A DNA stretch of 63,286 nucleotides from Candidatus Bipolaricaulis sp. (GTDB taxonomy: Bacteria; Bipolaricaulota; Bipolaricaulia; UBA7950; UBA9294), in NCBI GenBank assembly GCA_028713635.1, contig JAQTNX010000002.1, positions 1 through 63,286 on the forward strand, written 5' to 3'. Shown here one piece after another: positions 1-63,286 of this stretch. Below the pieces are notes generated by a model, which had not been told where the DNA came from, made no database searches, and saw only the letters and a program-made list of their open reading frames with translations. The translations under genes were made by a program, and so were the position numbers. The stretch's first letter is position 1, and every line of letters begins with the position of its first letter.

Positions 1-213
1 CTCCGCGCCCTCGCCGCCGACAGGGGCATTCCCCTCGACGAGATCTGCTTCGTTGGGGATCACGTGAACGACCTGCCGGCGATGAGGATCGCCGGCCTCG
101 CGATCGCCGCGAACCCGAAGGACCCCGCGGTGGGCGAAGCAGCGTGGCGCACGATCCAAGACTTCGCCGAGCTGCCAGGTGCGCTCGAGGACTGGCGGCG
201 GCAGGCGCCGTAG
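1..213 (+). CDS. 3' end of a HAD-superfamily hydrolase (PSP/KdsC-like), truncated by the window edge
   Basis: Frame 1 reads LRALAADRGIPLDEICFVGDHVNDLPAMRIAGLAIAANPK..., which is HAD motif IV (GDxxND). TAG at 211-213. Not in the ORF track. Confidence 0.8.
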   Translation, partial: LRALAADRGIPLDEICFVGDHVNDLPAMRIAGLAIAANPKDPAVGEAAWRTIQDFAELPGALEDWRRQAP

Positions 214-230
214 GCGGAGCTCGCCCGGGT

Positions 231-854
231 CTAGGTGCCGAAGAGCCGGTCGCCGGCGTCGCCGAGGCCGGGGAGAATGTAGCCCTTCGCGTTCAGCTCG
301 CGATCCAGCGCCGCGCAGTAGATCGGCACGTCGGGGTGCTCCGCCGAGTACGCGCTCACGCCCTCCGGCGACGCGACCAGACACAGGAACTGAACGTCTT
401 TTCCCCCCTCGCGTTTGATGATCCGCGTGGCGGCGATGGCGCTCCCGCCGGTCGCAAGCATCGGATCGACCACGATGATCTGTGCGCGACGGAGGTCCGG
501 GGGCAGCTTGCAGTAGTACTCGACCGGCTGGAGCGTCTTGGGGTCTCGGTAGATGCCGACGTGGCCGACCTTCGCTGTGGGGATGAGATCGAGTACGCCT
601 CCGAGCATTCCCGTCCCCGCACGCAGGATGGGGACGAGGACCACGGGCACGCCGAGGACACGCCCGGTCATCGTCTCGAGCGGCGTTCGAACCGCGACCT
701 CGCGCAACGGATACCCACGGGTGATCTCGTAGACCATGAACGCCGTCAGCTCATCGAGCAGCCGTCGGAACGTCTCGTTATCGGTTGCCGCGTCGCGCAT
801 CCGCGTCAGTTTGCTCTGGATCAGGGGGTGGTCGATGATGTGAAGGTTCTGCAT
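231..854 (-). CDS. upp: Uracil phosphoribosyltransferase
   Basis: MQNLHIIDHPLIQSK..., VPILRAG, PRPP motif IIVVDPMLATGGS, C-terminal ILPGLGDAGDRLFGT. AGGAG RBS upstream of ATG 854. Confidence 0.97.
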   Translation of the reverse strand: MQNLHIIDHPLIQSKLTRMRDAATDNETFRRLLDELTAFMVYEITRGYPLREVAVRTPLETMTGRVLGVPVVLVPILRAGTGMLGGVLDLIPTAKVGHVGIYRDPKTLQPVEYYCKLPPDLRRAQIIVVDPMLATGGSAIAATRIIKREGGKDVQFLCLVASPEGVSAYSAEHPDVPIYCAALDRELNAKGYILPGLGDAGDRLFGT

Positions 855-1098
855 AGCTCTCCTGGCTTCCTGCGCTTCTGCGCTCACGATACTCGATCGG
901 CCGGGGCTGGACAAGCCTCACAGGGACCGGCACATCGGTTGTGCGCCCGTGGCGTGGCAAGGCGGGAAGGGCGCGTCCGCCTTCCTTTGTCGGGCTGTCG
1001 GCTTCATCGCTGCCAGATGCGAGGAGGCCTGGTTGTCAGACAAGACCTGTGTCCCTCGGCAGAGCGGCGCACAACGGCGACCACGAGAAGAGCCAGGT

Positions 1099-1114
1099 AC
1101 AAACGAGGGTTTGT
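1099..1114. promoter_or_regulatory. Palindrome ACAAAC-N4-GTTTGT, candidate operator between divergent upp and the pur operon
   Basis: Perfect 6-bp inverted repeat 22 nt upstream of the -35 at 1137. Confidence 0.35.
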
Positions 1115-1136
1115 GGAGCGGGTGCGAGAGCGCCCG

Positions 1137-1165
1137 TTGACACGCCGGCTCGGACGTCCTACAAA
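1137..1165 (+). promoter_or_regulatory. Sigma70-type promoter of the pur operon
   Basis: TTGACA (1137-1142), 17-nt spacer, TACAAA (1160-1165). Confidence 0.6.
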
Positions 1166-1171
1166 CTGAGG

Positions 1172-1290
1172 CGAGGGGTCGTCGAGTCCCACAGCGGACC
1201 GGCGGCGGAACGGGTGGGCGCATCAGCAGAACTCCAGAGCACGTTTGTCCCCCGTTTGCTTTTTTCGGCTGCCGAAGTCCGGGCGCGTGA
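1172..1290 (+). ncRNA. Candidate cis-regulatory leader (riboswitch or attenuator) of the pur operon
   Basis: 1205-1218 can pair with 1248-1259 and is followed by T6 (1260-1265). A 3' element TGCCGAAGTCCGGGCG (1270-1285) resembles the ZTP-riboswitch terminal hairpin. Confidence 0.35.
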
Positions 1291-1305
1291 CGGGAGGACC
1301 GAGTC

Positions 1306-2454
1306 GTGAACGAGCGGAGCGCGGACGCACAGAGACGGAAGCCTCAGGTCGAGCGGAGCGCAAGCACGAAGGGCGTCGACCAAGTGGGCGTGGATCGCTG
1401 CTCGGCGATCGCATACGCCCACGCGCAGAGCACGTTCGACGCTCTCCGTGGGCGGAGCGGGCTGAGAATCGAAGGCGACGAAGAGAGCTTCGCCAACGTC
1501 GTCCGAATCGGAGACGTGCGCGTCGCGGTGACGTCCGACGGGATCGGCACGAAGCTCGAGATTGCAGAACGCGTCGGGCGTTTCGACACCCTGGGATTGG
1601 ACCTTCTCGCCATGGTCCTCGATGACCTCGCCGCCATCGGCGCCGAGCCCGTCGCCGTGTCGAACATCATCGACGCGGATCGGCTCGACGAGGCGACGAT
1701 CGACGCGATGATGTCGGGCCTCGCGCGCGCCGCGCGGGAGTGCGGCGTCGCCGTGACCGGAGGGGAGATCGCCGCCCTCGGCAGACGCGTTGGAGGATGG
1801 GGCGACGGTCCCCACGTCAACTGGTGCGCGACGGCGATCGGGGTGATCCCCGGAGAGCGGCCGGCTCTCTGCGGCCACGATCTCGGCGTCGGAGACGAGA
1901 TCGTCGCCCTTCGGAGTGCGGGCCTGCGCAGCAACGGGTTCACGCTCGCAAGGAAGGTCCTCGAGCGAGCCTTCGGCGACGCGTGGCACACCGCGCTTCA
2001 CGAGGGAACCCCGTGGGGCGATCTCCTTCTCACTCCGTCGCTGATCTATGCGCCCTCCGTGATGAGCGCGCTCGCCGCGGGCGTTCCGATCCGAGGTGTG
2101 GCCCACATCACGGGAGGCGGGATCCCCGGAAACTTGCCCCGCGTGCTCCGCGCCACGGGACTCGGCGCGAGGCTTGATGCTCTCTGGCCTCCGCACGACT
2201 GGGTTCTCCGTCTCGTCGAGCTCGGCGGGCTGTCGGCGCGTGAAGCGTACGGCGAGTGGAACATGGGAAACGGGATGCTCGCCGTCGTCCCCGCCGGGCG
2301 TGGCGAGGAGCTCGTTCGTGCGCTCGCAGCCCACGGCAGGAATGCGCGGGTCGCGGGAAGGATCGTCCCTCTGGGAGGCATCACGATCGATGCCCACGCC
2401 TGGGATCTGGGGACGATTCGGTTCGCGGCGGACGACGAGGACGGCGATGCCTGA
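1306..2454 (+). CDS. purM: Phosphoribosylformylglycinamidine cyclo-ligase (AIR synthase)
   Basis: TSDGIGTK, DLLAMVLDDL, GGEIA, LRSAGLRSNGFTL, AHITGGG, WNMGNG motifs. GTG start with GGAGG RBS. Confidence 0.93.
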   Translation: MNERSADAQRRKPQVERSASTKGVDQVGVDRCSAIAYAHAQSTFDALRGRSGLRIEGDEESFANVVRIGDVRVAVTSDGIGTKLEIAERVGRFDTLGLDLLAMVLDDLAAIGAEPVAVSNIIDADRLDEATIDAMMSGLARAARECGVAVTGGEIAALGRRVGGWGDGPHVNWCATAIGVIPGERPALCGHDLGVGDEIVALRSAGLRSNGFTLARKVLERAFGDAWHTALHEGTPWGDLLLTPSLIYAPSVMSALAAGVPIRGVAHITGGGIPGNLPRVLRATGLGARLDALWPPHDWVLRLVELGGLSAREAYGEWNMGNGMLAVVPAGRGEELVRALAAHGRNARVAGRIVPLGGITIDAHAWDLGTIRFAADDEDGDA

Positions 2455-5446
2455 GACCTGGACGCACCTCTACGTGTCCTCTCGCCCCGACCGCGGCGCC
2501 GACCCGATCGGCGAGCGGGTGCGCCGCCAGGCCGCCGACTTCCTCTCGATCGACACCGGGCGAGTGGCGACATCGAAGGTCTACTCGGTGTCCCCGGCGC
2601 TCGACGCCGCAAGGATCGAGCGGGCGCAGGCCGCGCTTGGAAACCGGGTCTCGTGCGTCGTGGGCGTCGGATCCCCTGCGTGCAAGGGGTTTCGGTCGTT
2701 CATCTCGGTCGACAAGCGACCAGGCGTCACGGACGACGAAGGCCGGGCGCTCCTCACCGTCCTTTGCGACCTCTTCCCCAGCTCGCCGGAGATCGCCTCC
2801 GGTCGGGCGACGTCGCGCGACGTGTACTGGTTGGAGCAGACGCTCTCCCCTACGGATCTCGGGCGTATCGCCGAGGAACTCGTCGGGAACCCTCTCGTTC
2901 ACGTTCTCCGATCGGGACCAGCCGACGCCTACGAGGATCCGCGGCCCCGTGCGGCGGCGGCGACGCGATCGGTGATCGAGGAGATCGTGCTCCCACGCGA
3001 CGCCGCCGGCCTCCTTCGGCTCTCGGAGACGCGGCTTCTCTCGCTCGATCAAGTCGAGATGGAGGCCGTGCGCGACTACTACGACCGCGAGGCGGTGCGG
3101 GCGAGCCGCCGTCTGCGCGGTCTCCCTGGGGATCCGACGGACTGCGAGCTCGAGGCCATTGCCCAGACGTGGTCTGAGCACTGCAAGCATAAGGAGTTCA
3201 GCGCGCTCGTGAAGTTCGTCGACCGCGACCGCGGGACGACGGTGGAGATCGACTCTCTCTTTCGTACGTACATCGTGGCCGCGACGCGGGCCGTCCACGA
3301 AGTGCTCCGTGGGTGGGGACAGGACTGGCTGTTGAGCGTGTTCGACGACAATGCCGGCGTCGTTCGCATTGACGATGACCGCGTCTTCGTTTGGAAAGTG
3401 GAGACCCACAACAGCCCGTCGGCCATCGACCCCTACGGGGGCGCCATCACGGGAATCCTCGGCTGCAACCGAGATCCGCTCGGGACGGGACGAGGAGGCG
3501 GACGTCTCCTCTTCAACACCGACGTCCTCTGCTTTGCGCCGCCGACCTACGACCGTCCGCTCCTTCGCGGGCAGTTGGCGCCCCGGCGCGTCTTCGCCGG
3601 CGTGCGCGCGGGGATCGAGGACGGGGGAAACAAGTCGGGAATCCCGACGGTGAACGGGGCGCTCGTGTTCGACGACCGCTTCGCGGGGAAGCCGCTCGTC
3701 TTCTGCGGGTCCGGCTCGATCGCCCCGGCGCGGGTGGGGGACGATCCGTGGTGGGAGAAGCGGATCGACCCGGGCGACCGAATCGTGGTCATCGGGGGCC
3801 GCGTCGGCAAGGACGGAATCCACGGTGCGACCTTCTCGTCCGTTCACCTGGACGAGGAGTCGCCCCGCTCGGCCGTTCAGATTGGCAGTCCACTGACGCA
3901 GAAGCTCGCGAGCGACTTCCTCGAGGAGGCCGGCGCGCGAGGGTGGGTCAAGGCGGCCACCGACAACGGAGCCGGCGGGCTCTCGTCGTCCGTGGGCGAA
4001 CTCGCCCGCATCCCCGGCGGCGCGGAAGTCGACCTTGAGCGGGTGCCGCTCAAGTATGAGGGGATCCAGCCGTGGGAGATCTTCCTCTCCGAAGCGCAGG
4101 AGCGGATGACGCTCGCCGTCGACCCGGCCGTGGAGAGCGAGCTTCTTTCGTTGGCGAGGGACCGAGGCGTCGAAGCTGTCGACATCGGGCGGTTCACTGC
4201 GGACGGAGTGCTGTGGGTACGGCACGCGGGGCGCACGGCGGCGTGTCTTGACCTCGATTTCCTCCATCACGGCACGCCGCGGAAACGCCTCGAGGCGGAG
4301 TGGGCGGCTCCGGCGTCCGAAGTACCGGCGATCCCCGACGTCGATCTCGAAGCCGCGCTCCTCGGCGTCCTGGGGGGATGGAACGTCTGCTCCCGCGAAG
4401 GTGTCATCCGGCAGTACGACCACGAAGTGAAGGGGCGCACCGTGGTGAAGCCGCTCATGGGCCGCGGCCACGGCCCGCAGGACGCCGGTGTCCTGCGTCT
4501 GTCGTGGTCCGACTACCGTGGAATTGCCGTGTCGAATGGGATCGTTCCTCGGTACGGGGATCTCGATCCCTACGCGATGTGCGCGTGCGCGTTCGACGAG
4601 GCGGTGCGCGGGATCGTCGCGGTCGGCGGTCGACTGCCGGGACCGGACACTGCCGCACCGCAGTTCTGGTCGGTGAACGACAACTTCTGCCTCCCGAACG
4701 TGGCCCACGACGCGCGAACGAACCCGGAGGGCCGCCGCCGACTCGGTGCGCTGGTCCGAATGTGCCAGGCCCTCTACGACATGGCCGTAGCCTATGCCGT
4801 GCCGCTCACATCCGGCAAGGACAGCATGAAGAACGACTTCACCGTGGGGAAGGTGACGATCTCGGTCCCGCCGACCGTCCTCTTCTCGGCGGCGGCGGGG
4901 ATTCCCGATGTGCGAAGGACCGTCACGAGCGGATTCCAGGCCGCGGGGGACGTGATCTACGCGGTCGGCGAGACCCTCGACGAGTTGGGGGCCTCGGAGT
5001 TCTTCCGCTGGCTGGGACTGGCCGGCGGACGGGCGCCGCGGGTGAGAGCGGAGCGGGCCCGCGAGCGATACCGACGCGTCAACGATGCGATCTCCGCAGG
5101 CCTGGTGGCGTCGTGCCACGATCTTTCCGACGGGGGGCTTGCGGTGGCGCTCGTGGAGTCTGCGATCGGGGGCGGGCTGGGCTTCGACGTCGCACTCGAC
5201 GACCTCGGGCAATTCGACCAACCCTCGGTCCCGCTCTTCTCCGAGACGGCGTCGAGGTTCGTGGTGACGGTGCCCGAGGAAAGGCGGCGTGCGTTCGAAG
5301 TGATTCTGGGCGTGGACGCGCGGTCGATCGGGCGCGTCACGGGCGAGGCGCACGTTCGGATCTCGATGGGTGGCCGGCCCTGCATCGACGGTCCGCTGGC
5401 GAGGTTTGAGACGGCGTGGCGCGGCGGTCTTGGGGGGTACGGATGA
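2447..5446 (+). CDS. purL: FGAM synthase PurL with fused N-terminal PurS-like region (999 aa)
   Basis: WSEHCKHK, KVETHNSPS, DGIHGATFSS, DNGAGG, SEAQERM, SGKDS, HDLSDGG motifs. The N-terminus has DPIG and RPGVTDDEG PurS-like motifs. Start overlaps the purM stop. Confidence 0.95.
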   Translation: MPETWTHLYVSSRPDRGADPIGERVRRQAADFLSIDTGRVATSKVYSVSPALDAARIERAQAALGNRVSCVVGVGSPACKGFRSFISVDKRPGVTDDEGRALLTVLCDLFPSSPEIASGRATSRDVYWLEQTLSPTDLGRIAEELVGNPLVHVLRSGPADAYEDPRPRAAAATRSVIEEIVLPRDAAGLLRLSETRLLSLDQVEMEAVRDYYDREAVRASRRLRGLPGDPTDCELEAIAQTWSEHCKHKEFSALVKFVDRDRGTTVEIDSLFRTYIVAATRAVHEVLRGWGQDWLLSVFDDNAGVVRIDDDRVFVWKVETHNSPSAIDPYGGAITGILGCNRDPLGTGRGGGRLLFNTDVLCFAPPTYDRPLLRGQLAPRRVFAGVRAGIEDGGNKSGIPTVNGALVFDDRFAGKPLVFCGSGSIAPARVGDDPWWEKRIDPGDRIVVIGGRVGKDGIHGATFSSVHLDEESPRSAVQIGSPLTQKLASDFLEEAGARGWVKAATDNGAGGLSSSVGELARIPGGAEVDLERVPLKYEGIQPWEIFLSEAQERMTLAVDPAVESELLSLARDRGVEAVDIGRFTADGVLWVRHAGRTAACLDLDFLHHGTPRKRLEAEWAAPASEVPAIPDVDLEAALLGVLGGWNVCSREGVIRQYDHEVKGRTVVKPLMGRGHGPQDAGVLRLSWSDYRGIAVSNGIVPRYGDLDPYAMCACAFDEAVRGIVAVGGRLPGPDTAAPQFWSVNDNFCLPNVAHDARTNPEGRRRLGALVRMCQALYDMAVAYAVPLTSGKDSMKNDFTVGKVTISVPPTVLFSAAAGIPDVRRTVTSGFQAAGDVIYAVGETLDELGASEFFRWLGLAGGRAPRVRAERARERYRRVNDAISAGLVASCHDLSDGGLAVALVESAIGGGLGFDVALDDLGQFDQPSVPLFSETASRFVVTVPEERRRAFEVILGVDARSIGRVTGEAHVRISMGGRPCIDGPLARFETAWRGGLGGYG

Positions 5447-6264
5447 GGATCGTGCAGGCGCTGGTCATTGCAGGGTTCGGGATCAACTGCGAGGACGAGA
5501 CGGCGGCCGCGTACCGCCTCGCCGGCGCGACCGCTCACACGGCGCACCTGGAAAGCGTGTTGCGAGGCGACGTTCGGCTCGACGCCTTCGACATCGTGCA
5601 CCTTCCCGGAGGCTTCTCCTTCGGCGACGACCTGGGCGCCGGCAGGGTCCTTGCGAACCGAATCCGAACGCGGCTGCTTCCAGGGGGAGCGACGATGGGC
5701 GACGGACTGCGCGCCGTGGCTCGCCGAGGCGGGATGGTGATCGGAATCTGCAACGGATTCCAGGCGCTCGTCGAGCTGGGCCTCGTCCCGAACGTTGGCG
5801 GGGAGGGCGCCGCGGAGGCGGCGCTCATGCAGAACGTCTCCGGCAGGTACGAAAACCGATGGGTTCGGGTTCGCGCCGACGCAGAGTGCCCGGCGCGCGT
5901 GTGGGCCGGGCTGGAAGACTGGGAGCTCCCCGTTCGGCACGGCCAAGGCCGGCTCGTGTTCCGCGACCCAGGGCTGCGAGACGAGGTCGCGCGGCTTCAC
6001 CTGAACGGCCTCACGTACTGCGACGGGGACGGTCGGCCGACGCGCGCCTACCCGGCGAATCCGAACGGCGCGGAGCTCGCGTGTGCCGCCTTGTGCGACC
6101 CGAGCGGCCGGATCCTCGGCGTGATGCCGCACCCCGAAGCGTACCTCTCCCTCTTCAACCACTACGACTGGCCGCGCCTCCGGCGGGAGTGTCCGGAGCG
6201 AAGCGAGGAAGGGAAAGGTCTGATGCTGTTCCGGAACGTCGTGAAGGCGGTCCTGGCGGCCTAG
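5443..6264 (+). CDS. purQ: FGAM synthase glutaminase subunit
   Basis: GFGINC, LPGGFSFGDDLGAG, GICNGFQ (catalytic Cys), MPHPE. ATGA overlap with purL. Confidence 0.95.
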   Translation: MRIVQALVIAGFGINCEDETAAAYRLAGATAHTAHLESVLRGDVRLDAFDIVHLPGGFSFGDDLGAGRVLANRIRTRLLPGGATMGDGLRAVARRGGMVIGICNGFQALVELGLVPNVGGEGAAEAALMQNVSGRYENRWVRVRADAECPARVWAGLEDWELPVRHGQGRLVFRDPGLRDEVARLHLNGLTYCDGDGRPTRAYPANPNGAELACAALCDPSGRILGVMPHPEAYLSLFNHYDWPRLRRECPERSEEGKGLMLFRNVVKAVLAA

Positions 6265-6307
6265 GCCGACCTGCGTTGCAGGCCGGCGGGCGTTCAAGGA
6301 GGGGATC

Positions 6308-7921
6308 GTGGACTGGAAGATCCGACGGGCGTTGGTGAGCGTCTCGGACAAGACCGGCGTGGCGGACCTTGCGAGGGCGCTTCGTCGATGGAGCTGCGAC
6401 ATCATCTCAACCGGAGGCACCGGACAGGCGATGCGCGAGGCCGGGATCCCGGTGGTCGACATTGCGTCGGTGACGGGGAACCCCGAGGCGTTCGGGGGGC
6501 GGATGAAGACGATCTCGTTCGCCATCGAGTCGGCGATTCTCTTCGACCGCGAGCGCGACCGAGCCGAGGCCGAGCGTCTGGGGATCGGGCCCATCGACCT
6601 TGTCGTCTGCAACCTTTACCCGTTCCGGACGTACCGCGACGAGAAGGCGGAACTCGACCTTCTGATCGAACAGATCGACATCGGCGGCCCGACGATGATC
6701 CGGGCCGCGGCGAAGAACTATCGCTACGTCGCCGTCGTCTGCGATCCCGCGGACTACGGGGAGTTGATCGGGGAGCTGGAGACGCGCCAGGGGGCGCTGT
6801 CGCTCGAGACGCGGGCGCGGCTGATGCGGAAGGCGTTCAACCACACGGCGGACTACGACTCGATGATCGCTGAGGCGCTGGACGAGAGGTTCGGCGAGAC
6901 GTCGCTTCGATTGGCGTTCCACGGCGGGCGGACGCTGCGCTACGGGGAGAACGCGCACCAGGGCGCGGTCGTCCTGCGCGAACGGGGCGCCGCGGCGTCG
7001 CTCTACGACCTCGAGGTGCTTGGTGGGAAGGAGCTCTCCTACAACAACCTTGTGGACATCCACGCCGCGGCGGCTGCGGTACGGGACCTTGGAGCCGCCG
7101 CGTGCGCCGTGGTCAAGCACACGAACCCGTGCGGCCTCTGTCAGGCGCCCTCGGCGCGCGTCGCCCTCGAGACGGCGTGGCGATCCGACCCGGTGTCCGC
7201 GTTCGGTTCGGTGATTGCGTTCAACACGCGCGTCGACCGGACGGCGGTCGAGTTTCTCGCCCTGGATGCGGCGGACAAGTCGCAGCGGAAGTTCGTCGAG
7301 GTCGTTGTGGCTCCGGCGTTCGAGGAGGCTGCGGTCGAGTACCTACGGCAGAACGAGAACCTGCGGATCGTCCGTCTCGACGCGCAAGGACTGCGGCGTT
7401 CCCAGGAGGTCAAGCTCCTCGGCGGCGCGGCCCTCGTCCAGGACACGGACGGTGTCTTGCTTGAGAAACTCGAGGTCGTCTCGAAAGCGCGCCCGGACGG
7501 AGACCTCGGCGCGGGCGGCGCGCTTCGCCGGGTGATCGAGTTCGGGCTCGTGGCGGCGCGGCAGGTGAAGAGCAACGCGATCGTCATCGTGGCGGAGACC
7601 GGTGGGACGCTGCGCCTGCTCGGGATGGGGGCGGGCCAGCCGAATCGCGTGGTGTCGACCCGGCTTGCCGTGGAGCGGGCGCGCGCGACCCTCGCGGGCG
7701 AGGGCCTCGACGAGAAGGGGATCCGCGCCGCTCTTGGGCGTTCCGTGCTCGTCTCGGACGCGTTCTTCCCGTTCCCGGACAGCGTGGAGTGCGCGGCCGA
7801 CGCCGGCGTGCGCACGTTCGTCGAGCCGGGCGGATCGATCCGAGACCGCGAGGTCGTGGCGTGCGTCGACGCCCGCGGGATCTCGATGATCTTCACGGGA
7901 ATTCGGCACTTCCAGCACTAG
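6308..7921 (+). CDS. purH: Bifunctional AICAR transformylase / IMP cyclohydrolase
   Basis: RALVSVSDKTG, STGGT, IDIGGPTMIRAAAKN, LRYGENAHQ, KHTNPCG, SDAFFPF, GIRHFQH. Confidence 0.97.
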   Translation: MDWKIRRALVSVSDKTGVADLARALRRWSCDIISTGGTGQAMREAGIPVVDIASVTGNPEAFGGRMKTISFAIESAILFDRERDRAEAERLGIGPIDLVVCNLYPFRTYRDEKAELDLLIEQIDIGGPTMIRAAAKNYRYVAVVCDPADYGELIGELETRQGALSLETRARLMRKAFNHTADYDSMIAEALDERFGETSLRLAFHGGRTLRYGENAHQGAVVLRERGAAASLYDLEVLGGKELSYNNLVDIHAAAAAVRDLGAAACAVVKHTNPCGLCQAPSARVALETAWRSDPVSAFGSVIAFNTRVDRTAVEFLALDAADKSQRKFVEVVVAPAFEEAAVEYLRQNENLRIVRLDAQGLRRSQEVKLLGGAALVQDTDGVLLEKLEVVSKARPDGDLGAGGALRRVIEFGLVAARQVKSNAIVIVAETGGTLRLLGMGAGQPNRVVSTRLAVERARATLAGEGLDEKGIRAALGRSVLVSDAFFPFPDSVECAADAGVRTFVEPGGSIRDREVVACVDARGISMIFTGIRHFQH

Positions 7922-7930
7922 GAGGAGGGA

Positions 7931-9343
7931 ATGCAGACCGTTCGTCGGTTCTCGACGCCGCAGCTCGAGTGCGTCCATCGTGGCAAGGTGCGCGACAGCT
8001 TCCGCGTCGACGACGCCACGCGGCTGATCGTCGCCACGGACCGTCTCTCGGCGTTCGACCGCGTCCTCGACTGCTGCATCCCGGGAAAGGGCGCTGCACT
8101 GACGCGCCTCGCCTCGTTCTGGTTCGAGCGAACTCGCAATCGGGTTCCGAACCACTGGATCCGGACGGTCGGGGAGCGTGCGATGCTCGTTCGCGAAGCG
8201 CAGCCCCTCCTTGTGGAGATGGTCGTGCGCGCCTACCTGACTGGGTCGGCGTGGAGGGCGTACGCCGCGGGGGCGAGAAGCCTCTCCGGCGCCAAGCTCC
8301 CGGAAGGGCTTCTGAAGAACCAGCGCCTCGCGGCGCCGATCGTCACCCCGACGACGAAGGCGGCGAAGGACGAAGAGGTGACGCCGCAGGAGATCGTCGA
8401 GCGCGGGATCGCCTCGCGCGACGTCTATCGCCGCCTGGAGGAGGCAAGCCTCGCGTTGTTCGACGACGGGGCCCGTCACCTGCGCGAGAAGGGGGTGCTC
8501 CTTGTCGACACGAAGTACGAGTTTGGGCTGGTCGGCGACCAGGTCGTGCTGATCGACGAGATGCACACTCCGGACTCGTCCCGGTTCTGGCTTGCGGAGG
8601 AGTACGACCGCAACCCGGCGGGCGTCGAGGGCTGGGACAAGGAGATCGTCCGCACGTGGCTTCTCGCCGAAGAGGCGAAGGGGCGGCGCCCGACATCGCT
8701 GCCGGACGACGTGATCGCAGAGACGGCTCGCCGCTACCGCGAGATCTGCCGCCGCATCACGGGAGAGACGCCGGCGGCCGAGGGTGGTGAGCAGGATCTG
8801 GTTCGCGCCCTCGTCGACGCGGGTCTCCTGCGGGACGGCTTTGTGGCGATCGTGATGGGCTCGCCGGGAGACCGCGAGCATGCGGAGCGGATCGCCGCCG
8901 AGCTGCGGCCGTACGGAGTGGCGGTGCTCGTTCGGGTGGCGTCGGCGCATCGGACGCCCGACCGCGTCGCGGCGCTGGCGGCGGAACTAGAGGAGGCGGG
9001 AGAGCCCGGGGCCGTCATCGCCGTGGCCGGGCTGTCGAACGGTCTCGGCGGGGCGCTGGCGGCGAATCTGACGTTGCCGGTGATCAACTGCCCGCCGTTC
9101 AAGGACGTCGTCGACGCTCAGCTTCACATGAACTCGTCGCTCTTCATGCCGCCCCGTGTGCCCGCGGTGACGGTTCTCGGTCCGGAGAACGCGGCACAGG
9201 CCGCGCTCCGTGCCTTGGCGCTCCCGCGGATCCGAGAGGAGCTCCGCCGTGGAATCGAAGCGAACCGGCGGCGAATCGACGAGGCGGACCGGACGTGCCG
9301 CGCTGCGGGGCGCTCGGCGGGCGGCGAGGAGGCCGGATCGTGA
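7931..9343 (+). CDS. purC/purE: SAICAR synthetase-AIR carboxylase fusion (PurC-PurE class II, PAICS-like order)
   Basis: N-terminal GKVRD, TDRLSAFD, LVDTKYEFG, IDEMHTPDSSRFW. C-terminal IVMGSPGD, SAHRTP, AVAGLSNGLG, PVINCPP. Confidence 0.92.
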   Translation: MQTVRRFSTPQLECVHRGKVRDSFRVDDATRLIVATDRLSAFDRVLDCCIPGKGAALTRLASFWFERTRNRVPNHWIRTVGERAMLVREAQPLLVEMVVRAYLTGSAWRAYAAGARSLSGAKLPEGLLKNQRLAAPIVTPTTKAAKDEEVTPQEIVERGIASRDVYRRLEEASLALFDDGARHLREKGVLLVDTKYEFGLVGDQVVLIDEMHTPDSSRFWLAEEYDRNPAGVEGWDKEIVRTWLLAEEAKGRRPTSLPDDVIAETARRYREICRRITGETPAAEGGEQDLVRALVDAGLLRDGFVAIVMGSPGDREHAERIAAELRPYGVAVLVRVASAHRTPDRVAALAAELEEAGEPGAVIAVAGLSNGLGGALAANLTLPVINCPPFKDVVDAQLHMNSSLFMPPRVPAVTVLGPENAAQAALRALALPRIREELRRGIEANRRRIDEADRTCRAAGRSAGGEEAGS

Positions 9344-10578
9344 ACGTCGGCGTCCTCGGCTCCGGAGGGAGGGAACACGCGCTGGCGTGGAAGCTGGCGC
9401 AGAGCCCTCATGCCGAGTCCGTCGTCATCCTCCCCGGGAACGGAGGAACATCGCCGAACGTCACGGTCTGTCCGACCGACCCGGAGGACGTGGCGGCGGT
9501 GTGCGAGCGGCTGGATCTCGACCTCCTGGTCGTGGGCGGAGAGGAAGCGCTGGCGGCGGGTGTCGTCGATCGTCTCCAAGCGACGTCGACCCTGGCGTTC
9601 GGCCCGACGGCGGCGGCCACTCGGCTGGAGAGTTCGAAGCTGTGGGCGAAGCGGTTCATGGAGCGGCACGGTATCCCGAGCGCCGAGCACGCGGACGTTG
9701 GGTCGACGGCCGAGGTTCTGGCGGCGGCGGATCGGTGGGGCGGGCGCCTCGTCGTGAAAGCGGATGGGCTTGCGGCTGGAAAGGGAGTCGTCGTGTGCGA
9801 TTCCCCGGCCCGAGCGGGAGAGGCGTGGGAGGACGTACGGCGATCCCGCCCGGCGGGCGAACCCGTGTTCGTTGAGAGAGTCCTCGAGGGTTGGGAGGTC
9901 TCCGTGCTCTGCGTGACGGACGGTCGCGCATGCGCCCTCCTTCCCGCAGCGCAGGACCACAAGGCCGCGTACGACGGAGATCGCGGGCCGAACACCGGAG
10001 GGATGGGAGCCTTCGCCCCGGTGCCGGCGCTCGACACCGGGGTCCTCGAGGTCGTCCGGCGGACGATCCTCGAGCCGACCCTCGCCGGGCTGCGGTCGGA
10101 GGGGATCGCGTACTGCGGGTTCCTCTACCTTGGGCTGATGGTGACGAGCGATGGGCCGAAGGTCTTGGAGTACAACGCGCGACTTGGCGACCCGGAGGCC
10201 GAGGTCATTCTGCCGCTCCTTCGCGGCGACCTCCTCGACGTGATGCGCGCGTGCTGCAGGGGGGCGTGGAACGGGACGGGGCTCTCGGCGGCGGACGGAT
10301 TCGCTGTGGACGTCGTGCTGGCGTCGGGGGGGTACCCGGGCGCCTACGCGACGGGTCACGAAATCGTGGGGCTCGAGAGTGTCGAACCCGGGGTTCTTGT
10401 CTTCCACGGAGGAACTCGGCGCGCCGGGGACCGACTCCTGACGAGCGGCGGGCGCGTTCTCCACGTGGTTGCGCGCGGGGACGTCCTGACGGAGGCCGTC
10501 GACCGGGCGTACCGGAATGTTGCTCGGATCCGCTTCGCGGGGATGCATGCACGACGGGACATCGGACGGAGGCACTAG
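9340..10578 (+). CDS. purD: Phosphoribosylamine-glycine ligase
   Basis: VLGSGGREHAL, VVKADGLAAGKGV, QDHK, GPNTGGMG, EYNARLGDPE, SGGRVL. GTGA overlap with the upstream gene. Confidence 0.97.
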   Translation: MNVGVLGSGGREHALAWKLAQSPHAESVVILPGNGGTSPNVTVCPTDPEDVAAVCERLDLDLLVVGGEEALAAGVVDRLQATSTLAFGPTAAATRLESSKLWAKRFMERHGIPSAEHADVGSTAEVLAAADRWGGRLVVKADGLAAGKGVVVCDSPARAGEAWEDVRRSRPAGEPVFVERVLEGWEVSVLCVTDGRACALLPAAQDHKAAYDGDRGPNTGGMGAFAPVPALDTGVLEVVRRTILEPTLAGLRSEGIAYCGFLYLGLMVTSDGPKVLEYNARLGDPEAEVILPLLRGDLLDVMRACCRGAWNGTGLSAADGFAVDVVLASGGYPGAYATGHEIVGLESVEPGVLVFHGGTRRAGDRLLTSGGRVLHVVARGDVLTEAVDRAYRNVARIRFAGMHARRDIGRRH

Positions 10579-11202
10579 ATGCGGCGCGTCGCTGTCTTGA
10601 TCTCGGGCCGAGGGACGAACCTCGAGCGGATCGTCGCCGAAGTCCGAGACGGTTGCCTCTCCGGCGTCTGCGCCGTGGTCGTGGTCGTGTCGAACCGTCC
10701 GGAGGCCGGAGGTCTTGAGGTGGCCCGTCGCGCCGGCATTCCGACGCGCGTTGTCCCCTCGTCTGGTTTGGACGGCGAGGCGTACGGACGGCGGCTTCTT
10801 GAGGCACTCGGGCCGTGGAAGCTCGACGCCGTCGTTCTGGCTGGGTTCATGCGCGTCCTCTCGGCCGAGGTGGTCGAGCGGTTTCGGAACCGGATCGTCA
10901 ACATCCATCCGGCGGACACGGCCGAGTATCAGGGCATGGACGGCTACGGGTGGGCGTTCGAGCGCGGGCTGTCCGAAACGAAGGTCACCGTCCACCTCGT
11001 CGACGAAGGGGTGGACACGGGGCGGGTGCTGGCTCAGGAGACCGTGTCGCTGCAGGGCGCGACGACGCTCGACGACGTGAGGCGGCGCGGCCTCGACGTC
11101 GAGCACGACCTCTACAGCCGAGCGTTGCGACGGTGGTTCGAGAACGAGGGCCGATCGTGGGACGCGTCGACCGGCGGGAGGGCACCATGTGCGGAGTCCT
11201 AG
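10579..11202 (+). CDS. purN: Phosphoribosylglycinamide formyltransferase
   Basis: VAVLISGRGTNL, LAGFMRVL, NIHP, VHLVDEGVDTG. Confidence 0.95.
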   Translation: MRRVAVLISGRGTNLERIVAEVRDGCLSGVCAVVVVVSNRPEAGGLEVARRAGIPTRVVPSSGLDGEAYGRRLLEALGPWKLDAVVLAGFMRVLSAEVVERFRNRIVNIHPADTAEYQGMDGYGWAFERGLSETKVTVHLVDEGVDTGRVLAQETVSLQGATTLDDVRRRGLDVEHDLYSRALRRWFENEGRSWDASTGGRAPCAES

Positions 11203-12617
11203 GGATCTGGGGACGCTCGGAGGTGGCCGCCGACCTGATGTTCGGCCTGACGACGCTGCAACATCGCGGCCAGGACGCCGCGGGCGCCATCACGTTCGAT
11301 GGCTCGTTCCACGTCAAGATCGGTCGGGGACTCGTCAGCCGCGTGTTCGAAGACCGCCACCAAGAGCGGCTGCGCGGGACATGGGGCCTCGGTCACGTCC
11401 GCTATGCGACGATGGGGTCGACCGACGTCGAGGACGCCCAGCCCGTGCACGTCAACTACCCGTACGGGCTCGCCATGGTCCACAACGGCAACGTCGTCAA
11501 CTTCGCGGAGGTGCGCGAGAACCTCTACACCGAGCACCACCGACTCGTGGACACGTCGAACGACGTAGCCCTGATCCTGTACACGTTCGCTGCGGTGTTG
11601 GAACGGCGGAACCTTCGGGCCCTGACGGTCGATGACCTGTTCTCGTGCGTTGATGCTACGCGGCGGGCGATTCACGGCGCGTACGCCGTCATCTGTCTGA
11701 TCGCCGGGCGCGGACTCCTGGCGTTCTGTGATCCTCACGGAATCCGGCCGATGGTCCTCGGCGTCCGCCGGACTTCCAAAGGACCGGAGTACGCGATCGC
11801 CTCGGAGACGACGTGCCTCGACTACCTCGGATTCGAGGTCGAGGGAGAGATCGGCGCGGGAGAAGCCGTGTTCATCGACGCCTCGGGCACCGTACATCGC
11901 CACCGGGGCCCCGCAGAGAAGCCCGCGTTCTGCGTGTTTGAGTACATCTACTTTGCCCGCGAGGACTCGGTGCTCCGAGGGAGGGTGGTTGCGGCGGAAC
12001 GAGAGCGCATGGGGCGTGCGCTCGCCGACGTCGTCCGCCGCGCGGAGCTTCGGCCCGACGTGGTCATCGATGTGCCGGCGTCGGGATTCCTGTTCGCTTC
12101 GAGCATGGCGCAGGCGCTCGGGGTTCCCTTCCGGCGCGGCCTCGCGAAGAACCACCACATCGGGCGAAGCTTCATCCTGCCGACCGACGAGGAGCGCCGC
12201 CGAATGGTGCGCCTGAAGCTGAACCCGATCCGCGGGGTCCTCGAGGGGCAGCGGGTGGCGGTCGTCGATGATTCGATCGTTCGGGGAACGACCTCGCGCC
12301 GGCTGGTCGAGCTTCTGCGCAGCGCCGGAGCGCGAGAAGTCTACGTGATCAGCGCCGCTCCGCCGGTGACCTGCCCGTGCGTTTACGGGATCGACATGTC
12401 GACGACGGGGGAGATCATTGCGGCGAACCGAACAGTCGACGACGTCTGTCGCATGATCGGAGCCGACGCCGTCGTCTATCAGGATCTCTCCGTGCTCCGA
12501 TCGCTCTACGGGGAGGTCTCGTGCTGCGACGCGTGCTTCTCGGGTGAGTATCCCACGCACGTTGATCGCGAAGCGCTCGACGGTATCCGTCGGGAGAAAG
12601 AAGGCGCCGGGCGGTGA
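11187..12617 (+). CDS. purF: Amidophosphoribosyltransferase
   Basis: N-terminal MCG nucleophile, LQHRGQDAAG, HNGN, CVFEYIYFAR, VVDDSIVRGTT, CVYGIDM, C-terminal Fe-S cysteines (CCDAC). Confidence 0.97.
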   Translation: MCGVLGIWGRSEVAADLMFGLTTLQHRGQDAAGAITFDGSFHVKIGRGLVSRVFEDRHQERLRGTWGLGHVRYATMGSTDVEDAQPVHVNYPYGLAMVHNGNVVNFAEVRENLYTEHHRLVDTSNDVALILYTFAAVLERRNLRALTVDDLFSCVDATRRAIHGAYAVICLIAGRGLLAFCDPHGIRPMVLGVRRTSKGPEYAIASETTCLDYLGFEVEGEIGAGEAVFIDASGTVHRHRGPAEKPAFCVFEYIYFAREDSVLRGRVVAAERERMGRALADVVRRAELRPDVVIDVPASGFLFASSMAQALGVPFRRGLAKNHHIGRSFILPTDEERRRMVRLKLNPIRGVLEGQRVAVVDDSIVRGTTSRRLVELLRSAGAREVYVISAAPPVTCPCVYGIDMSTTGEIIAANRTVDDVCRMIGADAVVYQDLSVLRSLYGEVSCCDACFSGEYPTHVDREALDGIRREKEGAGR

Positions 12618-12816
12618 AGCCGCCCGGCAACGGGTCCACTTCACGGGCTTCCACGGCGTCTCACCGCAGAGAGCGTCGAGTGGCGCGGAGGAGATGCGCA
12701 AAGGGATTGCGTTCCTAGGGCGCGGAGGACGCTCGAATCCCCACTGGATCGAGATGAGGCGTGCGGGGCTTGCATACTTCGGCGTTCTCTGCTGTCGCCG
12801 GGGTCGGCGTGTGGCT

Positions 12817-13623
12817 CTAGAGAATCGCCTCGATCATCTCGCCGATCAGATCGATCGGGTGGCCGACGTAGCGGATGACGCCCTGGCGGTCGATCACGAA
12901 GGTGCACGGGATGCCGACGTCCGTGCCGTCGAGGTCGTACAGCTCCGTGAGGGGGCTTCTACTCTTGCCGCCGGGTTCCCAGACCGAGAGGAACGCGTCG
13001 TACCCGCCGTTCTCGAGGAAGTCGATCGACGTCTGCTCTGCGGCGTCCGTGCTCACAACGATGACCACGACGCCCTCGTCGGCGTAGTCGCGGGCGAGCT
13101 CGTCAAGGTGAGGCATGCTGATCCGGCACGGCGCGCACCATGCCCCCCAGAAGTCGAGGAGGACGACCTCTCCGCGGTGGTCGTAGAGGGTGAGCGATCC
13201 ACCGTCCGTCGTGTGGGCCGTGAAATTGGGGGCGGTGTCACCGACGGACGTTCCGACGGGCGGTCCGCTCTCATCCGCTGTGATCGTCAAGGTGTCGGAA
13301 TCCTGCCTGCCGCGGCTGTCCGTCAGGATCAGCACAGCGGCGTAGGTTCCGGCGTCGTATGTGTGGTGCACGATGACGCCGAGATCCGAGCCCACGGACG
13401 ACGGTGAGCCGTCGCCGAAGTCGAGCTCGTACGTCGCAGCCCCATCTTCGTCGCAGACCGAGTACGACAGGTCGAACGCGACGTCGAGCGGCGCGGCGCC
13501 GGTGATGACCGCCGCGGTCAGCACCGCGATCGGCTCCTCCCGGCTTGTGCACCCCGTGAGCGCGGCGGCCACAAGGGCAAGGCCGAGGCCCCGCCGGGCG
13601 CAACGAACGAGACGGCTATCCAT
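12817..13623 (-). CDS. Lipoprotein with PKD domain and TlpA-like thioredoxin domain (WCAPC)
   Basis: Lipobox ALTG-C. PKD pattern APLDVAFD...DFGDG...HHTYDAGTYAAVLILTD. LLDFWGAWCAPC and FVIDRQGVIRY. Confidence 0.85.
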   Translation of the reverse strand: MDSRLVRCARRGLGLALVAAALTGCTSREEPIAVLTAAVITGAAPLDVAFDLSYSVCDEDGAATYELDFGDGSPSSVGSDLGVIVHHTYDAGTYAAVLILTDSRGRQDSDTLTITADESGPPVGTSVGDTAPNFTAHTTDGGSLTLYDHRGEVVLLDFWGAWCAPCRISMPHLDELARDYADEGVVVIVVSTDAAEQTSIDFLENGGYDAFLSVWEPGGKSRSPLTELYDLDGTDVGIPCTFVIDRQGVIRYVGHPIDLIGEMIEAIL

Positions 13624-13800
13624 GGGCCGAGCATGACCGGCGTCCGGGGGAAGAACAATGGCGCCTGGGCAGCGACGGTCCGACACATCTCCCGTCTCCC
13701 GAGGACGCAGGCGTCTTTCGACTCAGTGGGACCCAGGGGGCTGCACGACCGGTCGTCTGTCCGAGTCCGCCGCCAGCGACTGCACGCCGGGCCGGCGTTG

Positions 13801-13830
13801 TTGACTGGCCGCCCGGGGACAGCGTATCAT
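13801..13830 (+). promoter_or_regulatory. Sigma70-type promoter of ileS-purA
   Basis: TTGACT, 18-nt spacer, TATCAT. Confidence 0.65.
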
Positions 13831-13990
13831 GCGCTGTGATCGCGTCATGGTGCGGAAACGACAGCGCAACATGCCTCTTCTGATCTACATTCCTGTGCCC
13901 CGCTAAGGGGCGCTCGTCGGTTCGTCTTTCGTCGCTTTCGGGTGTGCGTGGCTGGGAATGGGCATTGCTGGCTTTGGAGTAAGGAGAGAC

Positions 13991-17155
<3,165 letters not shown>

Positions 17156-17164
17156 GAGGCCAAG

Positions 17165-18430
17165 ATGTCGACGGCGGTTCTTGGACTGCAGTGGGGCGAT
17201 GAGGGCAAGGGCAAGATCACTCACCTGTTGGCGCGCGAGGCCGACATGGTCGTTCGCTTCAACGGAGGCCCGAACGCCGGACACACCGTGATCGACCGCG
17301 GAGTCAAGTTCGGCACCCATCTGATTCCGGCCGGCGCGTTCTACTCCGGGGTGACCTCTGTCCTCGCGGCGGGGATGGTCGTCGACGTCGAGCTCTTGTC
17401 GAAGGAGATCCGCGCCGTGGCGGACCACATCGGCGAGAGGCCGCGGGTGCTTCTCGCCGAGAACGCGCACCTCATCCTTCCGTATCACCGGACCCTCGAA
17501 GAGCTGGAGGGAAGCGGCGCTCGGTTCGGAACCACGCGACGCGGGATCGCGCCGGCCTATCGCGACAAGGTCGCGCATGTCGGAGTCCGCGCCGGCGATC
17601 TCCTCGAGCCGGAGGCTCTGCGGCAGCGGATGGCATGGCGCCTCGACCTCCTCAAGCGGGAGTGGCCGGCAAGCGAGGAGATGCAGGCGTACTCCGCCGA
17701 GGCGCTGGCCGAGGGACTGCTTGCGGCTGGGAGGGAGCTGAGGGATGGAATCTGCGACGTGTCTCCCGTGGTGGACGAAGCCCTGCGGAAGGGGAGGAGG
17801 GTGCTCTTCGAGGGAGCGCAAGGGACGCTCCTCGACGTCGACTTCGGAACCTACCCGTTCGTGACGTCGTCGTCCACGACATACGGCGGGATCGGGCCCT
17901 CCCTCGGCATCGCGCGTCCGTCGATCGACCGGCGTGTGGGCGTCGCGAAGGCCTACCTGACTCGGGTCGGCGAGGGTCCGTTCCCCACGGAGCTGGAAAG
18001 CCCGGTCGGGGCAAGCCTTCGGGAGCGCGGCGGGGAGTACGGCACGACGACCGGTCGACCGAGACGGTGTGGGTGGCTCGACCTCGTGGCGCTGCACTAC
18101 GCAGCGACGTTGAACGGGATCACCGAGATTGCCCTTACGAAGCTCGACGTCCTCAACGAGATGGACGAGATTCTCGTCTGCACCGAGTACCGCATCGGCG
18201 GACGTCGCGTGGACAGGTATCCGCTCTCGGGAGAACGGCTGTCACGTTGTGAGCCGGTGTACGAGGCCGTGCGTGGCTGGAGGGAATCGCTTGGCGAGCC
18301 CGCGTCGGTGGAGGCGCTCCCCCGGGCGGCGGCGAGCTACGTGCGGCTGATCGAGAAGAAGCTTGGGGTTCCGGTGGGCATGGTTTCGTACGGTCCACGA
18401 CCGGAAGAGACGATCGGAACGACGCTTTGA
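17165..18430 (+). CDS. purA: Adenylosuccinate synthetase
   Basis: [53 protein letters not shown]. Confidence 0.97.
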
Positions 18431-18455
18431 AAGGGTCGAGTCCCAGAGCTATAAT
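18427..18455 (+). promoter_or_regulatory. Sigma70-type promoter of rplM
   Basis: TTGAAA, 17-nt spacer, TATAAT; overlaps the purA stop. Confidence 0.75.
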
Positions 18456-18491
18456 CCACCCTTGAACCGCAGACCTTGGAGGAGTTCCAAC

Positions 18492-18941
18492 ATGCAACGG
18501 CAACGGACGTTTCTCGCAAAGAACGAAGAGATGGGGAAGACGTGGAATCGCGACTGGTACGTGGTCAACGCCGACGGGAAGCGACTCGGTCGGCTCGCCT
18601 CGGAGATCGCCGTCATCCTTCAAGGGAAGCACAAGCCGATCTACACGCCCCACGTCGACACCGGGGACTTCGTTGTCGTGATCAACGCCGACCGGATCGA
18701 ACTCACCGGCCAGAAGTGGGATGACAAGCTGTACCAGCGGCATACGGGATACATGGGCGGACTCAAGTCGATGTCGTACCGCAGGCTCATCGGCCGGCAC
18801 CCCGAGCTCCCCATCCGAGAGGCCGTGCGCAGGATGCTCCCGAAGTCGATCCTCGGCCGGCAGATGCTGCGCAAGCTCAAGATCTATGCGGGCCCCGTGC
18901 ATCCCCACGCGGCGCAAGGTCCCAAGGAGTTAGAGATCTAG
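18492..18941 (+). CDS. rplM: 50S ribosomal protein L13
   Basis: [45 protein letters not shown]-like C-terminus. GGAGG RBS. Confidence 0.97.
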
Positions 18942-19103
18942 CAGGTTCGCGGTATTCGGGAGTCCGTCCTTCGGACATCTGTCCCGGACCCCGTAGACAA
19001 AGTCGGACAAGCGCTTCGACACCGTTCCTTCTTCGCGGTTTCTCGCAGAGCTAGACTCCCCTCACACGTTACCAGGCTTCACAATGGGTGGTGGGGAGTG
19101 AGA

Positions 19104-19730
19104 ATGTCCGATCGAACGCGCCGTACCGCAAGGTGGGTCGTCGCCGTCGTGATTGTCGCGACGGTCGCTCTGGGATGCTCCGCTCGGCCGAAGATCGCCG
19201 TGTTCCTGCAGGCTGCGGCGGCCGTGCCGACGGCGGACTTGGAGATCCTCAGGAACTACGCCAGTCAGCGCTGCTCGGTCGTGGCCGGGTGCGACGTCAA
19301 CACTCAGGGGGACTTGATGCTCGCCCAGCGCCTGACGGGGTCGTACGTCGGCAACAGCATGACGGTCGAAGGCATGCAGCGCCTCGCCGAGGCGCTGAAC
19401 GCGGACCATGTGGTCATCCTTCGGATTATCCAGTGGGAAAGCCAGATCTCGTACCGACCCGAACGATCCCTCGTCCTCTTGGGAGCGACATCGTTCCTCG
19501 ACACCACGCTGCAGATCCTCATTTCGCCGCTGGGTCTTCTGTTCGGAATCGACAAGGTCGCGACGGTGGGAATGTTCGTGTCCGTGTTCAGCCCGAAGGG
19601 CGATGTCGAGTTCACCACGTCGGTGACATGCGAGGACCGTCCGCTGTTCTCGCTTCTCACCGCGGACCCCGTGGAAGCCGCGAAGGATGCGATTGATGCA
19701 GCTCTCTACCAGGTCACTGTGGCACTGTAA
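19104..19730 (+). CDS. Lipoprotein, possible CsgG/LpoB/TolB-N-like fold
   Basis: Signal with VALG-C lipobox. MQRLAEALNADHVVILRI resembles the TolB-N/CsgG core. Internal hydrophobic stretch. Confidence 0.65.
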   Translation: MSDRTRRTARWVVAVVIVATVALGCSARPKIAVFLQAAAAVPTADLEILRNYASQRCSVVAGCDVNTQGDLMLAQRLTGSYVGNSMTVEGMQRLAEALNADHVVILRIIQWESQISYRPERSLVLLGATSFLDTTLQILISPLGLLFGIDKVATVGMFVSVFSPKGDVEFTTSVTCEDRPLFSLLTADPVEAAKDAIDAALYQVTVAL

Positions 19731-19869
19731 TGAAGATAGAAACCGGGAAGGAGGAGGATTGAAGCGTAATCGGTGTTACAGACTCCCGGGGGGAGGATCT
19801 GCTAGAGTGATGTTGCATTCCTGCTTTGAACACGAAGAGAAGATGAAAACGCCGACAAAGGAGGTAGCA

Positions 19870-22086
19870 ATGAAGGTGCGAAAGGGCAGTATTCTTAGCC
19901 TTTTCCTCCTTCTGGCGGTGGTCGTTCTCCTACTTCCGACGACGGGCTTGGCACAGGGAGACGGCTTCTACACTGTCAGTCAAGGGGAAACGCAAGTGCA
20001 GATCGAACCGCTGGCCAACGCAGCGGGCGCGGTCGCGTTCTACAAGATGACGAACATGCAGTCAGCGACAGGGCTTGAGAAGCCCAACACCGCGATTGTG
20101 TTCCTGTATCAGGACACCACGGGGGGCGTCGTCTCGCTGTTCGTCATTCTGGGTGCCGCGACCGGCACAGCGGGGTCGACGACGATGACTCTGTCCGGGG
20201 TTCCGGCGGGCGCAAGCTTCCTCGTCAAGGACGACGGAAGCGACTTCCGCGATACGTGGCAACTCACGCCGCCCACGGGCAGCATCTCGTGGACGTGGGA
20301 CCAGGGACGCGGCGACGGCATGGTGCTCGGGCCTCTTGGCACCGAGTTCTCGGTCACACTGTTCCCGCAGTTCTCAGCCGGCATCACCAGGGTTGTCTTC
20401 CTGTCCGGGAGCCTCGCGAGCCCCACGGAAGTCACGCTGAACCTGCTGGATCCGATCATTGTGGCGGGCACGCCGAACGAGCCGCCGCAGGTCGGGTTCA
20501 CGGTCTCTCCGTCGAATCCGCGTATCAACCAGCCGGTCACGTTCGACGCATCCTCGTCATTCGACCCGGACGGCCGGATTGACAAGTATGAGTGGGACTT
20601 CAACGGCGACGGCCTGTTCGACTCGACGACCACGGAGCCTACGGTCAGCTACACGTACGCGGCGAGCGGCGCAAAGAGCGTCACGGTCCGCGCGACGGAC
20701 AACGAGGGTGCGACGGCGCGGTCGACGCTGAGCGTGTCGATCGGAGACCTCGCGGTGAAGGTCACTCGAACGATCTCCACGTCGGCGGCGCTGCCCGGAA
20801 GCACGTTCCTGGTCGTCGTGCGCATGGAGCCGCAGATGGACGTCGCCGGCGTGGGTCTTCAGGAGAACCTGCCCGTGGGCTGGAAGATCAAGCCACTCGA
20901 GAACGCAGGTGCCGCGTTCAAGCGCGCGTCGGTTCAGTGGGTGTTCGTCGACCAGATTCGGGGAGGATCGACGAAGATCATCTCGTACGAGCTCACGGTG
21001 CCGCCGAGCGACCAGCTGATCGCGACGACGCTCCCCGTGTGCTTCACGCTGACGGGGACGTTCCAGGCGATGACGCCGTTCATGGAGCTGCCGGTCGAGG
21101 GAGACGCGAAGATCGAGGTCTCCACCGCTCTGCCTCTGAAGGAAGCCATCGCTCACCTCGTTCCTCGTGTCGGCCTGGACACGGAGGACACGATCGATTT
21201 GCGGCTGTCGCAGAAGATCGACCCTCAGCAGCTCAAGAGGGCGCTCGAGATGTGGCAGAACGACGAGGTCGTGCCGTGGACTCAAGGCTCGACGATCAGC
21301 CTCGAGCAGATGAAGGAGCTCTCGGCGTACGCGTACACGTGCACGCCGGTCGACCTGCCCCTGCCGCTCGTGCCGCCGGCCCGCATCTCGGCCGTCCGCA
21401 CGATCGCGACCCCGGTGCCGTGCAACAACGTCCTGCTCAACTACTACGGGCCGGGCGGCGACAAGGCGGGAAGCACCTTCACCGTGAAGGTTGAGATTTG
21501 GGCAGACCAGGACCTCTACGGCGTTGGTCTCAAGGAGGAGCTGCCGACGGGGTGGAAGGTCATTCCGATCGAGAATGACGGGCTCACCTACAAGCGCTCC
21601 CGCAACGAGTGGGTATGGCCTACGAAGCTCCCGGCCGGAGTGACGAAGACCATCATCTACCAAGTCGAGGTTCCGCAGACCGAGATGATCGAGATGGCCG
21701 CCAGCGATCCGTGCTACGCGAGCAGCAACGATCTCTACGGTGTGGTGGACTCGGCTCTGCCCTGCATGGAGGTGCCGGTTACCGGCGACAGCGGCGTCGA
21801 CGTCAGCGATTGTCTGTCCGTCCTTGTGGCGATTTCCCGCTGGGATGTGGACCACGATCGGCTCGACATTACCCTTTCCGACAGGATCTCGTTCCAGCAA
21901 GTTCAGCGGGCCATCGCCTTCTGGTTGGAGGACGAAGAGGTTCCGTGGACATGCGGCGAGACGGTTGGGTACCACATGCTGAAGGAGATCATCGCCTACT
22001 GGCTCACGGGGACGAACATCTGCGATCCACTTCCCGTGATCCCCGACGGCCCGTGTGATCCGAGCGCCTCGGTGTGCGGCGGGTAG
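19870..22086 (+). CDS. Secreted PKD protein with two tandem (cohesin-like beta-domain + helical module) units
   Basis: GGAGGT RBS. Signal peptide MKVRK...TGLA. PKD pattern FDASSSFDPDG...YEWDFNGDG. Internal repeat GVGLxExLPxGWK and ...VPWT...AY. Confidence 0.85.
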   Translation: MKVRKGSILSLFLLLAVVVLLLPTTGLAQGDGFYTVSQGETQVQIEPLANAAGAVAFYKMTNMQSATGLEKPNTAIVFLYQDTTGGVVSLFVILGAATGTAGSTTMTLSGVPAGASFLVKDDGSDFRDTWQLTPPTGSISWTWDQGRGDGMVLGPLGTEFSVTLFPQFSAGITRVVFLSGSLASPTEVTLNLLDPIIVAGTPNEPPQVGFTVSPSNPRINQPVTFDASSSFDPDGRIDKYEWDFNGDGLFDSTTTEPTVSYTYAASGAKSVTVRATDNEGATARSTLSVSIGDLAVKVTRTISTSAALPGSTFLVVVRMEPQMDVAGVGLQENLPVGWKIKPLENAGAAFKRASVQWVFVDQIRGGSTKIISYELTVPPSDQLIATTLPVCFTLTGTFQAMTPFMELPVEGDAKIEVSTALPLKEAIAHLVPRVGLDTEDTIDLRLSQKIDPQQLKRALEMWQNDEVVPWTQGSTISLEQMKELSAYAYTCTPVDLPLPLVPPARISAVRTIATPVPCNNVLLNYYGPGGDKAGSTFTVKVEIWADQDLYGVGLKEELPTGWKVIPIENDGLTYKRSRNEWVWPTKLPAGVTKTIIYQVEVPQTEMIEMAASDPCYASSNDLYGVVDSALPCMEVPVTGDSGVDVSDCLSVLVAISRWDVDHDRLDITLSDRISFQQVQRAIAFWLEDEEVPWTCGETVGYHMLKEIIAYWLTGTNICDPLPVIPDGPCDPSASVCGG

Positions 22087-22116
22087 CGCCGCACGCCGGG
22101 TGCTCCGTCGAGGGAG

Positions 22117-24321
22117 ATGAGTGTCATGAGAACGACCACCAGCACGGCGAGGGGGGTTCCCCTCGCCGTGTTCCTTCTCTTCGTAGGCCTGGCAGCCGGT
22201 TCGGTCGGAGTGCTGGGCGAAGGAACCATCCAGATTCTGCAGACGGTCGACCCGTCGCAGGTCTTTGTGACAGGAATGGGACAAGCGCCGGAGACGACGA
22301 ACGTCTCGCTCACGCTTCAGGGCATCGGCGCGACCGGGGACCGCTTCCCGGTGGACTGCATGCTGGTCTTCGACGCGTCGGCAACGGCCGAACTGGCGGA
22401 GGCGAAGCTCTTCGCCCTTGACGTCGTGGACCGCATGGGTCCGAACGACCGCGTCGGCGTCCTGTCGTACGCGGCGACAGCGCGGGTGGCCTTGCCGCTC
22501 TCCAAGAGCAAGGCGGAGATCAAGTCGGCGATTGGGGGGCTCGCGGGCGGCGACAAGTCGGCGCTCGGCACGGCGCTTCAACTGGCGCGGCGAGAGCTTT
22601 CCCAGACGGCTCGGCCCGACGCGACGATGCTCATCATCCTCTTCTCGGATGGGCAGTCGAATGTGGGACCGGACGCAAGGTCGGAGGGCAAGATCGCGGC
22701 CGAGACGGGAATCCAGATCACGTGTGTCGGCGTCGGAACCCTGATCAACCGGTCGCTTCTGGAGGAGTTCGCGGCGACGTCGGGGGGGGCGTTCGCGGCC
22801 CGCCCGTCGGACGCGGCGCTCGAATCGGTCGTCCTGCACGCCTTCGTAACGGTTGCGGCGTCCGATGTGGTTGTGGAGAAGCACATACCCGCCGGACTCG
22901 AGTGGATGAGCTCCGCGCCGGCCGCAAGCCAGGTGCGGGTCGAGATGGACGGCAGCACGACGGTCCGCGGGGTGTTTGAGCAGGTACTGCTCGGGCAGAT
23001 CCTGCGAATCGACATAAAGCTTCGCGCGACGGAGAGCGGGATCCTGCCGACGGACGACGGCTCGACGGCGACCTACAGGGATTTCCGCGGCGTGGAGCAG
23101 ACGGTGGACATCGGGGCGAATCGATTGAGCGTTGTCATGCCGAACCGCGTGCCGGAGGCTAAGTTCGCATTTGAGCCGGGGGCGCCGACCACGGCCGACG
23201 CGGTCGAGTTCCACGACGCGTCGCGCGACATCGACGGCGACAAGACCGTGGCCGCCTGGGCGTGGGAGTTCGGAGATGGGACGACGGCGGACGTGAAGGA
23301 CCCCGTCCACCGGTTCGCGGAGGTCGGCACGTACACCGTGACGCTCGTCGTCACCGACGACCGCGGGCTCGCGTCGAAGCCGTACACGCGAGAGCTCGTC
23401 ATCGGGAACGCACCTCCGACGGCAAGTTTTGCCGTCCTGGAGGCCGACTCTATGTCTGTCGTGGACCAACCGCGCGTGGGCGTCGAGGTCATCTTCGACG
23501 CAAGCGCGTCGTACGACTTGGACGGGCGCGTCGTACGGTACGAGTGGGACTTCGGGTCTGACGGCGTTGTCGATGTTTCGACGGATGCGCCGGACGTGTC
23601 GTTCACGTTCGTCGAGCCTGAAGACTACGACGTCACGCTCTACGTCACGGACGACATGGGCAGCCGGGCGACGCTCGAGAAGACCGTGACGGCCGTGTCG
23701 AGCGTCACGGCGGCGCGGACGATCGAGACGTGCCTGCCCGAGGACCGAACAGTCCAGGGAGCCACGGTCACGGTCACCCTATCGCTCCGCGCGAACACGA
23801 CGCTGAATGGGCTTGCCGTGAGCGAGACGCTTCCGGCGGGTTGGACGTTCCGATCCGTGGAGACCGACGGCGCGACGCTTCGCCAGAGCGGGACCACAGC
23901 GGAGTGGCTGTTCGTCGAGAAGTTCACGGGCACCGGCCCGGACTCGCAGCGCGAGATTCGCTACACCCTGACGGCTCCTTCGAGCGCGCCGAAGGCGGAA
24001 GCGGATCCCGTGGCGATTCGAGGCTCCGTGGGGAGTTCGTCGCCGCGGCTGCTGCAGACGATCGCCGGCGAGGATCGCGTGGTGCTTGCGAAGTACCTCT
24101 CCATCCCCATCGTGGTCTCCCGGTGGAACGTCGAGACGTCGGCGATCGACCTGTGTCTCAGAGAGCTGATCGGCTTTGACCAGATCCAGTATGCCGTTTC
24201 GCTCTGGCTGTCCGGTGCGTCGGTCCCGCACACGAACAACGGCAAGATTGACCTGGTCACGATTCAAGACCTGATTGCCTATTGGCTGACGGGAAGCTCG
24301 GTGCACGACCCGCTTCCCTAG
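22117..24321 (+). CDS. Secreted vWA + 2x PKD + cohesin-like + helical-tail protein
   Basis: Signal peptide. vWA motifs DCMLVFDAS and ILFSDGQSN. PKD motifs WEFGDG and YEWDFGSDG. C-terminus LIAYWLTGSSVHDPLP. Confidence 0.85.
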   Translation: MSVMRTTTSTARGVPLAVFLLFVGLAAGSVGVLGEGTIQILQTVDPSQVFVTGMGQAPETTNVSLTLQGIGATGDRFPVDCMLVFDASATAELAEAKLFALDVVDRMGPNDRVGVLSYAATARVALPLSKSKAEIKSAIGGLAGGDKSALGTALQLARRELSQTARPDATMLIILFSDGQSNVGPDARSEGKIAAETGIQITCVGVGTLINRSLLEEFAATSGGAFAARPSDAALESVVLHAFVTVAASDVVVEKHIPAGLEWMSSAPAASQVRVEMDGSTTVRGVFEQVLLGQILRIDIKLRATESGILPTDDGSTATYRDFRGVEQTVDIGANRLSVVMPNRVPEAKFAFEPGAPTTADAVEFHDASRDIDGDKTVAAWAWEFGDGTTADVKDPVHRFAEVGTYTVTLVVTDDRGLASKPYTRELVIGNAPPTASFAVLEADSMSVVDQPRVGVEVIFDASASYDLDGRVVRYEWDFGSDGVVDVSTDAPDVSFTFVEPEDYDVTLYVTDDMGSRATLEKTVTAVSSVTAARTIETCLPEDRTVQGATVTVTLSLRANTTLNGLAVSETLPAGWTFRSVETDGATLRQSGTTAEWLFVEKFTGTGPDSQREIRYTLTAPSSAPKAEADPVAIRGSVGSSSPRLLQTIAGEDRVVLAKYLSIPIVVSRWNVETSAIDLCLRELIGFDQIQYAVSLWLSGASVPHTNNGKIDLVTIQDLIAYWLTGSSVHDPLP

Positions 24322-24366
24322 GGGAGTGGGTCGTCGCTGCCGGGCGTGATGAAGAGGGAGGGGGCC

Positions 24367-25059
24367 ATGAAGAACGTACGACGCGTATGGATTGTCGCGG
24401 CGGCGATCGCTGTCGCGGTTTCGTGGACGGCGACGGCCGCGTGGAAGGCGGACTTCACGCCGTCCACGTACAACCCAGGCGTGGGTGAGGGCGTGAGCTT
24501 TGCCGTGTGCGAGCCGTGTTTGACCGGCGGGACGTACACGTATCGATGGGACTGGAACGGGGATGGCGTCGTAGACCTCGAGACGCGCGACGCCGTGACG
24601 ACGAACGCGTATCCGGCGGCGGGCTCCTACGAGGTAGAGCTGACCATCGTCGACAGCACCGGACGCCGGGAGTCCTGTCGCAAGGGCATCCTGGTGGGGG
24701 TCGTGCCGTCGTTCGCGGTGAGAGACGTTCTCGCGCAGGCTGACGGGGCCATCCTCGTCGTCATCAGCATCCGTGTGGTGGCGTCTTCGTCGGCGCTCGG
24801 ATTCGTGGAGACGCTGCAGCAGGGGTGGCAGGTCGAGCTGGTCGACACGGCCGGAGCGATGACGAACATCAACGCCGAAGCGCGGAAGCTTGAAGTTCTC
24901 TGGGGAAGCGCATTCGAACCCGGCGATGAGCTCGTCTTCTCGTACCGTCTCTACCCTGGGTATGCGACGACGATTTCGCGGTTCTCCGGGGAGATGAGCG
25001 GGTACGCGAGCGGAGTGCGCTTCGTGAGCGGCATGTGCGGGGTGCTCGGTCTGCCCTAG
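24367..25059 (+). CDS. Secreted PKD + cohesin-like domain protein
   Basis: Signal peptide ...ATAA. PKD pattern YRWDWNGDG...YPAAGSYEVELT. GFVETLQQGW matches the repeat of the two upstream proteins. Confidence 0.8.
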   Translation: MKNVRRVWIVAAAIAVAVSWTATAAWKADFTPSTYNPGVGEGVSFAVCEPCLTGGTYTYRWDWNGDGVVDLETRDAVTTNAYPAAGSYEVELTIVDSTGRRESCRKGILVGVVPSFAVRDVLAQADGAILVVISIRVVASSSALGFVETLQQGWQVELVDTAGAMTNINAEARKLEVLWGSAFEPGDELVFSYRLYPGYATTISRFSGEMSGYASGVRFVSGMCGVLGLP

Positions 25060-25661
25060 CGAGAGTTCGAGATTCCTCGGGGTTGATAGGAAGGGGACGC
25101 GTCCCACTCGGCGGCCGCGTCCTCTTCTTTTTCCTCGGCGTTCTCCTGGTCCACAACGATGGGGACGACGGCCCCGGATCGGCGTGCGGTCCAGAGGACG
25201 GCGATCGTAAGGCCGAGGAGCCCGATGGAGACACCAAGGGCGATCGGGAAGCTGAGCCGGAGAGGGAGGAGGTTTCCGCCGACGGCGACGACGACGGACG
25301 CTCCGCCGATCGCCGCGATCGCGGCCACGTACCGGAGAATGACCGGAGACGGCACGACGGCGGCGAAGCGCGACATCGTTCGTCCCGTGACGCTTGCGTC
25401 CCAGGCGAAGAGCGCCAAGGGAAGACTCAGAAGGCCGAAGATGCGTGCCTCGGCACTGATGGCGAGAGCGGAGCACGTGCCGACGCAGAGGAGCATCGGA
25501 AGCACGTGGAGCCGGCTCGAGGGGCGCCAAGCGGCGAGGGCGATCCAAAGCCCCCCCGTGAGGCCCGCAGCGAGAGCGAACGTCCAAGGGTAGACGAGCG
25601 CGGCGCCCGCCACGGCGAGACCGGCTGACAGCACCACGAGAACGAGCACGACGATCCTCAC
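25056..25661 (-). CDS. Multi-pass membrane protein
   Basis: About 6 hydrophobic segments. GTGA overlap with the DUF58 stop and an acidic tail. Confidence 0.7.
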   Translation of the reverse strand: MRIVVLVLVVLSAGLAVAGAALVYPWTFALAAGLTGGLWIALAAWRPSSRLHVLPMLLCVGTCSALAISAEARIFGLLSLPLALFAWDASVTGRTMSRFAAVVPSPVILRYVAAIAAIGGASVVVAVGGNLLPLRLSFPIALGVSIGLLGLTIAVLWTARRSGAVVPIVVDQENAEEKEEDAAAEWDASPSYQPRGISNSR

Positions 25662-26944
25662 GAGCGCCTCCTCCTCCCGCCTCGGTCCAGACGTGCCCGA
25701 TGAAGGGCGACGGAGAGGGGCTCCTCGGTGTCCCACGAGAGCACTCGCACGCCCCCGCGACGCATCTGGCGGATGGCCGAGTCACGTCGCAGCGAGCGAA
25801 TGCGCAGCGCAAGCGCCAACGCATCGTCGGCCTCCTCGGCGGAAGCCTGGAGGCTTTCGCTGTTCATGTAGACGACGAGCACGGAGTACCCCCGGGCGGC
25901 GAGCTGGACCGGCACGTCGTAGTCCTCATCCCTCGGCAGCGAGGAGAGGAGAATCAGCTGTGACCCCGAGGGGAAGATGGACGCCGGAATCCCCGCGAGA
26001 TCCTCGAAGGCGAAGCTTCGTACCGGCTTGGCTCGGACGATGGCGCCGAGGATGCGTTCGAGGTGGAACCGCCCTCCGGCGGGCTGGATCCAGTCGATCG
26101 ATTGGCCGTACAGAAGGAATCCGACGCGGTTCCCCTGGCGGATCATGTGGTCGGCGAGGCTGGCGGCGGCGCGGCACGCCGCCTCGAACGTGCCGCGTCC
26201 TCCGACCTCTACGTGAGCCTGTGCGCGAACGTCGAGAACCAGGGTGACGTCGGCCGTCCTCTCCTGCTCGTACTCGTTGACGATCAGGCGGTCGGTGCGC
26301 GCAAGGGCGCGCCAGTTGAGTCTCCGAACGTCGTCGCCGGGCACGTAGGCGCGACAACCGAAGAAGTCCACACCCGGTCCTGGGGCGCGAGCCATGATGG
26401 GACCGGCGAACGCGTGCGTGCGGCGGGGCGCCAGGGTCAGGGGAGGCAGCTTCTCGGTTTCCGGGATCGCAGAGACGTACGTCGAGCAGACGAGTTCGTG
26501 CTCCTGGAACGCGAGAGCGGTTCGGGTCCAGGATGCCACCGTGACGTGGTCGTGGAGATGGATCCCTCGGGTCGGTCGGAGCGTGTACGAAAGGCGAACA
26601 TCCTGGTCTCGTCCCATGGGACCTAGGTACGAGGGGATCCCTTCTTGAACGGGCTGGTCGGGCGGCACCACGTCGAGGACTCCGACGAGCGGCAGGGGCG
26701 CACCGCAGTTGGTGACCGCGACGGTGTAGCGGACGTCGTCGCCGGAGCACACCCGATGAGAGGACGGGGTTCTCGAGATGTCGAGTTCGGGATGAGGAAG
26801 CCGCATCCGCGCGACGAGCAGCGCCGCGGCGTACGCGAGGACCGGAATCGCGGCCATGAAGAGGCCGGCGTTGCGCGTGGCCAGTGCGGCGATCAGGATG
26901 CCGACGCTGATGCACGCGGCGACTGGGTATCGAGGATCGGTCAT
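25658..26944 (-). CDS. DUF58 family protein with N-terminal TM helices
   Basis: GVDFFGCRAYVPGDDVRRLNWRALAR, LIVNEYEQE, VTLVLDVR. Confidence 0.9.
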   Translation of the reverse strand: MTDPRYPVAACISVGILIAALATRNAGLFMAAIPVLAYAAALLVARMRLPHPELDISRTPSSHRVCSGDDVRYTVAVTNCGAPLPLVGVLDVVPPDQPVQEGIPSYLGPMGRDQDVRLSYTLRPTRGIHLHDHVTVASWTRTALAFQEHELVCSTYVSAIPETEKLPPLTLAPRRTHAFAGPIMARAPGPGVDFFGCRAYVPGDDVRRLNWRALARTDRLIVNEYEQERTADVTLVLDVRAQAHVEVGGRGTFEAACRAAASLADHMIRQGNRVGFLLYGQSIDWIQPAGGRFHLERILGAIVRAKPVRSFAFEDLAGIPASIFPSGSQLILLSSLPRDEDYDVPVQLAARGYSVLVVYMNSESLQASAEEADDALALALRIRSLRRDSAIRQMRRGGVRVLSWDTEEPLSVALHRARLDRGGRRRRS

Positions 26945-26948
26945 CGCG

Positions 26949-27902
26949 CTAGGAGACCTTCGGGACCGGAGTGGCCTGGACGATTCCCTCGACTACATCG
27001 CTCGTGGACGCTTGGCGGCTCCAGAACTCCGGGCGCAGGATCAGGCGGTGGGCGAGCGCCGGCACGACGAAGCGCTTGACGTCGTCGGGCAGGACGTAGT
27101 CGCGGCCGCAGAGCGCGGCCCAGGCTCGCGACAGCTTGAACAGCGCCAGGGATCCGCGGGGGCTTGCCCCGACGTAGACGCTCGTGTGCTTCCTCGTGCG
27201 TCCGACGAGAGAGACGATGTAGTTTCGAATGTCCTCGTCCACAGCGACGTCCTCGACCGCGCGCTGCATCTCGAGGAGCGCCTCGGCGGAGGAGATGATG
27301 GAGAGACTCACTTCGTCTTCCTTCCGCTCCGCGCGCCGTCGGAGGATTTCGACCTCCTCGGGCGGCTGGGGGTAGCCGACGCTCAGCCGAACCATGAACC
27401 GATCGAGCTGCGCTTCGGGGAGCGGGAACGTTCCCTCGTATTCGATCGGGTTTTGCGTGGCCATGACAATGAACGGCTTCGGGAGCGGCCGCGTCTCCCC
27501 GGTGATCGAGACCTGCAACTCCTGCATCGCTTCGAGAAGGGCCGATTGCGTTTTCGGAGTCGCGCGGTTCACTTCGTCGGCGAGGATGACGTGAGCGAAG
27601 ATCGGTCCCGGGGCGAGGGCAAACTCGTTCTTCGTACGGTCGTAGATGTGGGACCCGGTGATGTCGCCTGGCAGGAGGTCCGGCGTGAACTGGATGCGGC
27701 GGAAGTCTACGCCGAGGACGCGCGCGAAGCTCCGCGCAATCAGCGTCTTCGCGAGCCCCGGATTGTCCTCGAAGAGGACGTGCCCGCCGGCGAGGATCGT
27801 CGCCATGACTTCCATCAGGACGTCATACTTGCCGATCACCGCCTTCGAGACCTCGTCCACGACCCGGTGCGCCGTTTTCTCCACGTGGGAAATCGGGATC
27901 AT
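26949..27902 (-). CDS. moxR: MoxR-family AAA+ ATPase
   Basis: GGHVLFEDNPGLAKT, RIQFTPDLLPGD, ADEVNRATPKTQSALLEAM, ATQNPIEYEGTFPLPEAQLDRF, GASPR. Confidence 0.95.
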   Translation of the reverse strand: MIPISHVEKTAHRVVDEVSKAVIGKYDVLMEVMATILAGGHVLFEDNPGLAKTLIARSFARVLGVDFRRIQFTPDLLPGDITGSHIYDRTKNEFALAPGPIFAHVILADEVNRATPKTQSALLEAMQELQVSITGETRPLPKPFIVMATQNPIEYEGTFPLPEAQLDRFMVRLSVGYPQPPEEVEILRRRAERKEDEVSLSIISSAEALLEMQRAVEDVAVDEDIRNYIVSLVGRTRKHTSVYVGASPRGSLALFKLSRAWAALCGRDYVLPDDVKRFVVPALAHRLILRPEFWSRQASTSDVVEGIVQATPVPKVS

Positions 27903-27905
27903 TGC

Positions 27906-28448
27906 CTAGGCCTCCTCGCTCTCGCGTTCGAGGAACGCGACGGTCCTTCGGATGGAAGACTGAAACGCCGTACCGGACAGCGCACCGAGGTCCTCCCTCT
28001 CCAGGAAGGCTGCCAGGTCTGGCTCCAGCTCTCGGCAGCGCTCGCGGAAGATCGTCCACGCCTCTTCCTCGCGCATGTCGAACCGCTGCGCGTCGATGCG
28101 AACGGCCAACCGGACGAGTTGGCTCGTGACCCGAGACCTCGCCAGATGGCTCGATCGGGATTGGCGGATCGCGTCGACGAGGTACGCGAGCGTCCCCACC
28201 GAGGAGTCTTCGATCCGCGGGGTGGCGCGAGGGGCTCGCTCCGGCCGAAGCCGGTTGGCGAAGAAGAGAAGGACGGGCAACGCGAACAGGATCGGCACGA
28301 ACCAGAGGACGATCTGCGGAAGGACGGCAACCGCCTCCCAGAACCGCGCTCCGTGCCGCATGGGGATCGAGAGGGCGAACAGGGTGAGAGCAAGGAGCAC
28401 CGCGAGCTCCAGCACAACGAACGTGCCCTCCATCTTCTTTCTTCTCAT
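27906..28448 (-). CDS. Hypothetical membrane-anchored protein in the MoxR operon
   Basis: Two N-terminal hydrophobic helices. ATGA overlap with the upstream gene. Confidence 0.7.
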   Translation of the reverse strand: MRRKKMEGTFVVLELAVLLALTLFALSIPMRHGARFWEAVAVLPQIVLWFVPILFALPVLLFFANRLRPERAPRATPRIEDSSVGTLAYLVDAIRQSRSSHLARSRVTSQLVRLAVRIDAQRFDMREEEAWTIFRERCRELEPDLAAFLEREDLGALSGTAFQSSIRRTVAFLERESEEA

Positions 28449-29389
28449 GGGGTGGCCTCGGGGATGGGGTACGCGTTCGTGATCGCCGTCATGCACTGCA
28501 GCGCACGGGCGGCCAACGCTTCCTCCGGGCGGTGGCCGTAGTGGACTTCCTCGAAGAGGGTCGAGAGCTCGCCGATAGCCGCCCCATCGAGCCCGACGCC
28601 CGCCAGAGCGGCCACGAACTCGCGCGGCGTGAGGCAGCAGGGGTCGACCTTCGAGCGCACGGCGAGCGCGGTAAGCATCTGTCGGTAGCAGTGCTCTACA
28701 GCACCTCGCGCATCCCTGCCGAGGCGGAGCTCCGCGACGGCGGCGCGAACCGGTGCCAGGATTGCGTCGGTGACGTCGTCCGCCGGAGGGCGGCGCTTTC
28801 GCCGGAGGAGGCCGACGACGAGGGCGACGCCGAGGCCAAGCGCGACGACGGCGAGGATCCCCGTGATCACAAGAGCGCTCGGAGCTGTTCCTCGGCCCGT
28901 GTCGTCGCCCCCAGTTCCGAAGAGGTCGTCGATGCTCTGATATTCGGCGGGACCCAGCGGATTGCTGGTGATTGCCGAGGAACCCGGCTCCTCGGAGGCG
29001 TCCTCTTCGTCCGCCTCCGGCGACCAGTTGACGCCGAAGACGAGCACCACGGTGACCATGCCGATGACGGTGGCGACCGCCAGGAGGGCAATCCAGCGCC
29101 CGCCTTTCCGCGGCGGAAGACCTTCACGTCCGGCGTTCTTCTGGAGGAACAGGATGATGGCGAGCACGATCCCGGCGAGCAGGCCGTACGCCACAGCGAG
29201 GTCGGCCGGACGCAGGGGTTCCATGGGCTTCGCGCCTGGCGCGCTGAACAGCTGGCGGTTTGCGAGGGTCTCGTCGAACGGGCGCCCCGACGTGAACGTC
29301 ACGCGCTCCACTCCTGCGGCGAACAGGATCGCGATCACGATCAGCGCCGAGACGAGCCCTAGGGAAAGCAGAAGAACGGAGCGCCTCAT
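28445..29389 (-). CDS. DUF4129 domain membrane protein
   Basis: About 4 TM segments. C-terminus AVEHCYRQM...CLTPREF...[11 protein letters not shown] is typical of DUF4129. ATGA overlap with the aspS stop. Confidence 0.8.
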
Positions 29390-31134
29390 GGCCTTCGAGC
29401 GACCTCGATTCCCAGTTCCTCGAGCTGCTTCGGCGCCGCGGGCATCGGGGCCTCGGTGAGCGGGCACATGCCGTTGGCCGTCTTTGGGAACGCGATCACG
29501 TCGCGCAGGGACTGCTCGTGCGCCATCAACATCACCAAACGATCGATGCCGAGAGCGAATCCCCCGTGCGGCGGCGCGCCGTAGTCGAGCGCCTCGAGGA
29601 ACCACCCGAACCGAAGGCGTGCGTCCTCCTCCGAGATGCCGACGAGGCGGAAGATCCTCTCTTGGAGGGCGCGCGAGTGGATTCGGATGCTTCCACTGCC
29701 GAGTTCGATTCCGTTCAGCACGAGGTCGTATGCGTTCGAGCGGACGTGAAGGGGATCGGTCTCCAGCCGGCCGATCTCGTCCGCGTGGGGAGAGGTGAAC
29801 ATGTGGTGGGCGCTCGTGAGATGGCCCTCTTCGTCGAGCTCGAACAGCGGGAAGTCCGTGACCCAGAGGAACCTCCAAGCCTCCTCGGCGAGCGACTCCT
29901 GACGCGCCACGGCGAGCCTCAGCTCGCCGAGCGGCTTCTCGATCCCCGTTCCCGCGAGGAGGAGGATCAGGTCTCCGGGCGCGGCGCCGAAGGTGGAGAC
30001 AAGTCCGCGGAGCTCGCTCTCCGTAAGGTTCTTCGCGATCGGCGACGTCACGCCGTCGTCGACCTTCAGCCACACGAGGCCCTTCGCACCCGCCGAGACG
30101 GCGAGCGCCTGCAGCTTGTCGAGCGTGGCGCGCGAGTAGCCGGAGCACCCCTTCGCCAGGATGCCGGCCACCCTGCCGCCGCTCTGCACAGCCTCCGAGA
30201 AGACTCGGAAGCCCGACTCGCGCAGCGGGGCCGAGACGTCCTGAATCTCCATGCCAAACCGCATATCCGGCTTGTCGATTCCGAATCGGGCCATCGCCTC
30301 GGCGTGGGGGACCCGTGGGAACGGAAGGTCGAGTTCGATGCCGAGGACCTCGCGGAAGACCCGGGCTACGGCACCCTCGAGGAGTTCGTAGATCTCGTCC
30401 GTCCCGGACGGGAAGGCGATCTCGAGGTCGAGCTGCGTGAACTCCGGCTGGCGGTCGGCGCGCAGGTCCTCGTCACGAAAGCACTTCACCAGCTGGAAGT
30501 AGCGATCGACGCCTCCGACCATGAACAGCTGCTTGAAGAGCTGCGGCGACTGCGGCAGCGCATAGAACGAGCCCGGGTGCATGCGGCTCGGCACCAGGAA
30601 GTCGCGAGCGCCCTCGGGGGTCGACTTCGTCAAGAACGGCGTGTCGACCTCGAGGAATCCGCGCTCCGTGAAGTAGCCGCGGGTCGCCTGGAACGTGCGG
30701 TGACGCAGCTCGAGCGCCCTCTGGACCCGCTCGCGGCGCAGGTCGACGTAGCGGTATCGAAGCCGGGTGTCCTCCGTCGTGTCCGAGCCGTCCCCTTCGA
30801 TCAGGAACGGCGGGGTCTTCGAACGGTTGAGAACCTCAAGCTGGTCGACGTGGACCTCGATCTCTCCGGTCGGCATCTCGGGGTTGATGTTCGTCTCCGA
30901 CCGTCTCGCGACCGTTCCGCGGATGGCGATGACGTCCTCGCGGTTCAGGGTGTGCGCATCGTGGAGGCTGTCGTCGTCGCTGCCGAAGAGAAGCTGGACG
31001 AGGCCGGTGCGGTCGCGCAGGTCGACGAACGTGATCTTGCCGAGATCACGCCGGCGGTTGACCCACCCGGCCAACCGAACCGATTCTCCGACGTTCGCCG
31101 CGGTCAAACGTCCGCAATACGCTGTGCGCAACAT
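29386..31134 (-). CDS. aspS: Aspartate-tRNA ligase
   Basis: [61 protein letters not shown] 6 nt before ATG 31134. Confidence 0.97.
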
Positions 31135-31211
31135 GGACAACCTCCGAAGCCTCTCAAGATGCCGTGATTATAGGTCCCGAAGAGAGGCGCGCCACGGGGT
31201 CGCCGGCGATG

Positions 31212-32246
31212 TCAGGCGTCGGTCAGGGTCCCTTTGAAGAAGCGGCGCTCCATGTTGCGCTCCCAGTCGGTGAAGTCCCCCTCTTCGGCATCGGAGGCGA
31301 TGTGGGTCTTGATCATGTTGAGCTTCGCCGACAGGTTGTCGAAGTGGTAGACGGCGACGGCCTCCGGGGACTTCGGCACCATCGCGGCCGCGTACTCCAG
31401 CTCGCCGTGGTGGGAAATCAGGATGTGCTCGAGGAGGAGAGGGGTCCGCGGATCGGGCCACACCAACGACGCCGCCACCTGGCGGACCATGTCGCGCCCG
31501 AGGAGAAGGTGGCCGATCAGCTGCCCTTCCAGGCTGTACCGGGGAGCGATCGGGTTCTCGAGCTCGAGGAGCTTCCCAATGTCGTGCAGCACAGCGCCAG
31601 CGACGGCCAGCCCTCGCCGCAGGCCGAGCGACGGCTCCTCGTCGGCAAAGCGGGCGACGCCCTGCGCAACCTCCAGCGTGTGCTCGAGGAGGCCGCCGTT
31701 GTAGGCGTGGTGGTTCGACACCGCGGCCGGCGCCTCGCGAAAGGCCTCCGCGTGGTCCCGGAGGAGAGACTCGGTGAGTGCGCGGAGCGGTTCGGGTTCA
31801 ATCGTGGCGGCCAGGGCGAGGAGGCGAGCCCACATGTCGTCGAGGTTGTGCTCCGACGTCGGCACGAGGAGCGTCGCATCAAAGCCCGGCAGCTTGCCCC
31901 CGTCCTGCTCTTCCTGGGTCAGACGGCGGATCGACTCAACGACGAGTTGGAGGGCGTTTCGGTACGTCTCCACCCGACCTTGGACGAAGACGAAGTCGCC
32001 TTCCTCGAACTGGCTCGCATAGCGCTGCGTCGCATCGGCCCAGGCCCGCGCCTGGACGACCGCCGTCCGATCGGCGAGGAGGATCTCCAGGTAGGGATCT
32101 CCGGTCCGCGTCGACCGTTGGGTCTTCTTCTTGACGAGGAAGCACTGGCCGACGCGAGTTCCCTCACGCAGATCAGACACCGGGATGTGAAGGAGGTTGT
32201 AGGGGATGTCTCCCCGGACTCGGTCGGAGAAGCGCTCGGTTGACAT
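31212..32246 (-). CDS. OB-fold + HD-domain protein (YhaM-like 3'-5' exoribonuclease)
   Basis: N-terminal OB (YLEILLADRT...GDFVFVQGRVETY). HHAYNGGLLEH, LHDIGK, ISHHG, HFDNL. Confidence 0.88.
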   Translation of the reverse strand: MSTERFSDRVRGDIPYNLLHIPVSDLREGTRVGQCFLVKKKTQRSTRTGDPYLEILLADRTAVVQARAWADATQRYASQFEEGDFVFVQGRVETYRNALQLVVESIRRLTQEEQDGGKLPGFDATLLVPTSEHNLDDMWARLLALAATIEPEPLRALTESLLRDHAEAFREAPAAVSNHHAYNGGLLEHTLEVAQGVARFADEEPSLGLRRGLAVAGAVLHDIGKLLELENPIAPRYSLEGQLIGHLLLGRDMVRQVAASLVWPDPRTPLLLEHILISHHGELEYAAAMVPKSPEAVAVYHFDNLSAKLNMIKTHIASDAEEGDFTDWERNMERRFFKGTLTDA

Positions 32247-32349
32247 GGCGTCCTTTCCATTCGCTGGAATCGCAGGAGTGTAGGAACGACAGGCACCGGA
32301 AATCAACTGGAGGGAGGTCGATCGAGTTTCGCTGGCGGGCCGAGGAAAT

Positions 32350-32377
32350 GCGGCGGCCCCATCGTTGGGGCCGCCGC
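32350..32377 (-). terminator. Intrinsic terminator-like hairpin
   Basis: GCGGCGGCCCCA-TCGT-TGGGGCCGCCGC, a 12-bp perfect stem, followed by ATTTCC on the minus strand downstream of the beta-helix gene. Confidence 0.65.
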
Positions 32378-32415
32378 GGCACGGATTCGGGAAGCGCTCG
32401 CCAGTCAGGAGACGG

Positions 32416-33237
32416 CTAGCTGTCGCACGTCTCGGGTTCGGGGGTCGGCACGAGCGGGTGGGTCACGAGCGGGAAGCTGTCTTGGTCACCGTCGCTGTTG
32501 ATCAGGTACGGAGAATCCCAGATTCCGTCCTCGTTGGCGTCGATCGCCTTGAACTCGCTCCAGTAGTTCCCTTGCCGATCGGTGTTCCAGACGTTCGGCT
32601 CATCCGAGTACGCGTTGTGCAGGTTGGAGACGAACGCGTTCATCAGAATACGGTTCTCCGCCGATCCGAGGTTCAGGTACGCGCCCATGTGCGAGCCGTG
32701 GATCAAGTTCCCCGTGATCTCGTTCCGGTTGGAGGCATCGAGCCAGATGGCGGTGTCGTTCCGGTCGAACACGTTGTAGAGGATCTGGTTGTCTCTCGAG
32801 TAGACCAGGTGCACTCCGTCTGTGTTCGTCTCGAACACGCAGTCCGAGACTCGCACGAACGTGGAGTAGTTGAGGGCGACACCGACCCAATTCGCGTCGA
32901 GCAGACATCCCTCGATGCGGCCGTTGCGGACGTAGCTGAGGGAGATGCCCGCCCTTCTTGCTCCCGTGACTTCGACGTCGCGAACGACGAAGTAGCGGGT
33001 CGTTCCGTGAATGCGGACGCCGTAGTTGTCGTACCCTGCATCGACTTTCCAGCCCTGGATGACGTAGGGGTCTTCGGCAGTGCCGGTCCCCGAGCAGACG
33101 CCGTTCGACGGCGTGAACTCGTAGTCGTTCGTGATCACGATCGCTGTGTGCTCCGCTCGCTCCGTGGCGGCGATCCCGGGCAAGCCAACCCCGACGAGGA
33201 GAATCAGAACAGCGACAAAGGCTGTACCTTGCCTCAT
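32416..33237 (-). CDS. Secreted right-handed beta-helix (NosD/CASH-like) protein
   Basis: Signal peptide. GSGTAEDPY-like motif (GTGTAEDPYVIQGW), repeated N-x-I-x-x-N, GNYWS...D-N-DGIWDSPY. Confidence 0.85.
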   Translation of the reverse strand: MRQGTAFVAVLILLVGVGLPGIAATERAEHTAIVITNDYEFTPSNGVCSGTGTAEDPYVIQGWKVDAGYDNYGVRIHGTTRYFVVRDVEVTGARRAGISLSYVRNGRIEGCLLDANWVGVALNYSTFVRVSDCVFETNTDGVHLVYSRDNQILYNVFDRNDTAIWLDASNRNEITGNLIHGSHMGAYLNLGSAENRILMNAFVSNLHNAYSDEPNVWNTDRQGNYWSEFKAIDANEDGIWDSPYLINSDGDQDSFPLVTHPLVPTPEPETCDS

Positions 33238-33345
33238 AACCCATCACTCCTTTGGACGGTCTTCCCTCAACGTGCAGGTTCATCTTAGCAGCTTGAACCT
33301 CAGGGTTGAAGCCAATCGTACGTCGGTGAGGCGACCTTTTTCCCG

Positions 33346-34185
33346 TCACGCTCCGGGCCGACGACGGCGGACAACCTGCCAAAGCGTGATCGGAACGTCT
33401 TTCCGACGGAAGAGGAAGACGAGAAGGAGGCCGGCGGCGAACCCTCCGATGTGGGCGAACCAGGCGGTTCCTCCCGCGCCGCCGGTCGAGCTCAGGCCGC
33501 TCACGATCTGGAGGAGGAACCAGAGACCGAGGAGGATCACGGCAGGCACGGCGACCAGGCGCGCAAAGAAGAAGATCGGAATCAGCGTGACGATCCGCGA
33601 GAACGGGAACAGCATAAGGTAGGCGGCAAGCACTCCGGCGATGGCGCCGGACGCGCCGATCATCGGGAGTGCGCTTCTGGGATCGACGGCGATCTGCGCG
33701 CCGGCGGCGGCCACCGCGCAGAGCAGGTAGAAGATGAGGAACCGCACGGAACCCATCGCACCTTCGACGTTGTCCCCGAAGATCCAGAGGTACAGCATGT
33801 TGCCGAGCAGGTGGAGCAGGCCTCCGTGCAGGAAAACGGACGTCAGGAGCGTCAACCAGAGAGGAAAGGGAATCGTGGGGGGCAGATCGCGCCCGCCGAG
33901 AAGCTCGCCGGGGATGAGAGCGAACTGCGCGATCAGCTTGTTCGCGGCCGAGATCGGGTACTGCGACGGGTTCCCGCCTTCGGCGAGATGGAGTTGGTAG
34001 GCCCGGTCGCTGTACGCGGGAGGCGGAACGAGGCGGCTGGCGCGCCAGGGCGCGAGGTCGTTCCATGACGAGGGTTGCGTCTGGAGATACCCCTGGTACA
34101 GGAAGACGAGCAAGTTGATGACAATGAGCGACACGGTCACGACCGGGAAGCGGGGGCTGCGCAGCGTGTCGCGAAGCGGAATCAT
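33346..34185 (-). CDS. Rhomboid intramembrane serine protease
   Basis: FLHGGLLHLLGNM, IGASGAIAG (catalytic Ser), AWFAHIGGF (catalytic His). Confidence 0.93.
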   Translation of the reverse strand: MIPLRDTLRSPRFPVVTVSLIVINLLVFLYQGYLQTQPSSWNDLAPWRASRLVPPPAYSDRAYQLHLAEGGNPSQYPISAANKLIAQFALIPGELLGGRDLPPTIPFPLWLTLLTSVFLHGGLLHLLGNMLYLWIFGDNVEGAMGSVRFLIFYLLCAVAAAGAQIAVDPRSALPMIGASGAIAGVLAAYLMLFPFSRIVTLIPIFFFARLVAVPAVILLGLWFLLQIVSGLSSTGGAGGTAWFAHIGGFAAGLLLVFLFRRKDVPITLWQVVRRRRPGA

Positions 34186-34272
34186 GTTGGGATGGTAGCG
34201 GGGCGGGCCGGAGAGGGCAACGGTTGATCTTGTCTAGGCCGCGACTACACTCTGCTTGCGGAAGGAGGCGGC

Positions 34273-35304
34273 ATGAAGCTGCTGAAGCAACTCACGCAGG
34301 CGACGGGCGTCCCGGGGTACGAGGGACCGGTGCGACGGGTGATCGTGGACGCGATCTCGCCGCACGTTGACTCGGTCGACATCGACGCCCTCGGGAACGT
34401 CATCGCTCACAAGGCGGGCAAGGGGCCCGTCGTCGCGATCGCCGGACACATGGACGAGATCGGCTTCCTCGTGAGCCACATTGAAGACGAGTCGGGGTTC
34501 CTGCGAATCCACGCGCTCGGGGGCTTCGATCCCGTGACGCTCGTCGCCCAGCGCGTCGTCGTGCATGGGGCGAGCGGCGCCCTCCCGGGATGCATCGGCC
34601 GGAAGCCGATCCACATCCTGACGGAGGATGAGAGGAAGAAGCCGATCGACCTCGCCGACCTGTTTGTGGACGTCGGCCTGCCGGCCGGGGACGTGAAGAA
34701 GAAGGTCGCCGTCGGCGACGTCGTGACCATGCATCAGGAGTTCGTGGCCTACGGGGACGTTGTGTCGAGCAAGGCGCTCGACGACCGCGTTGGTGTGTAC
34801 GTGGCGATCGAAGCCCTGAAGCGCGCCAAGAAGGTTGCCTGCGACCTCTACGTCCTTGCAACGTCCCAGGAGGAAGTCGGGGTGCGTGGCGCCCAGGTGG
34901 CCGGGCACCGGATCGCGCCGGACATCGCCATTGCGCTCGATGTGTGCATTGCTGCCGACATGCCGGGCGTTTCGGAGAGAGACCAGGTGTCGCAGTTCCG
35001 CGGCGGCGTGGCGATCTCGCTCAAGGATGCCCGTTCGATCTCGCATCCCGCGCTCGTGCGGGCGTTCCGTGATCTAGCCGAGAAGCGGAAGATTCCGCAT
35101 CAGATCACCCTGGCGTCGAAGGGTGGCACGGACGCCGGCGGACTCCAGCTTGCGGGCGACGGCTCAGCGGCGATCACGCTGTCGATTCCGACGCGCTATG
35201 TACACTCCGTCGTCGAGACGGTGCACGTCGACGCCATCGAGTCGGCCATTGCCCTGGTCGCGGCGTTCCTCGAGACGGCGAACAAGGTGGATCTGGCGGG
35301 ATGA
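34273..35304 (+). CDS. M42 family (TET-like) aminopeptidase
   Basis: GVPGYE, AGHMDEIG, KALDDRVG, QEEVG, GGTDAG, RYVHS. Confidence 0.93.
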   Translation: MKLLKQLTQATGVPGYEGPVRRVIVDAISPHVDSVDIDALGNVIAHKAGKGPVVAIAGHMDEIGFLVSHIEDESGFLRIHALGGFDPVTLVAQRVVVHGASGALPGCIGRKPIHILTEDERKKPIDLADLFVDVGLPAGDVKKKVAVGDVVTMHQEFVAYGDVVSSKALDDRVGVYVAIEALKRAKKVACDLYVLATSQEEVGVRGAQVAGHRIAPDIAIALDVCIAADMPGVSERDQVSQFRGGVAISLKDARSISHPALVRAFRDLAEKRKIPHQITLASKGGTDAGGLQLAGDGSAAITLSIPTRYVHSVVETVHVDAIESAIALVAAFLETANKVDLAG

Positions 35305-36668
35305 GAACGGTGCGGCGCACGCTGTTCACGGGGTTCGACGTCGTCGCGACCATGGACGGGGCCGGACGCGAGATTCGGAACGGATTCGTGTTGGTCGACG
35401 GGCATCGGATCGCCGCCGTGGGCGAGACCCCGACGGGGATTCGCGCGGACGAGACGATTCGGGGGGACGGCAAGGTCCTCCTCCCGGGGTTCGTGAACAC
35501 GCACCATCACCTATACCAATCGCTCTTCCGCAATGTCCCCGGAGCGTCCGATGCAAAGCTCTTCGACTGGCTCATCTTCCTTTACGACCGCTGGAAGGGA
35601 CTCGGCGAGGAAGCGATGCGCACCGCGGCGGCCGTCGCGTCGAGCGAGCTGCTTCTCTCCGGAGCGACGACGACGTCCGACCACTGCTACCTCTACCCGC
35701 GCGGCGGCGGGGACATCCTCGCCGCGGACATCGAGGGGGCAGAGTTGGCGGGAATCCGGTTCCATCCTTGCCGCGGCTCGATGTCGCTCTCGAAGAAGAA
35801 CGGGGGGCTCCCGCCCGACAGCGTCGTTCAGTCGGAGGACGAGATCCTCGCCGACTGCCGCCGTGCGATCGAGCGGTATCACGACCCGGAGCCGTTTGCG
35901 ATGCTGCGCATCGCGCTCGCCCCGTGTTCTCCGTTCTCGGTGACGCCCGACCTCATGCGAGAGACGCTGCGATTGGCCGACGAGTACCGGGTGCTTGTCC
36001 ACACCCACCTCGCGGAGACCGAGGACGAGGAGGTCTACTGCCTCGAGCGCTTCGGGCGACGCCCGGTCGACCTGATCGAGGACCTCGGCTGGCTTCGGGA
36101 CGACGCTTGGTTCGCGCATCTTGTCGTCCTCAACGAGGCGGACATCGACAAGCTTGCCCGGGCCCGCGTCGGGATGGCCCACTGCCCCACGTCGAACATG
36201 ACGCTGGGATCGGGGATCGCCCCCGTCGCGAAGATGGTCGGCACCGGGGTCAAGATCGGCCTGGCCGTGGACGGGTCGGCAAGCAACGACTCGTCGAACA
36301 TGATCCGTGAAGTACGCCAGGCCATGCTCCTGCAGCGCGTTCGCTACGGGGCCGACGCGCTCTCTGCACGTGACGTTCTCTCGATGGCGACGATCGGCGG
36401 CGCCCGGGTCCTTCACCGCGAGGCGGAGATCGGGTCGATCGAGGTGGGCAAGGCGGCCGATCTGATCGCGTTCGACCTGAACGATGTCGCCTTTGCCGGC
36501 GCGCAAGCCGATCCCGTCGCAGCCCTCGTCCACTGCGCGGCCGATCGAGTGGACTTCGCGATGGTGAACGGAGAGTGGCGCGTTCGGGACGGGCGGCTCG
36601 CCGACGAAGCGCTCTACGATCTCGTGCCTGTGCAGAACGCCATCTCGGCGCGCCTCGTCGGGCGATGA
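35301..36668 (+). CDS. Metal-dependent amidohydrolase, 8-oxoguanine deaminase-like
   Basis: PGFVNTHHHLYQ, TTTSDH, RGSMS, PCSPFSV, HTHLAE, AVDGSASND. Confidence 0.85.
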   Translation: MRTVRRTLFTGFDVVATMDGAGREIRNGFVLVDGHRIAAVGETPTGIRADETIRGDGKVLLPGFVNTHHHLYQSLFRNVPGASDAKLFDWLIFLYDRWKGLGEEAMRTAAAVASSELLLSGATTTSDHCYLYPRGGGDILAADIEGAELAGIRFHPCRGSMSLSKKNGGLPPDSVVQSEDEILADCRRAIERYHDPEPFAMLRIALAPCSPFSVTPDLMRETLRLADEYRVLVHTHLAETEDEEVYCLERFGRRPVDLIEDLGWLRDDAWFAHLVVLNEADIDKLARARVGMAHCPTSNMTLGSGIAPVAKMVGTGVKIGLAVDGSASNDSSNMIREVRQAMLLQRVRYGADALSARDVLSMATIGGARVLHREAEIGSIEVGKAADLIAFDLNDVAFAGAQADPVAALVHCAADRVDFAMVNGEWRVRDGRLADEALYDLVPVQNAISARLVGR

Positions 36669-36669
36669 G

Positions 36670-36954
36670 ATGATGCGAGTCTCCATCGAACTCGGCTTCT
36701 CGTTCAAGAAGGATCTCTGCGAGGACTACCGCGTGCTGGAGCTTCCGGAGGGGGCCGACGTCGAGGCGGCCGTGCGCATGCTGGCGTTGCGTCATCCCGC
36801 GGCGCAGCCGCGTCTCCTCGACGGCGCCGGCCACGTTCGAAGCCACGTCGCCGCGCTCATCAACGGAGGCAACGTCGCGTGGAAGGACGGCCTGCGCACC
36901 CCACTGCACGACGGAGACCGCTTGACGCTTCTTCCGCCGGTCGGCGGAGGATAG
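36670..36954 (+). CDS. MoaD/ThiS ubiquitin-like sulfur carrier
   Basis: About 94 aa beta-grasp pattern with LING and C-terminal LLPPVGGG. Confidence 0.88.
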   Translation: MMRVSIELGFSFKKDLCEDYRVLELPEGADVEAAVRMLALRHPAAQPRLLDGAGHVRSHVAALINGGNVAWKDGLRTPLHDGDRLTLLPPVGGG

Positions 36955-36969
36955 ACCGCAAGAAAGGCA

Positions 36970-37000
36970 ATCGGGGAGGTCCCGAAGGACGCTCCCCGAT
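36970..37000 (-). terminator. Terminator-like hairpin with a UUCG tetraloop on the minus strand
   Basis: Minus strand ATCGGGGAG-C-GTCC-TTCG-GGAC-CTCCCCGAT followed by TGCCTTTCT; lies between convergent operons. Confidence 0.65.
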
Positions 37001-37150
37001 CGGTGTGGTGGCTATCCGCAAGGAGGTTTAGCGGAAGAGCAGCTCTGGGCTGCTGACCGTAGAATGACCGCGGGCTGTGAATGCCGTGTGAAGAGGGGGT
37101 GGTCGGGGCGTGTCGATTCGCGCTGGGATCTGTGGCCGGTGCGACAGGGC

Positions 37151-37510
37151 GCCCCGCGCTCCGTCCGTTTGCGCCCCGCACATCGTCCGTTTGGGGCTGC
37201 GCCCGCCGTGCGCGTTTGCGCCCCGCACTCCGTCCGTTTGCGGCCCGCACTCCGTCCGTTTGCGGCCCGCACTCCGTCCGTTTGCGGCCCGCGCTCAGTC
37301 CGTTTGCGGCTCCGTCCGCGCTTGCGCCGCCTAGGTTCAGTCGGCGCCCGCCGTCCGCGGTTGCGCCGCGCCCGCCGTCCGTGCTTGCGCCGGCCCGCTC
37401 GCACCGCGTTTGCCGCCGCGCCCCGCACTCCGTCCGTTTGCGGCCCGCACTCAGTCCGTTTGCGGCTCCGTGCGCGCTTGCGCCGCGCCCTCCGTGCACG
37501 ATTGCGCCGC
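37151..37510. repeat. Degenerate 21-22-nt tandem minisatellite (core CCCGCACTCCGTCCGTTTGCGG)
   Basis: Three near-perfect consecutive units at about 37222-37287, two more at about 37422-37465, and many degenerate copies. No spacers. Overlaps the thioesterase 3' end. Confidence 0.9.
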
Positions 37511-37888
37511 CTTCTGCGCGACACGCGCCTCGAACCTCGCGGTGTCGATGACGTAGCGCACATGCGTGGCGCGGCCGACGACCTCGACGTTGTCGCGAGC
37601 CTCGATCTGGAATGTGAGGCGGCGACCGTCAACGCCGGTCAGCTCGGCATGCACGGCCACGGTCATCCCCGGAGGCGTCGCGGCGACGTGCTCGAGCGCG
37701 ATCGAGACGCCAACGGTGCTCTGGCCGGCGGCCAGGGCAGGATCGACGAGCCGACGAGCACAGTCCTCGCAGAACCCCACCAGGACCGGCGTGGCCAGCA
37801 CATCGACGAGCCCGCTCCCAAACGCGCTCGCCAGGTGACTGCGCTCCACGATCCATGCTTGCTCTCTTCGGCTTCCGACATCGATCAT
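37451..37888 (-). CDS. FlK-like hotdog thioesterase
   Basis: HLASAFGSG...VLATPVLVGFCE, STVG, HVAATPPG matching the fluoroacetyl-CoA thioesterase family. Confidence 0.85.
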   Translation of the reverse strand: MIDVGSRREQAWIVERSHLASAFGSGLVDVLATPVLVGFCEDCARRLVDPALAAGQSTVGVSIALEHVAATPPGMTVAVHAELTGVDGRRLTFQIEARDNVEVVGRATHVRYVIDTARFEARVAQKAAQSCTEGAAQARTEPQTD

Positions 37889-37929
37889 GGTCTTCCTTCT
37901 TTCGGGTGATGGTGTAGCACGGCGACCCG

Positions 37930-38721
37930 CTACGCTCGGTAGAACTTCGGCCGACGGTCGCCGAGCTTGTCGTTGCGTGATGTGAGGCGCTTGTCTCGCG
38001 CCGCCGCGGGGTCGACCTCGGCCACGCCGACCTCGACGTGGTCGGGCGAGAGTTGGACGAGGGCCGTGCCGTCCGGAGCGACGATCTGACTCTGCCCCGT
38101 GTAGTGAAGTGCCTTCTCCGCGCGGGACTCCTCCCCCACGCGGTTGGCCGTCGCGGCGAACACCCCGTTCTCGAGCGCGCGCACGGTCATCGTCCGCTGT
38201 GCGAGGCCGGGGATGACGAGGTTCGCCGGGTGGGCGAGGATGTCGGCGCCGAGGAGCGCGAGGGTGCGAGCCGCCTCGGGGAAGAAGTGGTCGAAGCAGA
38301 TCATGACCCCGATGCGCGCCGCGCCCACGTCCTCGACGGAGAACGGCAGGTTTCCTGGAGCGAACCAGCGCTTCTCGTCGCCGAACAGGTGGATCTTTCG
38401 GTACACCGACGTGAGTCCGCGGGGGCCGACGAGGACCGCCGAGTTGTACATGACGCCGTCCGCGGCCTCAGGAAGTCCGGCGACGACGGAACAGCCGCGA
38501 TCCCGGCAGAATGAAGCGAGGGCGAGCACGGTCGGGCCGCCGGGAACGGGCTCCGCCAGATCACGAACCTCCTCGACGCGCGCAAACTGGTATCCGGACG
38601 CGAAGAACTCGGGGAGTACCCACAGGTCGGCGACCTCGCGGGAGAGAAGGTCCAACGCTTCATTCAGGTTCCGGTCCCGCTCGCCAAACACGGGACAAGT
38701 CTGCGCAATGCCCAGTCTCAT
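37930..38721 (-). CDS. Carbon-nitrogen hydrolase (nitrilase superfamily)
   Basis: E-K-C triad in LPEF, YRKIHLF and ICFDHFFPE; ANRVGEE. Confidence 0.92.
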   Translation of the reverse strand: MRLGIAQTCPVFGERDRNLNEALDLLSREVADLWVLPEFFASGYQFARVEEVRDLAEPVPGGPTVLALASFCRDRGCSVVAGLPEAADGVMYNSAVLVGPRGLTSVYRKIHLFGDEKRWFAPGNLPFSVEDVGAARIGVMICFDHFFPEAARTLALLGADILAHPANLVIPGLAQRTMTVRALENGVFAATANRVGEESRAEKALHYTGQSQIVAPDGTALVQLSPDHVEVGVAEVDPAAARDKRLTSRNDKLGDRRPKFYRA

Positions 38722-38908
38722 GGCCGGATGCGATCCGCTCTTGAACCGGATCTCGCCTCGGTCAGCCGCAGGTCCCGCCGCAGCCTCCGACGAGGAATTT
38801 CCCGATGAGGATGCATGCGATGACCAGATACACAAGGGCCGACAAGTCCATGGTTCCCCCCTCGCGCCGAAGGCACGGCCTTCCAGCGCCGACGAGGATC
38901 TTACCCCA

Positions 38909-41900
38909 TCACTCCCCGATCTCGAAGCTCGCGCTTGTCGGTGCGTAGCGGAGCACGGCTTCCGGGAAGGCGAGGATGGAGACGTAGAGCCAGACGTTGC
39001 CCGATGACCGTTCGATGCCGACGCGCACGCAATCTGCAATGTCCTTGAACACGCCGTACGAGACGTCGTCCAGATCAACCGATCCCGAGGAATACCGAAC
39101 CCCGAGCTCCACCCCCCACCCGTTCGCCACGGCCAGGTCCGCCGTGAGATCCGCCGCAGTCAGCTCGAGGCGGTTGAGGTCCAGGTCGTTCTTGAGGGAG
39201 AGGGAGAGGGCGTTCCACTCGGCGGAGATGTCGAACGACGCCGCAGAGAACTCTCCGTCGATGGCGTCGTATGGGATCCTCCAAGCGACCTTGCGGTGTT
39301 CGTCCCTCCAGTTCCCGCGAACCGCGAGGGTCGAGAGCCGGGCGAGGGCCAGGTTGTAGGTCGCGGTCACCTTCCACGTCGCCCAGTCGTCCCAATCGGC
39401 GGTGGCCCGGATCGGGCTGGGGCCGTCGACGGAGTTGAAGCTTCCGGAGACCGTCAGGTCGACGGGCCCCGAGCGCTTGGCGGTCCAGGTCAGCTGGTGC
39501 TTCGTCGTCGTCTCGTCAAACGCGAACGGACTCGACCCGCGGGCGAGCGTGCTCGTCCAGCCGAGCTCAAGTCCGCTGCGGCTCGCCGCGGCTCCCACGG
39601 CCACGCTCTCGACGTCCTCCCATCCACTGGCGTCGGCGTAAAGCGATGTCTGGAGGGCAGCCGACGGCTGGATGCGGAACCCGGCGAACGTCACGGCATC
39701 GAGCGTCGACTCGAGCTGGCTGCGAAGCCGGAATCGCTCCTGGGGAGCCTCGTCTTCCTTCTGTTCCCGGTACCAGCCGGCGAAGAGCGTCGGCCGGGCC
39801 GCAAGGGGGCCCACGCGCTGGGACGGCAGGGAGAAGGACACCTCGGGGAGCTTCTCCTCGATCGTAGTCGTGGTGGTGGTGTTGAGGATGCGGGAAATGA
39901 GCAGCATGACGTCGGCTGGGCCGATGCTTCCTCGAAGCTTGGCAGAGAAGGAGAGCTCCTCGTCATCGCCCTCGGCGTCGTACTCGAGGCGGCCGACACC
40001 CTGCCAGCCTCCGCCGATCTCTACGGTGTCCGTCAGGCTGACGGACACCTCGGTGTCGTGGACATCGCTCGGCAGGATGTACGTCGAGGCCCGGCCCTCA
40101 TGCCCGCCGACCGAGTACCGCAGCGTACCCCCGACCCCAATCTCGCTGTACTTGCTGTAGTAGTCGAGGAGGACGGTCCCGTACACAGCGTCGCTCAAGA
40201 AGAACGGCACGTTCCACTTGACGAACCAGCCTCGCGAGGAGCTCGAGCCGAACGCCGGAAACAGGGGCGAGTCGAGCGTCTCCCCCAAGGGCTGCACGTA
40301 CAGAGGAAGCCACAAGACCCCTGCGGCACTGACCCGAGCGGTGAGGCCGTAGGCGACGAGCAGCCGATCGGGATAGAGGCGGAGCCGGTCGGCCTTCAGG
40401 CTGTACGGTTGCCGTTCGAGACCGAGGCCGCAGCAATTGCACGTCGTGACCTCCGCCTGCTCGGCTGTGAGGAGACTCACCTCGCCTTGGTCGTCGAAGG
40501 CGACTTCACCCCGGCGGGCGCGAAAAAAGAGCTCCTGCACCTTCCCCTCGGAGTTCGCAAAGAGGACCTCTCCGCGCAGCCCGTTCGCCTCAGCCGAACG
40601 GGGTCTCACGTCACCGCTCTGGTCGTCGACTTCGACGACCATGGAGTCGCCCTGGAGTTCCGTTGTGCCCGGGACGGAGAGAACCACGGACCCCGACGCG
40701 GAGAGACGCCAACTCGACGACTGAACCCGCTCGACGAGGAGCTCGTCGGCGTCCAGCTGCGAGTCCTGGAACGTTGCGCGAACGGAGCCGACCGCGTGGA
40801 GCGTCGAGCCGTCGTTCGCGAGGAAGAGCTCGTCGCACTCGAGATGAACGGGAACTGTGCCGACCTCATCCCCGGCGTCGCCGTCGACGACGGAGGGGCT
40901 GGACGTGCCGGAGCCGACGCCTGGTCTGAGTGCGTCGGAGCCGACGCTCGGTGCGTCGGTGCCCAGAACGGACAGGGGGGCTGCCAGGGAGACAATGAGG
41001 GCCAGCGTGAACGGGAGGCGCCTCCACCACCGGCCGCGCGCGTCGCGCGTCGCGAGTCGGTCCACCCGCGCATACAGGCACACCCCGATCGCGCCGAACA
41101 CCAGGTCGGGCAACCACGCAGCCCACGCCGGGTCCATCGCCCCTCGTCGACCGAGGGTCTGCGTCCACCAGAGGAATCCCTGGAACACCGCGACGAGGAG
41201 AAGGCCGAGCACGATGCCGACGGCTCGATTGCCGGGAAGGAAGGCGAGGCTGAGCGCGCCGCCGAGGAGGACGAACACGAGGGCGGCCAGAGGGAGAGAC
41301 AGCTTAAGGTGCGACTCGACGACGTACTCGTGAACCCGTTGGCCGTTCTTGCGGGCCTGGGCGATCCGTTGGCCGAGCTCGGCGAGCCCCATCTCCGAGG
41401 GGGTTCGGGAGTGTGATACCAGCTCGGCCACGCCTTGCTCGATCGGGATCACGAGCGACTCGATCGTCGCCGTGAAGACGAGCTGACCTTCCCGGTCGAA
41501 CCCGTAGACCGTCCCTGCGGAGAGGGTCCACGCGCCTGTGCTCCACGACCCCTCGTCGGCCGTGATCATCGTGACTTGGGTCCCCGCCTGTGGAAAGAGA
41601 CGGCCGGTCGTGTCGTAGATGACGACGTCGTAGAGTTTCCCGCTCGATTCGTCGAAGCGACGAATGTAGAAGAACTGGTCGTTCTGCCCCTTGAAGAAGG
41701 CGTTGGCCGTGATGCGCGGCGTTCCTTGCCGGTAGATGACTTGGCGCAACGCGTCTTGGTAGGCGGCTTCCGAGGCAGGGACGAGCCAGTTGTAGAGGGC
41801 GAAGTCCGCGACCCCGACGAAGGCGGCGGCGAGGAGCAGGGGGAGGAGAATCCGTCGCAGCGGGATACCGAGGGACTCGAGAGCCAGAACCTCTCGGTCG

Positions 41901-42148
41901 TGGCCCATCCGCCCCAAGCCAAGGAACGTCGCGAACAACGCGCTCATCGGGACGGCGACCACCAGAAGGCTTGGGATCTTGAGCAGAACGAGGCGTAGGA
42001 GGATCGCCATGCTCACCCCGCGGTCGACCATCAGATCGGAGAGAGACAGGATGACGTTCAGCAGGATGAACAAAACGAGTCCCGCGAGGGCGAGGAGAAA
42101 CGGGCCCAGGGCCTCGCGAAGGATGTAGCGGTCGCAGCGGCGGAGCAT
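38909..42148 (-). CDS. LptF/LptG-type permease fused to an OstA/LptD-like beta-jellyroll and beta-barrel (1079 aa)
   Basis: Residues 1-365 match LptF/G (DRYILRE, E-LAL-SLGIP, RTPSEMGL, KLSLPLA). Residues 371-396 look like a signal peptide. LptD-like TTC...YSLKAD, WLPLYVQPL, PAFGSSSSRGW, LDYYSK follow. Confidence 0.85.
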   Translation of the reverse strand: MLRRCDRYILREALGPFLLALAGLVLFILLNVILSLSDLMVDRGVSMAILLRLVLLKIPSLLVVAVPMSALFATFLGLGRMGHDREVLALESLGIPLRRILLPLLLAAAFVGVADFALYNWLVPASEAAYQDALRQVIYRQGTPRITANAFFKGQNDQFFYIRRFDESSGKLYDVVIYDTTGRLFPQAGTQVTMITADEGSWSTGAWTLSAGTVYGFDREGQLVFTATIESLVIPIEQGVAELVSHSRTPSEMGLAELGQRIAQARKNGQRVHEYVVESHLKLSLPLAALVFVLLGGALSLAFLPGNRAVGIVLGLLLVAVFQGFLWWTQTLGRRGAMDPAWAAWLPDLVFGAIGVCLYARVDRLATRDARGRWWRRLPFTLALIVSLAAPLSVLGTDAPSVGSDALRPGVGSGTSSPSVVDGDAGDEVGTVPVHLECDELFLANDGSTLHAVGSVRATFQDSQLDADELLVERVQSSSWRLSASGSVVLSVPGTTELQGDSMVVEVDDQSGDVRPRSAEANGLRGEVLFANSEGKVQELFFRARRGEVAFDDQGEVSLLTAEQAEVTTCNCCGLGLERQPYSLKADRLRLYPDRLLVAYGLTARVSAAGVLWLPLYVQPLGETLDSPLFPAFGSSSSRGWFVKWNVPFFLSDAVYGTVLLDYYSKYSEIGVGGTLRYSVGGHEGRASTYILPSDVHDTEVSVSLTDTVEIGGGWQGVGRLEYDAEGDDEELSFSAKLRGSIGPADVMLLISRILNTTTTTTIEEKLPEVSFSLPSQRVGPLAARPTLFAGWYREQKEDEAPQERFRLRSQLESTLDAVTFAGFRIQPSAALQTSLYADASGWEDVESVAVGAAASRSGLELGWTSTLARGSSPFAFDETTTKHQLTWTAKRSGPVDLTVSGSFNSVDGPSPIRATADWDDWATWKVTATYNLALARLSTLAVRGNWRDEHRKVAWRIPYDAIDGEFSAASFDISAEWNALSLSLKNDLDLNRLELTAADLTADLAVANGWGVELGVRYSSGSVDLDDVSYGVFKDIADCVRVGIERSSGNVWLYVSILAFPEAVLRYAPTSASFEIGE

Positions 42149-42273
42149 GGCGTCTCGATCTTACCGGACGGGCGGATCGTCGAGCTAGGTCGCATGTCCG
42201 GATGGCGTGCGCCAGTTCCCTACGGGGTTGGATGGGCGCTCGGCGGGTTGGATATAGTTGGCCGAGACGGACG

Positions 42274-43572
42274 ATGACCAAGCGAGTCTACATCGAGACC
42301 TGGGGCTGCCAAATGAACCTCCACCAGTCGGAGGAGCTGGCCGGCGCGATGCGCGCGGCGGGGTACGACCTGGTCGACTCTCTGGATCACGCCGACGTCG
42401 TTCTGTTCAACGGGTGCATGGTGCGTCAGAAGGCCGAGGAGAAGCTGCTGGGCAGGCTGGGCGCCGTCGTCGAGGAGAAGCGGCGGCGGTCCGTGATCCT
42501 CGGCGTGGGCGGCTGCTTCGGACAGGTCCATGGAGCGAAGCTGCTGACGCGTTCGGCGGCCGTCGACTTCGTCTTCGGGACGCGTGGGCACTCGGCGATC
42601 CCGGCCCTGATCGACCGAGTCGACTGCGCAGGCGAGCGTCCGGTCGACGTGAGCGGCCCCGAGGAGTACGAGGAGGTGGCGTCCGTCCGCGGGTCATCCG
42701 TGTCGGCGATGATCACGATTACCGAGGGCTGTTCGAACTTCTGCTCGTACTGCGTTGTGCCGTACGCCAGGGGGCCGATGCGCAGCCGTCCGCCGGAGCG
42801 GATCGTCGCCGAGGTCGAGAAGGCGGTCGGTGGGGGGTACCGGGAGGTGCTCCTCCTCGGCCAGAACGTGAACTCGTACGGACGAGATCGGCCGTCGTAC
42901 GGGATCTTTGCCGACCTTCTCCGGCGGGTCGCGAACACTGGAATCGATCGAGTGCGCTTCACGAGTTCGCACCCGCGCGACCTGACGAGCGATGTGCTGT
43001 CGGTCATGGCGACCGAGCCGGCCGTCTGCCGCCACCTCCATCTGGCGTGCCAGTCAGGCAGCGACCGCGTTCTTGCGGCGATGAACCGCGGCTACACCCG
43101 GGAGCAGTACAAGGAACTCGTCGAGGGGGCGAGGCGCGTGATGCCGGGGCTCAACGTCACGACCGACATGATCGTCGGATACCCCGGAGAGACCGCCGCC
43201 GAGTTCGAGGACACCCTCTCGCTCGTCGAGGAGATGCGGTTCGGGTCGATCTACGCCGCCAAGTACTCGCCTCGGCCGCTGACGCGTGCGGCCCAGCGGC
43301 GTGACGACGTGACGGCGGAGGAGAAAGAGGACAGGCTTCGGCGCCTCCTCGACGCGGAGCGGCGGATCGCCCTGGAGGAGAACCGTCGCTTCATCGGGCA
43401 GGACGTGATGGTTCTGATCGAAGGCAAGACGCGAGACGGTGTCCACTACGGGCGTGCGAGCGACCACCGGACCGTCGTGGTCCACGGCGATGCAGAGGTC
43501 GGGGACGTGATGTCGGTGAGGGTGGAGGGAGCGGCGGCAGCGGCGCTGGTCGGTGCTGTCCGCGGCGGATGA
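42274..43572 (+). CDS. miaB: tRNA-2-methylthio-N6-dimethylallyladenosine synthase
   Basis: ETWGCQMN, NGCMVRQKAE, GC..FC.YC radical-SAM motif (GCSNFCSYC), LLGQNVNSY, C-terminal TRAM. Confidence 0.95.
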   Translation: MTKRVYIETWGCQMNLHQSEELAGAMRAAGYDLVDSLDHADVVLFNGCMVRQKAEEKLLGRLGAVVEEKRRRSVILGVGGCFGQVHGAKLLTRSAAVDFVFGTRGHSAIPALIDRVDCAGERPVDVSGPEEYEEVASVRGSSVSAMITITEGCSNFCSYCVVPYARGPMRSRPPERIVAEVEKAVGGGYREVLLLGQNVNSYGRDRPSYGIFADLLRRVANTGIDRVRFTSSHPRDLTSDVLSVMATEPAVCRHLHLACQSGSDRVLAAMNRGYTREQYKELVEGARRVMPGLNVTTDMIVGYPGETAAEFEDTLSLVEEMRFGSIYAAKYSPRPLTRAAQRRDDVTAEEKEDRLRRLLDAERRIALEENRRFIGQDVMVLIEGKTRDGVHYGRASDHRTVVVHGDAEVGDVMSVRVEGAAAAALVGAVRGG

Positions 43573-46058
43573 GCCTCCCGTGGACGTCGCTCGGCTTGGA
43601 ACGGTTCGTTGCCGGTGCGGGCGGCGAAGGCGTCGTGTTCGCAGAAGGCGTTCCCCAGTCGGCGTCCGCCGCGGACCTTGATGCTCCGCGGGTTGGCTAC
43701 GGCGAGCGGACAGGCGGGGCCCTCGACATCGCGCCGCTCGTCCGGGCCGTGTTTCCCTGCGCCGCCGACCACGGGGTCGCGGCGATCGCCCACTACCTCG
43801 AGCTCCCGGACGGGTCGCCGGCGGAGAAGGTCGGACGGATCCTCGTCCGCACCCTCGAGGAGATACCGATCCTCGACCGCGACGTCGTGGCCCTTCTTGC
43901 CGAGGTTCTCCCCCCTCCGCTGGCGCGATTCCTGGTGGCGCTTCTTCCGATGTCGGCGCCGCACGAGGAGCCCGAGACGGTGACGGCGAAGCCCGCGGCC
44001 CCGAGCGAGACGCCGGCAGGGACCGAGGAGGTTCTCGGACCGGACGGAATCGTCGCCACGGCCCTGTCGCGCTACGAGACGCGCTCCGGGCAGCTCGCCA
44101 TGGCGAGCCGCGTCGAGGACGTGTTCCGCCGTGGGGGCGCCCTCTCCGTGGAAGCGGGCCCCGGAACGGGGAAGACCTTCGCCTACCTCGTGCCGGCGAT
44201 CCTCAAGCTCCGGGAGGACAAGACAGCGCGGGTCGTGGTCTGCACGCGGACGAAGCAGCTCCAAGAGCAGCTCTTCCGAGAGGACCTGCCGTTCCTGGTC
44301 GAACGCATCGCGCCCACGATCTCGACCGCAATGCTCAAGGGACGGGAGAACTACCTGTGCCTTCGCCGCTGGGAGATCCTCCTGCAGGAGCTCGTGAACG
44401 GCCTCGAGCGGGATCGGCTGGCCGCCCTGGCTCCGCTCGTGCGATGGCTGTCGGACACCGAGACCGGCGACGTCGAAGAGAACAGCGCGTTCCTCGCCGA
44501 CCCGAGCTCCCGCGACCTCTGGGCGCGCCTCTACGATTCGCCGCATCACTGCGTGGGCGCCTTCTGCCCGCACATGGAGGGCTGCTTCTCGATCCAGGCG
44601 CGGCGCCGGGCGCGGAAAGCCGACCTGGTGGTCGTCAACCATTCCCTGCTTCTTGCGGACGCCGCAGCGCATGGTGTGGTGCTCGGGAAGTACAGCCACC
44701 TCGTGGTGGACGAAGCGCACGCGTTTGAGGCCGCGGCGAGGTCGGCCTTCACGGCGAGTCTGTCGCAGTCGATGGTTGAGCGCGTTGTGGAGCAGCTTGC
44801 GCCACCACGCAACCGGCGGGGAGGATGGGTCGGACGGCTCCCGCTGGCGCCGGAGGACGAGGAGGCGCTCCGGGCGGGGGACGCGGCCGCCGTGCTGCCG
44901 GGACAGGCGTCCCGCCTCTTCCTCTCCGTGGAGTCAGTGCTCTCCGAGGAGCGGCGTGGCCGGCTCCCCGATCTGTCGGCGGTGCGAGACGACCTCGAGG
45001 CGTTCCGAGTCGCGGTGCGCGGGCTGGGCGTCGGGGTCGAGGCCCTGATCGAGCGGGTGCGCGAGGAGCAGGACTTGGCGCGGGAGGGAGAAGGCGGCCT
45101 CGCGGCGCTCCGCGAGCTCGAGAACGTCGCGGGCGTCCTGGCGAGAGAGCCGAACGAGAACGCCGTCCACTGGTACGAGCGCGAAGGGGGGCGGCTCTCC
45201 CTTCACGTCACGCCGCTCGACGTGGCGCCGATCCTAGCGGAGTGTCTGTACCCCGATCTCGAGGCGGCCGTGCTGACGTCGGCGACGCTCTCGTTGGGAG
45301 GCGATTTCACCTACGTGCATCGCGCGCTGGGCGTGGACGAGGCCTTCTCAGACGTTCAGGGGATGGTGGCCGAGAGCCCGTTCTCCTATGCGGGAAGGAT
45401 GCGGATCCTCGTGCCACGTCGATTCCCCGCCGTGCTCGGCGACGCCGAGACGTATGCCGACGCGCTCGCCGAGCTGCTGATCGACCTGCACGGCGCGCTT
45501 CACCGCAACGGCCTCGTGCTGTTCACTTCCTACGACCTTCTGCAGCGCGTTCGGGAAAGGCTGGTGGGTACGGTCCCGGTTCTCGCCCAGGGGGTCGACG
45601 GTCCACGCACAAGCCTTGTCGAGCGGTTCCGCCGTGGGAAGGATGGGATGCTGCTCCTCGGAGCGGACAGCTTCTGGGAAGGCGTGGACCTTCCCGGGGA
45701 GGAGCTCGAGGTTCTCGTGGTCACGCGGCTTCCGTTCGCCGTGCCGACCGATCCGGTGTTCGCCGCGCTGTCGGAGCGATACGAGAGAACCGGAAGGGAG
45801 CCGTTCTACGAGCTCGCGCTTCCGCAGGCGGTTCTTCGGCTGCGGCAGGGAGTCGGGCGCCTCATTCGAACGCAGCGCGACCGAGGCGTCGTCGTGGTGA
45901 CGGACGACCGGATCCGAACGAAGAGCTACGGACGGAAGTTCGCCGAGGGCCTGCCGGTGCCGGTGGAAGAGGCGGCAAGCGCCGCCGACCTCGTTCTCGA
46001 GGCGGCGGCGTGGTTCGAAAGGTTGGAAGACGAGGAGGGATCGCCCCAAGCGGATTGA
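43569..46058 (+). CDS. dinG: DinG/YoaA-family Fe-S helicase with a divergent N-terminal region
   Basis: EAGPGTGKT, KGRENYLC, C...C..C cluster (HCVGAFCPHMEGC), VVNH, DEAH, TSATL, FWEGVD, QGVGRLIR. Confidence 0.88.
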   Translation: MSLPWTSLGLERFVAGAGGEGVVFAEGVPQSASAADLDAPRVGYGERTGGALDIAPLVRAVFPCAADHGVAAIAHYLELPDGSPAEKVGRILVRTLEEIPILDRDVVALLAEVLPPPLARFLVALLPMSAPHEEPETVTAKPAAPSETPAGTEEVLGPDGIVATALSRYETRSGQLAMASRVEDVFRRGGALSVEAGPGTGKTFAYLVPAILKLREDKTARVVVCTRTKQLQEQLFREDLPFLVERIAPTISTAMLKGRENYLCLRRWEILLQELVNGLERDRLAALAPLVRWLSDTETGDVEENSAFLADPSSRDLWARLYDSPHHCVGAFCPHMEGCFSIQARRRARKADLVVVNHSLLLADAAAHGVVLGKYSHLVVDEAHAFEAAARSAFTASLSQSMVERVVEQLAPPRNRRGGWVGRLPLAPEDEEALRAGDAAAVLPGQASRLFLSVESVLSEERRGRLPDLSAVRDDLEAFRVAVRGLGVGVEALIERVREEQDLAREGEGGLAALRELENVAGVLAREPNENAVHWYEREGGRLSLHVTPLDVAPILAECLYPDLEAAVLTSATLSLGGDFTYVHRALGVDEAFSDVQGMVAESPFSYAGRMRILVPRRFPAVLGDAETYADALAELLIDLHGALHRNGLVLFTSYDLLQRVRERLVGTVPVLAQGVDGPRTSLVERFRRGKDGMLLLGADSFWEGVDLPGEELEVLVVTRLPFAVPTDPVFAALSERYERTGREPFYELALPQAVLRLRQGVGRLIRTQRDRGVVVVTDDRIRTKSYGRKFAEGLPVPVEEAASAADLVLEAAAWFERLEDEEGSPQAD

Positions 46059-46083
46059 CATCGGCCGGACCAGCCGATAGAAT
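46055..46083 (+). promoter_or_regulatory. Sigma70-type promoter for the GT2-rpiB-rho operon
   Basis: TTGACA, 17-nt spacer, TAGAAT. Confidence 0.8.
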
Positions 46084-46135
46084 GGCCTCGACAAACGGAT
46101 CAGCGTCTACATCTACATCCATAACTCAAGAATCG

Positions 46136-46780
46136 ATGAGCATTTCCGTGGTGGTGCCCGCGTACAACGAGGCCGGACGGATCGGGGCGGTGCTCGAGCC
46201 CGTACTCGGCAGCCGTCTTGTCTCCGAGGTCATCGTCGTTGACGACGGCTCGGAAGACTCGACGGCCGAGGAAGCGCGTCGCTTCCCGGTTCTCGTCGTC
46301 CGACTTCCGGAGAACCGCGGGAAGGCGGCGGCGCTCGACGCGGGGGTCGCTGCGGCGAAGAATGAAGTGTTCCTGTTCCTCGACGCCGACCTCGTTGGGC
46401 TTCGCACGGAACACGTCGACCGGCTGGTCCAGACGTTCGTCGAGCAAGACTTGGACATGGTTGTGGGGGTGTTCGCGGACGGCCGCAAGAACACGGATCT
46501 GGCACAGAAGATCAACCCGTACGCGTCGGGACAGCGGGTTCTCCCGCGCCGCCTCTGGGAACGCGCCAAGGAGAACCTGGAGAACGTCTACGAGATGAAC
46601 TTCGGGATCGAGATCGCCCTATCGAAGCTCGCCGCCAAGGAAGGGTGGAAGAAGGAGTACGTGAAGCTCGACGGCGTCACGCACGTCCTGAAAGAGGAGA
46701 AGCGCGGCTTCAAGAAGGGCGTGGCGGACAGGCTTCGGATGTACGGCGACATGATCAAGTGGTTGTTCAAGAGGCTCTAG
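46136..46780 (+). CDS. Family 2 glycosyltransferase
   Basis: ISVVVPAYNE, VVDDGSED, NRGKAAA, FLDAD. Confidence 0.9.
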   Translation: MSISVVVPAYNEAGRIGAVLEPVLGSRLVSEVIVVDDGSEDSTAEEARRFPVLVVRLPENRGKAAALDAGVAAAKNEVFLFLDADLVGLRTEHVDRLVQTFVEQDLDMVVGVFADGRKNTDLAQKINPYASGQRVLPRRLWERAKENLENVYEMNFGIEIALSKLAAKEGWKKEYVKLDGVTHVLKEEKRGFKKGVADRLRMYGDMIKWLFKRL

Positions 46781-46781
46781 A

Positions 46782-47228
46782 ATGAAGATCGCAATCGGAG
46801 CGGACCATGCGGGGGTTGAGCTGAAGGCCCACCTCATCGCACGAGCTCTCGAGGGGCACACGGTGGTGGACGTCGGAACTGACTCGTCGGACCCCGTGGA
46901 CTACCCCGACATCGCTCGCGCTGTCGTGAAGCTGATTCGGCACGGCGAGGCGGACCGAGGGATCCTGATTTGCGGGACCGGCATCGGGATGGCGATGGCG
47001 GCGGGGAAGCACCCCGGGATTCGTGCGGCGACGTGCACCGAGTCGTTCTCGGCGGAGCTGAGCCGACGGCACAACGACGCGAACGTCCTCTGCCTGGGAG
47101 CCCGGGTCCTCGGGACAGGACTCGCCGAGCACATCGTGCGTGCCTGGCTTGCGGCGACGTTCGAAGGGGGACGGCACGTGACACGGGTGGGCAAGCTCGA
47201 GGATCGAGGGAGCGGCGAGGCCCGCTGA
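46782..47228 (+). CDS. rpiB: Ribose-5-phosphate isomerase B
   Basis: IGADHAG, DYPD, ICGTGIG, HNDANVL, GGRH. Confidence 0.96.
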   Translation: MKIAIGADHAGVELKAHLIARALEGHTVVDVGTDSSDPVDYPDIARAVVKLIRHGEADRGILICGTGIGMAMAAGKHPGIRAATCTESFSAELSRRHNDANVLCLGARVLGTGLAEHIVRAWLAATFEGGRHVTRVGKLEDRGSGEAR

Positions 47229-47306
47229 GCGGCCGACCTTTCCTCTCGAAGTCTCGGTGCACCCCTAGCGTGACGTACCGAAGACGACAGAGTCGAGGTG
47301 AGTGGG

Positions 47307-48557
47307 ATGGAAATCCGAGAACTGCGTCGGAAGACGCTCGACGAACTGGAGCAGTTCGCCGAGACGATCGACATCAAGAACTCCAGGCAAATCGGGAAAG
47401 ACGACCTCACGCGCATGGTGATGGCTCACCTCGCGCGGAACAAGGATCTCCAATTCATCGACGGCATCCTGGAGCTACACCCGGACGGGTACGGCTTCTT
47501 GCGAAGCGACAGCTGCCTTCCCGGGAAGGCCGACATCTACGTGTCGCCATCACAGATCAAGCGGTTCGCGCTCCGGGACGGCGATCTCGTCTCCGGACCG
47601 ATCCGCGGGCCGAAGAACGATGAGCGGTACTTCGCGCTCCTGAAGGCGGATGCCGTGAACGGGGGCGATCCGGAGAACTCCCGGCGTCGCGTGCAGTTCC
47701 AGGAACTCACGCCCCTGCACCCGAACCAGCACCTCAAGCTCGAGCACGACCCGGAGGAGATCTCGACCCGGATGATTGACCTGTTCTGCCCGATCGGCAA
47801 GGGTCAGCGCGGGCTGATCGTGTCCCCTCCGAAGGCGGGGAAGACGACGCTGCTCAAGAAGATTGCCAACGGAATCAACGCCAACCACCCCGACGTCAAG
47901 CTGTTCGTTCTCCTCGTCGACGAGCGGCCCGAGGAAGTCACGGACTTCACGCGGTCGATCAAGAACGGCGAGGTCGTCGCGGCGACGTTCGACCAGGAGC
48001 CGAAGCACCACACGCGGATCGCGGAGTTGGTCACGGACCGCGCGAAGCGGCTCGTCGAGCTCGGACATGACGTCGTGATTCTGATGGACTCCATCACGCG
48101 GTTGGCTCGCGCCTACAACCTCTCCATTCCGGCGTCCGGGAAGCTCCTGTCCGGCGGAATGGATCCGACCGCGTTGTACAAGCCGAAGGAATTCTTCGGT
48201 GCGGCGCGCAACATCGAGGAGGGAGGCAGCCTGACGATCATTGCCACCGCCCTCGTGGACACCGGGAGCAAGCTCGACCAGGTCGTGTTCGAGGAGTTCA
48301 AGGGCACCGGGAACATGGAGCTCGTGCTGAACCGCGACCTCCAGAACCGCCGCATCTTCCCTGCGATCGACATCGAGCAGAGCGGGACGCGGAAAGAGGA
48401 GCTGCTTCTGGCCGAGAAGGAATTGAAGCGCGTGTGGATTCTCCGTAAGATGATTAGCGAGCTGAACGACCTGCAGGCAGCGATGCAGTTCATCAAGGCG
48501 AAGATGGAGGCGACGAGGGACAACGAGCAGTTCCTCGAGCTGATGAAAGGTGACTAG
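47307..48557 (+). CDS. rho: Transcription termination factor Rho
   Basis: DGYGFLR, PIGKGQRG, PPKAGKTT, DERPEEV, DSITRLARA, FKGTGNME. Confidence 0.98.
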   Translation: MEIRELRRKTLDELEQFAETIDIKNSRQIGKDDLTRMVMAHLARNKDLQFIDGILELHPDGYGFLRSDSCLPGKADIYVSPSQIKRFALRDGDLVSGPIRGPKNDERYFALLKADAVNGGDPENSRRRVQFQELTPLHPNQHLKLEHDPEEISTRMIDLFCPIGKGQRGLIVSPPKAGKTTLLKKIANGINANHPDVKLFVLLVDERPEEVTDFTRSIKNGEVVAATFDQEPKHHTRIAELVTDRAKRLVELGHDVVILMDSITRLARAYNLSIPASGKLLSGGMDPTALYKPKEFFGAARNIEEGGSLTIIATALVDTGSKLDQVVFEEFKGTGNMELVLNRDLQNRRIFPAIDIEQSGTRKEELLLAEKELKRVWILRKMISELNDLQAAMQFIKAKMEATRDNEQFLELMKGD

Positions 48558-49719
48558 CCGGCCCAGGTACGGAACCTCGTCTGCAAAGCCGATCCGCAAG
48601 GATCGCGTCTTGATCGCCCTGATTGTCGTTGCTGCCTGTGTCGTGATCCCCGTGTTGTTGTTGCGTTCGGGGGGCACGCGCCAGTCCGAGGATGGCCTCA
48701 CGGTCCTTTCCGAGAACCCGAGCGACCAGGCCGCCGCTGCGCTGGCCACACCGGCGTCGACGAGCGTCGACGCCGCAGTCGATCAGATCCTCTCCCCGAG
48801 TGGAACGTCGTCGGCGAAGCCCGCCACCGGGACGGCGGCGAGTACCACTGCCGCGCCCGCGAAGCCTGCGGCGTCGACTGCGAGCGCACCCGCCGCAAAG
48901 CCCGCAAGCAGCGCGCCGGCCGCAGCTCCGTCGACGTCGGACAGCAAGGCCACGAAGCCGGCGTCGACGAATCCTCCGGCGACGGGCAGCTCGGTCGTCT
49001 CCCACACTGTGAAGAAGGGGGACACCGTATCGGGCGTCGCCACGGCGCTCGGCGTCAGCGCCGCCCTGCTGCGTGCCAGCAACCGGCTGTACGAAAGCCA
49101 ACCGCTTGAGGTGGGCCAGGTTCTCTACGCGTCGCGAGCCGGAGTCATCCACACGATCAAGTCGGGGCAGACACTGACCGACATCTCGCTGACGTACTCG
49201 GTGCCGGTCGGGAAGCTGACGGCGGCCAACGGGCTGACGACGGGATCGACGATCTACGCAGGAAGCCGGATCGTCATCCCGGGAGCGACGTCGGCGCTCT
49301 GGGACACCGTGAGCGGCTTGTCGAAGGGGGTGCGCTCGGACTACATCTGGCCGCTCGGGGGCAAAGTGGTTTCGGGGTTCGGCTGGCGCGTTCACGAAGT
49401 CTTGAAGCAGAAGCAGCACCACGACGGGATCGACATCGACGTCCCGGAGGGAACGGTGGTTCGCGCATCGGCGCCTGGAAGGGTCTACTTCTACGGCGAA
49501 CAGCCGGGGTACGGAAATGTCCTGATCATCGAGCACGCGAGCAAGGGGTACTCGCTCTACGGCCACTTGAGCAGTTCGCTTGTCTACGTGGGGCAGTACG
49601 TCGAGGCCGGTCAGCGGGTGGCGCTGTCGGGAAACACGGGAGTCTCGTCGGGACCGCACCTCCACTTCGAGCTCCGGAACGGCGAATTCCCGGTCGATCC
49701 CATGCGCTACCTCCCCTAG
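48550..49719 (+). CDS. Membrane-anchored LysM x2 + M23 peptidase
   Basis: N-terminal TM and an A/S/T/P-rich linker. HTVKKGDTV and HTIKSGQTL LysM repeats. HDGID and GPHLHFE. Confidence 0.9.
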   Translation: MTSRPRYGTSSAKPIRKDRVLIALIVVAACVVIPVLLLRSGGTRQSEDGLTVLSENPSDQAAAALATPASTSVDAAVDQILSPSGTSSAKPATGTAASTTAAPAKPAASTASAPAAKPASSAPAAAPSTSDSKATKPASTNPPATGSSVVSHTVKKGDTVSGVATALGVSAALLRASNRLYESQPLEVGQVLYASRAGVIHTIKSGQTLTDISLTYSVPVGKLTAANGLTTGSTIYAGSRIVIPGATSALWDTVSGLSKGVRSDYIWPLGGKVVSGFGWRVHEVLKQKQHHDGIDIDVPEGTVVRASAPGRVYFYGEQPGYGNVLIIEHASKGYSLYGHLSSSLVYVGQYVEAGQRVALSGNTGVSSGPHLHFELRNGEFPVDPMRYLP

Positions 49720-49726
49720 CCCATCT

Positions 49727-50974
49727 ATGGACGCGCTGATCATCGAGGGGGGGCAGCGCCTGTCGGGGCGCATTGCGATCGAGGGGGCAAAGAATGCGGC
49801 CCTTCCCGCCTGCGTTGCTGCACTGCTCACCGACGAGCCGATCATCCTGCGGCGAGTCCCTCAGCTTCGTGATGTGAGCACGATCCTCTACACGCTCGGC
49901 GCGCTGGGCAAGCGCGTCGTTCGGAACGAGGGCAGTGTCGTCATCTCCGGGGACGGTCCGTTGTCGGGCGAAGCGAACCCGTACTCGGTGCGCAAGATGC
50001 GCGCCTCGTTCCTCGTGCTGGGCCCGCTGCTTGCCCGGCTCGGGCGAGCGCGAGTCCCGCTGCCGGGAGGTTGTGCCATCGGCGCTCGTCCCGTCGACCT
50101 CCATCTGCGGGGCTTGGAAGCGCTCGGGGCCCGGATCGACGAGCACGATGGAGTCGTAGACGTCTCGGCCGACCGACTGCGCGGGGCGCGGATCGAGCTG
50201 GCGTTCCCGTCCGTCGGGGCGACGGAACAGCTCGTCATGACGGCGACGCTCGCCGAGGGCGTGACGGAGATTGCGAATGCCGCCGTCGAGCCCGAGGTCC
50301 TCGACCTCGTCAGGCTGCTCCGCGCGATGGGGGCAGAGATCGCGGTGGAAGGGCGGACGGTTCGGGTTGCGGCCTCGCGGCTTCGCGCCGCCGAACACAC
50401 CCTCATTCCCGACCGGATGGAGGCGGGGACGATGCTCCTCGCGGCGGCGATCGCGCGCGGCGAGGCCACAGCCGAGGACGTCGACCCGGAGGACCTCTCC
50501 CCGCTCTCCGACGCGTTGCGGCGAGTCGGGGTGGACGTGCAGGAGGACGGAAGGAGCGTGACCGTGTCGGCGAGCGGACCGCTTCGCGGAACGGCCATCG
50601 AGACCGCGCCGCACCCGGGGTTCCCGACCGACCTCCATCCCCCGTTCGCCGCGCTTTTGACCGTGGCACACGGAACGAGCCGAGTCACCGAGACCGTGTT
50701 CGAGAGCCGGTTCACGTATGTGGATCCGCTCCGCGCGATGGGCGCGCAGATTGCCGTGGACGGGCGAACGGCGACGATCAGCGGCGTCGAACGCTTGCGG
50801 GCCGGATCGATCGAGGCGCCTGATATTCGCGCGGGCGCGGCGTTGGTGCTTGCGGCGCTTGCCGCCGAGGGGACGACAACCCTGGGCGGCCTCGAGCACA
50901 TCGATCGGGGCTACGAGCGCCTAACCGAGAAGCTGCGACTGCTAGGAGCGAGGATTGAGCGACAGAGCACCTGA
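49727..50974 (+). CDS. murA: UDP-N-acetylglucosamine 1-carboxyvinyltransferase
   Basis: GAKNAALP, MRASF, PGGCAIGARP (catalytic Cys), SVGAT, PGFPTD, DIRAG. Confidence 0.97.
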   Translation: MDALIIEGGQRLSGRIAIEGAKNAALPACVAALLTDEPIILRRVPQLRDVSTILYTLGALGKRVVRNEGSVVISGDGPLSGEANPYSVRKMRASFLVLGPLLARLGRARVPLPGGCAIGARPVDLHLRGLEALGARIDEHDGVVDVSADRLRGARIELAFPSVGATEQLVMTATLAEGVTEIANAAVEPEVLDLVRLLRAMGAEIAVEGRTVRVAASRLRAAEHTLIPDRMEAGTMLLAAAIARGEATAEDVDPEDLSPLSDALRRVGVDVQEDGRSVTVSASGPLRGTAIETAPHPGFPTDLHPPFAALLTVAHGTSRVTETVFESRFTYVDPLRAMGAQIAVDGRTATISGVERLRAGSIEAPDIRAGAALVLAALAAEGTTTLGGLEHIDRGYERLTEKLRLLGARIERQST

Positions 50975-52319
50975 AGAATCCGATGAGCTGCGTCGCCCGT
51001 TGATCGAAGACCGCCTGGGAACGCGAGCGCGCGTGTACGGGAACGAACGCGCCGTGCTCGTCGGCATCGATCACGGCCACGCCGGCGAGGGGTTGCTCGA
51101 CGAACTCGAAGCCCTGACCGAGACGGCCGGGATCGTGACCCTGGCGACCGTCGTCCAGAAGCGAGGGCGCCCCGATCCGGCGACGTTCATCGGGAAAGGG
51201 AAAGTCGAGGAGGTCCTCGCGGCGTGCGACGAGCTGGGCGCGGACGCCGTCATCTTCAACGACGAGCTTCACTCGAGCCAAACACGAAACCTCGAGGACG
51301 CCCTCGGCCGCAAGGTCATCGACCGGACGCAGCTGATCATGGACATCTTCGCACAGCGCGCCGCATCCAAAGAAGCGAAGCTTCAGGTCGAGCTTGCCCA
51401 GCTGCGGTATCGTCTCCCCCGCCTACGCGGATGGGGACAGGCGCTGACGCAGACGGGGGGCGGCATCGGCACCCGCGGCCCGGGCGAGACGCAGCTCGAG
51501 ATCGACCGCAACAAGATCACCCGGCGGATGCACGCCCTCGAGCGGCGGCTGCGCAAAGCGGCGGAGGAACGCTCAACGCGCCGGAAGCTGCGCTCGCACG
51601 GGGACCTGCCCCAAGTGGCCCTGGTGGGATACACGAACAGCGGGAAGTCGACGCTCCTCAATCGGCTCTGCGCCTCCGACAGCCTCGTTGAGGACAAGCT
51701 GTTCGCGACGCTCGACACGGTCGTCCGCCGCGGGCCGCTGGGCGACGGGCGCGAGGCGCTGTTCATCGACACCGTCGGGTTCATCCGCGACCTTCCGCAC
51801 CACCTGGTCCCGGCGTTCGCGGCGACGCTCGAGGCTGTCCGCTACGCCGACCTCGTCGTTCACATCGTCGACATCGCTCGGCCTTCGTGGAACGAGGACT
51901 ACCGATCCGTCCTCGATACGCTGGAACGAGAGGTGTTCCGAAACGGCGATGTTCGGCCGCCCGTTCTGAACGCGCTGAACAAGACGGATCTCTGCCCGGA
52001 GGGCGCCGAGCGCGATCTTCCCGGCGTGCGGATCTCGGCGCGTGACGACCTCCACATCGACGAGCTGCTCGAGGCCATCGCCGACATCCTCTACCCGGCC
52101 GATCGCGAAGTCGAGGTCCTCGTTCCGTACGCGACGCTGGGACGTTTCGGGAGCCTTCGGGATCCGCGCAGGGTTCGCTCCCTCGAGTACACCGACGAAG
52201 GGGCGCGCGTCCGCGTCCTCTTGTCTCCGGCGGAGCTGGCCGACGTTCTGGCCAGCGGAGGGAAGGTCAGCGCTTCCGCTTCTTCCCCGGCTGCAGAACC
52301 TCGATCTCGTCAACCGTAG
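50955..52319 (+). CDS. hflX: GTPase HflX
   Basis: IGKGK, DIFAQRA, GIGTRGPGETQLE, VGYTNSGKST, LFATLD, DTVGFI, NKTD. TTG start with AGGAG RBS. Confidence 0.95.
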   Translation: MSDRAPEESDELRRPLIEDRLGTRARVYGNERAVLVGIDHGHAGEGLLDELEALTETAGIVTLATVVQKRGRPDPATFIGKGKVEEVLAACDELGADAVIFNDELHSSQTRNLEDALGRKVIDRTQLIMDIFAQRAASKEAKLQVELAQLRYRLPRLRGWGQALTQTGGGIGTRGPGETQLEIDRNKITRRMHALERRLRKAAEERSTRRKLRSHGDLPQVALVGYTNSGKSTLLNRLCASDSLVEDKLFATLDTVVRRGPLGDGREALFIDTVGFIRDLPHHLVPAFAATLEAVRYADLVVHIVDIARPSWNEDYRSVLDTLEREVFRNGDVRPPVLNALNKTDLCPEGAERDLPGVRISARDDLHIDELLEAIADILYPADREVEVLVPYATLGRFGSLRDPRRVRSLEYTDEGARVRVLLSPAELADVLASGGKVSASASSPAAEPRSRQP

Positions 52320-53088
52320 CCTCGATGCGCTCCCGCTCATCCGTCAGGATCGTCACCGTCTGGCGGAAGATGCTGTGCGAGATCACTTTGCCCTGCTTCT
52401 CGCCGACGGCCACTTGGGCGCCGAGCTTCGGAAGCCGCGCCAGCTCGGCGAGGTACGTCTCGTGTTCGTATGCGAGGCAGCACATCAAGCGCCCGCAGGC
52501 TCCCGTGATCCGTTCCGGAGACACGAACAGCTCCTGGTCGTAGGCGAGATCCATCGGCACGGGCTTCGGCTCGCGCAGGAAGCGGTGGCAGCAGATCTCG
52601 ATGCCGCAACGACCGACGCCGCCGCGCAGCCGCGCCTCGTCGCGCGCGCCCATCTGCCGAAGCTCGATGCGCGTGTTGAACCGGCTCGCCAGGTCGCGGA
52701 GGAGGTTCCGGAAGTCGACGCGGTGTGGCGCTGTGAAGTAGATGCGTAGCTGCTTGCGGTCGAGCGTGTACTCGGCGGCGACGAGGTGCATGGGGAGGTC
52801 GTGGCGGGCGACGGCCTCGCGGGTCGCCATGACGGTGCGTTCCGCGTCGGCCTGGTTGTACCGGTGCGCGTCGAGATCTGTCTCGGTCGCCACGCGGGCG
52901 ACGCGTTCGAGTTGGCCGGAAAGCTCCTGGCCCGCCGGAACCTCTTCCGCCACGGTCCCGAGGCGCAGGCCGTTGTGCTCGACGACACAGGAGTCCCCGA
53001 CATGAAGCGGCAGCTCCCCGGCGTTGAAGTAGGCGGCCTCGCGCTCGAGGTCGAGGATCCGCACGAGAACGATCCGGTCATTCGGCAT
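52267..53088 (-). CDS. PSP1-domain protein (RicT/YaaT-like)
   Basis: YFTAPHRVDFRNL, RIELRQMGARDE, GRCG..CC, RITGACGRLMCCLAYE. Confidence 0.92.
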   Translation of the reverse strand: MPNDRIVLVRILDLEREAAYFNAGELPLHVGDSCVVEHNGLRLGTVAEEVPAGQELSGQLERVARVATETDLDAHRYNQADAERTVMATREAVARHDLPMHLVAAEYTLDRKQLRIYFTAPHRVDFRNLLRDLASRFNTRIELRQMGARDEARLRGGVGRCGIEICCHRFLREPKPVPMDLAYDQELFVSPERITGACGRLMCCLAYEHETYLAELARLPKLGAQVAVGEKQGKVISHSIFRQTVTILTDERERIEATVDEIEVLQPGKKRKR

Positions 53089-54067
53089 GGACGACTCCTC
53101 CGATGGCGAAGAGAAGCGACAGAAGGACGCCCTCCGTCGGTGCAAAAGCATAGAGCGCTCGATGCGCGCGGTCTACGGCAAGGCACGTCCGCTCGAGGAC
53201 GTCCGTGCCGAGGGCCGCCGCCGGCGCGCCCCGATCGGCGGCCGCGATCGCCTGCCGAAGAAGGTCGAAGGCGGCGCCCAGGAGCTCCTGCAGGAAGAGG
53301 AAGAGGGTCGTGCGTTCCTGAGCGGCGAGCTGTGCGACTCCGGTCGTGAAGAGGGCTGGGTCGAGGGCGACGGCCCGGGCCACGATCTCCGTCAGGGATT
53401 CGCGCCGCAAGACCGGATCGTCGCCAATGGCGAACGAGATGACGTCCTCGATCGTGGCCGCCGCGGTCCGCGCCGCTGCGGCAGCCCGCGCCGCCGGAAC
53501 CTCCAGACGCGTCTCCAGGAAGCCGTCGAGGTCGCCCGGGCGGTCGGCGATGCGCGACAGCCATTGGGCGTCGGCGTCGGAGTACCCGGAGGTCGTCAGG
53601 CGTTCCGTGCGCGCCTCTCGCTCCTCGGGCGGGACGCGGACGATGCGGCTGCGGGATACGATTGTGGGCAACAGGTCGCCGGCGTGCTCGGCGAGCAGCG
53701 CAAAGACCATCCCTCGGGGTGGCTCCTCGAGCGTCTTCAAGAGGCCGTTGGCGGCTTCGACGGTCAGGCTCTCGGCCCGCGGAACGAGGCACACCTTGCG
53801 GTCGCTCTCGACGGGCGAGAACTGCGCGGCCCGGATGGCCTCGCGAACCTGGTCGATGCCGATCTTCTCCTTGCCGTCCTCGGCGGCGAGTTCGATGACG
53901 TCGGGGTGGACGCCGCGTTCCGCGAGGGCGCGATCCCTCGGACGCTCGGAGAGCATCGGGGCGGCAAGCCGACGGCCGAGCGCTCGGCGATTCGACCGGG
54001 GCGGGACGAGGTAGAGCGTCGCGGTCGGCGGCCCGGCGGAGGTTCGTGCGTCCGATGCTGATGTCAT
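53078..54067 (-). CDS. holB: DNA polymerase III delta' subunit-like protein
   Basis: HPDV, IGIDQVRE, AANGLLKTLEEPP, LLPTIVSRS. Lies upstream of PSP1 as in holB-yaaT synteny. Start uncertain. Confidence 0.75.
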   Translation of the reverse strand: MTSASDARTSAGPPTATLYLVPPRSNRRALGRRLAAPMLSERPRDRALAERGVHPDVIELAAEDGKEKIGIDQVREAIRAAQFSPVESDRKVCLVPRAESLTVEAANGLLKTLEEPPRGMVFALLAEHAGDLLPTIVSRSRIVRVPPEEREARTERLTTSGYSDADAQWLSRIADRPGDLDGFLETRLEVPAARAAAAARTAAATIEDVISFAIGDDPVLRRESLTEIVARAVALDPALFTTGVAQLAAQERTTLFLFLQELLGAAFDLLRQAIAAADRGAPAAALGTDVLERTCLAVDRAHRALYAFAPTEGVLLSLLFAIGGVVHAE

Positions 54068-54113
54068 CACGGTTTGAGAGTACACGAGGGGTACGCCGTG
54101 CGCAATTCCGGCG

Positions 54114-54617
54114 CTAGGCGGGCGCGGCGATGAGTTCCTCGAGGAGACCGAGGATCGCCTCGCGGTCGCGTGGGGAGATGACGGAGACTCCGTCGGGGAC
54201 CGCGACGTGCTCACCGGTGACGACGGCGACGACGTCAATCTCCCCGGCCAGCGGCTCTCGACGCAGGTCGCGACCCCGCCGGAAGACCTCGATCTTCGGC
54301 CAGGGGCCGTGCTTGAACCCTTCCGCGAGAATGACGTCGCACCCGGCGAACAGACGTTCCAGGTCGCCGGGCAGCTCGCCCTCTCCGTGCTCCCACGTGA
54401 GCGACGAGACACGCTCTCCGCGGAGCAGGACACGGCTTGCGCCGGCCGCGAGGTGCTGTTCGCTGTCCGAGTCGGGGCGATCGACCTCGTCCAGGTGCGG
54501 AGCGTGCTTGACGGTGCCGACTCGATACCCGCGCTCGACGAGGAGTGGGATGATCTCGACGAGGAGGCGTGTCTTCCCGCTGTCCTGATGCCCGATGAAC
54601 GCGATGACGGGGATCAT
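54114..54617 (-). CDS. mobB: Molybdopterin-guanine dinucleotide biosynthesis protein B
   Basis: FIGHQDSGKT, GTVKH, DVILAEGFK, KIEVFR. Confidence 0.9.
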   Translation of the reverse strand: MIPVIAFIGHQDSGKTRLLVEIIPLLVERGYRVGTVKHAPHLDEVDRPDSDSEQHLAAGASRVLLRGERVSSLTWEHGEGELPGDLERLFAGCDVILAEGFKHGPWPKIEVFRRGRDLRREPLAGEIDVVAVVTGEHVAVPDGVSVISPRDREAILGLLEELIAAPA

Positions 54618-56464
54618 GGCGTGGACCTCGGCACCCGGTCGGCGCAGTCCGCCAGTCCGAGGCGCCGGAGTGTGGCGTCTGTCGGTCCGTGGCGATCATA
54701 GCCCCGCTCGTGGTAGTAGGCGGCGACGGCCTCGCTCATCGTCTCCGCCGCAATCGGGTGGCCGGCACTTGCGCCGCGCGGAAGCGGCGTGGCAAAGCGG
54801 GGCGGCAGCTCGTCGGCCTCCATCACGTGCCCGGCGCGGCCCGACAGCATACGAAGGAGCGCGTAGTTGCGAGCTCCGATCCGAAGCATCTCCTCGGCGC
54901 CCATCGCGAGCCCCGTGGCCGCCTCGAGCAGCGACCGGATCGCCGGGAAGTTGTAGGACGATCCGACCTCGCTCGTCGTGAAGCAGCAGAGAACGAGCGA
55001 GTTCGTGAACGATCGCAGGTCCTCGAAGGCGACGGCCGGAGCGATCTTGTCGAGGAGCGTGAACCGGTCGTAGCGCTCCGTCACCCCAAGCTCGGGACAC
55101 GGGGCTTCTCGCTCGAGCATCGTGTCGTGCATCCCTTCGAGGTGCGTTGCGCCGCGCGGGCTTGTCGCGTAAGAGAGACCGAGGCCTTGCTTGCCGCGTG
55201 GCTCGTGCATCGGAAGCTCGACGCCCTTGACGGCCATGGCGAAGTCGGCGCCGAGGTCCCGGGCGAAGAGGTCGAGTCCGTCGGCGAGCCGGTCGCCGAT
55301 TCCCTCACGGCGCGCGAGGGCGTGGACGACCGAGATGATCGCGTGCGGGTCGCCCCACGCGATCTCCTCGTCGATGAGCCCCTTCTCGCTCGCCTCCATC
55401 AAGAAGGCGACGGCGACGCCAGCGGAGATGGTGTCGAGTCCGTAGTCGTTGCACAACTGGTTCGCGAGCGCGATCGAGGAGAGGTTGCTGTTCAAGCACA
55501 TCGACCCGAACGCTCCCACCGTCTCGTACTCCGGTCCGCCGAACTCCGGCAGCACCTCGCATCCGTCGAACATCGTCTTCACGATCCGCTTGCATCGCAC
55601 CGGGCAGCCGGCGCACGTGTCCTGACCGACGAGGATCGTGTCGTGCATCCGTTCGCCGCTGATCGCGTCGGCACCCTCGAATACCCCTTCGGCGAAGTTG
55701 CGCGTTGGGAGAATCCCCTGTTCGGAGAGCCAGGGAACCCCGGACGCCGTGCCGTACTTGCCGAACTCCTGGGAGCGTTCGGTGAGGAACGTCTTCGCGT
55801 ACTCCGCGCGCTCGGCTCGGAACCGGGCCGCGTCGTGGAGGGTCTTCTCGACGTCTCCGCGGACCACGATCGCCTTCAGAAGTTTCGAGCCCATGACGGC
55901 ACCGAGGCCTGGGCGGCCTGCGGAGCGCGTGCGATCGTTGATGATGCATGCCTGGGAGACGAGCGCTTCGCCGGCGATTCCGATCGAACTCACGCGCGAG
56001 CGGGGATGCCGTTCTTGGAGTGTGGTCTCGGTCTCTCCCGTTCCCTTACCCCAGAGGTCGTCGGCCGGGTAGAGCACAGCCGCCCCGTCGAGGAGCGCAA
56101 GGTACACCGGGCGCGGCGAGCGCCCGCGAACGAGGATCCCGTCGTAGCCGGAGCGGCCGAGCTCGTGACCGAAGTGGCCGCCGGCGTACGAGTCGGCCAC
56201 CCACCCCGTCTTCGGCGAGACGGCGAGCACCGCGTGGCGCCCGCCTCCGACGACCCCCGTGCCCTGCAGCGGACCCGTTGCGAAGGCGATCACGTTCTCC
56301 GGGCCGAGTGGATCGACGTGCGCGGGGAGCTCCTCGAGGAGGATGCGGGCGGCGACCCCCTTGCCGCCGAGGTGAAGGCGCGACCACGCCTCGGGAACGG
56401 TGTAGTCCCGGATCGTGCCGGCCGAGAGATCGACATCGAGGTAACGCCCGTAGCGCGCGTCCAT
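54614..56464 (-). CDS. aor: Tungsten-dependent aldehyde:ferredoxin oxidoreductase
   Basis: GGKG, SPKTG, GRPGLGAVMGSK, TCAGCPVRC, GPEYET, GLDTIS, EPRG, SPRGATHL. Confidence 0.93.
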   Translation of the reverse strand: MDARYGRYLDVDLSAGTIRDYTVPEAWSRLHLGGKGVAARILLEELPAHVDPLGPENVIAFATGPLQGTGVVGGGRHAVLAVSPKTGWVADSYAGGHFGHELGRSGYDGILVRGRSPRPVYLALLDGAAVLYPADDLWGKGTGETETTLQERHPRSRVSSIGIAGEALVSQACIINDRTRSAGRPGLGAVMGSKLLKAIVVRGDVEKTLHDAARFRAERAEYAKTFLTERSQEFGKYGTASGVPWLSEQGILPTRNFAEGVFEGADAISGERMHDTILVGQDTCAGCPVRCKRIVKTMFDGCEVLPEFGGPEYETVGAFGSMCLNSNLSSIALANQLCNDYGLDTISAGVAVAFLMEASEKGLIDEEIAWGDPHAIISVVHALARREGIGDRLADGLDLFARDLGADFAMAVKGVELPMHEPRGKQGLGLSYATSPRGATHLEGMHDTMLEREAPCPELGVTERYDRFTLLDKIAPAVAFEDLRSFTNSLVLCCFTTSEVGSSYNFPAIRSLLEAATGLAMGAEEMLRIGARNYALLRMLSGRAGHVMEADELPPRFATPLPRGASAGHPIAAETMSEAVAAYYHERGYDRHGPTDATLRRLGLADCADRVPRSTP

Positions 56465-56646
56465 CGGAGACCCTCCTTGGGTGACTTGAGATTCTACCGG
56501 AGATGAAGGCGGGCATCCCTCCGCGCGGGGTAGGTGGCCCGCGGAGCCCGTTCGGCCGGTCCCTCCGCGGCTCGTTGCGGCGCCGATTCGGGCCCCGGAT
56601 AATCCCATCCGTTGTCGTCACAGAAAGCCGATCACGAGGTGAACCG

Positions 56647-58275
56647 ATGAGAACGCTGTCCCAAGTCCTGCGAGACACGACCACCAAGTTCCCGAAGCGC
56701 CCCGCGATCCTCGATCCGAGCGGCCCGAAGCTCACGTACGCCGAGCTGTCCGACAACGTCGACAGGCTCGCGCGGGGGCTCCTCGACCTCGGCGTCGGGA
56801 AGGGGGACAAGGTGGGCCTCTGGATGCCGAACATCCCCGAGTGGATTGTCGCGTACTTCGCCATCGCTCGGATCGGCGCCGTGGTCGTGCCGATGAACAC
56901 CCGCTACAAGACCCACGAGGTCGAGTACATCCTCGGGAACTCGGAGGCGACGACGCTGTTCGCCGTGGAGGCATTCGTCGGCATCGACTACCTCACGATG
57001 ATCGACGAGATCCGCCCAAAGCTCCCGAACCTGAAGCACGTCGTCATCGTCGGCAAGGCGGGCAAGGACATGCATCGGATGGACGACGTCCTGGCGAGCG
57101 GCGGCCGCGCCCTCGCCGACGGCAAGCTCGCCAAGCGCGAGGCCTTGTGCAAGCCGGAGGACAACGTCTTCATCCTGTACACCTCCGGGACGACGGGGAA
57201 CCCGAAGGGCGCCATGCTCTCGCACCACAACATCGGACACAACGGCGAGCAGGTCACCGAGGTCTTGCACGCGACCGAGAAGGACGTGTTCCTGCTTGCA
57301 GTCCCGTTCTTCCACTGCTTCGGCTGCGTCATGGGGATCGCCGGGGCGATCACGTGGGGCGCGAGCATGGTGCCGATGCAGGTCTTCAAGGCGAACGAGG
57401 CGCTCGAACTGGTCGAGCGGTTCGGGGTCACCGTCCTGTACGGGGTCCCCACGATGTTCGTCCTCGAGCTCGAGGAGAACAGGAAGGGGAAGCCGGGCGG
57501 CGGGACGTACAACATCTCGACCCTGCGCACCGGGATCATGGCCGGTGCTCCCTGCCCGGTCGAAGTCATGCGCGGGACGATGAACGAGATGCACTGCAAC
57601 GTCTCCATCGCCTACGGTCTTACCGAGGCGTCGCCGGTGATCACGATGACCCGCTTCGACGACCCGATCGAGCGGCGCGTCGAGACGGTCAGCCGTGCTC
57701 TCGACGGCATCGAGGTCAAGATCGCCGACGACGACTGGAAGTCCGTGCCGACGGGAGAGACCGGCGACCTCGCCTGTCGTGGCTACAACGTCATGCTTGG
57801 CTACTACAAGATGCCCGACAAGACGGCCGAAGTGATCGACAAGGACGGCTGGCTCTACTCCGGCGACCTCGCGACGATGGACGCCGAAGGGTACGTGAAG
57901 ATCGTCGGGCGGAAGAAGGACATGCTGATCACCGGCGGGTTCAACGTGTACCCCGCCGAGATCGAGGAGTACCTGTTCACCCATCCGAAGGTCCTGAACG
58001 TCTCCGTCATCGGCGTCCCCGACCCCGTGTTCGGCGAGGTGGCCGCCGTGTACGTCATCCCAAAGCAGGGCGCAAAGATCGACCCGCAAGAGCTCGTCGA
58101 CTACTGCGCCAAGGAGATCGCGAACTTCAAAGTGCCGCGCTACATCGTGGTCGTGAACGAGCTTCCGATGACCCAGTCCGGCAAGATCCAGAAGTTCCGG
58201 CTCCGCGAGATGGCGCAGGAGGCGTTCGACCAGGGCAAGATGGTCAAGCTCTCACCTTCCGGCGGGAAGAAGTGA
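56647..58275 (+). CDS. AMP-dependent acyl-CoA synthetase
   Basis: ILYTSGTTGNPKG, YGLTE, SGDL, GRKKD, SGKIQK. Confidence 0.93.
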   Translation: MRTLSQVLRDTTTKFPKRPAILDPSGPKLTYAELSDNVDRLARGLLDLGVGKGDKVGLWMPNIPEWIVAYFAIARIGAVVVPMNTRYKTHEVEYILGNSEATTLFAVEAFVGIDYLTMIDEIRPKLPNLKHVVIVGKAGKDMHRMDDVLASGGRALADGKLAKREALCKPEDNVFILYTSGTTGNPKGAMLSHHNIGHNGEQVTEVLHATEKDVFLLAVPFFHCFGCVMGIAGAITWGASMVPMQVFKANEALELVERFGVTVLYGVPTMFVLELEENRKGKPGGGTYNISTLRTGIMAGAPCPVEVMRGTMNEMHCNVSIAYGLTEASPVITMTRFDDPIERRVETVSRALDGIEVKIADDDWKSVPTGETGDLACRGYNVMLGYYKMPDKTAEVIDKDGWLYSGDLATMDAEGYVKIVGRKKDMLITGGFNVYPAEIEEYLFTHPKVLNVSVIGVPDPVFGEVAAVYVIPKQGAKIDPQELVDYCAKEIANFKVPRYIVVVNELPMTQSGKIQKFRLREMAQEAFDQGKMVKLSPSGGKK

Positions 58276-58291
58276 GCGCGAGGCTCCGAGT

Positions 58292-59575
58292 GTGACGCAC
58301 ATCACGGTCGCTCCAGACGAGGTTGTGCGGCTCGCCTCGGACCTCATCGCAATCGAAAGCCACAAGGACACGCCAGGTCGCGAGGCCGTGATCGGCCGGT
58401 TTCTCGTCGACTGGTTCCGCGAACGCGGCGTCGGCGCCGACCTCTCGCCGGCCCTCGACGGCCGGCCGAACGTGGTTGCGCGCCTCGAGTTGGCAGAGGC
58501 AGGACCGACGCTCCTCTTGAACGGCCACCTCGACACCGTCCCCGCCGGCGACATGAAGGACGCCTTCGCGCCGCGCATCGAGAACGGCGTTCTCTGGGGA
58601 CGTGGCGCGTGCGATATGAAGGCGGCTGTCGCGGCGATGGCTTGTGTTCTCGCCGCGACAGCTCGGGAGTTGCGCGATCGGTCGTCTGCAACTCCTGGCG
58701 GCGGACCGGCCATGGCTTGCGTTCTCGCTGCGACGGCTAGGCAGTTGCGCGACGGGTCGCTCGCAACTGCTCGGGCTCGGGAGACTGGTCCCGTTGCAGG
58801 AACCCTCATCTTCGGTGGCACCGTCGATGAAGAGACCGGGTCGCTTGGTGTGAAGCGACTCATCGAGTCAGGACTCAGGGCCGACTACGCCGTCGTCGGC
58901 GAACCCACGTGCCTGCGTGCCGCGATCGCCCACAAGGGCGCGTGCTTCATCCGCATCACGCTCGTCGGCCGCGGAGCGCATGGAAGCTGCCCCGAGAAAG
59001 GCGTCAGCGCCGCGTCGTACGGCGCGCGGATCCTCGCTGCGCTTGAAGATGAGCTGCGTCCGCGCATCGCCAAGCGCACGTACCCGCTTCTCGGCGCGTC
59101 CACCGTCAGCGTCGGCAGAATCTGCGGCGGCACCGAGCCCAACATCGTCGCCGAACGCTGCGAGCTCGACGTCGACCGCCGAACCATGCCCGGCGAAACC
59201 GCCGCGCTCGCCGAAGTCCGCGAGCTGGTCGGCCGCATCTGCGACGGCGTCGACGGGTTGGCGTACGACGTCGTCGAGATGGACCGCACGTCGATCGTGC
59301 CGCACGTCGCGCTTGGAACCCCGCCCGACTCCAAGCTCGCGCAGGCCTGTGCGGGCGCGTGCCGCGAGGCCGGGCTTCCCGCCGAACCCGTCGGCGTCAC
59401 CTACTGGACCGACGGAGCGCACCTCGCCGCGAACGGCATCGAGACCGTCATCCTCGGCCCCGGCGACATCGCCAACGCCCACGGCCCCAACGACCACGTC
59501 GCCGTGGCGGACATTATCCGCGCTGCCGACCTCTATCTTCGCATAGCCCAGACTCTTCTCGGTGGCAGCGCGTAG
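58292..59575 (+). CDS. M20 family metallo-deacylase (ArgE/DapE-like) with an internal 25-aa duplication
   Basis: NGHLDTVP, GRGACDMK, DEE, GEPT, GRGAHG, AHGPND. Confidence 0.88.
   Translation: MTHITVAPDEVVRLASDLIAIESHKDTPGREAVIGRFLVDWFRERGVGADLSPALDGRPNVVARLELAEAGPTLLLNGHLDTVPAGDMKDAFAPRIENGVLWGRGACDMKAAVAAMACVLAATARELRDRSSATPGGGPAMACVLAATARQLRDGSLATARARETGPVAGTLIFGGTVDEETGSLGVKRLIESGLRADYAVVGEPTCLRAAIAHKGACFIRITLVGRGAHGSCPEKGVSAASYGARILAALEDELRPRIAKRTYPLLGASTVSVGRICGGTEPNIVAERCELDVDRRTMPGETAALAEVRELVGRICDGVDGLAYDVVEMDRTSIVPHVALGTPPDSKLAQACAGACREAGLPAEPVGVTYWTDGAHLAANGIETVILGPGDIANAHGPNDHVAVADIIRAADLYLRIAQTLLGGSA
58637..58786 (+). repeat. 75-nt in-frame tandem duplication inside the M20 gene
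   Basis: ATGGCTTGTGTTCTCGCCGCGACAGCT... at 58637 and ATGGCTTGCGTTCTCGCTGCGACGGCT... at 58712; MACVLAATAR.LRD.S.AT occurs twice. Confidence 0.92.
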
Positions 59576-59873
59576 TGCGCGGTGCGCAGTTCGCGGTAGT
59601 GCCGAGACGTCGCTCGGTGGCAGTGCGTAGTGCGGAGTTCGCGGTTGCCTCCATCTCGTGCGCGGTGCGTGGTTCGCAGTTCGCAGTGCGCGGGCAACCC
59701 AGCAGTCCTTCCTCACAGGCAATTGAGTAGCAGGATTCCAGCATCAACCGCGCCGCGCTCCAAATGAGGCCAACCGCGCACTGCGAACCGCGCACTGCGA
59801 ACTCCGCACCGCGAACCCCGCACCGCGAACTCCGTCTCGCACGTCTCGCACTGCGCCCACGCACTGCGAACTC
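59572..59873. repeat. Inverted arrays of heptamer repeats (GTTCGCA/GTGCGCG-type) flanking an 80-nt core
   Basis: 59679-59693 is the exact reverse complement of 59774-59788 and 59788-59802. 59633-59645 pairs exactly with 59822-59834. Confidence 0.88.
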
Positions 59874-59905
59874 GGCCGCTATACTGAACCGGAAGCGAGG
59901 TAGAC

Positions 59906-60424
59906 ATGGACCTGTACGCCGCAATCCGTGGAAGAAGAAGCGTCCGGCGGTTCGCATCCGCCTCCATCGAGCCAGCCGTTCTCGAGAGGATCATCGACGC
60001 CGCAACCTGGGCTCCGTCGGGTGGGAACGCGCAGACCTGGCGGTTCGTCATCGTCACCGAGCAGGCCAGGATCGCCAAGCTCAAGACCGTCAGTCCCGGC
60101 CTGATCGGCGAGCCCGGCGCCGTGGTCGCCGTCTGCCAAGATCTCGCCGCCGCGCGGGCCAAGGGCAGCGCGCTCGGAGAGGTCCTGCTCGCGCCGTGCG
60201 ACGCCGCGATGGCCGCGCAGAACCTTCTCTTGGCCGCATACGCCGAAGGCCTTGGCACCTGCACCGTGGCCTCGTTCACCCACAGGGCCGTCGCCCGACT
60301 CCTCAAGCTCCCCGAAACCGTCGAGCCGATACTCCTCGTCAGCGTCGGTGTGCCGGACGAAACTCCGAAGGCGCCGGCCCGCAAGACTGAAGGGATCGTT
60401 CATTGGGAGGTCTACGGTGGATAG
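59906..60424 (+). CDS. Nitroreductase family protein
   Basis: AIRGRRSVRRF, APSGGNAQTW, AQNLLLAA, GLGTC. GAGGT RBS. Confidence 0.93.
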   Translation: MDLYAAIRGRRSVRRFASASIEPAVLERIIDAATWAPSGGNAQTWRFVIVTEQARIAKLKTVSPGLIGEPGAVVAVCQDLAAARAKGSALGEVLLAPCDAAMAAQNLLLAAYAEGLGTCTVASFTHRAVARLLKLPETVEPILLVSVGVPDETPKAPARKTEGIVHWEVYGG

Positions 60425-60725
60425 CACAGCACTCGAGGCCAAGGTTTTCGACCTCATCGGGTACATGACGTCGAGCGCGCGGAACCTCATCGACGAGACC
60501 CCCGCCTACGGCCCGTTCCGCCTCGTCGACGCGGCCAGCCAGCTGGTCGCAATCCTCGAAGAAGCGGGTGTTCAGAGCCCTCGCTTGACCGCGCTTCGTC
60601 AGGAGATCGACAAGGGCAAGTACTCCGTCACCGTCGGCCCCGACGAGTTCAAAGCATTCCTCGACGCGCTCGTCGACACCTTCGTCGACTACCTCGATCC
60701 CGGGGAGCCGTGCTGCGGCCCCTAG
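60417..60725 (+). CDS. Small helical hypothetical protein (DUF6092-like)
   Basis: FDLIGYMTSSARNLIDE...YGPFRLVDAAS. GTG start with GGAGG RBS, overlapping the nitroreductase stop. Family assignment is from recall only. Confidence 0.65.
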   Translation: MDSTALEAKVFDLIGYMTSSARNLIDETPAYGPFRLVDAASQLVAILEEAGVQSPRLTALRQEIDKGKYSVTVGPDEFKAFLDALVDTFVDYLDPGEPCCGP

Positions 60726-60743
60726 CCGCCGAGGAAGTCGAAC

Positions 60744-60986
60744 TCACCGAACCTGCCTCGGCTTCGAATCGACGATCTCGAACAGCTCTTCGAACCCCTT
60801 CCCAACCGCGGCGGAGATCTTGTGCGCCGTCGTCACGCTCGTTCCGGCGCCGTTCTCGATCGAAGAGAGCATCGGCCGAGAAACGCCGACCGCGTCGGCG
60901 CAATCCGCCGACGTCAGCCCGGCGACGATGCGCGCTCGTCGGACAGCGTCCCCCTTCGACACGATGCGGTAGTACTTCTTCGGCAT
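60744..60986 (-). CDS. XRE-family helix-turn-helix regulator (80 aa)
   Basis: VRRARIVAGLTSADCADAVGVSRPMLSSIENG...KISAAVG...EELF. Confidence 0.85.
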   Translation of the reverse strand: MPKKYYRIVSKGDAVRRARIVAGLTSADCADAVGVSRPMLSSIENGAGTSVTTAHKISAAVGKGFEELFEIVDSKPRQVR

Positions 60987-61092
60987 GGTTCCGAGTGTCA
61001 CTATACAAAGAGCGACATACGTCGGCGAAGACAGGCAAGCGCTTGCAAAGGGACATCTAGGGGCGATACAGATCACCTAGAACATCCAAAAC

Positions 61093-61121
61093 TTGACATC
61101 TGCTTACCAACGTGCTAGATT
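61093..61121 (+). promoter_or_regulatory. Strong sigma70-type promoter divergent from the XRE gene
   Basis: TTGACA, 17-nt spacer, TAGATT preceded by TG (extended -10). Confidence 0.75.
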
Positions 61122-61127
61122 GGCCCG

Positions 61128-61240
61128 GATTCCACCGGCGCCCCGGGACAAGCGATCTGACGACGGATCGGGCCCAAGCGGGTGGTATGAGTTGTCTCTA
61201 GGGATTGGTCAAGACTCAGGCCGCGAACCGGGGCGCCCGT
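61128..61240 (+). ncRNA. Candidate structured RNA directly downstream of the promoter
   Basis: 10-bp closing helix (61137-61146 with 61228-61237) enclosing GGGACAA/TTGTCTC and CGATCTG/CGGATCG helices. No convincing ORF. Confidence 0.4.
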
Positions 61241-61274
61241 GCTCTTCCTTGGGTTCAATCTGCGGTCATTCGTG

Positions 61275-61386
61275 AAGTTCATTGGGCTCGTGGAGTTCAT
61301 TGAGTTAGGGTGCGGGTCCAAAGACTGCAAGCCATGCGTACTCCACAGCCGCACGTGTCCTGAAGCCCAACGAACCCAACGAACTT
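61275..61386. repeat. Inverted 9-nt-periodic repeats (GTTCATTGG versus CCCAACGAA) around a short core
   Basis: The left arm AAGTTCATTGGGCTCG...GAGTTCATTGAG matches the reverse complement of GAAGCCCAACGAACCCAACGAACTT at 15 of the first 18 positions. Confidence 0.65.
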
Positions 61387-61469
61387 GTCACGTACGCCGA
61401 GCGACCGGCCGCGATACAATCCACAAGCTGCATGCCACAAGCTACGGGCTGTATCTGAAGGAGCCGACC

Positions 61470-61799
61470 ATGCTGAACCGAAGTATCGCGATTGTGACAG
61501 CGAAGAAGCCGTACCACGACTGGCTGAAGTCTCTTCCCGAGCCGGCGGAGCTGACTCTGGCCGAGCTGAACGAGGACGGGATCGCCTACCTCCTCCCGGA
61601 GCTCGCCGACGATCAGGGACCGGACGACCTCGTCGCCCTCTGCTTCGACATCCTCTTCGAAGAGGAGCTTGCCGCCTGGACGACCGACGAGGCGCAGTGG
61701 CCGAAGGTTCGCGACCTCGCGACGTTTCAGACCTGGTTCGACGTCACGTTTCGTTCCATCGTCCTCGACATCGTCGACGAGAAGCTGAAGGACGAATAG
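61470..61799 (+). CDS. Conserved acidic hypothetical protein (109 aa)
   Basis: AAGGAG RBS. NRSIAIV.AKKPYHDWL...FEEEL.AW.TD...WP..R....F..WF pattern of a widespread uncharacterised family. Confidence 0.8.
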   Translation: MLNRSIAIVTAKKPYHDWLKSLPEPAELTLAELNEDGIAYLLPELADDQGPDDLVALCFDILFEEELAAWTTDEAQWPKVRDLATFQTWFDVTFRSIVLDIVDEKLKDE

Positions 61800-61836
61800 C
61801 CCCGGCCCCGAGGGGAGCGGTGGAGGGATCGTCGGA

Positions 61837-62415
61837 ATGAGGAAGCGAATCCTCGAGCGCTACTCGCGCACGAACGACGGCGAAGTGATCATCGACATCG
61901 CCGCAGCGCGGATCGCCGACCTGTACGACGACTTCGACAAGCACGCACCATACCTTAAGAAGGAACTGGACCAAGGCCTTGTCGAGTACATCATCGATTC
62001 CGTGCGCGAGATCGGTAACGAGCCGTTTCTCGTTCAGGTCAGCCTTGCTGCGCCGGTGGACGAACCCGCCGTGTGCCGCGTGCAGACGAGCCTTCACAAC
62101 TACTTCCTCTACCTGAAGGAACTCGAAGTCCGCGAGCTGCGCCGCCTGATGCGCACCTCGCTCGTCCTGCTCGTAGTCGGTGCGGCGATTCTCACGGCAT
62201 CCGTGTGGGTCAACGCCCGGCCCTCCGTGAGCGACGTCGTCCTCGGCAAGGTGATCGCCGAAGGATTGACGATCGCAGCGTGGGTCGCGCTGTGGGAGGC
62301 GCTCGCCATGTTCCTCGTGAACTGGACTCCGCACCGCCGCCTGGTTCGCATGTACGACCGTATCGCCAGGGCCGACGTGCGGTTCCTCGAAGTGCCGCAT
62401 GAGAGTGAGGCGTGA
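61837..62415 (+). CDS. Hypothetical protein with two C-terminal TM helices
   Basis: Coding-like codon bias; ..ELDQGLVEYI..HNYF..EGLTIAAWVALWEAL. Confidence 0.75.
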   Translation: MRKRILERYSRTNDGEVIIDIAAARIADLYDDFDKHAPYLKKELDQGLVEYIIDSVREIGNEPFLVQVSLAAPVDEPAVCRVQTSLHNYFLYLKELEVRELRRLMRTSLVLLVVGAAILTASVWVNARPSVSDVVLGKVIAEGLTIAAWVALWEALAMFLVNWTPHRRLVRMYDRIARADVRFLEVPHESEA

Positions 62416-62420
62416 CAGGG

Positions 62421-62483
62421 GCTACTCGGCGATCGCCGCTGCCGAGTAGCTGAGGAGAAGCCAGATGCGCGCGTTGGCTTCTC
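62421..62483 (+). terminator. Two tandem hairpins after the last intact gene
   Basis: GCTACTCGGC/GCCGAGTAGC (62421-62450) and GAGAAGCCA/TGGCTTCTC (62455-62483). No U-tract. Confidence 0.45.
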
Positions 62484-62510
62484 CGGGTCCGGTGTCCGTG
62501 GCCCGGCAGG

Positions 62511-62711
62511 ACATGGAAAACAGCGGAGCTCGCCGGCCCCGGGCGGATCGGCCACGAAGGCGGCTTCCCCGGCGTCGAAGCGTTCGGCGCCTACCACCCC
62601 TCGGGGCACACGCTCGTTGCTCTATCCAACTACTATGACTCCACGCTTCGGCTGATGGAGGCGTTCTCGAAGGAGTTCCAGGAGCAGTACGGCAGCGCAG
62701 AGAGGCAGTGA
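62511..62711 (+). pseudogene. 3' remnant of a beta-lactamase-family serine hydrolase
   Basis: Reads ...GRIGHEGGFPGVEAFGAYHPSGHTLVALSNYYDSTLRLMEAFSKEFQEQYG* (TGA 62709-62711), the typical GHxGGxPG...V.LSN C-terminus. No start codon and no N-terminal part. Confidence 0.65.
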
Positions 62712-63214
62712 GAAGTGGAGCTTTGGGCATAGATCGCCGAGACAAGCACCGATAGTCGGGAATCCGCGACCTCAAGGCCTTCGGTGCCGGGTTCGACGTG
62801 GCTCCTGCTTGATCGTTCCCGGCTTCGTCAGCGGGAAGCTGAGAGACGAACAGACGAGGGTGATCGAGGGGGCGCTCCCGGCGTTGAGCGGTTCCGTCCA
62901 AGCGCATGCACCTACAACCCCACGACCGACCGCGGTCGCCCTTCTCTCAGACTACCACGATGCGGCGCCTGATAGAGGCTATGCCTCGAAGTTGGCCACG
63001 GCTGGCCCACGCGGTGAGAAAGGAGCCTGGCGAGAACAGGCCGACTTCGAGTCGCAACAGCCCTCAAGCCGAGTAGAAAGCTGAAGACTGGGTCCAAGAC
63101 TCCCGGCTGTCGCTAGAGCTGCGCTTCGGGCAAGCGTTCTCGCTCAGTAGGGACGCTTCGGCCACGTCCCGTCAAGTGGTGTAGAAGTGGGTGTACGCTG
63201 AGGTGCAGTTCACG

Positions 63215-63286
63215 TCAGAGGACGAACACCTCCTCTCCTGCGACCAAGGCCAGTGAAGCGTCGACCGCCTCGGCCTTGCGGTAGAG
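63215..63286 (-). CDS. Possible 3' end of a gene entering from beyond the window
   Basis: LYRKAEAVDASLALVAGEEVFVL* with strong G/C third-position bias; too short to assign. Confidence 0.35.
   Translation of the reverse strand, partial: LYRKAEAVDASLALVAGEEVFVL

Follow-up and report, generated by a model that had tools for sequence, protein, structure and literature searches.

PAICS, which joins two steps of purine synthesis in one polypeptide, is usually presented as an animal speciality. In animal PAICS (human 2H31 and 6YB8, and 4JA0 from Bombyx mori) a PurC domain is N-terminal and a class II PurE domain is C-terminal. Among other described proteins that resemble one half or the other are the class II PurE of Treponema denticola (3RG8/3RGG), yeast Ade1 (1A48/2CNQ), the PurC of M. 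abscessus (3R9R/6YVQ) and the class I PurE of E. coli, which requires the ATP-using PurK. The PurK/class I route, usually presented as the microbial rule, has become a target of antimicrobial projects (PMC10484210).

We have analysed a stretch of 63,286 nucleotides (the window) from a Candidatus Bipolaricaulis genome that contains a purC-purE fusion gene. This gene very probably encodes a PurK-independent bifunctional AIR carboxylase / SAICAR synthetase that belongs to a monophyletic bacterial fusion family, most likely independent of PAICS. Evidence from sequence, phylogeny and comparative genomics gives good support to this functional reading, and from it we infer the enzyme activities. The gene sits where it would be expected within a tightly packed purine operon that has the order purM, purL, purQ, purH, purC-E, purD, purN, purF. 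The features discussed below are as follows:

1306 to 2454, forward strand: purM (Pfam AIRS and AIRS_C).
2456 to 5446, forward strand: purL, start approximate (TIGR01736 aligns from residue 345 of an ORF beginning at 2096).
5416 to 6264, forward strand: purQ (Pfam GATase_5, 6.6e-69).
6308 to 7921, forward strand: purH (Pfam AICARFT_IMPCHas and MGS).
7922 to 7930, forward strand: GGAGGAGGG, Shine-Dalgarno-like, read from the sequence in the gap that separates the purH stop from the ATG start codon at 7931.
7931 to 9343, forward strand: purC-purE fusion gene, an uninterrupted ORF of 470 aa plus stop (Pfam SAICAR_synt and AIRC).
7931 to 8785, forward strand: PurC half, residues 1-285, a long SAICAR synthetase of Ade1/mycobacterial type (NF010568, PDB matches, fold).
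8786 to 8842, forward strand: short linker, residues 286-304 (alignment, and DSSP on the model).
8843 to 9295, forward strand: PurE half, residues 305-455, class II type (Pfam AIRC, PDB matches, motifs, tree).
9340 to 10578, forward strand: purD (TIGR00877, 437 bits, full length).
10579 to 11202, forward strand: purN (Pfam Formyl_trans_N).
11200 to 12617, forward strand: purF, start approximate (Pfam GATase_6/7 and Pribosyltran in an ORF at 10815-12617).

A sequence-only reading of this DNA had described a single ORF in which PurC is followed by PurE. Indeed, the 470-aa frame is free of stops and holds both Pfam domains, SAICAR_synt (residues 15-249, E 2.3e-63) and AIRC (residues 305-440, E 3.5e-33). 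All of the motifs that had been quoted are found: the PurC half contains TPDSSRFW, the PurE half AVAGLSNGLG and PVINCPP. The source is a draft MAG, and at one locus from a Hymenobacter MAG (L016) the two halves appear in different frames, so one could suppose that an assembly or frameshift error has joined two adjacent genes. Such an error has next to no probability given that the same single frame recurs in independent assemblies, where proteins of 82-94% identity (P0002-P0006) contain both domains, as well as in more than 100 further homologues and in isolate genomes. In a collection of 5.8 billion proteins, both Pfam domains were present in 120 of the 120 best matches (51-94% identity). The linker is also conserved, with the pattern L..G(L/I)..DG, and an AlphaFold2 monomer model built from a 30-sequence alignment (mean pLDDT 91.7, pTM 0.87) predicts it to be short and structured, with a helix at residues 287-296 and pLDDT of 85-97 in this region. 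Because independent assemblies and all 120 best homologues keep the two domains together, the fused frame does not stem from faulty assembly.

The translation signals on both sides of the gene are compact. The purH stop (TAG, 7919-7921) lies directly upstream of GGAGGAGGG, and at the other end the stop of purC-E and the GTG that starts purD overlap within GTGA, with a GAGGAGG ribosome-binding site for purD located inside the purC-E tail. Given the overlap and the internal ribosome-binding site, purC-E and purD are translationally coupled. Elsewhere in the operon, the purF domains start near residue 187 of the ORF at 10815-12617, and purL carries an N-terminal extension of ~225 aa (2456-3130, forward strand) ahead of the FGAR-AT linker. 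Pfam matched nothing in this unassigned extension at E <= 1, PurS included, and a genome-wide search detected no stand-alone purS. Beyond the operon lie ileS and purA, and purB is found on another contig of the same genome. The ileS-purA pair is flanked by two PKD-domain proteins (12817-13686, reverse strand, and 19687-22086, forward strand), one of which also contains a fused AhpC/TSA-thioredoxin-like domain.

The source genome comprises 2.30 Mb in 213 contigs and is 88% complete. Contamination by a foreign contig was considered and rejected using IleS, the gene of which is located 0.6 kb past the operon's neighbour. This protein is 85% identical to that of a genome from the same genus and 57-73% identical, over full-length or near-full-length matches, to those of genomes from the same family. 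The contig is native to the genome. De novo purine genes are patchy in the source genome's family (G000, G033-G096), with PurC, PurE and PurH each detected in 6 of its 31 sampled genomes. In one genome of the same genus (G088, 85% complete) PurC, PurE and PurH were all undetected; its ileS lies 1.4 kb from a contig end and the purine operon may simply be unassembled.

The PurE half had been assigned to class II on the strength of its motifs, an assignment that was upheld when other enzymes were brought into the comparison. Its best match among PDB sequences is the T. denticola class II PurE (1.9e-22), with human PAICS at 8.3e-21 (human and Bombyx PAICS are both about 1e-20) and the E. coli class I PurE at 1.2e-11. 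The key sites are the P-loop GSPGD at residues 310-314, SAH340R, AGLSNGLG at 366-373 and PVINCPP at 383-389, of which GSPGD and S338-A339-H340 are invariant among 30 aligned family members. The catalytic His of PurE, which is universally conserved and essential (PMC9376930), is H340 in this protein. A motif table of the aligned domains shows the fusion with a 70s loop of AGLSNGLG and with CPP, whereas a class I set that includes E. coli, M. jannaschii and others has AG(G/L)AAHLPG and PVIGVP. In the same table PAICS has AGRSNGLG and PVI[SN]CPP, and T. denticola PurE has AGRSNALS and IACPP. A careful PurE tree of 90 rows splits class I from class II with 100/100 support and places the domain inside the class II clade, not with class I. 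The class II enzymes that have been characterised, namely T. denticola PurE and PAICS, sit in a subclade that is sister to that of the query. We know of no enzyme from the query's own class II PurE subclade that has been assayed.

The absence of purK had also been noted from the sequence, and the gene proved to be missing from the operon and from the remainder of the 2.3-Mb, 88%-complete genome, where the best scores to the purK model (TIGR01161) were 33.8 and 27.3 bits against a cut-off of 318. These two weak purK-like matches were identified as D-Ala-D-Ala ligase (Ddl) and biotin carboxylase (AccC) and were rejected. The source genome also has no second PurE domain, leaving the fusion with the sole one. 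A purK could lie in the missing part of the genome. We therefore turn to other genomes, 18 of which were reached via the loci identified here. Among these, 7 of the 8 other genomes that bear the fusion lack purK, as do all 5 genomes that have an unfused class II purE beside purC. Three PurC-only Hymenobacter and one Caldilineaceae genome with a class I purE do have purK, as does an Opitutales MAG that bears the fusion. A sample of 61 genomes from the source phylum contained 6 fusion-bearing and 6 purK-bearing genomes, with an overlap of 0.

Class II motifs, placement in the class II clade, the missing purK and this distribution all point to a PurK-independent function. We propose that the protein would carry out purine steps 6 and 7 as a single bifunctional enzyme. 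Its C-terminal domain, a class II PurE, would convert AIR and CO2 directly to CAIR without ATP and without N5-CAIR, a direct carboxylation that would leave PurK unneeded, and the N-terminal long-type PurC would then use ATP to form SAICAR from CAIR and aspartate. The gene would be translated within a purM-L-Q-H-(C-E)-D-N-F operon and be coupled to purD. We further conjecture a putative hand-over of substrate between the PurC and PurE sites.

One could instead suppose that the PurE domain follows class I chemistry as an N5-CAIR mutase and that, in a habitat rich in CO2, its substrate N5-CAIR forms non-enzymatically from CO2 and AIR, which would make PurK dispensable on other grounds. There is precedent for such chemistry as E. 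coli PurE functions without PurK at high bicarbonate, and organisms that lack PurK and have a class I-like PurE have been discussed for archaea (PMC3261824). The motif around the catalytic His is also of the class I form in that SAHR replaces the usual class II SAHK in the fusion gene and its closest relatives. A third point comes from a 1.0-Mb MAG in which we found no purK and which encodes a 528-aa protein that combines a long-type PurC with a class I PurE (L049, 7911-9494; motifs AGGAAHLPG and PVIGIP). This protein is a further, separate PurC-PurE fusion. We nevertheless consider the mutase explanation very unlikely for the Bipolaricaulota protein, as its 70s loop and CPP are of class II type and the class II clade that contains it has 100/100 support. 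Moreover, most of the family has SAHK (25 of the 30 aligned members), and SAHR also occurs in several other representatives of the class II clade, where it is a minority form. Direct carboxylation by a class II domain would thus be the better account of how this organism might reach CAIR.

The cultured genus Hymenobacter provides a closer look at the relationship between the class II domain and purK. Among 81 Hymenobacter genomes, which are related and so do not give phylogenetically independent counts, purK stands alone in 42, the class II domain stands alone in 24, the two occur together in 13 and both are missing from 2. Expressed differently, a fused class II domain is present in 24 of the 26 genomes that lack purK. 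The loci are syntenic on both sides with the PurE-coding part cleanly present or absent, as seen when L005 (8001-9416) is compared with L017, L020 and L015 (8001-~8930; genomes G002 and G097-G176), and the PurC-only loci are missing exactly the ~0.5-0.6 kb that codes for the PurE domain. A few copies look decayed, such as one with an in-frame TAG (G114) and two that are partial (G099, G138). The PurC tree nests the PurC-only genes of Hymenobacter among Hymenobacter fusions (99%) and within the fusion family (96%), apart from other Bacteroidota PurC. This nesting indicates that Hymenobacter likely acquired the fused gene and that either the domain or purK was lost thereafter. Since 13 Hymenobacter genomes and the Opitutales MAG carry both, the routes from AIR to CAIR via the class II domain and via purK can coexist.

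Additional observations were made in this genus. Three Hymenobacter genomes (G009, G010 and G002; loci L086, L087 and L089) have a second, class I-like PurE paralogue that does not adjoin purK, and such a paralogue is kept in H. jeongseonensis despite its missing purK. A fusion from a MAG labelled Janthinobacterium lividum (L006) groups tightly inside Hymenobacter and its label looks unreliable. Hymenobacter amounts to a natural experiment in cultured bacteria, in which some genomes have the class II domain at one locus and others lack it, its presence tracking the loss of purK. This comparison is the most useful product of our analysis, since it allows the hypothesis that the domain replaces PurK to be tested in strains that are already in culture.

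The PurC half had been likened to the long yeast ADE1 type and not to the PAICS type, and this distinction is borne out by searches of PDB sequences in which yeast Ade1 (1.1e-54) and M. abscessus PurC (8.4e-46) are far stronger matches than E. coli PurC (3.5e-6) or the PurC part of PAICS from Bombyx (1.4e-3) and human (3.3e-2). Among NCBIfam models, the PurC half passed the cut-off of NF010568 (258.8 bits against 251) and fell below that of NF009251 (306.5 bits against 371). The ATP-, CAIR- and Asp-binding motifs (GKVRD, ATDRLSAFD, KYEFG, DE and TPDSSRFW) are invariant in the PurC halves of 30 aligned family members. In a PurC tree of 105 rows, built by a quick method, PAICS-type PurC is split from all long-type PurC with 100% support and a branch length of 3.67. 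The long-type clade, which is likewise 100% supported, takes in every bacterial fusion together with yeast Ade1.

The sequence-only reading had treated this gene as a special case, a view that does not hold as the family spans many bacterial phyla and includes cultured Hymenobacter. A scan of GTDB species genomes together with named records provided fused relatives labelled Bipolaricaulota, Atribacteria, Cloacimonadota, Calditrichota, Chlorobiota, Bacteroidetes, Opitutales, Deltaproteobacteria and Hymenobacter, and the isolate H. jeongseonensis BT683 carries the fused gene. The nearest named protein to that of the source genome is labelled Bipolaricaulota. One genome labelled Atribacteria (L004) is placed in the source genome's own family, and this label looks unreliable. 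The gene is thus unremarkable within a bacterial family that is widely distributed and already in databases, and is only modestly new. Current database names for the family ("SAICAR synthase", "AIR carboxylase family protein", "fusion protein PurCD") are uninformative for annotation and the last of these is wrong. A full-text literature search returned no description of a bacterial family of PurC-class II PurE fusions, although subscription papers may mention the fusion.

These genes also occur in other layouts. The GTDB scan found unfused pairs of purC and class II purE in Peregrinibacteria/Peribacteria, Anaerolineae, Thermaceae and two proteobacterial MAGs, as well as purC beside a class I purE in Caldilineaceae, Anaerolineae and archaea. 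An exhaustive search of representative proteins with the PurE half alone returned true animal PAICS and also proteins of 600-650 aa with the arrangement PurN-PurC-PurE(II). These triple fusions include P0196, P0205, P0191, P0215, P0227 and others, with P0205 corresponding to a UniRef entry designated "viral metagenome" (A0A6C0CKA9). Another protein, of 525 aa, has the reversed order PurE-PurC (P0186). The reversed order, the union of PurC with a class I PurE and the PurN-PurC-PurE layout together indicate that fusion of PurC with PurE is easy and recurrent.

The bacterial fusion had been proposed to have originated independently of PAICS, and our results support this proposal short of proof. 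The PurE tree recovers the query's PurE family as monophyletic (100/99) and PAICS PurE as monophyletic (98/89). PAICS PurE falls in a subclade with T. denticola PurE and verified unfused genes (96/92), and the query's family falls in another with other bacterial fusions and unfused CPR genes (97/88). That the two groups occur in different PurE subclades, both of which contain unfused members, speaks for separate fusion events. Forcing the query family and PAICS PurE together, however, cost 34 log-likelihood units and gave p-AU 0.097, such that a joint clade was not rejected in this test, for which the group had been chosen after a first tree was seen.

A single ancestral PurC-PurE(II) fusion could in principle underlie both groups, or one group could have donated its class II PurE half to the other, for instance a bacterium of this kind to animals, with PurC swapped later in either case; the shared layout would then not be convergent. 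In addition to the result of the AU test, this scenario draws on the presence of SNGLG and PVI[SN]CPP in both groups, as SNALS and PVIACPP prevail among unfused class II PurEs. We regard shared ancestry of this kind as improbable in view of the deep split between the PurC subfamilies, with PDB E-values of about 1e-54 against 1e-3, the separate placement of the two PurE groups in the unconstrained tree and the additional independent layouts. It is probable that the fusion arose independently of animal PAICS, a conclusion drawn chiefly from the PurC half and from how readily such fusions evidently form.

A bacterial family of this size that joins the same two steps with another type of PurC provides an independent test case for why these steps fuse, be it the lability of CAIR, channelling or stoichiometry. 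It is also a caution that PurK and class I PurE are not universal in bacteria.

Animal PAICS has the same domain order and catalyses the same two reactions as those predicted for the fusion, and the two have SNGLG and PVI[SN]CPP in common. They differ in that PAICS uses another PurC subfamily and another class II PurE subclade, whereas the fusion has a bacterial host and is encoded by a gene within an operon. In a Foldseek search with the whole model, human PAICS ranks first (E 2.8e-29) with an rmsd of 24 A to 6yb8, even though the individual halves superimpose on their counterparts at about 2.2-2.4 A each. The inter-domain packing of the monomer model is thus not PAICS-like, which as a prediction neither proves nor disproves an octamer. 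The T. denticola PurE is the best sequence and fold match to the PurE half (TM 0.87, rmsd 2.1-2.2 A to 3RG8) and has class II motifs in common with it, and its PurK-independent chemistry is presumably shared. In contrast to the fusion, it is a stand-alone protein of 159 aa with SNALS and IACPP and belongs to the other class II subclade. E. coli PurE shares the PurE fold, the catalytic His and the AIR to CAIR step with the fusion, but has AGGAAHLPG and GVP and depends on PurK, features that are absent from both the fusion and its genome. For the PurC half, the closest likeness is to Ade1 and M. abscessus PurC (33-39% identity, TM 0.83-0.84), with a TM of 0.84 and an rmsd of 2.4 A when the model is aligned to Ade1 2cnq. 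The long-type SAICAR synthetases (NF010568/NF009251) are single-domain proteins, to which the bacterial fusion adds a PurE domain after a linker of ~20 residues.

What the first reader, a model, noticed from the sequence alone, without database searches (positions are those of the whole stretch)
19870..25059. Three-gene modular surface system built on a repeated cohesin-like domain and a novel dockerin-like helical module
Seen: three secreted PKD proteins share four copies of a ~120-aa beta-rich domain (R-T-I...G-x-x-x-E-x-L-P-x-G-W...W...Y-x-L; at about 20755, 21380, 23704 and 24709). Three copies are followed by a ~75-aa module: DLRLSQKIDPQQLKRALEMW..VPWT..ISLEQMKELSAY..DLPLP, DITLSDRISFQQVQRAIAFW..VPWT..LKEIIAYWLTG..DPLP and DLCLRELIGFDQIQYAVSLW..VPHT..IQDLIAYWLTG..DPLP. 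The module has two pseudo-symmetric helices ending in W, like a dockerin but without DxNxDG calcium loops. One partner carries a vWA domain; the third has the beta-domain but no tail. Inference: a cohesin/dockerin-like plug-and-socket scaffold (S-layer, sheath or prostheca coat) or a shared C-terminal sorting signal. This may be an undescribed system.
Basis: partly seen in the sequence, partly recalled or inferred. Interest (0 to 1): 0.82.

Follow-up and report, generated by a model that had tools for sequence, protein, structure and literature searches.

The report
Bipolaricaulota envelope operon, EF-hand-like module
Three neighbouring exported proteins of an uncultured Bipolaricaulota bacterium are built from known antibody-like domains (PKD and DUF11/CLIPPER, not cohesin) plus a small three-helix domain that no public library describes and that looks like a calcium-site-degenerate relative of EF-hand/dockerin modules. 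This probably marks an uncharacterised cell-envelope assembly of this deep-branching phylum.

Summary
Genes A (19870-22086), B (22117-24321) and C (24346-25059) encode signal-peptide proteins that share PKD domains and four copies of a ~125-aa beta domain. Three of those copies run straight into a ~80-aa helical module.

- **Beta domain:** it is not cohesin-like. It is a DUF11/CLIPPER (CnaA-like Ig) domain, by Pfam PF01345 and a Foldseek hit to 9IFR, with the isopeptide Lys replaced by an invariant Arg.
- **Helical module:** it has no Pfam, NCBIfam or PDB match. It is an autonomous three-helix domain (AF2 pLDDT 93) made of a duplicated loop-helix (P = 3.9e-6).
- **EF-hand link:** its first loop aligns residue for residue with canonical DxNxNGxIDDxE loops kept by remote relatives. 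The copies here have lost most calcium ligands.
- **Architecture:** the module follows its DUF11 domain without a linker, like the X-module-dockerin dyad of cellulosomes.
- **Distribution:** it occurs in 141 of 151 Bipolaricaulota genomes, but in only 141 cluster representatives among 1.84 billion proteins.

A role as a sorting signal is unlikely. Trans "plug-and-socket" docking remains possible but untested. Function and location are inferred, not shown.

The parts
19098..19730 (+). Small exported protein P0 (210 aa). It has a lipobox (LGC) in this genus and only a signal/anchor helix in more distant orthologues. It is the first gene of the conserved cluster.
   Evidence: ORF. Syntenic and 51-99% identical in L004-L014. 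The lipobox Cys is not conserved. No Pfam or PDB match. Absent at the locus of the closed genome G001.
19870..22086 (+). Protein A (738 aa): signal peptide, unknown N-terminal domain, PKD, then two [DUF11 + helical module] units and a Cys-rich end.
   Evidence: At least 120 orthologues, named only 'PKD domain-containing protein', from Bipolaricaulota/Acetothermia.
19957..20475 (+). N-terminal domain of A (~170 aa), unassigned.
   Evidence: No Pfam hit at E <= 10. No PDB sequence hit.
20476..20736 (+). PKD domain of A.
   Evidence: PF18911 E = 8e-14, residues 204-290.
20749..21126 (+). DUF11/CLIPPER-like beta-sandwich 1 of A.
   Evidence: Beta HMM E = 7e-53. Weak PF01345 hit.
21127..21375 (+). 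Helical module 1 (internal), ending in DLPLPLVP, which links to the next unit.
21379..21801 (+). DUF11/CLIPPER-like beta-sandwich 2 of A.
   Evidence: Beta HMM E = 2e-54. PF01345 E = 3.5e-4. AF2 model plus Foldseek hit 9IFR.
21808..22035 (+). Helical module 2: three helices, with the loop D-I-T-L-S-D-R-I-S-F-Q-Q in EF-hand register.
   Evidence: AF2 pLDDT 93.4, pTM 0.82. Register. Internal repeat.
22036..22083 (+). Cys-rich C-terminal extension of A (…PCDPxxxxCGG). It is predicted disordered and is less conserved.
   Evidence: pLDDT below 50 for residues 226-239 of the model. 25-62% identity in the more distant orthologues L008-L014, 88% in the close L007.
22117..24321 (+). Protein B (734 aa): signal peptide, vWA, unknown middle domain, two PKD domains, DUF11, and the helical module at the exact C-terminus.
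   Evidence: Orthologues in L004-L014 are 45-92% identical.
22357..22815 (+). vWA domain of B with a conserved variant MIDAS (D-x-S-x-T … S … D).
   Evidence: PF00092 E = 1.3e-20. Alignment of eight orthologues.
23149..23691 (+). Two PKD domains of B.
   Evidence: PF18911 E = 2e-30, two stretches.
23704..24084 (+). DUF11/CLIPPER-like beta-sandwich of B.
   Evidence: Beta HMM E = 5e-49. Weak hits to PF01345, PF10633 and PF17973.
24085..24318 (+). Helical module 3; the protein ends at …VHDPLP.
24346..25059 (+). Protein C (237 aa): signal peptide, PKD, and a divergent DUF11-like beta domain (about 24694-25056) with no helical module.
   Evidence: PKD E = 1.5e-6. Beta HMM E = 1.1e-8, independent of the model. 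C is kept next to A even in G001, where B and P0 are missing.

Best explanation
**What it is.** This is a conserved cell-envelope gene cluster of the phylum Bipolaricaulota (Acetothermia/OP1). It has four genes: P0, A, B and C. A + C form the phylum-wide core; B and P0 are present in this family.

**The proteins.** A, B and C are Sec-exported and built from stalk-type Ig-like domains: PKD and DUF11/CLIPPER. The DUF11 copies lack the isopeptide-forming Lys, which is replaced by an invariant Arg.

**The helical module.** Each DUF11 domain of A (two of them) and of B (one) continues without any linker into an ~80-aa, autonomously folding, three-helix domain.
- It is a duplicated loop-helix (helix - 12-residue loop - helix ending in W - 'VPxT' loop - helix ending in W - 'DPLP').
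- It descends from an EF-hand-pair/dockerin-type calcium module.
- Remote relatives keep DxNxNGxIDDxE. The copies here keep only D1, I8 and Gln12, so they are probably calcium-independent.

**Inferred mechanism.**
- The helical domain packs in cis on its own DUF11 sandwich. This forms a rigid dyad analogous to the X-module-dockerin (X-Doc) dyad of cellulosomal scaffoldins.
- These very strongly conserved dyads are the protein-protein contact surfaces through which A, B (which adds a metal-dependent vWA binding head) and C assemble. The product would be an envelope-associated structure: a periplasm/toga or surface layer.

**Shown versus inferred.** Shown: domain identities, internal duplication, EF-hand register, distribution and conservation. 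Inferred: cis packing (from pTM only), the assembly role and the location.
For: **Organism and synteny**
- Orthologues are named Bipolaricaulota/Acetothermia.
- IleRS-PurA-L13-P0-A-B-C is kept in L004-L014. IleRS-PurA-L13-A-C is kept in the closed genome G001.

**DUF11/CLIPPER**
- PF01345 scores 27.2 bits on A against a cut-off of 24.6. It is precomputed on most orthologues.
- Foldseek hit to the CLIPPER crystal structure 9IFR: E = 3e-5, TM 0.66 on the target. DUF11 = CLIPPER per bioRxiv 10.1101/2025.04.25.650565.
- R-T-I is invariant in the first strand, where I recall DUF11 placing its isopeptide Lys.

**Module is undescribed**
- No Pfam hit at E <= 10, no NCBIfam hit and no PDB sequence hit.
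- Foldseek of a pLDDT-93 model gives a single non-significant hit, the X-Doc chain 5G5D_B.

**EF-hand/dockerin kinship**
- The two halves align to each other at P = 3.9e-6.
- The loop is in exact register with canonical loops of remote members.
- About 20 of the 25 sub-threshold PDB hits of the family profile, including the top 20, are EF-hand proteins aligned on that loop (best E = 0.03).
- hhalign against 26 real dockerins from this phylum gives the same register, P = 0.011.

**Dyad**
- There is no linker between the last strand and helix 1.
- AF2 of beta + tail gives pLDDT 85.9 and pTM 0.77.
- 101 of 141 assessable modules have this beta domain directly upstream.

**Constraint**
- Beta and tail parts of A are 80-90% identical where PKD is ~60% and IleRS ~61%.
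- The module is present in 141 of 151 phylum genomes, and in 67 of 69 high-quality ones.
Against: - No experiment or complex prediction supports any binding partner.
- The links to dockerin and EF-hand are individually below significance (hhalign probability 3.8%, PDB E >= 0.03, Foldseek E = 6.4). The argument therefore rests on register and on the remote homologues.
- The genome has no recognisable cohesin. It does carry a separate, genuine Dockerin_1, so a docking function for this module is not required.
- None of the proteins has a recognisable outer-membrane or cell-wall anchor. In a diderm, Sec export alone would leave them in the periplasm.
- At class-level distance A (47%) is less conserved than IleRS (56%).
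Confidence: 0.6

Rival explanations
1. Trans plug-and-socket. The helical module of one protein docks into the DUF11 sandwich of another. C would be the free socket, A a bivalent connector and B the vWA-bearing end piece. The result would be a calcium-independent, cohesin-dockerin-like lattice: an S-layer or toga coat.
For: - A plus the tail-less C is the minimal pair kept across the phylum.
- The tails are the most conserved parts of A, as expected for interfaces.
- The module is of the dockerin/EF-hand type.
- A cultured member has a toga with a hexagonal S-layer whose protein is not named (bioRxiv 10.1101/2025.11.21.689855).
Against: - The beta domain is DUF11/CLIPPER, a stalk domain, not a cohesin.
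- Every tail already sits, without a linker, on its own beta domain, and AF2 places them as one unit. The 'socket' of A and B would therefore be occupied in cis.
- No multimer prediction or binding data exist.
Confidence: 0.2
2. Purely intramolecular stabiliser. The helical domain is a cap that rigidifies and protects DUF11 domains that have lost their isopeptide bond. It has no partner-binding role, and the proteins act as independent adhesins or binding proteins.
For: - The isopeptide Lys is replaced by Arg in every copy. The isopeptide gives CLIPPER its thermostability.
- The module is obligately adjacent to the beta domain, with no linker and pTM 0.77.
Against: - The tail-less DUF11 of C and 21 lone beta domains exist.
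- In haloarchaeal and other relatives the module stands next to other domains (malectin, PKD, He_PIG).
- It folds on its own.
- 80-90% identity over the whole module suggests more than a core-packing constraint.
Confidence: 0.15
3. Shared C-terminal sorting or anchoring signal, recognised by a secretion or attachment machinery.
For: - The module sits at or within 10 residues of the C-terminus in B and in many relatives. Tail 2 of A ends about 17 residues before the C-terminus.
- It ends in a conserved DPLP.
Against: - Tail 1 of A is internal. In P0125 and P0126 more than 900 residues follow the module. In subtilases and other relatives a separate T9SS sorting domain follows it.
- It is a well-folded ~80-aa globular domain, not a short signal.
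- It has no hydrophobic or charged tail, and no sorting-domain model matches it.
Confidence: 0.05

Closest known systems
DUF11 / CLIPPER domain (Pfam PF01345; crystal structure 9IFR; bioRxiv 10.1101/2025.04.25.650565)
   Same: The repeated beta domain matches PF01345 and folds like 9IFR (E = 3e-5). It carries an 'LPxGW' motif that, as I recall the family consensus, corresponds to DUF11's 'LPxG'. Like DUF11, it sits with PKD domains in signal-peptide surface proteins of bacteria and archaea.
   Different: The isopeptide-forming Lys is an invariant Arg. Single-domain scores are below the Pfam cut-off. Each copy in A and B is fused to a helical domain, a combination not described for CLIPPER.
Type II X-module-dockerin dyad (X-Doc) of cellulosomal scaffoldins, e.g. 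C. thermocellum CipA, PDB 5G5D
   Same: An Ig-like sandwich is followed directly by a small duplicated loop-helix domain that packs on it. 5G5D_B is the only Foldseek hit of the tail model.
   Different: The hit is not significant (E = 6.4). There is no Pfam Dockerin match. Calcium ligands are mostly lost, and an extra N-terminal helix is present. No cohesin partner exists in the genome, and there is no link to polysaccharide degradation.
Dockerin type I (PF00404) and non-cellulosomal dockerins
   Same: Two homologous loop-helix repeats, each with a 12-residue loop followed by a helix. The register is the same in hhalign against 26 genuine Bipolaricaulota dockerins.
   Different: hhalign P is only 0.011 (probability 3.8%). 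The loops read D-T-S-S-Q, D-R-S-D-Q and D-C-R-G-Q at positions 1/3/5/9/12, and the second loop is P-x-T-x-G. The helices end in an invariant Trp. Genuine dockerins occur separately in the same genomes.
Canonical EF-hand pairs (ALG-2, polcalcins, lanmodulin)
   Same: Helix-loop-helix with a 12-residue loop. Remote family members carry DxNxNGxIDDxE. About 20 of the 25 sub-threshold PDB hits of the family profile are EF-hand proteins aligned on this loop.
   Different: Three helices rather than four. All hits are above E = 0.03. The window's copies have Gln at position 12 and non-ligand residues at positions 3/5.
MoxR/DUF58/vWA ('Bat'-type) clusters
   Same: A vWA protein (B) lies beside a MoxR AAA+ ATPase and a DUF58 protein (25056-28496, minus strand).
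   Different: The two gene sets converge on each other. The adjacency is lost in L010, L014 and G001. B is an exported multi-Ig protein, not a BatA/BatB-type membrane vWA protein.

Membership tests
DUF11 / CLIPPER (PF01345) | Profile match at or above the curated score | tested here: met
   A as a whole scores 27.2 bits against a cut-off of 24.6. Single domains score 15-21 bits, below the cut-off. PF01345 is precomputed on most of 120 orthologues. The match is marginal but consistent.
DUF11 / CLIPPER (PF01345) | CnaA-like Ig beta-sandwich fold | tested here: met
   The AF2 model (pLDDT 85.9) hits the CLIPPER crystal structure 9IFR at E = 3e-5, TM 0.66 on the target.
DUF11 / CLIPPER (PF01345) | Intramolecular isopeptide bond (Lys in the first strand, Asn/Asp, catalytic acid) | tested here: not met
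   The first strand reads x-R-T-I, with Arg invariant across 27 sequences. That this is the isopeptide-Lys position rests on my recollection of the DUF11 consensus. The describing paper states that many DUF11 members lack the bond, so this does not exclude membership.
Cohesin (PF00963) | Profile match | tested here: not met
   No hit on A, B or C or on the isolated beta domains at E <= 10. No cohesin anywhere in the genome at E <= 0.01.
Cohesin (PF00963) | Nine-stranded jelly-roll fold resembling solved cohesins | tested here: not met
   No cohesin among the top 50 Foldseek PDB matches. The best matches are TRAP-beta, CLIPPER and integrin calf/thigh domains.
Dockerin type I (PF00404) | Profile match | tested here: not met
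   No Pfam hit on the three tails at E <= 10. hhalign against 26 genuine dockerins of the phylum: probability 3.8%, P = 0.011.
Dockerin type I (PF00404) | Two homologous loop-helix (F-hand) repeats | tested here: met
   Half 1 against half 2 of the family alignment: hhalign local probability 87%, P = 3.9e-6, in register.
Dockerin type I (PF00404) | Calcium-ligand residues at loop positions 1, 3, 5, 9 and 12 in both repeats | tested here: not met
   Loop 1 reads D/T/S/S/Q (tail 2), D/R/S/D/Q (tail 1) and D/C/R/G/Q (tail 3). Loop 2 is P-x-T-x-G with a hydrophobic residue at position 12.
Dockerin type I (PF00404) | A cohesin partner encoded in the genome | tested here: not met
   The genome is only 88% complete, so absence is not proven.
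EF-hand superfamily | Helix, 12-residue loop, helix, with D1 … hydrophobic 8 … acidic 12 | tested here: inconclusive
   Remote family members have DxNxNGxIDDxE aligned column for column with D20, I27 and Q31 of the tails. PDB hits of the profile are mostly EF-hand proteins, but at E = 0.03-2. Calcium binding cannot be tested here.
von Willebrand factor A (PF00092), protein B | Profile match and MIDAS residues | tested here: met
   E = 1.3e-20. The D-x-S-x-T … S … D variant is conserved in eight orthologues.
Known C-terminal sorting domains (LPXTG, PEP-CTERM, PGF-CTERM, T9SS CTD) | Profile match at the C-terminus | tested here: not met
   No such Pfam or NCBIfam hit on A, B or C. In relatives a T9SS CTD follows the module as a separate domain.

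The most novel reading that the evidence does not exclude
The DUF11 sandwich plus the degenerate EF-hand-pair module is a calcium-independent docking dyad specific to Bipolaricaulota. Through it A (bivalent), B (monovalent, with a vWA head) and C (acceptor only) would self-assemble into the regular surface layer or toga coat seen on the first cultured member of the phylum. Dyad-bearing subtilases and giant adhesins of the same phylum would be hung on the same scaffold. That would be a second, independently evolved cohesin-dockerin-like system.
Probability: 0.15. Interest if true: 0.8.

Novelty: new variant of a known kind. Interest (0 to 1): 0.55.

Why it matters
**The phylum.** Bipolaricaulota is a deep-branching, almost uncultured phylum with an unusual toga-like envelope and an S-layer whose proteins are unnamed.

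**The cluster.** It is near-universal in the phylum and sits beside housekeeping genes. Within the family its core protein is more conserved than ribosomal protein L13 or IleRS. It is therefore a strong candidate for a structural envelope component.

**The helical module.** It is a domain family missing from Pfam, NCBIfam and the PDB. It links canonical EF-hand loops (in sporadic haloarchaeal and other surface proteins) to a calcium-site-degenerate form. This is a clean case for studying how a calcium switch becomes a constitutive scaffold.

**If the dyad proves to be a docking unit,** it would offer a new orthogonal protein-assembly pair. With the β domain assigned to a known family, the open questions are the partner, the location and the role of calcium.

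Tried and rejected
- **Tail, family and sequence libraries.** Pfam at E <= 10 on the isolated tails gave nothing. NCBIfam on A-C and on nine relatives gave nothing covering the module. PDB sequence searches with the 13-sequence and 51-sequence profiles gave nothing significant.
- **Tail, fold.** Foldseek on the tail-only model gave one hit at E = 6.4.
- **Cohesin reading.** Rejected on profile and on fold.
- **Isopeptide-stabilised CLIPPER.** Rejected: Arg replaces Lys.
- **Sorting-signal reading.** Rejected on position and fold.
- **MoxR/DUF58 partnership.** Judged incidental because the adjacency is not conserved.
- **P0 and the N-terminal domain of A.** No Pfam or PDB match.
- **Promoter/terminator scan.** At chance level.
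- **Spread in Halobacteriota.** Only 2 of 121 genomes match. Five unrelated genomes reached through PKD loci gave none.


Full report
**Where and what.** The window has 61-70% G+C in 2-kb windows. It belongs to an 88%-complete metagenome-assembled genome of 2.3 Mb. Orthologues of the genes in question are labelled Candidatus Bipolaricaulota, Acetothermia or Bipolaricaulia, and some NCBI records mislabel them Thermotogota. On the + strand, after ileS (13958-17155), purA (17165-18430) and rplM, lie four co-directional genes:
- P0 (19098-19730, 210 aa, lipobox in this genus).
- A (19870-22086).
- B (22117-24321).
- C (24346-25059).

The gaps are 139, 30 and 24 nt. A MoxR / DUF58 / membrane-protein set converges on them from the minus strand at 25056-28496.

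**Checking the observation.** Pfam finds PKD in A, B and C and vWA in B.
- BLASTP shows the repeated unit: A 204-500 matches B 431-734 (E = 4e-37), and A 507-723 matches B 530-734 (E = 4.6e-28).
- A profile of the beta domain made only from A and B orthologues finds both copies in A, the one in B and, independently, the one in C (E = 1.1e-8).
- The three helical tails (21127-21375, 21808-22035, 24085-24318) find each other at E = 1e-14 to 1e-17. They are the only copies in the genome.
- Fifteen columns are invariant over 13 sequences from three paralogue groups: D20 L23 I27 Q31 A35 W39 V45 P46 T48 A63 Y64 T67 P74 L75 P76.

**The beta domain is DUF11/CLIPPER, not cohesin.**
- The isolated domains give weak hits to PF01345 (DUF11), NEW3 and bMG10, all Ig-like families. 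A as a whole passes the PF01345 cut-off (27.2 against 24.6 bits). The precomputed annotation of most of 120 orthologues lists PF01345.
- An AF2 model of A residues 501-739, built on an alignment of 27 paralogous and orthologous units, has pLDDT 85.9 and pTM 0.77.
- Its Foldseek matches in the PDB all fall on the sandwich: TRAP-beta, the 'CLIPPER domain' 9IFR (E = 3e-5, TM 0.66 on the target) and integrin calf/thigh domains. No cohesin is in the top 50.
- The paper behind 9IFR renames DUF11 as CLIPPER. It describes it as a CnaA-like stalk domain of fibrillar adhesins and archaeal S-layer proteins, often but not always locked by an intramolecular isopeptide bond.
- Here the first strand reads R-T-I, with an invariant Arg where I recall DUF11 placing its isopeptide Lys. 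These are therefore isopeptide-less members.
- No Pfam cohesin exists anywhere in the genome.

**The helical module is undescribed, rare and phylum-centred.**
- No Pfam, NCBIfam or PDB sequence match covers it.
- An exhaustive HMMER search of 1.84 billion cluster representatives found only 141 proteins at E <= 1e-3, and 69 at E <= 1e-10.
- The strong hits that carry names are again Bipolaricaulota/Acetothermia. They include A-like and B-like proteins, S8 subtilases, and giant SprB/PKD proteins in which the module lies far from the C-terminus.
- Within the phylum, 141 of 151 sampled genomes carry it (67 of 69 high-quality genomes). Counts are usually 2-6 copies and reach 32.
- The weak tail of the hit list matches only the last two helices. 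It includes a Halobellus limi 'PKD domain-containing protein' and metagenomic malectin, CARDB, beta-helix and T9SS proteins.
- A sample of 121 genomes drawn from the phylum of the Methanoculleus genome G151 (Halobacteriota, by my inference from GTDB; the tool gives no group name) held it in only 2.

**What kind of fold.**
- A tail-only AF2 model on a 51-sequence alignment is very confident (pLDDT 93.4, pTM 0.82). It shows three helices and folds without the sandwich.
- Foldseek finds nothing significant. The only hit, at E = 6.4, is the X-module-dockerin chain 5G5D_B.
- The two loop-helix halves are homologous to each other (hhalign local probability 87%, P = 3.9e-6).
- Remote members carry textbook EF-hand loops before the first W-helix: DANDNGVLDDSE, DTNGNGIIDDDE, DRNDNGLIDDDE, DDNHNGRIEDHE.
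- In the alignment these loops fall column for column on D20 … I27 … Q31 of the window's tails. That makes those residues loop positions 1, 8 and 12.
- The window's copies read D-I-T-L-S-D-R-I-S-F-Q-Q, D-L-R-L-S-Q-K-I-D-P-Q-Q and D-L-C-L-R-E-L-I-G-F-D-Q. The second loop is V-P-x-T-x-G. Most calcium ligands are gone, and position 12 is an invariant Gln.
- About 20 of the 25 sub-threshold PDB hits of the family profile, including the top 20, are EF-hand proteins aligned on this loop (best E = 0.03).
- hhalign against 26 genuine Dockerin_1 domains collected from this phylum gives the same register, but only P = 0.011.

I conclude the module is an EF-hand-pair/dockerin-type domain with degenerate calcium sites. 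I hold this at roughly 65-70%, since each single link is weak. Genuine dockerins exist separately in the phylum (38 of 61 genomes; one in this genome at contig C3:30252-30413). The module is therefore not simply the local form of dockerin.

**Architecture and constraint.**
- The last strand of each DUF11 domain runs directly into helix 1, with no Pro/Thr/Gly linker. The Pro-rich 'DLPLPLVPP' comes after the module.
- The beta + tail model has pTM 0.77, too high for two freely hinged domains of 145 and 80 residues. This is an inference, because PAE was not available.
- Of 141 assessable modules in the hit set, 101 have this beta domain immediately upstream.
- The closest architectural analogue is the X-Doc dyad of type II dockerins.
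- In A, the DUF11 and tail parts are 80-90% identical to orthologues in which PKD is about 60%, IleRS about 61%, PurA about 65% and L13 71-80%. At class-level distance (G001) A drops to 47% against IleRS at 56%.
- In the closed genome G001 the locus is IleRS-PurA-L13-A-C, without P0 and B. A plus the tail-less C is therefore the core pair.
- The vWA of B keeps a variant MIDAS (D-x-S-x-T … S … D) in all eight orthologues examined.

**Mechanism: committed reading and rivals.**
- *Best reading (0.6).* A, B and C are exported envelope proteins whose DUF11 + EF-hand-like dyads are rigid, calcium-independent interaction units. Through them the proteins assemble. B contributes a metal-dependent vWA binding head.
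- *Trans plug-and-socket into DUF11 (0.2).* Not excluded. The conserved A + C pairing fits it, but each socket in A and B appears occupied in cis.
- *Pure intramolecular cap replacing the lost isopeptide (0.15).* Also possible.
- *Sorting signal (0.05).* Contradicted by internal copies, by separate T9SS domains downstream in relatives, and by the globular fold.

Location is open. Only Sec signals are seen, no anchor. The organism is probably diderm with a toga-like outer layer and an S-layer whose protein is unidentified. An LptF/G-LptD gene in the same window was noted by another reader.

**Comparison with earlier notes of this scan.** Agents working on orthologous operons in other Bipolaricaulota genomes reached similar readings: a calcium-degenerate dockerin/EF-hand module, X-Doc as the closest known, and a four-gene envelope operon. 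I treated these as leads. The register, internal-repeat, distribution and synteny tests here were run independently and agree. One note says P0 folds like the TraT/CsgG/PelC ring-forming lipoproteins.

**Verdict.** The beta domain is a known family. The helical module is an undescribed variant of a known kind. The operon is a good candidate for an uncharacterised envelope structure. Function is inferred only.

Noticed in passing
window 22141-22172 (+): A 14-bp, GC-rich hairpin (AGCACGGCGAGGGG-GGTT-CCCCTCGCCGTGTT) lies just after the stop of A, inside the signal-peptide codons of B. It could damp read-through or translation from the strongly conserved A into B. The scan's terminator count was at chance level.
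   Followed up: no
window 19098-19730 (+): The small exported protein P0 is very conserved (mean column identity 81% over six orthologues) and has no Pfam or PDB match. Its lipobox Cys exists only in this genus. It is missing at the locus of genome G001.
   Followed up: partly
window 19957-20475 (+): The ~170-aa N-terminal domain of A has no family or solved relative by sequence.
   Followed up: partly
window 25056-28496 (-): A MoxR (AAA_3) ATPase, a DUF58 protein and two membrane proteins form a Bat-like set that converges on gene C. The adjacency to the vWA protein B is kept in L004-L009 and L011-L013, but not in L010, L014 or G001. It is probably incidental.
   Followed up: partly
G000 contig C3:30252-30413 (locus L069): The same genome encodes a genuine Dockerin_1 domain (30.9 bits, over the cut-off) in a 357-aa ORF, yet has no detectable cohesin. 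Genuine dockerins occur in 38 of 61 sampled Bipolaricaulota genomes.
   Followed up: partly
genomes G146, G056, G019: Some Bipolaricaulota genomes have expanded the helical module to 32, 15 and 12 copies. In G019 the copies lie in many different proteins. This suggests a family of proteins sharing one docking or assembly element.
   Followed up: no
L104 (G001:C1:1044500-1062500): In a closed genome of another family the locus is IleRS-PurA-L13-A-C only, without the vWA protein B and without P0. The minimal conserved pair is A plus the tail-less C.
   Followed up: yes
proteins P0134, P0141, P0146, P0149, P0155: Short proteins of 80-144 aa consist of little more than one helical module. They may be free-standing copies or fragments from contig ends.
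   Followed up: no
protein P0192: A metagenomic T9SS protein carries a genuine dockerin, a genuine cohesin and, separately, this helical module after a NEW3 domain. The three are therefore distinct modules that can coexist in one protein.
   Followed up: no
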